From: a virus
Lineage: Duplodnaviria > Caudoviricetes
Virus record (IMG/VR): IMGVR_UViG_3300025267_000121
Span: 1 to 24,189 of that record
DNA: 24,189 nucleotides
Reading direction: 5' to 3' (one strand)
Position numbers and translations under genes: made by a program. Shown piece after piece: positions 1-24,189 of the stretch. The notes under the pieces were generated by a model that saw nothing but the letters and a program-made list of their open reading frames with translations, ran no database searches and was not told where the DNA came from. Each line of letters opens with the position of its first letter. Position 1 is the first letter of the stretch.

Positions 1-2
1 CA

Positions 3-1319
3 GATATTGCTTTAACAGGATTTAAAACAGCTGCTGCAGGGTCAATCATAAAACACAATTTAGTCGATCAAATGATTGATAATTTTGAAGATGCAACGGG
101 CATTGATGATCTTGCGTCAACTAATGAATTGCGTAACGCAGCTGGAAAGTATGTGTCAGGGGCGTCAAACCTAAACGGAACTGGTGGGACGATTACTAGT
201 GCTGGAGGATATACTTATCATTCGTTTACAGCGAATGGCACCTTTACTCCACCTCAAGCAGGAAATATTGAAGTCTTGATGGTCGCAGGCGGCGGTGGTG
301 GCGGAGGTCATCATGGCGGCGGCGGTGGTGCAGGGGGTGTCATTAATGATACTTCATTAGCAGTAACGGCACAAGGATATGCCTTAGTTGTTGGTGCTGC
401 AGGCGCTGGTGGCGCAACTAATGTTGTAGGTGCTAATGGCGGTGACTCAACAGGATTTGGTTGGACAGCCAGCGGAGGCGGAGGCGGTGGAGGTTTCAAT
501 GACCGTCCAGGAAGAGCTGGTGGTAGTGGTGGTGGAGGTTCTGGTAACACAGGATCAAACGCTGGTGGTGCGACAAACCAAGCGTCTGGACATACTGCAT
601 CAAGTGGAACACGAACTGTCTATGGATTTGCTGGACAAAATGGTAGTGGTTCATACAATACTGATGGTTGTGGTGGAGGTGCTGGGGGCGGTGGTAATAG
701 TGGTACTGCCAATAAACGAGACTTTGCTAATTTTAGTGCATTTGGAGTCTCTGGTGCCTTTGCTGGTGGCGGAGGCGGTGGTAACCAAAACAATACAGGT
801 GTTGCTGGCGGCGGTGCAGGCGCAGGTAATGGCGGGGCCAGTCAAGCCGCAGGTCAAGCAGCAACAGCACAGAATACAGGATCAGGAGGTGGTGGAGGAG
901 GTGCATACCATATGCCCGGAGGTGCTGGTGCTTCAGGATGGGTTGGTATTCGCTATGTGACGAACACCTTTCTTAACTACTTAGATTTAACACTTGTCTC
1001 AGCGGCTACAACAGCAGAAGCTGTACCGACAAAAGGTGATATTGTCTTGACTACATCTGCATTAGTTGGTACCTTGAGTATCGGGAACGGACTTAATGGT
1101 GACATTCGTGCTTGGGTCAGTCGAAATGGTGGATCAAACTGGACACAAGGTGCATTGGTTGATGAAGGTGACACCGTTGGTCAGACTATTTTGGTAGCAC
1201 ATGATATAGATATTTCTAGTCAACCTTCTGGGTCATCAATGAAATATAAAATCACAACTCATAATAATAGCGCTAGTAAATCAATAGTGTTACATGCAAT
1301 TTCGTTAGGATGGAGTTAA
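3..1319 (+). CDS. Glycine-rich tail fibre/adhesin-like virion protein, 5'-truncated by the window edge
   Basis: The frame is open from position 3 (DIALTGFKTAAAGSIIKHNLVDQM...), so the ATG at 72 is probably internal. It has a central Gly-rich domain (GGTITSAGGYTYHSFT...VLMVAGGGGGG...GGAGASGWVGIRY) typical of phage tail proteins. Its N- and C-terminal modules are shared with the next gene. Confidence 0.7.
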   Translation, partial: DIALTGFKTAAAGSIIKHNLVDQMIDNFEDATGIDDLASTNELRNAAGKYVSGASNLNGTGGTITSAGGYTYHSFTANGTFTPPQAGNIEVLMVAGGGGGGGHHGGGGGAGGVINDTSLAVTAQGYALVVGAAGAGGATNVVGANGGDSTGFGWTASGGGGGGGFNDRPGRAGGSGGGGSGNTGSNAGGATNQASGHTASSGTRTVYGFAGQNGSGSYNTDGCGGGAGGGGNSGTANKRDFANFSAFGVSGAFAGGGGGGNQNNTGVAGGGAGAGNGGASQAAGQAATAQNTGSGGGGGGAYHMPGGAGASGWVGIRYVTNTFLNYLDLTLVSAATTAEAVPTKGDIVLTTSALVGTLSIGNGLNGDIRAWVSRNGGSNWTQGALVDEGDTVGQTILVAHDIDISSQPSGSSMKYKITTHNNSASKSIVLHAISLGWS

Positions 1320-1759
1320 TCTATGGCAACTTATAGTACAGATAAACCATATCATCGTAAAGTTAGAATAGTTGATCTTGCAATAGGAACCGATGGTCAA
1401 GTCATTACTTATGCTGCGAACGGTAGTGCTGTGGGTGTTGGACCTGGTACTGCTGGTCAAGTTTTGACCAGTGCTGGTTCTGGTGCACCACAAACATTTG
1501 CAACTCCAACCGTCTTTAATGACAATCAACTAAAAGAAGATATTGCTCTAGTTGCATTTAAATCAACAGCGGCTGGGACGTTTGCAAAGCATAATTTAGT
1601 CGATCAGACTATTGATAGTTTTCAAAATACTTCTGGTATCTTTGCAAGTTTGTCATCAAATTACACCCATGATAATACAAATAAGTTGTATCATGGAAAT
1701 GAGAGTGATATGGTACTTGTCTCAACGGCTACGACAGCAGAAGCTGTACCGACAAAAGG
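1011..1759 (+). repeat. 26-nt exact direct repeat ACAGCAGAAGCTGTACCGACAAAAGG (1011-1036 and 1734-1759)
   Basis: Read directly from the sequence; it lies at the start of the C-terminal domain shared by the two paralogs. Confidence 0.9.
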
Positions 1760-1968
1760 CGATCTTATAATTGTCGCAAGTGAAGCTGGTGCTGTGATTG
1801 CGCTTGGTAATGGTCTTAATGGCGATCTTCGTGGTTATGTCAGTAGAAATGGTGGATCAAATTATACACAAGTGACATTGGTTAAGGAAGGTGTTGTATC
1901 AGGCGATCAGGCAATCTATAGTGCTCATGATGTTGATATTTCTAGTCAACCTTCTGGGTCATCAATGA
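1209..1968 (+). repeat. 34-nt exact direct repeat GATATTTCTAGTCAACCTTCTGGGTCATCAATGA (1209-1242 and 1935-1968)
   Basis: Read directly. A third exact 19-nt block, TCGTTAGGATGGAGTTAAT, spans both stop codons (1302-1320 and 2028-2046). Confidence 0.9.
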
Positions 1969-2045
1969 GATGGAAAGTTACAACCCATAATCAAAGTGCA
2001 AGTAATATAACAAAAATTCATGATGTATCGTTAGGATGGAGTTAA
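1323..2045 (+). CDS. Tail fibre-like virion protein, paralog of the upstream gene lacking the Gly-rich insert
   Basis: GTDGQVIT / GTAGQVLTS fibre-shaft-like repeats. Shares the EDIAL.FK..AAG...KHNLVDQ.ID.F module and the C-terminal LVS.ATTAEAVPTKGD...SLGWS domain with 3..1319. Confidence 0.65.
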   Translation: MATYSTDKPYHRKVRIVDLAIGTDGQVITYAANGSAVGVGPGTAGQVLTSAGSGAPQTFATPTVFNDNQLKEDIALVAFKSTAAGTFAKHNLVDQTIDSFQNTSGIFASLSSNYTHDNTNKLYHGNESDMVLVSTATTAEAVPTKGDLIIVASEAGAVIALGNGLNGDLRGYVSRNGGSNYTQVTLVKEGVVSGDQAIYSAHDVDISSQPSGSSMRWKVTTHNQSASNITKIHDVSLGWS

Positions 2046-2054
2046 TAAAATAAT

Positions 2055-2537
2055 ATGAAACAAAACGTGACAGAAAAATTAAATGAGGCATTAAATATTG
2101 ATGCTTCATCACAAGAAGTAGTGGTTAAAGAAGATGTAATTTTTGAACATCCTGAAAATGCACCAGATGCTGAGATTGTCCCGTCTATAAAACGGGAAGA
2201 AGATATGATGTGTGACTATCATTTCAGTCGAAAGAATTATTACAGTCTGGTGACGAAGGCGAATAAAGCGATTGATGGGGCGTTAGCGGTGGCCAATGAA
2301 ACCGATTCGCCACGAGCTTACGAAGTCGCTGCAGGATTGATTAAAACAGCATCTGATACGACCAAAGAATTGGTTGACTTGCAGAAACGAGTGCAAGATG
2401 TCGAAAAGGCTGATGAAAAGAAATCAGGTCCTTCTCATGTGACCAACAATACGTTGTTCTTGGGAAGCACTGCTGAATTACAAAAGTATCTTAAACAAAA
2501 AGCGGCAAATGACCCTAAAGAGTTGTTACAAGAATGA
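2055..2537 (+). CDS. gp16: Terminase small subunit (T4 gp16-like)
   Basis: DY.FSR.NYY.L...A..A...DSPRAYEVAAGLIK and VTNNTLFLGSTAELQK motifs; ATGA overlap with the large terminase. Confidence 0.9.
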   Translation: MKQNVTEKLNEALNIDASSQEVVVKEDVIFEHPENAPDAEIVPSIKREEDMMCDYHFSRKNYYSLVTKANKAIDGALAVANETDSPRAYEVAAGLIKTASDTTKELVDLQKRVQDVEKADEKKSGPSHVTNNTLFLGSTAELQKYLKQKAANDPKELLQE

Positions 2538-4171
2538 GTCAAAAAACACCAGAATCATATTTGGGTAACCCAAATCTGAAAAAGGCGCATGTCCCTGTAG
2601 GATTTTCTGAACACGAAGTTAATGAGTATATGAAATGTTCAGAGGATCCTGCCTACTTTATTGAGCAGTATGTGAAAATCGTTCACGTTGATAAGGGACT
2701 GATTCCTTTTACGATGTGGGATTTTCAACGCAAGATGATTGAGACATTTGTGAAAGATCGGTTTGTGATTTGTAAGATGCCTCGGCAATCAGGCAAGTCA
2801 ACAACGATTATTGCTTACTTATTGCATTATGTGTTGTTCAATCAAGATGTCAATGTCGCCATCTTAGCGAACAAAGGACAAACGGCTCGGGAATTGTTAA
2901 GTCGATTGCAACTGGCGTATGAACATCTCCCGAAATGGTTGCAACAAGGCATTACCGAATGGAACAAAGGGAATATTCAACTTGAAAATGGGTCAAAGAT
3001 TTTGGCCTGTGCCACATCATCGAGTGCGATTCGTGGTGGTACATTCAATATCATTTTCTTAGATGAATTTGCGTTTGTTCCAAACAGTCTTGCCGAACAG
3101 TTTTTTAGTTCGGTGTATCCGACAATCTCCTCTGGAGAAGAAACGAAAGTGTTGATCGTTTCCACTCCAAAGGGGATGAATATGTTTTATAAGATGTGGG
3201 TGGATGCGGAAGAAAAAAGGAGCCACTACACTCCCATCGAAGTGCATTGGAATGATGTCCCTGGTCGTGATGATGCGTGGCGGAAACAAACGATTGCCAA
3301 CACATCAGAAGAACAGTTTCGGACAGAGTTTGAGTGTGAGTTTATTGGGTCAACACAAACATTGGTCTTGCCCAGTAAGTTACGCACGATTCCTTGGAAG
3401 ACACCGAAGTATGAAAAAGATGGGTTGCGGATCTATGAAGACCCGATCCCTAAACATTTTTATGTAATGGTGGTCGATACGGCACGAGGACAGGGGAACG
3501 ATAACTCAGCGTTTTCTATTCTTGATGTAACGGCATCACCATATACACAGGTCGCAGCATTTACCGACCCAAATATTTCTCCGTTGTTGTTTCCTAATGT
3601 GATTCATCGAATAGGAAACGAATACAACACCGCCCATGTCTTAGTGGAGATTAACGACATTGGGCAACAAGTCGCCGATATTCTGCATTACGATCTTGAA
3701 TATGATGAAGTGATGAAATTGACATCAAAAGGACGTAATGGTCAGATTATTGGTGGAGGATTTACCAAACGAGTTCAGTTGGGCGTCCGCACGACAAAAA
3801 CAGTCAAGATGCAGGGATGTTCAAATTTGAAATCAATGATTGAAAATGATACATTGATTGTGAACGATTTTGAAACGGTGAAAGAACTCACCTCGTTTGT
3901 GACATCTGGGCCCTCTTTTAAAGCCGAAGATGGTGCCCATGACGATTTGACGATGACCTTGGTACTTTTTGGATGGCTTGCTGTTCAAAAGTATTTCAAG
4001 GAGTTGACAGATCAGGATTTGCGGTTGAAAATATATGAAGAACGCATTAAATCAATGGATGCGGAAATTATTCCGTTTGGGATTTTAGGTGAAGAGGACG
4101 AGTCGTCATTTGTTGATGCAGACGGACAACGGTGGGAAACCGTTGATGAACCTGTTGGACATGGGTTGTAA
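2534..4171 (+). CDS. gp17: Terminase large subunit (T4 gp17-like)
   Basis: YLGNPNLKK N-terminus, Walker A PRQSGKST, Walker B IIFLDEFAF, VSTP motif, and nuclease domain VVDTARG...HDDL. Confidence 0.97.
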   Translation: MSQKTPESYLGNPNLKKAHVPVGFSEHEVNEYMKCSEDPAYFIEQYVKIVHVDKGLIPFTMWDFQRKMIETFVKDRFVICKMPRQSGKSTTIIAYLLHYVLFNQDVNVAILANKGQTARELLSRLQLAYEHLPKWLQQGITEWNKGNIQLENGSKILACATSSSAIRGGTFNIIFLDEFAFVPNSLAEQFFSSVYPTISSGEETKVLIVSTPKGMNMFYKMWVDAEEKRSHYTPIEVHWNDVPGRDDAWRKQTIANTSEEQFRTEFECEFIGSTQTLVLPSKLRTIPWKTPKYEKDGLRIYEDPIPKHFYVMVVDTARGQGNDNSAFSILDVTASPYTQVAAFTDPNISPLLFPNVIHRIGNEYNTAHVLVEINDIGQQVADILHYDLEYDEVMKLTSKGRNGQIIGGGFTKRVQLGVRTTKTVKMQGCSNLKSMIENDTLIVNDFETVKELTSFVTSGPSFKAEDGAHDDLTMTLVLFGWLAVQKYFKELTDQDLRLKIYEERIKSMDAEIIPFGILGEEDESSFVDADGQRWETVDEPVGHGL

Positions 4172-4182
4172 AACCCTATATT

Positions 4183-4190
4183 TATAAATA
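4183..4190 (+). promoter_or_regulatory. T4-type late promoter TATAAATA upstream of gp18
   Basis: Exact gp55-dependent late promoter consensus in the gp17-gp18 intergenic region. Confidence 0.88.
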
Positions 4191-4278
4191 ATATTGACGG
4201 AAACAAGGCGGCGTTGTGAGAAGTGTAATCAACCAACTATGGCGTATGTAAGTGTACATTTAAGAAGGAGCGAACAAC

Positions 4279-6210
4279 ATGGCATTTCAACTTAGTCCTG
4301 GTGTATTAGTCACCGAAAAAGACTTAACGACTATCGTGCCGGCAGTAGCAACATCTGCTGGTGGCATGGCAGGGACTTTTGCGTGGGGTCCTGCTGAAGA
4401 AGTCATACTCATTGATTCTGAGAACAAATTGAAAGCAACATACCACGAACCAGATGCTAACACCTATGAATGGTGGTTTACGGCAGCGAATTTTCTACAA
4501 TATGGGAACAACCTACAAGTGGTGCGAGCACTCGCATCAACACACACTAATGCGACAGCAGGTAATGGTGTTGTGTCTATTACGGTTACCGCAGGCGGAA
4601 CAGGATATACGTCAGCACCAACAGTAGCGATTGCTGCAGCCCCATCAGGAGGCACAAATGCAACTGCAACAGCTACTGTGGCAAGTGGAGCGGTTACGGC
4701 AATTACAATTACTAATGCAGGTGCAGGGTATACATCTGCTCCTGCTGTGACATTTAGTGGTGGTGGTGGTAGCAACGCCGCTGCAACAGCTGCGGTTACT
4801 GTTTTGATTAAGAACCGATTAGATTATGATAATAATTATTCAACTGGTCAGGGTGCAGGTGCTGAATGGACTGCTAAGTATGCTGGTGCTTTAGGGAATT
4901 CTTTAAAAGTATCCATGTGCGATGAAGCGGCCAACCAAACAGCATATGATGCCTGGGCGTATGTGGCGGATTTTGATGGTCGACCAGGGGATTCGACATA
5001 TGTTAGTAACCGTGGGGGATCAAAAGATGAAGTTCATGTGATTGTGGTTGATGAAGATGGACTCTTTACAGGTACTGCGGGTACCGTGTTAGAACGATTC
5101 CCCTATCTTTCAAAAGCCGCTGATGCACGAAAAGACAACGGTGAAGGGAATTATTATGTTGATGTCATCAATAATCAATCTAAATATATTTATTGGACGG
5201 ACCATACATCCTCAGGTACCAATTGGGGAACAGCTGCACAAGGAATTACGTTTGCAATTTCTGGTGTCGTGACCGAATCATTAACAGGAGGCGTTGATGG
5301 TAATGCTGTAGTTACCGATGGTAACTGGCAAACAGCAGCCACAAAACTCAAAGAACCTGATGAAGTAGACATTCAATTGTTCTTGTTGGGTCCTGGACGA
5401 CCTCATTCTGGTGCGTCTGCTGGCTCTACTAATTGGGTATGGGCATTAAGTAATATTGCTGAATATCGAAAAGATTGTGTGGTCTTTGTTTCGCCTGAAT
5501 ATTCTGATGTGGTCAATCAAGCGGGTAGTGAAGTCACTAATGCGGTGGCATTGCGTGATACTCTGACGAGTTCCTCGTATGCCGTACTTGATGGCAACTG
5601 GAAATATCAATATGATCGATACAATGATGTGTTCCGTTGGCTCCCGATGAACGGTGATACGGCGGGATTATGTGTACGAACCGATACGACAACTGATCCT
5701 TGGTTTTCACCGGCTGGGTTCAATCGTGGCCAAGTGAAGAACGTGATTAAAATGGCGTATCAACCAACAAAAGCACAACGTGATACTCTGTACAAGAAGG
5801 GTATTAACCCTGTTGTGACGTTTGCTGGAGAGGGAACAATCCTCTTTGGTGACAAAACGATGTTGGCGAAACCAAGTGCGTTTGATCGTATCAACGTGCG
5901 GAGGTTGTTCTTAGTATTAGAAAAATCAATCGCCATAGCGGCGAAGTATTCGTTGTTTGAATTTAATGACGAATTTACACGGGCACAATTCAAAAACATG
6001 GTGGATCCATTCTTGAGAGATGTGCAAAGTCGGCGAGGTATCTTTGACTTCAAAGTGGTGTGTGATACATCAAACAACACTCCTGAAGTGATTGACCGTA
6101 ACGAATTTATTGCGGACATTTACGTTAAACCGGCTCGTAGCATCAACTACATCTTCTTAAACTTCATCGCTACCCGAACAGGGGTAAGTTTTGAAGAAGT
6201 TGGTGGATAA
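4279..6210 (+). CDS. gp18: Tail sheath protein (T4 gp18-like)
   Basis: [17 protein letters not shown] start, [36 protein letters not shown]; AAGGAG ribosome-binding site. Confidence 0.97.
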
Positions 6211-6212
6211 GT

Positions 6213-6220
6213 TATAAATA
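6213..6220 (+). promoter_or_regulatory. T4-type late promoter TATAAATA upstream of gp19
   Basis: Exact consensus immediately after the gp18 stop. Confidence 0.88.
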
Positions 6221-6257
6221 GTTAAGAGAATGTTTCACTAAAGAAGGAGAATAACAA

Positions 6258-6812
6258 ATGGCAACATTGAAACTTACCGATTTTGCAGCCCAAATGGCGC
6301 AAGGTGGTGCCCGAGCAAATTTATTCAGAGTTGATCTTGACCCTGCCGGACCGATTGGTTCTGGGTTAACGAACAAACTGAGTTTTTTGTGTAAGGCATC
6401 TGCGGTGCCTGCTTCAACATTAGGTGTTGTGAATGTTCCTTTTCGTGGTCGGATTTTGAAAATTGCAGGAGATCGTACCTTTGCTGAATGGTCGATTACT
6501 GTGATTAACGATCATAATTGGCAAATTCGCACTGCTTTTGAAGAATGGTCAAACAAAATCAATCACTTTATTGATAATGTAAGTGCAGTTGGAACTGCGG
6601 CTGTAGCAAGTGCTGAAAAGTACACGAATGACGGCACAGTTCATCATCTCGGACGAGATGGAGGTGTTGTTGCGTCTTATGTTATGCGTGATTGCTGGCC
6701 AAGTGAACTCGCAGCGATTGACTTATCGTATGATACAACCGATGCAATTGAAGAATTTACTGTAACATTACAGTATCAATGGTACGAGCCTCTCCATGCG
6801 GCTCATCAATAA
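6258..6812 (+). CDS. gp19: Tail tube protein (T4 gp19-like)
   Basis: GGARANLFRV, VPFRGR.LKIAGDRTF.EW.ITV.ND, IEEFTVTLQYQW; follows gp18. Confidence 0.96.
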   Translation: MATLKLTDFAAQMAQGGARANLFRVDLDPAGPIGSGLTNKLSFLCKASAVPASTLGVVNVPFRGRILKIAGDRTFAEWSITVINDHNWQIRTAFEEWSNKINHFIDNVSAVGTAAVASAEKYTNDGTVHHLGRDGGVVASYVMRDCWPSELAAIDLSYDTTDAIEEFTVTLQYQWYEPLHAAHQ

Positions 6813-6827
6813 TGATTAAATGTGATA

Positions 6828-6857
6828 ATGGTGGGGAGTTCGCTCCCCACCATCTTT
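6828..6857 (+). terminator. 11-bp hairpin with TTCG loop after gp19; probable weak terminator or mRNA 3' stabiliser
   Basis: ATGGTGGGGAG-TTCG-CTCCCCACCAT followed only by CTTT. Confidence 0.7.
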
Positions 6858-6876
6858 CGTAATAAGGAGAAGGTTC

Positions 6877-8379
6877 ATGGCATTGAATTTTTTTGGATTC
6901 AAAATAGGCAAAGATGACGAGGACGAAAAAGCAAAGAGTAAATCGTTTGCTGTTCCTCAACCAGACGATGGATCGTTTACTCTACAGGCTGGTGGATATT
7001 ATGGCGATACGCTAGATTTTGAAGCGGGACTTCATGCCATTCAAAATGAACCACAACTGATTAACCGGTATCGTGAGATTGCGATGTCACCAGAAGGTGA
7101 AAGTGCCGTTGATGATATTGTGAATGAGGCGATTGTTTCTGATGAATGGGAAGCGCCTGTGTCTGTGGTACTTGATGACTTAGAACAACCAGACACGATT
7201 AAAGATCGGATTAAAGAAGAATTTGAGCACGTGCTTCGTTTGTTAGATTTTAGTAATAACGGACACGAACTTTTTAGACGATGGTATGTCGATGGTCGAC
7301 TCTACCATCATATGATTATTGATAATGAACATCCTGAAAAGGGACTCTTAGAAGCACGATATATTGACCCACGGCGAATACGAAAAGTTCGAGAAGTTAA
7401 AAAGGGAGTATCAAAAGCTGGGACGCCTGTTGTTGAGGAAACTGTTGAATATTACGTCTATAACGAAAAAGGACTCATGGGAGGTGCAGGGCAAGGGTTA
7501 AAGATTTCGCCCGATAGCATTTCTTATATTCATTCAGGATTGGTTGATTATAAAAGTCGTTTAGTTCAGAGTTATTTGCATCAAGCGATCAAGCCATTAA
7601 ATCAGTTACGCATGATCGAAGATGCGGTTGTGATTTATCGGTTAGCCCGAGCGCCTGAACGGCGTATTTTTTATATTGATGTCGGGAACCTCCCGAAGAT
7701 CAAAGCAGAACAATATTTGAAAGATATAATGAACAAGTATCGGAACAAACTTGTATACGATGCTCAGACGGGTGAGATTCGTGATGATCGGAAACATATG
7801 ACGATGTTAGAAGATTTTTGGTTGCCTCGCCGAGAAGGTGGACGAGGGACAGAGATCACGACACTTCCTGGTGGTCAAAATCTGGGAGAGATGGATGATG
7901 TCTCATATTTTCTCCGAAAGTTTTATAAGGCGTTGCACGTTCCTGTCTCTCGTTTAGAGAGTGAGAACAATTTTAATATTGGTCGTGCGGCAGAGATTAC
8001 ACGGGACGAACTCAAGTTTTCAAAATTTGTTGGGAGACTTAGAAAACGATTTGCGGGTGTCTTTAATAAGATGCTTGGTACACAATTGTTATTGAAAGGC
8101 GTGATTACAAAAGATAATTGGAACGATTTTCAGCAACACATTCATTATGATTTTGTAAAAGATTCGCATTTCTCTGAGCTCAAACAATCAGAAGTCATGA
8201 GAGAGCGTCTTACAACATTGAATGATTTAGGCGATAATATCGGAAAATATTATTCTCACCAATGGGTTAGAAAGAATGTCCTGATGATGTCTGATGATGA
8301 AATCAAACAAATGGATCAAGAGATTGAAGATGAAAAGGCATCAGGAGGAGACGATGGAGGCGAGGATGATGAGTTTTAA
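6877..8379 (+). CDS. gp20: Portal vertex protein (T4 gp20-like)
   Basis: FRRWYVDGR, LNQLRMIEDAVVIYRLARAPERRIFYIDVGNLPK, EDFWLPRREGGRGTEITTLPGGQNLG. Confidence 0.98.
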   Translation: MALNFFGFKIGKDDEDEKAKSKSFAVPQPDDGSFTLQAGGYYGDTLDFEAGLHAIQNEPQLINRYREIAMSPEGESAVDDIVNEAIVSDEWEAPVSVVLDDLEQPDTIKDRIKEEFEHVLRLLDFSNNGHELFRRWYVDGRLYHHMIIDNEHPEKGLLEARYIDPRRIRKVREVKKGVSKAGTPVVEETVEYYVYNEKGLMGGAGQGLKISPDSISYIHSGLVDYKSRLVQSYLHQAIKPLNQLRMIEDAVVIYRLARAPERRIFYIDVGNLPKIKAEQYLKDIMNKYRNKLVYDAQTGEIRDDRKHMTMLEDFWLPRREGGRGTEITTLPGGQNLGEMDDVSYFLRKFYKALHVPVSRLESENNFNIGRAAEITRDELKFSKFVGRLRKRFAGVFNKMLGTQLLLKGVITKDNWNDFQQHIHYDFVKDSHFSELKQSEVMRERLTTLNDLGDNIGKYYSHQWVRKNVLMMSDDEIKQMDQEIEDEKASGGDDGGEDDEF

Positions 8380-8393
8380 GAAAGGAAAAGTAT

Positions 8394-8801
8394 ATGGTCA
8401 AATATATAGCCACCATATTACTATCCCTGATATTAACATCGCCATTGGCGTTAGCGTGTGATACTGTACCCGTAGACCATAATAAAAAAGAAGGCGGTCC
8501 TTGCATGGTTGAAGGACTCCTTCGTATTGAAAACGGTCAAATTTTTACAGAAGGGCTACAAGCTGCGTGTCATGTAGATGTACAAGCACGTGGTCGTGCC
8601 TTACGGTTGTATCGTCAATGGCGGTCACAGACGATAGTATTAGAAGTACCGCAAGTAGAGAATGTTAATGTTATTGAAATGCAATATATGTGGGGAGCGC
8701 CGTTTGCAGCATTTCGGTACCGTATTATTAACAACAGTTACGAATATTTAAATGCAAAACCAAAAGCGCATTTATGGCACGTAAAGGATGTTAACATATG
8801 A
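8394..8801 (+). CDS. Hypothetical exported protein with N-terminal signal peptide
   Basis: MVKY, a hydrophobic stretch IATILLSLILTSPL, then ALA-C; three Cys residues; ATGA overlap with the next gene. Confidence 0.6.
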   Translation: MVKYIATILLSLILTSPLALACDTVPVDHNKKEGGPCMVEGLLRIENGQIFTEGLQAACHVDVQARGRALRLYRQWRSQTIVLEVPQVENVNVIEMQYMWGAPFAAFRYRIINNSYEYLNAKPKAHLWHVKDVNI

Positions 8802-9274
8802 AACGATTTTCAGAATATCTCATACCAGAAGCAAAAAGTCCTTTTGCCAAGGATAAGAATTATAAGAAGCTCAACCCAAAAATGAAAAAGGCTGTTGATG
8901 AAACGATGGAGGTATGGGAAAAGCTGGGAGTTGATAAACTTGACAAGGCAGCTGCACAAGTCGCCAAGAATCATCGAGTCAAACCAAAGGACATTATTGA
9001 TTTTATTGAAAAGGCTGTTCTTGGAGAAGAAGTTGAAACGTGGTCGACTGTTATTCCAAAACTCTATGATATTAGTCGTGAGTTAGAAACAATGTCTGTT
9101 GAATTTCAAGATGGATCATCTGTTAATGTAGATTACGAGACTGCCTCGAACGTGGTTGGTGTATACGAAAAACTTAACAAAGAGAATAAAGTGCGTATGG
9201 CAGAAATGCTTGAACAAGGCGACAAATGGTTTGCTCAAGTAATTGATTACGTCAATCAGGTAGAGAAGGGGTAA
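8798..9274 (+). CDS. Hypothetical head-associated protein, possible prohead core/internal protein
   Basis: Lies between portal and protease genes; N-terminus MKRFSEYLIPE resembles T4 capsid-targeting sequences. Confidence 0.55.
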   Translation: MKRFSEYLIPEAKSPFAKDKNYKKLNPKMKKAVDETMEVWEKLGVDKLDKAAAQVAKNHRVKPKDIIDFIEKAVLGEEVETWSTVIPKLYDISRELETMSVEFQDGSSVNVDYETASNVVGVYEKLNKENKVRMAEMLEQGDKWFAQVIDYVNQVEKG

Positions 9275-9277
9275 ACA

Positions 9278-9538
9278 ATGTTCAAAGTTAAAGGCACAGA
9301 AATTGCAGCACCAGTAACAACAGGTGCGGGATCAAATGTTGGTAATGCAACGATGGTTCGATGTTATAATTCAGGTTCAACTGCACGATTGGTAACTGTA
9401 CAACTTGCTGATAATACAGCGATTGGTACATTTACATTGGCAGCAGGTGCAGTAGAGTATGTTGATAAAGATAATACAGATGAAATTTTTGCCGCTCATG
9501 CAGAGGTGTTGCTAACATCTGTAGTTGTAATGGGATAA
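9278..9538 (+). CDS. Small beta-rich hypothetical protein, possibly structural
   Basis: 86 aa, Ala/Gly/Thr/Val-rich, purine-rich RBS (GAAGGGG), located within the head gene cluster. Confidence 0.6.
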   Translation: MFKVKGTEIAAPVTTGAGSNVGNATMVRCYNSGSTARLVTVQLADNTAIGTFTLAAGAVEYVDKDNTDEIFAAHAEVLLTSVVVMG

Positions 9539-9554
9539 AATCAGGAGGTGGGTT

Positions 9555-9857
9555 ATGAGTGATTTGATGTCACAAATTCGGAATGATGATGCTGCAGGTG
9601 TAAAGAGTTCTATTGAAACGTCATTAAAATCAAAAGTCGCTGCAGCGATTGATGATCGTAAACAACAAGTCGCAGCGCAAGTCTTTAATTCTGACGATGA
9701 TGAAGAAGAACACCAAGACATCACAGAAGATAAAGACCATGCAGATGATGACGAAGAATGGGACGATAGTTCCTATAAATTTGACGATGATGATGAATAT
9801 GACCTCGATGAGGATGATGAATGGCTAGAAGGCGAAGCGATTGAGGATGGTGGATAA
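9555..9857 (+). CDS. gp67: Prohead core protein (T4 gp67-like)
   Basis: Helical N-half (LMSQIRNDDAAGVK...IDDRKQQVAAQVF) followed by a highly acidic tail, as in T4 gp67; AGGAGG RBS; upstream of gp21. Confidence 0.7.
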   Translation: MSDLMSQIRNDDAAGVKSSIETSLKSKVAAAIDDRKQQVAAQVFNSDDDEEEHQDITEDKDHADDDEEWDDSSYKFDDDDEYDLDEDDEWLEGEAIEDGG

Positions 9858-9880
9858 CACAACAAAGGAGTAGTATTCAC

Positions 9881-10525
9881 ATGAAACTAATTACCGAAGT
9901 TAATCACGATGTTGAATATGTGACTGAACAGAAAGATGGCAAAAATTCCTATTTCATCGAAGGAATCTTTTTGCAAGCCAATCTGAAAAATAGAAATGGC
10001 CGAGTCTATCCTCTTGAGGTACTGAAACGAGAAGTGGACAAGTACAATAAGGGTTATGTACAAGAAAAACGAGCATTTGGGGAACTTGGTCATCCAGATG
10101 GACCCACAATCAATCTTGAACGTGTGTCGCATATGATTACTGATTTGAAGCAAAGTGGTGAGAATTTTATTGGCAAAGCGAAAATTATGGAAACACCGTA
10201 CGGAAAAATTGTACAAAATTTGATCGATGAAGGGGCCAAATTAGGGGTCTCGTCACGTGGAATGGGATCATTAAAGATGGCAAAAGGCGTTCAACAAGTA
10301 CAGAATGACTTTTTTCTTTCGACAGCGGCAGATATTGTTGCTGATCCCTCTGCACCAGATGCGTTTGTGCAGGGTGTGATGGAAGGAAAAGAGTGGGTCT
10401 GGGAGAACGGCATTATCAAAGAAGCTGATGTCGCAGGTTATCAGACAACGATTGAAGATGCTTCAGCAAAAGAACTTGAAGCCGCAAAGTTGAAAGTTTT
10501 TGAAGATTTCATTTCTAAACTCTAA
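9881..10525 (+). CDS. gp21: Prohead protease (T4 gp21-like)
   Basis: MKLITE start, IEGIFLQA..KNRNGRVYP, GELGHP, GVSSRGMGSL, DIVADPSAPDAFV. Confidence 0.97.
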   Translation: MKLITEVNHDVEYVTEQKDGKNSYFIEGIFLQANLKNRNGRVYPLEVLKREVDKYNKGYVQEKRAFGELGHPDGPTINLERVSHMITDLKQSGENFIGKAKIMETPYGKIVQNLIDEGAKLGVSSRGMGSLKMAKGVQQVQNDFFLSTAADIVADPSAPDAFVQGVMEGKEWVWENGIIKEADVAGYQTTIEDASAKELEAAKLKVFEDFISKL

Positions 10526-10530
10526 AGTAT

Positions 10531-10538
10531 TATAAATA
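10531..10538 (+). promoter_or_regulatory. T4-type late promoter TATAAATA upstream of gp22-gp23
   Basis: Exact consensus in the gp21-gp22 intergenic region. Confidence 0.88.
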
Positions 10539-10597
10539 ATAACGTAAGATCCTTAAAACCCAAGCTTGGATCAAGTTAAGCACAAGGAGAAGTTCAA

Positions 10598-11899
10598 ATG
10601 GCTAAATTTGAAGATGTTTACCGAAAAATGGTTCAGGAACAAGCACAACCTGAAGCAGTTGAAGAAACTGCTGAAACCATTGTCGAAGAAGTAGAAGAAG
10701 CGGTGATTACAGAAGTAAAGAAAGAGTCTAAGGCAAAAGAAGAATTTCCGCCTAAAAAAGACGATGAAGAAGATGATGAGGACGAAAAGAAGAAGAAAAA
10801 TGGTGATGATGTAGAAGAAGATGACCATGAAGAAGATGATGAGGACGAAAAGAAGAAAAAGGACGATGATGAAGAAAAGGTAGAGAAAAAAGAATCTACG
10901 AAAAAAGAGTCCACCAAGAAAGAAGCAGTGAAGAAAGAAGCTGTAGCAAAAGAGAAGGTGGAAACGAAAGAAGCAGTGAAGAAAGAAAACGCTGATATTC
11001 CTCGGACCAAGAACGGGATTCTGAAAGCCGTGTATGGTAAGATGGAAGGCATTAAGAAAGAACATCTCGCCCAAGCATACAATGCAATTCTTGCTTCGTT
11101 TGATAAGATCAAAGAAGATGGTAAGAATGGTGATGATGAGAAAAAGAAGAAAGTGGACGTTGACGTAAAAGAACATATGTCTGCTCTTTTCCATGGCGAA
11201 GAGGAACTTTCCGAAGGGTTCAAAGAGAAAGCTGAAGTCATTTTTGAAGCAGCGGTTCGCTCGAAGATCGATTCCGAGATTGATCGACTTGAAACAGAAT
11301 ACTCAACTGAGTTGAATGATGCTATGCAACAATCAACGGAAGAGTTGACTGAGAAAGTTGACCAATATCTTGATTATGTCGTATCTGAGTGGATGAAAGA
11401 TAATGAAGTTGCCGTGGAACGTGGCGTAAAGTCAGAGTTGACGGAAGATTTCATTAAAGGTTTGAAGAATCTCTTTACTGACCACTACATTGAAGTGCCA
11501 GAAAACAAAGAGGATGTTCTTGCCGGGTTTGCTGATAAATGTCAAGACCTCGAAAACAAACTCAATGAACAAATCAAAAAGAATACTGAAATGAAACAAG
11601 AGTTAAACGAATCCCGGAAGGCTGAAATCCTTAGGGATGTGTCTGACGGGCTTGCCGAAACCGAAGTTGAGAAACTTCGTGGACTGAGCAAGAGCATACA
11701 GTATGATTCTGATGCCCAATATCGTGACCAACTTTCAGTTGTGAAGGAAAACTATTTCCCGAAACAAACTGTGGCGGTTGCTGATACGGCGGCAGAAGAA
11801 GCTAGTGGAAATGACACACATGCCGAAATGCCATCATCGATGGCACGTTATGCGAGTTCAATTAGAACTATGACATCACAAGACATTTATGAAAACTAA
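10598..11899 (+). CDS. gp22: Prohead core scaffold protein (T4 gp22-like)
   Basis: LSEGFKEKAEVIFEAAV, VDQYLDYVVSEWM..NEVAVERG, GLKNLFTDHYIEVP; lies between gp21 and gp23. Confidence 0.93.
   Translation: MAKFEDVYRKMVQEQAQPEAVEETAETIVEEVEEAVITEVKKESKAKEEFPPKKDDEEDDEDEKKKKNGDDVEEDDHEEDDEDEKKKKDDDEEKVEKKESTKKESTKKEAVKKEAVAKEKVETKEAVKKENADIPRTKNGILKAVYGKMEGIKKEHLAQAYNAILASFDKIKEDGKNGDDEKKKKVDVDVKEHMSALFHGEEELSEGFKEKAEVIFEAAVRSKIDSEIDRLETEYSTELNDAMQQSTEELTEKVDQYLDYVVSEWMKDNEVAVERGVKSELTEDFIKGLKNLFTDHYIEVPENKEDVLAGFADKCQDLENKLNEQIKKNTEMKQELNESRKAEILRDVSDGLAETEVEKLRGLSKSIQYDSDAQYRDQLSVVKENYFPKQTVAVADTAAEEASGNDTHAEMPSSMARYASSIRTMTSQDIYEN
10764..10857 (+). repeat. 31-nt exact direct repeat with 63-nt period inside gp22 (10764-10794, 10827-10857)
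   Basis: ATGAAGAAGATGATGAGGACGAAAAGAAGAA occurs twice, encoding EEDDEDEKKK; followed by KKEST/KKEAV pentapeptide repeats. Confidence 0.85.
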
Positions 11900-11933
11900 G
11901 TGAGTTAGCTAACATTTAAAGGAGTGAAAACAA

Positions 11934-13175
11934 ATGTATTTATCAGAAAATTTACAAAAAAAGTGGAGTCCTATTCTCAACCATGAGGATCTCCCGAAAA
12001 TCGATAACAACTATCGGAAAGCAGTTACTTCGGTATTGTTAGAGAATCAAGAAAAGTCCCTGATGGAGGCGGCACCTGCAAATAGTACTGCTGACGTCAG
12101 TAATTGGGATCCTGTTTTGATTTCTCTCGTCCGTCGTGCGATGCCACAACTTATCGCTTATGATGTGTGTGGTGTGCAACCGATGACTGGCCCAACTGGG
12201 TTGATCTTTGCGTTGAAATCACATTATGAAGATACGAGTGGAAAGCCTGAGGCGTTGTTTGATGAAGCCGATACTGATTATTCTGGTACGACTCCAGCGC
12301 ATGCCCAAACTGATCCTCACCATGGTTCATATGCCACAGGTGCTGGGATGACCACGGCTGATGGGGAAGCGAAAGGTGATGGGACTGGGTCGCCAGCTAA
12401 TCACTTTGGACAAATGTCGATTTCAATTGCTAAGACTACCGTTACGGCCAAAAGTCGTGCGTTGAAAGCTGAATATTCAATCGAATTGGCGCAAGACATG
12501 AAGGCGATTCATGGTCTTGATGCTGAGACTGAGTTGGCGAATATTCTGTCGGCTGAAATCTTGGCTGAAATCAATCGTGAAGTGATTCGTACCATTTATG
12601 CGGCTGCCAAACCTGGTTGCCAAACAGGTACAGGCGTTGAGGGAACGAATGTGGCCACAGCGGGCACGTTTGACCTTGATACTGATTCTAATGGTCGTTG
12701 GGCTGTTGAGAAATTCAAAGGTCTGATGTATCATATTGAACGTGAGTGTAACATTATTGCGAAGTTGACTCGTAGGGGCAAAGGTAACCTTGTTATCTGT
12801 TCCAGCGATGTGGCTTCTGCGATGGCCATGGCAGGGACGCTTGACTACAACTCTGGTCTTTCTGGTGGGTTGAATGTTGACGAGACTGCCAACACTTATG
12901 CTGGTACCTTGAATGGTAAAATCAAAGTGTACGTTGATCCATATGCGACTAATCAACACGTTTGTGTTGGGTATCGTGGAACGAGTCCGTATGATGCGGG
13001 CGTGTTCTATTGCCCATACGTGCCGTTGCAGATGGTTCGTGCAGTTGGTGAGAACACCTTCCAGCCGAAAATCGGATTCAAAACCCGCTACGGCATGGTT
13101 GCCAATCCATATACGGTGTTGACTGCTGACAGCAACGTGTACTACAGGTTGTTCAAAGTCACGAATTTGATGTAA
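11934..13175 (+). CDS. gp23: Major capsid protein (T4 gp23-like)
   Basis: LISLVRRAMPQLIAYDVCGVQPMTGPTGLIFA, AKSRALKAEYSIELAQD, YCPYVPLQM, FQPKIGFKTRYG. Confidence 0.98.
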   Translation: MYLSENLQKKWSPILNHEDLPKIDNNYRKAVTSVLLENQEKSLMEAAPANSTADVSNWDPVLISLVRRAMPQLIAYDVCGVQPMTGPTGLIFALKSHYEDTSGKPEALFDEADTDYSGTTPAHAQTDPHHGSYATGAGMTTADGEAKGDGTGSPANHFGQMSISIAKTTVTAKSRALKAEYSIELAQDMKAIHGLDAETELANILSAEILAEINREVIRTIYAAAKPGCQTGTGVEGTNVATAGTFDLDTDSNGRWAVEKFKGLMYHIERECNIIAKLTRRGKGNLVICSSDVASAMAMAGTLDYNSGLSGGLNVDETANTYAGTLNGKIKVYVDPYATNQHVCVGYRGTSPYDAGVFYCPYVPLQMVRAVGENTFQPKIGFKTRYGMVANPYTVLTADSNVYYRLFKVTNLM

Positions 13176-13212
13176 TTATCAGTATTCGATTGACTAAAGA
13201 AGTGAAAGAAAG

Positions 13213-13244
13213 AGGGGAGTAGGGTAACCTGCTCCCCTTTTTTT
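13213..13244 (+). terminator. Rho-independent terminator after gp23
   Basis: AGGGGAGTAGG-GTAA-CCTGCTCCCCT stem (one G-U pair, GNRA loop) followed by a T tract. Confidence 0.92.
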
Positions 13245-13248
13245 ATTC

Positions 13249-13256
13249 TATAAATA
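13249..13256 (+). promoter_or_regulatory. T4-type late promoter TATAAATA upstream of gp3
   Basis: Exact consensus directly after the gp23 terminator; GAGGAGG RBS follows. Confidence 0.9.
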
Positions 13257-13275
13257 GTACTAGAGGAGGAATGTT

Positions 13276-13851
13276 ATGAGTACTGTTACGAATCAACCTG
13301 CAAATTTAAACTTGTTGTCTCCCGTTGCGTTTCGGTTTAGTTTAAAAGATATACCCCATGTCAATTTCTTTTGTCAATCGGCACAAATTCCAAGTGTCTC
13401 ATTGGGGGAAGTCCCGATTCAGACACCATTGGCTCCTGTGTATCGTGCGGGAGATATGACATATGATGCCCTTGTAGTTGGATTTGTGGTGGATGAGGAT
13501 CTCAAGAATTATCTGGAAATCTATAATTGGATTAAGGGATTGGGACATCCATCAGATTTCCAAGAATATCGGGATTTTCGTGCTGGCACAAGAGAGGTTC
13601 CAAAAAGTCCAAACTTTGTTTCAAACGCATCTTCCACATCTGAATATGTGGACTCAAATCGAAGATTATCAGATGCCACGTTAACGGTGCTAACGAACAA
13701 ATTGAATGGAAACATCCAAGTAAATTTTAAGGATTGTTTTCCCGTTTCGTTAGGTTCCATAGACTTTGACTTGACAAATGCTGATATTTCGTCTATAGTA
13801 GTAAGTGTATCTTTTCGATATACGAGTTTTTCATTTGAGACTACGGTGTAA
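13276..13851 (+). CDS. gp3: Tail completion / tube terminator protein (T4 gp3-like)
   Basis: N.LSP..FRF....P.V.FFCQSA.IP, F.VDEDL.NYLEIYNW, SDATL, FKDCFP.SLG.I.FD; gp23-gp3-uvsY-uvsW synteny. Confidence 0.88.
   Translation: MSTVTNQPANLNLLSPVAFRFSLKDIPHVNFFCQSAQIPSVSLGEVPIQTPLAPVYRAGDMTYDALVVGFVVDEDLKNYLEIYNWIKGLGHPSDFQEYRDFRAGTREVPKSPNFVSNASSTSEYVDSNRRLSDATLTVLTNKLNGNIQVNFKDCFPVSLGSIDFDLTNADISSIVVSVSFRYTSFSFETTV
13771..13799 (+). promoter_or_regulatory. Sigma70-type early/middle promoter TTGACA-N17-TATAGT inside the 3' end of gp3
   Basis: -35 TTGACA at 13771-13776, 17-nt spacer, -10 TATAGT at 13794-13799; located at the boundary between late and recombination genes. Confidence 0.75.
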
Positions 13852-13860
13852 GGAGGAAGT

Positions 13861-14175
13861 ATGCCAAACATTACTGATGATGAATTGATGGCACTCAAAT
13901 CAAAAGTGGCAGACTATGAAATGCGTCTGTATGACCTTGGGTGTGATGTTCAAAATCCATCAGAGGATTCTGATGTGGATAGATTTCGCACGTTGGCGGT
14001 AGAACGTGATTTGGCGAAATCGTTATTAGAGACACAAGCTGTTCATCAAACAAAAGTGATTGAAGAAGCGGTGCAATTCTATTTTGCGATGAGTACCATG
14101 TTGGATAGTTTCGGAAAACGATTACGAAAGTTGACCGAACAAGTAGAGTTGAAATCGAATAATGAAACTGACTGA
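13861..14175 (+). CDS. Hypothetical protein, probably helical/coiled-coil
   Basis: 104-aa ORF with a strong AAGGAGG RBS; no recognisable motif. Confidence 0.65.
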   Translation: MPNITDDELMALKSKVADYEMRLYDLGCDVQNPSEDSDVDRFRTLAVERDLAKSLLETQAVHQTKVIEEAVQFYFAMSTMLDSFGKRLRKLTEQVELKSNNETD

Positions 14176-14590
14176 TATACAACAAATGACCGAACAGGAT
14201 ATGGCGATTGATGACCTCGAATTAGATCGAGCTTCATTAGATACGCCACAACTGCATAACAAATATTTGCAGTTATATACGCAAGAAGCCTTGACGTTTC
14301 GCAAGATTGATTCAGATTTTAAACGTGTCTATAAAAGTAAGTGGGAATATTATACAGGAAAAGCAGATCCAGAAGTGTATAAAGTGAACCCATTCGATTT
14401 GAAGATTCTGAAACAGGATGTGCATATGTATCTTGACGCTGATCCTGAGTTAGATAAACTTCAAAGTAAATTGATTTATCAAAAAGAAAAGATCAATTAC
14501 TTGGAGAATATTTTGAAAAGTCTTAACAGTCGGACATTTCATATTAAGAACGCCATTGAATGGAAGAAGTTTACTCATGGCACGATCTGA
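14162..14590 (+). CDS. uvsY: Recombination mediator UvsY
   Basis: D..IDD.ELD..SL..P.LH.KY, KWEYYTGKA, YLDAD, R.F.IKNAIEW.KF. Confidence 0.93.
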   Translation: MKLTDIQQMTEQDMAIDDLELDRASLDTPQLHNKYLQLYTQEALTFRKIDSDFKRVYKSKWEYYTGKADPEVYKVNPFDLKILKQDVHMYLDADPELDKLQSKLIYQKEKINYLENILKSLNSRTFHIKNAIEWKKFTHGTI

Positions 14591-16079
14591 TGGAATTCTT
14601 GTGGTCACTCATTATAATGATGTCTATGTGCATATTGAATGTGACCGTGGCACGGCACAAGAATTATCAGACTACTTTACCTTCCGTGTACCAGGATGTC
14701 ACTTCATGCCATCCTATAAAAATAAAATGTGGGACGGTAATATTCGATTGTTTTCAACTCAAACCCATCTTGTGTATGCGGGGTTGGTTGAGTACATTAA
14801 ACAATTTGCAACTGAACGAAAATATACCGTTGTTGAACAAAAGAAAAATGAGATTGTTGCAACAGATGAAGAACTGAAAGCGTTTTTATCGAAGTTTAAA
14901 CCAAAGAGTCAAGGGAAACAGTTAACGATTCGTGATTATCAACAGAAAGGATTTTTACGAGCCATTAAAGATCGCCGATGTGTTTTAGTCTCGCCGACAG
15001 CATCAGGAAAAAGTTTGATTATCTATATGCTGATTTCTTTTTTACTGAACTCGGCATCACGGGCAACGTTTCCTTTGAAGAAAAAAATTTTGATTGTGGT
15101 CCCAACAACGAACCTTGTTGAACAGATGTATAGTGACTTTGCTGACTATGGAATGAATGTGAAAAAAGATTGTCAACGTGTGTATCAAGGCCATTCACGC
15201 ACATTGAGTAAACGAGTTGTGATCTCAACATGGCAATCCATCTATCGTCAACCACGTAAGTTTTTTGATTCGTTCTATGGGGTAATTGGTGATGAGGCGC
15301 ATGGGTTCAAGTCACAATCGTTGACCTCGATTATGACGAAACTTGAAACATGCCCTTATCGTATTGGCACGACAGGCACACTTGATGACTCGAATATTCA
15401 TCAACTTGTCCTTGAAGGATTGTTTGGACCAGTAGATAAGATTACGACAACAAAAGAGTTGATGGAGAAAGAATCATTAGCGACACTAACCATCTCTTGT
15501 CTTGTTTTGAAGTATGCGAAAAAAGATTGTTATGAAGTGAAATCGATGCCCTACCATGAAGAACTTGAATTTATTGTTGGGCATGTGAAACGGAATCGAG
15601 TGATACAGAATTTGGCATTGAAACTTGAAGGGAACACATTAGTTCTCTTTAAGTTGGTAGAGAAACACGGAAAGAATCTCTATCAAATGATTCGTGAGAA
15701 AGCGAAAAAGAATCGCAAAGTCTTTTTCATTTCTGGTAAAACGGCTGTAGAAGATCGAGAGGCGATTCGTCATATTACGGAGAAACAAAAGAATGCTATT
15801 ATTGTAGCATCATATGGAACCTTTTCGACAGGAGTGAATATTCGTAATTTACATAACATTGTCTTTGCGTCACCATCGAAAAGTCGCATACGCACCTTAC
15901 AAAGTATTGGTCGGGGGTTGCGTTTAGCAAAGGAAAAAACATTTGCTCAGTTGTATGACGTTGTTGATAATTTAGAATACGGCCGACGGAAGAATTATAC
16001 ACTCAATCATTTTCTTGAACGGTTGAAACTGTATAATGAGGAGCAGTTTGATTATACGATCCATAATATTGACCTATAA
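14577..16079 (+). CDS. uvsW: UvsW SF2 DNA/RNA-DNA helicase
   Basis: WDG.IRLF, RDYQ, SPTASGKS, DEAH, GTTGT, YGTFSTGVNI, LQSIGRGLR. The ATG at 14577 is preferred over the TTG at 14556. Confidence 0.96.
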   Translation: MARSDGILVVTHYNDVYVHIECDRGTAQELSDYFTFRVPGCHFMPSYKNKMWDGNIRLFSTQTHLVYAGLVEYIKQFATERKYTVVEQKKNEIVATDEELKAFLSKFKPKSQGKQLTIRDYQQKGFLRAIKDRRCVLVSPTASGKSLIIYMLISFLLNSASRATFPLKKKILIVVPTTNLVEQMYSDFADYGMNVKKDCQRVYQGHSRTLSKRVVISTWQSIYRQPRKFFDSFYGVIGDEAHGFKSQSLTSIMTKLETCPYRIGTTGTLDDSNIHQLVLEGLFGPVDKITTTKELMEKESLATLTISCLVLKYAKKDCYEVKSMPYHEELEFIVGHVKRNRVIQNLALKLEGNTLVLFKLVEKHGKNLYQMIREKAKKNRKVFFISGKTAVEDREAIRHITEKQKNAIIVASYGTFSTGVNIRNLHNIVFASPSKSRIRTLQSIGRGLRLAKEKTFAQLYDVVDNLEYGRRKNYTLNHFLERLKLYNEEQFDYTIHNIDL

Positions 16080-16093
16080 TCGAAAGGGTTTCG

Positions 16094-16486
16094 ATGATTA
16101 CACGGATCACGAACAATCCGAAGACACGAAAACCGAAGCGACCGTTTTATCCAACGCTCTATCAGGTGAAGCATTGGTTCACGGTACTAAATAAAAAGAT
16201 ATTCAATAATAAATTACATCATTTTTCAACCATAGAAATTGGTAGAACAAAAGTTGATGGTGATGAAGTCTGGGCGTATATTGAACAACGGGAAGAAGAA
16301 TATTTTCTCCGTATTTCCAATAAACATCCCAACTTTGTGTTTTTTCTAAGTGTGTTGGGCCATGAGATGGTGCATATGTACCAGATGGAATATATTGATG
16401 GTGATTCTGGGCTTCACAATGAAGCATTTTATCAATGGAAAGACAAATTTACTAAACATGGGTTAGTCTTGAAAGCATTAATGTGA
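16094..16486 (+). CDS. SprT-like zinc metalloprotease
   Basis: F..LN..IF.NKL N-terminal segment, LGHEMVH (HExxH) and a downstream H...F..W motif. Confidence 0.75.
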   Translation: MITRITNNPKTRKPKRPFYPTLYQVKHWFTVLNKKIFNNKLHHFSTIEIGRTKVDGDEVWAYIEQREEEYFLRISNKHPNFVFFLSVLGHEMVHMYQMEYIDGDSGLHNEAFYQWKDKFTKHGLVLKALM

Positions 16487-16493
16487 GGGTGTT

Positions 16494-17174
16494 ATGAAAC
16501 TGTTTCTTGACACATCAGATGTAGATGAAATTCGTAAACATTATGACACAGGGTTGATTAGCGGGGTGACCACCAACCCGTCATTGATTTTGAAATCGGG
16601 TGGCGACCCACATGAGACCTTAACAGAGATCAGTCGCATCTTTCCAGATGATGCCAGTATTAGTGCAGAAGTGGTTGCTGATACATGGCATGAGATGATC
16701 TCACAGGCACAAGAATATGAAAATATAGGGAAGAATATTACGATCAAAGTGCCGTGTACAAAAGAAGGATTGAAAGCGTGTTTTGTGTTACGGTCAAAAA
16801 AGGTTCCCGTCAATGTGACGTTGGTCTTTTCTGTTTCACAAGCGATCTTGGCTGCTCGAGCTCATGCGACCTACATTTCTCCCTTTGTTGGACGAGTTGA
16901 TGACCAGCGATTGGATGGAATCGGATTAGTGGAACGCATATCACAAGTATATCAGAAACATAAAGTCTATTGGGAAACATCCATCTTGGCAGCGTCTATT
17001 CGTACTGTTGAAGATGTTGAGTTGTCGTTTCGAGCGGGGGCTGATGTGGTGACGATGCCTCCGAAAATCTTTGAAGGAATGTATCAACACATGCTGACTG
17101 ATAAAGGTGTTGAGTTATTTAATCATGACTGGAATCAGGTAGCTAGCACTCATGTCAAAAGAGGACAGAGCTAG
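16494..17174 (+). CDS. talC: Transaldolase (TalC/MipB-type), auxiliary metabolic gene
   Basis: FLDT, GVTTNPSLI, SAEV, Schiff-base Lys in IKVP, NVTLVFS, YISPFVGR.DD, LAASIR, H.LTDKG..F..DW. Confidence 0.93.
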   Translation: MKLFLDTSDVDEIRKHYDTGLISGVTTNPSLILKSGGDPHETLTEISRIFPDDASISAEVVADTWHEMISQAQEYENIGKNITIKVPCTKEGLKACFVLRSKKVPVNVTLVFSVSQAILAARAHATYISPFVGRVDDQRLDGIGLVERISQVYQKHKVYWETSILAASIRTVEDVELSFRAGADVVTMPPKIFEGMYQHMLTDKGVELFNHDWNQVASTHVKRGQS

Positions 17175-17200
17175 TATAACACGATTTTTTACAAAGTCAA
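17173..17200 (-). promoter_or_regulatory. Minus-strand sigma70-type promoter TTGACT-N16-TATACT with extended -10 TG, flanked by 7-bp inverted repeats
   Basis: The reverse complement reads TTGACTttgtaaaaaatcgTGtTATACT; flanks are CAGAGCT (17166-17172) and AGCTCTG (17200-17206). Confidence 0.6.
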
Positions 17201-17218
17201 GCTCTGAGGTGAAAAAAT

Positions 17219-17809
17219 ATGTCTGCACGATCTACACATTATGTCAATAACAAAGATTTCTTAGCGGCGTTGAAGGTTTTTAAACGAGCGTGGAATAAAG
17301 CGAAACGAGAAAAAACTGAATCACCTGTCATTCCGGAATATCTTGGTGAGTGTTTCCTCAAAATTGCTGAACACTTGTCGTATAAACCGAACTTCATCAA
17401 TTATATTTTCCGTGAAGAAATGATTTGTGATGGTGTGGAAAACTGTGTCCAGTATATGCACAACTTCAATCCACGAAAGTCTGAGAACCCATTTGCCTAT
17501 TTCACCCAAATCATTTATTATGCTTTCTTACGGCGTATTCAGAAAGAAAAGAAGCAACTCTATATTAAAATGAAATCGATTGAGAAGTCTGGAATTTTGG
17601 AACACATCAAGGAATATGATACACAAGACCAAGATGATAAAGAATATAAGAATGCTTATTTGGACTACTTGAGAGAGAACCTCACCGATTTAGAGGCGTT
17701 TTTTGAACGTAAACGAAACTACTATGATAAGAAGCCCCCGAAGGGGTTAGAATCATTTATGAGGGATTTAGATGGAGTGGCAACGGCGCAAAAAACATCG
17801 AAAGCGTGA
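17219..17809 (+). CDS. gp55: Late transcription sigma factor (T4 gp55-like)
   Basis: HYVNNKDFL, YLGECFLKIAEHLSYKPNFINY, DGVENC..Y..NFNP.KS.NPFAYFTQIIYYAFLRRIQKEKKQ; GAGGTG RBS. Confidence 0.96.
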   Translation: MSARSTHYVNNKDFLAALKVFKRAWNKAKREKTESPVIPEYLGECFLKIAEHLSYKPNFINYIFREEMICDGVENCVQYMHNFNPRKSENPFAYFTQIIYYAFLRRIQKEKKQLYIKMKSIEKSGILEHIKEYDTQDQDDKEYKNAYLDYLRENLTDLEAFFERKRNYYDKKPPKGLESFMRDLDGVATAQKTSKA

Positions 17810-17984
17810 AACAGTTTTTCTTTGTCCATATTGTGAAGATGAAGAAACATGGATACGAATCCGTGAGGCTGAATTGCACACATGGGTCGATCACCGTATT
17901 TTGATGGATGTGGTTGATCTTGCAAAAATCTATCGGCGTATGTTTGATGAACCGTTACCATTGAAGAAAGTGATAATAGAATGA
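17772..17984 (+). CDS. Small hypothetical protein with CxxC motif
   Basis: GAGGG RBS before the ATG, basic N-terminus, CPYC motif, ATGA overlap with gp47; fills the gp55-gp47 gap. Confidence 0.55.
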   Translation: MEWQRRKKHRKRETVFLCPYCEDEETWIRIREAELHTWVDHRILMDVVDLAKIYRRMFDEPLPLKKVIIE

Positions 17985-19051
17985 AAATTGCTTTGATTAA
18001 CGATACGCATTTTGGTGCTCGCCAAGATTCGTCTGCGTTCCATGATTACTTTATGAAGTTTTATAACAATGTCTTTTTCCCTTACCTCGAAGAACACCAA
18101 ATCAAAACAGTCGTGCATTTGGGTGATGTCGTTGAACGCCGCAAGTTTATTAACTTCAATATTCTGAGAAAGTTGCGAGCAGGGTTTGTCTTTCGTTTAG
18201 GGTTGATGAATGTTGATACGCATATTATTATTGGGAATCACGATACTTATTGGAAGAACACCAATTCTGTCAATTCGATGGAAGAACTATTCACGACATT
18301 TGATGGGTCACATGAACCTTGGATTTATTCTCAACCGAAAGTTGTGAACTTTGATGGACTTGATGTGTTAATGATGCCGTGGATCAATTCAGACAATCAA
18401 GAAGCGTGTGTGAATATGCTTCGCACAACCAAGGCATCTGTGGTGATGGGGCATTTAGAAGTTAAGGGATTTGAAATGTATCGTGGGCATCATAGTGATG
18501 TGGGCCAAGAGATGTCGCACTTCCAACGATTTGATATGGTGATGTCGGGTCACTTCCATCATAAATCAGATAACGGCACCGTCTATTATCTTGGTGCGCC
18601 ATATGAGATTACATGGTCAGACTTCCAAGATAGTCGTGGGTTCCATGTCTTTGATACCGATTCCAGAGAGTTGACAAGAGTAGAAAATCCGTATAGAATG
18701 TTTCATAAGGTGTATTATGATGATAAGGGAAAGTCGGCAAACGAAGTCTTCCCCACATCATATACCGAGTTTCAAGATACTTGCGTGAAAGTCGTGGTGT
18801 TAAATAAAACGCAACCGAAGTTGTTTGATGAGCTATTAGATAAACTGTATAAACAGAACCCGATTGATCTGTCGATTGTCGAAGATTTCACCGAGTATGA
18901 TTCGGAAGTCTCTGATGAAGTGTTACAAGCGGAAGACACCTTGACGATCTTAGGGAAGTATGTTGATAATATGGAGTTAGAGATTAAGAAACCCAAACTG
19001 AAAGGCTTGTTGAATACGCTCTATACTGAGGCGATTAACGCTGAATCATAA
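17981..19051 (+). CDS. gp47: Recombination endonuclease subunit (T4 gp47, Mre11/SbcD-like)
   Basis: Metallophosphoesterase motifs DTHFG, HLGD, GNHD, GHLE, SGHFH. Confidence 0.96.
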   Translation: MKIALINDTHFGARQDSSAFHDYFMKFYNNVFFPYLEEHQIKTVVHLGDVVERRKFINFNILRKLRAGFVFRLGLMNVDTHIIIGNHDTYWKNTNSVNSMEELFTTFDGSHEPWIYSQPKVVNFDGLDVLMMPWINSDNQEACVNMLRTTKASVVMGHLEVKGFEMYRGHHSDVGQEMSHFQRFDMVMSGHFHHKSDNGTVYYLGAPYEITWSDFQDSRGFHVFDTDSRELTRVENPYRMFHKVYYDDKGKSANEVFPTSYTEFQDTCVKVVVLNKTQPKLFDELLDKLYKQNPIDLSIVEDFTEYDSEVSDEVLQAEDTLTILGKYVDNMELEIKKPKLKGLLNTLYTEAINAES

Positions 19052-20823
19052 TGATCCGTTTTAAACGTGTTTCTTGGAAAAACTTTCTCTCGACAGGCAA
19101 TCAGCCTATCGAAATCTTTCTTGACCATCGACCCACGACATTGATTGTAGGTCATAATGGGTCGGGGAAATCGACCATTCTTGATGCGCTCACCTTTGGT
19201 CTCTTTGGCAAACCCTTTCGTAAAATCCATAAACCCCAACTATGCAATACGATCAATCAACGTGATTGCCGTGTTGAAGTTGATTTTACGATTGGGACCA
19301 AAGAGTATAAGATTGTCCGTGCGATTAAACCCAACTTGTTTGAGATTTATTGTAATGGGACAAAACTGAATCAAGACCCGAAGGCCAGAGATTATCAAAA
19401 AGACCTTGAACAACAAATTCTCAAATTGAACTTTCGTTCCTTTTCCCAGATTGTCATTCTGGGAAGTTCCTCGTTTGTTCCATTCATGCAACTCTCTCCT
19501 AATCATCGCCGTGAAGTGATTGAAGATTTACTCGACATTCAAATCTTTTCGGTGATGAATGGGTTGCTGAAGGAAAAGTTTGCCAAATTGCGTGATGATA
19601 TACAGGAAACTGAGTATCAAACCAAATTGTTGGGTGAACAGATTACCATGCAAGCTCAATATGTGAAAACGATTAAAGATGACCTTGAAACAAAGTTGAT
19701 TGAAAATAAAGACACGATAGGCCAGAATCAAAATTTGATTACGGTCTATCAAACGGAGATTGAACAACTCAAGACAGAGATTGCCGAGTTGTTGACTAAG
19801 GCGAAGTCTTATGAGAAGTGGAAAGATCGACAAGAACAACTGCGTGAAATTGAAATGAAAATGAAAAGTAACATGAAGCGCAACCAGAAACAACTCTCGT
19901 TTTTATATGAGACCGAGGTGTGCGGAACGTGTGAACAATCGATTGATGAACAGTTTAAAGCTAAGATGACCGAAAAGCGTATGTCAAAGATTCATGAATT
20001 GTCAAACGGATTGACGGTGTTAGGAAGAAAACTTGATACGGTGTTTGAGCATTTGACAGAGTTAGATGCTATTACGACAACAATTCAAGAACGACAATCA
20101 AAGGTGATTGAAAAACAAACATCGATGCAAGCATGTACTGAATATATTAAGAAAGTGGAACGAGAAATATATGATTTAGAACATCGCCATGAATCAGGAG
20201 ACGCCAAAAAAGTTGAAGAATTGACACAAGAAAAGGTTATGGTTGATGCGAAGGTAGACGAATTGAAAGATGATCGTCATTACCATGAGATTGCGAAAGC
20301 GGTCTTACAAGACACAGGTATCAAAACCAAAATCATTCGTCAATATCTTCCTGTAATGAATAAGTTGATTAACAAGTATTTGTCATCGATGGATTTCTTT
20401 GTCAATTTCACCCTCGATGAAAACTTTACTGAAACGATTAAGAGCAGATTCCGTGATGAGTTTAGTTATGCGTCATTCTCTGAAGGTGAGAAGATGCGGA
20501 TTGATTTGTCATTGTTGTTTACATGGCGGGCGATTGCGAAGTTGAAGAATAGTGCGAATACGAATTTGTTGATTCTTGATGAAGTGTTTGATTCGTCACT
20601 TGATGTGGCGGGGACCGATGACTTTTTGAAACTGCTACAATCGTTTGGAAAAGACACCAACATTTTTGTGATTAGTCATAAGGGTGATGTGTTGTTTGAT
20701 AAGTTCCATACCGTGTTGAAGTTTGATAAAGTCAAGAACTTTACACAACTGTCCTTTTTGGGGTTGGGTGATGTGAAGGGTGGTTATAGTGAACCAATGA
20801 AAGATGGTATGTTGAATGTTTGA
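19051..20823 (+). CDS. gp46: Recombination ATPase subunit (T4 gp46, Rad50/SbcC-like)
   Basis: Walker A GHNGSGKST, CGTC zinc hook between coiled coils, signature FSEGEKMRIDL, LILDEVFD, ISHK. Confidence 0.97.
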   Translation: MIRFKRVSWKNFLSTGNQPIEIFLDHRPTTLIVGHNGSGKSTILDALTFGLFGKPFRKIHKPQLCNTINQRDCRVEVDFTIGTKEYKIVRAIKPNLFEIYCNGTKLNQDPKARDYQKDLEQQILKLNFRSFSQIVILGSSSFVPFMQLSPNHRREVIEDLLDIQIFSVMNGLLKEKFAKLRDDIQETEYQTKLLGEQITMQAQYVKTIKDDLETKLIENKDTIGQNQNLITVYQTEIEQLKTEIAELLTKAKSYEKWKDRQEQLREIEMKMKSNMKRNQKQLSFLYETEVCGTCEQSIDEQFKAKMTEKRMSKIHELSNGLTVLGRKLDTVFEHLTELDAITTTIQERQSKVIEKQTSMQACTEYIKKVEREIYDLEHRHESGDAKKVEELTQEKVMVDAKVDELKDDRHYHEIAKAVLQDTGIKTKIIRQYLPVMNKLINKYLSSMDFFVNFTLDENFTETIKSRFRDEFSYASFSEGEKMRIDLSLLFTWRAIAKLKNSANTNLLILDEVFDSSLDVAGTDDFLKLLQSFGKDTNIFVISHKGDVLFDKFHTVLKFDKVKNFTQLSFLGLGDVKGGYSEPMKDGMLNV

Positions 20824-21853
20824 ATCAACGACAATCAATAAAGATAAAATCAAAGATGATGTGAACGAAGCTGTGGTTGAATCGGTCTATCGTGAATGGC
20901 AAGATCGTGGGTTCCCGTATTATCCGACTGATTATGAATGGCGCCTTAAACGGTTTAATGACCTTTTGAAATTTGATAGAAGTGGATTATATAAGCCAGA
21001 AGAAAAAATTGTAGGATCTTCAGCACATGGACTTTCTCTGGCGTGGAGTTATATGCCACATAGTTGGGGTATCAAATGCGGGAACATGCGAACTCCGATA
21101 GAGATATGGAATGATGAAGAACATTTCAAGAAAGGGATTCGTAAAATATTGAGTGGGACATTTTGGGAAAAACGAGAAGCGCATGAAATCACCGCATCAG
21201 ATTTACGAAGTTTGTTACGAAGATATACAGGTACACAAATGGTGTCGAATTTTCGGCCGACAGCAGCAGCGACATTGTATGATAAGTTTCTTGAGAAATC
21301 GTCTCCTTTGTTTGGGACGAAAGCAGGCACCACGTGGGACATGAGTTGTGGGTATGGGGGTCGGCTGTTGGGGTCAATAGCCGCTGGCGTCAACTATATT
21401 GGTACCGACCCTTGTACTGAAACATTCAAAGGTCTTGAGCAAATACGAGATGAATGGAAACTGCCTCATCAAACGGTTGAGTTGCATAAATTAGGAAGTG
21501 AAGTGTTCCGCCCAGATAAGAATAGTGTAGATTTGTGTTTTACCTCTCCTCCCTATTTTGATTGGGAAAAATATTCTGATGAAGATTCCCAGAGTTATAA
21601 GCAGTTCGAGACATCAGAGGCGTGGGTCGAAGGGTTCCTCCGCAAGACGATGGAAAACTGTCATTATGGATTGAAACCTGATGCTGTGTTAGTGATGAAT
21701 GTAGCGAATACGAAACGTATCAAAAACTTTGAGCCTGAAACGTTGAGATTAGGAAAAGAAATAGGGATGAAGCATGTGGATACGTGGTATCTTCAACTGT
21801 CTTCCCAACAAGGTAAGATTAAAACTGAACCGATGTTTATATTTAAAAAATGA
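20816..21853 (+). CDS. SAM-dependent amino (N4-C/N6-A type) DNA methyltransferase-like protein
   Basis: SAM-binding motif I WDMSCGYGGRL precedes catalytic motif IV DLCFTSPPYF. Confidence 0.82.
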   Translation: MFESTTINKDKIKDDVNEAVVESVYREWQDRGFPYYPTDYEWRLKRFNDLLKFDRSGLYKPEEKIVGSSAHGLSLAWSYMPHSWGIKCGNMRTPIEIWNDEEHFKKGIRKILSGTFWEKREAHEITASDLRSLLRRYTGTQMVSNFRPTAAATLYDKFLEKSSPLFGTKAGTTWDMSCGYGGRLLGSIAAGVNYIGTDPCTETFKGLEQIRDEWKLPHQTVELHKLGSEVFRPDKNSVDLCFTSPPYFDWEKYSDEDSQSYKQFETSEAWVEGFLRKTMENCHYGLKPDAVLVMNVANTKRIKNFEPETLRLGKEIGMKHVDTWYLQLSSQQGKIKTEPMFIFKK

Positions 21854-22983
21854 AAGACTGGCAAAAAAATATTCCCCTTGATACTCTCTTAGAGTTAGAA
21901 CAGCTGTGGGAAGGGTATAATCAACGGACTTTATCTCCGTTTCTCGAAATGAAAAAACATACGATTGCGAGGACATTAAGTGAAGGTACCTATACTTATG
22001 GGAAAACTTGGGCGATGGTGAGTCGTGTAAGTAAATCAAAAACCCAATTTAATATGTATTCGGCGTATAAGATACCAATAGCGACTATTGTACCAGATGA
22101 TTGTATTGTTGAGAAAATTGCATATACAGATTCACAGGAGATGATTAAAGCTTTGAATACACAAACTGAGAATGTCTATTTGTTGATAAATGAAGAACAT
22201 CAGCTTGATCGAGAAGTAGCAACAACGGCTGGGTTTTGTAAAGTTGGTATTAAGATCAATACATTTGGTGATATTCAAGGTCTGTATTTTCGGGACAAGC
22301 AACCTTCGTTAGCGTTTGGTGGTCGAGAATTTCCTGAACAACTAGATTTGCTTCCTGAGGAGAAATTGGTGTTGACGAAAGCAAAACTTTCTGATGTAAC
22401 GGAGTCATGTCAGTTAATCTATCAACGATTGTGTGATTTTGATTATACATTTACAAACCACTATTCTAACTATAATAAAGATAAATCATGGAGTGCGATT
22501 TCTTTGCGTGGGTATACAGCTGATGGTAGTTTTATTACGAAACCCGCAGAGATGAGTAAGGCGTGGAAAGAGAAACACAAAGATGAAGTGTTTGAGTTGC
22601 AAGATACTCCACTTCGGGAAAAGTTTCCTGAGGTTGAACACCTTATTCGTTTGTTGCCTGGTTTACCACACCGTATACGATTTATGAATTTGAAACCAGG
22701 AGGGGGAGAATTGCAACGACACACCGATCAAGTTGATCCAGATGCAGGTGTAATAGATAAAAAATTGATGCGATTTCATTTTCCTATAGTGACAAACCCA
22801 GATGTGATTTTTAATCAATGGGATTGGAATGCAAATTTGGTTAAAGTACATATGCGAGTTGGTGAATGTTGGTATATTGATGTACGCAAACCACACCGTG
22901 CGATCAATGGTGGTACTGAGATGCGAACTCATTTAGTTATTGATGTGGAAGCTAATAAGGAGGTAAGATCATTGATATGTTGA
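21850..22983 (+). CDS. 2-oxoglutarate/Fe(II) oxygenase (Asp/Asn beta-hydroxylase-like C-domain) with a possible degenerate GNAT-like N-domain
   Basis: RIRFMNLKPGG...HTD...RFHFPIVTN...GECWYID.RKPH.AINGG..MR.HLVID gives HxD...H...R. The N-domain segment VYLLINEEH...AGFCKVG resembles a GNAT C-terminal motif. Confidence 0.78.
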   Translation: MKDWQKNIPLDTLLELEQLWEGYNQRTLSPFLEMKKHTIARTLSEGTYTYGKTWAMVSRVSKSKTQFNMYSAYKIPIATIVPDDCIVEKIAYTDSQEMIKALNTQTENVYLLINEEHQLDREVATTAGFCKVGIKINTFGDIQGLYFRDKQPSLAFGGREFPEQLDLLPEEKLVLTKAKLSDVTESCQLIYQRLCDFDYTFTNHYSNYNKDKSWSAISLRGYTADGSFITKPAEMSKAWKEKHKDEVFELQDTPLREKFPEVEHLIRLLPGLPHRIRFMNLKPGGGELQRHTDQVDPDAGVIDKKLMRFHFPIVTNPDVIFNQWDWNANLVKVHMRVGECWYIDVRKPHRAINGGTEMRTHLVIDVEANKEVRSLIC

Positions 22984-23852
22984 CACCTGTAGATTATCGT
23001 GAAGGAATATATTGGAAACGAGATGACTTGTTTCGACCGTTTGGTGAATATCATGTTAATGGTGGAAAAGTTCGTCAAGCGATACAGTTGTTTGAAACGA
23101 AAATTGATGAGATTCGTTCTCGTCATAATAATGGTGTGATTACTGCAGCGTCAGTCCATTCACCACAATCAGCGAATATTGGGAAAGTGGCACAACTGTA
23201 TGGTGTTCTCTGTATTGCTGCCGTCGGTGGAACAAAACCTGAAAATTTAGATAAGTTACCAATGATGCGATTGACTCAGTATTATGGAGCATCAATTCGT
23301 ATTGTAGCAGGTCATGGTATGTCACCGGTTATTCATGCAAGGATGCGTGATATTGCAAAAGAAACAGGGTATCTACCTATTGAGATGGGTGAGTTGATGG
23401 AGACTAACCCTAAAGAAATTTTTGAAACAACTGCTGCACAAGTAGAAAATATTCCAGATGAATTAGACAATCTGATTATTCCTACAGGAGTGGCCATTCA
23501 AACAACAGGAATTCTTATTGGACTGAAACGATATAAGAAGAAGGTGAAGCGTATTGTTTGTGTATGTGTTGGTCCGACCAGAGAAAAGAAAATTCATGGG
23601 TATTTTAAAGATGTCTATGGTGATATAACTGAGAACTATCATCCATTTGAAATGGTGGCCCACCCAGCACCGTATGCAAAATCATTTCATTTTAAAATTG
23701 AGGGTGAATATATGGATGATATATATGAAGGTAAAGCGTATGATTGGTTGGTAAAGAATATTGATTATAAGAAAGAAAAAACGATGATGTGGTTGGTGGG
23801 TAAACGTCCACGACCAGAAGATATTAACTATATGATGGAACATAAATTATGA
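22977..23852 (+). CDS. PLP-dependent enzyme, fold type II (ACC deaminase / D-cysteine desulfhydrase-like)
   Basis: LTPV....IYWKRDDL....NGGKVRQ carries the PLP lysine position; LIIPTG loop; DDIYEGKA corresponds to the family DPVYTGKA motif. Confidence 0.8.
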   Translation: MLTPVDYREGIYWKRDDLFRPFGEYHVNGGKVRQAIQLFETKIDEIRSRHNNGVITAASVHSPQSANIGKVAQLYGVLCIAAVGGTKPENLDKLPMMRLTQYYGASIRIVAGHGMSPVIHARMRDIAKETGYLPIEMGELMETNPKEIFETTAAQVENIPDELDNLIIPTGVAIQTTGILIGLKRYKKKVKRIVCVCVGPTREKKIHGYFKDVYGDITENYHPFEMVAHPAPYAKSFHFKIEGEYMDDIYEGKAYDWLVKNIDYKKEKTMMWLVGKRPRPEDINYMMEHKL

Positions 23853-24189
23853 GACATGCAACTCTTGAAGATTTTGACAAATTGAAATCCGTTTTCAAAC
23901 AACACCGTGATGTGTTTCCTTATTTGAGGTTTGATGGATTAAAAGTAAAGATTGAGACAGGCAAAGTGATTTATGATAAGGGTGTGATTATTACTTATAA
24001 TCGGTATCAACGAAAACAAAAGTTAGGACAAAAGTGTATTGCTGAGAAAGGCGATATTGTTGTACAGGAAATTGTTAAAGAAGAAGGTGGCCACCCACAG
24101 GATGTTTGGTCACAATTTGTAAAGTATGTTGATTCCCCAATATGGTTGACCGTTAGGCGGGATAATTATCGGGCTAAACAGTTTTATGA
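23849..24189 (+). CDS. GNAT-family acetyltransferase-like protein, 3'-truncated by the window edge (absent from the ORF track)
   Basis: My translation from the ATGA overlap: MRHATLEDFDKLKSVFKQHRDVFPYLRFD...GDIVVQEIVK...PIWLTVRRDNYRAKQFY. It shows the GNAT N-terminal R.AT.ED and C-terminal L.V..DN.RA..FY motifs and is open to the window end. Confidence 0.75.
   Translation, partial: MRHATLEDFDKLKSVFKQHRDVFPYLRFDGLKVKIETGKVIYDKGVIITYNRYQRKQKLGQKCIAEKGDIVVQEIVKEEGGHPQDVWSQFVKYVDSPIWLTVRRDNYRAKQFY

Follow-up and report, generated by a model that had tools for sequence, protein, structure and literature searches.

A co-inherited four-gene module of a marine T4-like phage as a candidate DNA hypermodification pathway

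Four tightly packed enzyme genes of a marine T4-like phage form a co-inherited phage module, as their co-occurrence and fusions in other phages reveal. They encode an amino-methyltransferase-fold enzyme (MTase), a two-domain oxygenase, a PLP enzyme, and a GNAT-family protein (Table 1; the window is the whole analysed stretch of 24,189 nucleotides). The module probably performs some kind of DNA hypermodification, and the MTase is predicted to be its group-transfer hub. Hypermodification had been proposed in the preliminary description, and that reading gains from the co-inheritance and from the activity of the closest studied relatives on amino-acid adducts in phage DNA, while the suggested continuation of the cassette is not borne out and the suggested order of steps fits badly.

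Table 1. Features of the cassette and its upstream neighbour in the window.
Feature	Position	Strand	Basis
gp46 (upstream neighbour, outside the module)	19051–20823	+	ORF list, profile match
Amino-methyltransferase-fold enzyme (MTase), 345 aa	20816–21853	+	ORF, PF01555
Oxygenase ORF, 377 aa	21850–22983	+	PF05118
Oxygenase N-terminal degenerate GNAT-like domain, about residues 1–150	21850–22300	+	hhalign, alignment
Oxygenase AspH/proline-hydroxylase-type 2OG-Fe(II) domain	22459–22983	+	PF05118 at residues 204–367
Fold-type II PLP enzyme, 291 aa	22977–23852	+	PF00291
Stand-alone GNAT-family protein, 113 of 143 aa inside the window	23849–24189	+	completed in L364

The four consecutive genes behind gp46 overlap exactly as previously claimed, with 8 shared bases between gp46 and the MTase gene (20816–20823), 7 between the oxygenase and PLP genes (22977–22983), and ATGA junctions at 21850 (MTase to oxygenase) and 23849 (PLP enzyme to GNAT). 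Contigs from public runs span the MTase-oxygenase-PLP-GNAT junctions. Compared with six relatives, gp46 has a C-terminal tail extended by about 20 aa, which reaches into the start of the MTase gene and is suggestive of an insertion junction there. About 27 kb of the genome of this phage is covered, and the window also encodes a glycine-rich protein (3–1319). The window edge cuts the GNAT gene, whose reading frame runs off the end; contig L364, 99.99% identical to the window across 8037 bases, carries it in full (143 aa, L364:7697–8128), followed by a 54-aa ORF and a large, unrelated gene of 720+ aa without a Pfam match. The GNAT gene is thus the last of the cassette, contrary to the expectation that the cassette would continue, and no kinase, AADT, or hydroxymethylase gene was found across the 2.4 kb covered downstream in L364, where an aGPT-Pplase, kinase, or hydroxymethylase gene was to be looked for. 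The identical four-gene order is present behind gp44, at another genome position, in L371 and L372 (probably one lineage), with identities of 67/67/86/65%, and this recurrence argues for more than a chance arrangement.

The enzyme classes first assigned to the four genes (amino-MTase, HxD...H oxygenase, fold-II PLP enzyme, and GNAT) are borne out by Pfam, motifs, folds, and relatives. The MTase matches PF01555 (E 4e-6) and carries motif I DMSCGYGGR (D175-x-S-x-G-Y-G-G-R183) ahead of motif IV FTSPPY (S244-P-P-Y247; S244 codon at 21545), and it thus shares the class I SAM fold, motif I, and the (D/N/S)PP(Y/F/W) signature of the N4C/N6A DNA amino-MTases. The class I fold of its AlphaFold model (pLDDT 82) is closest to tRNA m2G enzymes, with Trm11 as the top PDB match (Z 18.1, rmsd 2.9, 183 aligned), so RNA is also a conceivable substrate; the TYW2-type structure 3K6R ranks 16th (TM 0.35) amid hundreds of matching class I folds, and the sequence itself had no PDB match under E 0.07. 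Nothing in the motifs, including the ordinary SPPY, or in the fold distinguishes methyl from aminocarboxypropyl transfer. The family comprises 954 proteins at E ≤ 0.001 and 383 clusters (50% identity) at E ≤ 1e-30, and the motif I arginine, found in 118 of 122 clusters, is family-wide and independent of partner genes.

The oxygenase (PF05118, E 4e-10) is a fusion of a GNAT-like and an AspH domain, the former being an addition to the gene classes described earlier. Its residues 1–150 are homologous to the stand-alone GNAT (gene at 23849; hhalign 92.6%, E 4.7e-7, 129 columns), although catalysis by this domain is doubtful because it has no clear acetyl-CoA loop. The AspH/proline-hydroxylase-type assignment follows from a double-stranded beta-helix with the HxD...H motif and the 2OG-binding arginine; H291-x-D293...H349 and R359 are invariant in 13/13 aligned rows (H291 codon at 22720). 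Its model (pLDDT 87.6) matches 7V4M (Z 16.6), 4P7X (Z 15.6), AspH (Z 14.2), and AlkB (Z 11.8), that is, amino-acid and nucleoside-antibiotic hydroxylases rank ahead of AlkB. A full-length structural match (TM 0.79) was also obtained with LilMcDreamy gp4.

The PLP enzyme (PF00291, E 7e-11) is 29% identical to ViI gp226 over 211 columns (E 6e-21), and the family profile retrieves gp226 at E 8e-52 and M6 gp52 at 1e-13. Its K31 (codon 23067), invariant in 17/17 aligned rows, aligns with K92 of gp226, and the motifs NG(G/S)K, SPQ, QVxNIPD, YEGK, and W(I/L)VG are common to both proteins. According to the available text of PMC8989533, gp226 and gp52, the two tested members of the family, decarboxylate amino-acid-thymine adducts bearing a free amine. 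From this sequence kinship, the PLP enzyme is predicted to be a decarboxylase of an amino-acid-base adduct. For the window GNAT, neither the partial nor the full-length protein had a GNAT Pfam match, and no Mom family model matched in Pfam, PHROGs, and NCBIfam scans. A 43%-identical relative matches PF00583 (E 0.002), a 63%-identical relative falls into N-acetyltransferase clusters at 0.98–0.99 in Atlas, and the profile has a weak N-alpha-acetyltransferase match in the PDB (E 0.055). Motif B is intact (WLTVRRDNYRAKQFY), and motif A is eroded in the window's clade.

Gene neighbourhoods were counted in 341 loci clustered at 90% identity, with partners within 4 kb; some of these loci were retrieved by way of the MTase, so the MTase counts are inflated. 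GNAT and MTase are paired in 30 of 33 clusters (16/16 with full flanks). Counted locus by locus around the GNAT gene, 63 of 67 loci hold an MTase of this family, and the four without one end within 700 bases of the GNAT gene. The two-domain oxygenase is paired with the PLP enzyme in 46 of 57 clusters and with the MTase in 37 of 57 (24/29 with full flanks in both cases), and PLP-MTase pairing occurs in 36 of 66 clusters. Of the 22 MTase loci at ≥ 55% identity, 20 have a partner gene. Among MTase loci at ≤ 50% identity, a partner lies within 10 kb in only 8 of 58, the MTase often standing alone, and PALP occurs in 3 of 16 records, or one of the four near-complete ones; no annotated partner lies near the MTase relative in cultured Vibrio, Bacteroides, and Mammaliicoccus phages. 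PLP relatives are often distant from the MTase (54 kb in G007) or, in 9 of 66 clusters, stand beside a radical SAM enzyme instead.

The partners are also fused. Among the best 150 oxygenase matches are 21 proteins longer than 440 aa, of which 14 contain an MTase domain, two are GNAT-oxygenase fusions, and six join MTase, PLP, GNAT-like, and AspH domains, with the PLP enzyme and oxygenase splitting the MTase halves in four. Single-chain ParB-MTase-PLP-GNAT-AspH fusions exist, in some of which the PLP enzyme is nested within the MTase, and ParB domains and a place beside the terminase tie the fusions to DNA (PMC4738411 and PMC13229309, as far as their available text goes). The oxygenase is absent from MTase-PLP fusions (P0121, P0122, P0124, P0143) and from the cultured phages Pam4 and ZS04, where PLP enzymes of a different clade each are nested in the MTase. 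Most multi-domain fusions use another MTase subfamily (Vincenzo gp1 type), that of the window being fused only in P0262 and the MTase-PLP fusions, and many long MTase forms are fused with HNH, LAGLIDADG, or other domains. Compact versions of the module occur in cultured Pam4, R6L, and Vincenzo. The wide co-occurrence and fusion seen in this survey, suggested earlier as a check, are what identify the four families as a co-inherited module.

A tentative route can be proposed for the chemistry, with DNA bases as the presumed substrate. The MTase fold would move the 3-amino-3-carboxypropyl arm of SAM, not its methyl, onto an exocyclic amine, with cytosine N4 as the likeliest target and adenine N6 as a possible one, which would leave an alpha-amino acid on the base. 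TYW2 performs such a SAM-derived transfer to an RNA base, and that by TapT to RNA bases is reportedly established. The PLP enzyme would then remove CO2 to yield a cationic 3-aminopropyl base; in a variant leading to the same product, it would decarboxylate SAM first and the MTase fold would act as an aminopropyl transferase. The AspH-type domain may hydroxylate a side-chain carbon, as in hydroxywybutosine, and the GNAT may cap the primary amine with acetyl, comparable to PaMx11 gp48, a slot filled in other phages by an MTase with an SPPD/SLPD motif. The end product here would be a hydroxylated N-(3-acetamidopropyl) base, which could shield the DNA from host nucleases, allow denser packaging, or both. 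Such a side-chain route is predicted to bypass the known thymidine pathways. It is favoured by the hub pattern of the MTase, the fusions, and the kinship of the PLP enzyme with ViI gp226; weighing against it are the ordinary SPPY motif, the many solitary MTases, the family-wide motif I arginine, the other MTase subfamily in most multi-domain fusions, the PLP relatives remote from an MTase, and the eroded motif A of the window GNAT. The order proposed earlier (methylation, hydroxylation, substitution, acylation) is a poor match, since every one of the tailoring enzymes is found paired with the MTase in the absence of the rest.

It is less probable that the DNA is hypermodified by other chemistry, with the MTase methylating and the side chain having another origin: the oxygenase could activate an N-methyl for amino-acid attack, the PLP enzyme could join a serine/cysteine aminoacrylate to the base, or the GNAT could act on adenine like Mu Mom. 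The ordinary SPPY motif, a ThiS-like sulfur carrier within the cassette in 3 of 341 loci, and the PDB relatives of the PLP profile (ACC deaminase, D-cysteine desulfhydrase, and cysteine synthase), which perform elimination or replacement, are consistent with these variants, and GNAT plus MTase without other partners (7 of 33 GNAT clusters) would suit the Mom-like one. However, the oxygenase is missing from many MTase-PLP sets and fusions, occurs behind AADT without any MTase in LilMcDreamy, and is nearer to amino-acid hydroxylases than to AlkB. Likewise, 25 of the 33 MTase-linked GNAT clusters have no PLP enzyme gene inside 4 kb, G005 (120 kb, 68% complete) lacks one altogether, and a single product would need to suit three enzymes individually.

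In an improbable reading, the MTase is a plain orphan m4C/m6A methylase, proteins, tRNA, or small metabolites are the substrates of its three neighbours, and the genes lie together only through insertion at a common hot spot of the replication region. The family is frequently alone, marine myoviruses encode multiple MTases and show m4C motifs (PMC8919816), and the slot behind gp46 elsewhere houses deformylase, 2OG oxygenases, dCMP deaminase, and sugar enzymes. Also in keeping with this reading are the tRNA enzymes at the top of the MTase fold matches and the glycine-rich protein of the window, as the available part of PMC2938197 links bacterial beta-hydroxylase-family genes to tail-collar/glycine-rich proteins with acetyltransferases. 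Nevertheless, repeated single-chain fusion, the nesting of two PLP clades in the MTase, and ParB next to the terminase argue against this reading, as do the recurrence of the four-gene order at a second genome position in L371 and the PLP motifs shared with ViI gp226.

A search of relatives for known hypermodification core genes turned up no alternative source of the amine. ADDT (amino acid:DNA transferase, PF18724; control positive) exceeded the cut-off in 0/5 near-complete records, 0/15 records, and 0/4 cultured MTase-PLP phages; a weak match in G006 (E 1e-4, four internal stops) lay below it, and AADT is absent from the window and L364. Ploopntkinase3 and Tet_JBP were each found in 0/5 near-complete records (controls positive), TET/JBP (PF12851) in 0/15 records with a control itself weak (E 3e-5), dUMP hydroxymethylase (PF00303; M6 control positive) in 0/4, and C5-MTase (PF00145) in 0/5. 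QueC and DpdA were each found in 0/5 records, although the DpdA model, bacterial-type and without a phage positive control, may miss phage forms. HMUDK_hel, ThyA-type, QueC, DpdA, and C5-MTase were each found in 0/3 complete records, the 5-hmU DNA kinase was not found with PF18751, PF18723, ViI gp243, or M6 gp54 as queries, and reference kinase, AADT, TET, rSAM, and hydroxymethylase proteins had no match in the 341 loci. It is therefore very unlikely that oxygenase, PLP enzyme, and GNAT complete a modified base of a known kind (amino-acid-thymine or 7-deazaguanine amine) whose core genes lie in the unseen genome beyond the roughly 27 kb or are too diverged to detect, even though the PLP enzyme is kin to gp226 and gp52 and the oxygenase twin in LilMcDreamy sits between TET/JBP-like and AADT genes before and a P-loop kinase 3 gene after, since the core families were not found, with controls working, in the complete relatives G001 and G004, which carry oxygenase, PLP enzyme, and MTase.

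In the literature covered, the described amino-acid-type DNA hypermodifications all begin at 5-hydroxymethyluracil, and a methylase-fold-led route, if true, would be a new branch of base chemistry. More speculatively, many phage "DNA methylases" might be DNA aminocarboxypropyl transferases from which a second family of hypermodified bases, independent of thymidine, would stem. This family would include aminocarboxypropyl, aminopropyl, hydroxy-, acetyl-, and methyl-capped forms on C or A and occur both in the abundant T4-like phages of marine and fresh waters and in small phages that possess ParB-terminase loci; some plain-methylase annotations and SMRT m4C/m6A calls in abundant aquatic phages would then be misread, and one enzyme could install a primary amine handle on DNA.

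No description of the four-gene module was found in the literature searched, and, as maintained in the preliminary description, no characterised pathway was found to combine an amino-MTase with an AspH-like, non-TET/JBP oxygenase. Mu Mom is a GNAT fold in phage DNA modification, comparable in fold family and probable setting to the module GNAT, which in contrast is tied to an MTase and had no Mom family match in the Pfam, PHROGs, and NCBIfam scans. Wybutosine/acp3U tRNA chemistry would, if the proposal holds, share a SAM-derived amino-acid arm followed by hydroxylation and amine capping, but it acts on tRNA, lacks a PLP decarboxylase, and has no known sequence kinship with the module; its TYW5 is a JmjC and not an AspH-type enzyme. 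The available part of PMC2938197 covers this chemistry. Orphan and ParB-terminase-locus N4C/N6A MTases (PF01555; PMC4738411 and PMC8919816, in their available text) have the same class I fold, SPPY motif, and replication/packaging context, whereas the module MTase has motif I DxSxG(W/Y)GGR and stands in coupled genes or fusions with PLP, oxygenase, and GNAT partners. The ParB-dependent TET/JBP T-dioxygenase loci (LilMcDreamy genes 1–5; PMC13229309, available text) share the GNAT-like plus AspH build of gp4 and, with the fusion forms, the ParB and terminase context, but the window oxygenase is PF05118, not TET/JBP, and TET, AADT, and kinase are absent here. In the ViI/M6/PaMx11 thymidine pathway, a 5-HMUDK and AADT core is followed by the PLP decarboxylases gp226/gp52 and the acetyltransferase gp48, and the tailoring enzymes described in the available text (PMC8989533) include no AspH-type oxygenase. 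In contrast to that pathway, relatives of the module have no kinase, AADT, hydroxymethylase, or TET match, and an amino-MTase fold occupies the core position. Both have homologous PLP enzymes in which the catalytic lysine is conserved, a GNAT that caps, or here would cap, the amine, tailoring genes in varying combinations, and a post-replicative logic.

The four coupled genes behind gp46 form a real and conserved module, which is apparently undescribed and probably serves phage DNA hypermodification; its core chemistry has a fair chance of being new. The four reading frames and their overlaps, as proposed in the preliminary description, were reproduced by an ORF check.

Coordinates and assignments of the cassette genes
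Gene	Position	Strand	Assignment
MTase	20816-21853	+	PF01555, E 4e-6
Oxygenase	21850-22983	+	PF05118; H291-x-D293...H349
PLP enzyme	22977-23852	+	PF00291; K31
GNAT	from 23849, runs past window end	+	GNAT on family evidence

The MTase has a class I fold, with motif I (D175-x-S-x-G-Y-G-G-R183) N-terminal of FTSPPY and Trm11 as the best PDB match (Z 18.1, rmsd 2.9, 183 aligned). The motif I arginine was rejected as a sign of altered chemistry, since it is present family-wide. The oxygenase triad and R359 are invariant in 13/13 aligned rows, and the PLP lysine in 17/17 rows. Because the first 150 oxygenase residues share homology with the fourth gene (hhalign 92.6%, E 4.7e-7), the protein is considered a GNAT-like + AspH fusion. 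The fourth gene is a predicted GNAT from its family relationships; the window protein shows no GNAT family among its Pfam matches, has an eroded motif A, and gave zero tblastn matches across 50,697 phage records. PHROGs and NCBIfam scans named nothing specific for the cassette proteins.

The 24,189-base T4-like phage contig also carries terminase, sheath, portal, capsid, UvsW, transaldolase, gp55, gp47, and gp46. At 3-2045 lie genes for two probably tail-fibre-like paralogues that share a C-terminal block; one of them also has an extended glycine-rich domain (PF21722). A scaffold-like gp22 at 10598-11899 includes a long low-complexity stretch that is strongly charged. Of the 24 public runs listed, 18 contain 50% or more of the words sampled from 18000-24189, with matching runs labelled nearly all marine, seawater, or aquatic, and public RNA runs contained just small shares of this region.

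The cassette had been expected to continue beyond the window, which was not borne out. Contig L364, 99.99% identical to the window across 8037 bases, completes the GNAT at 143 aa; a 54-aa ORF follows, then a large gene that has no Pfam match, and the cassette therefore ends at the GNAT. Contigs from four public runs span the region, crossing the three gene junctions inside the cassette. The gp46 C-terminus (20760-20823) is about 20 aa longer than in six relatives and overruns the MTase start, and public contigs have loose ends at 21848 and 23839, both at gene boundaries, which suggests gene-by-gene swapping.

A neighborhood survey, proposed in the preliminary description, found that the families recur together, in identical four-gene order behind gp44 in loci L371 and L372 (identities in gene order 67/67/86/65%) and with parts mixed elsewhere. 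A scan with the single oxygenase protein gave one locus, and an alignment-based scan was needed for more. An MTase of the window's family occurs in 63 of 67 GNAT-anchored loci; in the other four, the sequence stops less than 700 bases from the GNAT. Partners within 4 kb were counted in 341 loci clustered at 90%, a set leaving out whole-genome stretches, L038, L039, L284, L285, L379-L381 (reference phages), and L363/L364. With MTase counts raised by loci fetched using the MTase, an MTase partner was found for 30/33 GNAT clusters, 37/57 two-domain oxygenase clusters, 21/25 lone oxygenase domain clusters, and 36/66 PLP clusters. Two-domain oxygenases had a PLP partner in 46/57 clusters, lone oxygenase domains a GNAT in 22/25, and PLP enzymes an oxygenase in 37/66 and a radical SAM protein in 9/66. 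Among MTase-anchored loci, 28/80 have a partner within 10 kb (20/22 at ≥55% identity, 8/58 at ≤50%), and PALP was present in 3/16 records where the MTase family had no tailoring gene. Taken from both sides, these counts indicate that tailoring genes are nearly always with an MTase and that the MTase family is often without a tailoring gene.

In many loci, the PLP gene that follows the oxygenase belongs to a second clade instead of the first. The GNAT slot is often occupied by a beta-class MTase whose motif reads SPPD/SLPD, not SPPY. In L016 (7306-7989) and relatives, the base-stacking aromatic of this enzyme is replaced, and in 13 of 16 clusters its gene immediately follows the PLP gene; the enzyme may methylate the side chain instead of the base. 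GNAT and the SPPD-type MTase show only a tendency to avoid each other: they occur together in 0/341 loci under the score cut, and strict mutual exclusion was rejected, as a GNAT and a more distantly related SPPD-type MTase lie side by side in L300. The cassette is often trailed by genes resembling glycosyltransferases, hexapeptide acyltransferase, formyltransferase, and methyltransferase (L371:9210-11330, L018-L023, L041-L045, L048), and a ThiS-family sulfur carrier with a GG end (PF02597, E 4e-10) lies within it in 3 of 341 loci (L022:7753-7986, L023, L037). Three or four paralogous MTases of the family lie within 10-20 kb in L317, L318, L335, L338, L350, and L352, and a large phage group (G007, with L271, L274, and L275, and the L132-L175 group) has the PLP gene alone, at least 54 kb from two MTases of the family. 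Other loci (L025, L027, L029-L031, L035, L173, L174, L177; e.g., L027:5792-9388) encode ParB, ParB, radical SAM, and a same-family PLP enzyme ahead of terminase-like genes, and their surroundings contain no MTase, AADT, or kinase. These loci are proposed to represent a second route to the substrate of the PLP enzyme; aminocarboxypropyl transfer is a reaction of some radical SAM enzymes.

The same families are also joined as fusions. Of the 150 best oxygenase profile matches, 21 are longer than 440 aa; Pfam was run on 20, and the profiles built here on all 21. An MTase domain is present in 14 of the 21, mostly with ParB, and six carry MTase, PLP, GNAT-like, and AspH domains on a single chain, four of these with PLP and oxygenase inserted so that they split the MTase into a motif I half and a motif IV half. 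Two GNAT-oxygenase fusions and one oxygenase-PLP fusion were also found, and none of the 21 matched reference kinase, AADT, or TET proteins. The large fusions are mostly built on the Vincenzo gp1 MTase subfamily, not the window's, which occurs in MTase-PLP fusions (P0121, P0122, P0124, P0143) and an oxygenase-ParB-MTase fusion (P0262); P0123, in which PLP is linked to an export-protein-like part, is probably a chimera and was excluded. In the cultured Pseudanabaena phage Pam4 (gp70) and Erythrobacter phages ZS04/R6L, PLP domains of two different clades are nested within ParB-MTase, and in the Microcystis phage Mae-JY30 and the M. smegmatis phage Vincenzo the genes are adjacent, ahead of terminase. 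The M. smegmatis phage AlanGrant likewise has a compact version. Vincenzo genes 1-4 (L039:1-3152) include ParB-MTase, PLP enzyme, and P-loop kinase 3, and its genome lacks ADDT. The available part of one source names R6L gp1 just as a methylase, with no DNA chemistry given (PMC5463345).

The PLP enzyme shares 29% identity with ViI gp226 over 211 columns (E 6e-21), its K31 aligning with gp226 K92, and the family profile matches gp226 (E 8e-52) and M6 gp52 (E 1e-13). Both have been proven to decarboxylate amino-acid-thymine adducts in DNA, and in PaMx11 a base-linked primary amine is acetylated by gp48 (PMC8989533). In the PLP tree, no sister of gp226 is resolved; gp226 and the window's clade share an open fork, and long-branch joins were flagged. 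The oxygenase model (pLDDT 87.6) matches LilMcDreamy gp4 at full length (TM 0.79); its PDB neighbours are a nucleoside-antibiotic hydroxylase (Z 16.6), proline/pipecolate hydroxylase (15.6), and AspH (14.2), with AlkB lower (11.8). Genes 1-5 of mycobacteriophage LilMcDreamy (L038:1-4333), annotated as queuine tRNA-ribosyltransferase, hypotheticals, and terminase small subunit, encode ParB, a TET/JBP-like protein (weak, E 0.002), AADT (ADDT in Pfam), gp4 (AspH) as the fourth, and P-loop kinase 3, and form, judging from these domains, an operon for thymidine hypermodification that includes an oxygenase step not described before.

Known core pathways were sought in the genomes of relatives, the phage's own genome being known from the window contig. 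Searches of 15 related records, 5 of them near-complete, for ADDT, Ploopntkinase3, and Tet_JBP gave only one sub-threshold ADDT match with stops, and the positive control, LilMcDreamy, gave signal. HMUDK_hel, ThyA-type, QueC, DpdA, and C5-MTase were not detected in the complete genomes G001, G004, and G007, which also gave zero tblastn matches to the core proteins of ViI, M6, and LilMcDreamy. ADDT was absent from four cultured MTase+PLP phages, with the M6 control positive. A tie to thymidine, TET/C5, or deazaguanine cores was thus sought and not seen in the relatives searched, where the DpdA model used was of bacterial type and may miss phage forms.

An alpha-amino acid whose amine is free would be the substrate for the PLP family, an amine for the GNAT, and an aliphatic side chain for the oxygenase. 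Each of them occurs with the MTase in loci that lack the other two, and known side-chain suppliers were not found. An aminocarboxypropyl-base would be the simplest single product for all three. The MTase-fold enzyme would transfer SAM's aminocarboxypropyl arm to an exocyclic base amine, decarboxylation would yield a cationic aminopropyl base, and this could be hydroxylated and acetylated, or methylated by the SPPD enzyme. This MTase-led route on a DNA base is advanced tentatively, at somewhat below even chances. The SPPY motif, together with the frequent m4C-type motifs of marine myoviruses (PMC8919816), weakly favours cytosine N4 as the target. Against the aminocarboxypropyl route, the MTase sequence and fold give no sign of changed chemistry, the family often stands alone, its nearest folds are tRNA methylases, and a SMRT study of viral genomes reports, in its available part, methylation motifs only and nothing beyond (PMC8919816).

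Another chemistry on DNA by the same module is a somewhat less probable reading. A plain methylase beside unrelated enzymes would fit the MTases that stand alone, and is unlikely given the recurrence and fusion of the families. Tailoring of a known modified base is quite improbable; the core genes were not found in the relatives searched.

Iyer et al. reportedly predicted in 2013 that phage modification systems include PLP enzymes and ParB loci, which may cover part of the module. In the main texts of largely open-access literature, no account was found of an MTase-PLP-AspH-GNAT module, nor of an MTase fold producing aminocarboxypropyl or aminopropyl bases in DNA. In the available parts of the sources, ParB-terminase-locus MTases are predicted DNA modifiers without PLP partners (PMC4738411), N6/N4 MTases and GNATs are listed among TET neighbours (PMC13229309), and the known tailoring classes are listed without the class of this module (PMC13458397).

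For the transfer itself, the precedents are in tRNA, not DNA, namely acp3U (PMC12630136) and wybutosine, which has its own hydroxylase (PMC2938197). The decarboxylases and acetyltransferase of thymidine-modifying phages resemble the later steps of the proposed route. TYW2 is the wybutosine-pathway precedent for aminocarboxypropyl transfer in tRNA. Among phages, the MTase of Vincenzo occupies the position held by TET and AADT in LilMcDreamy.
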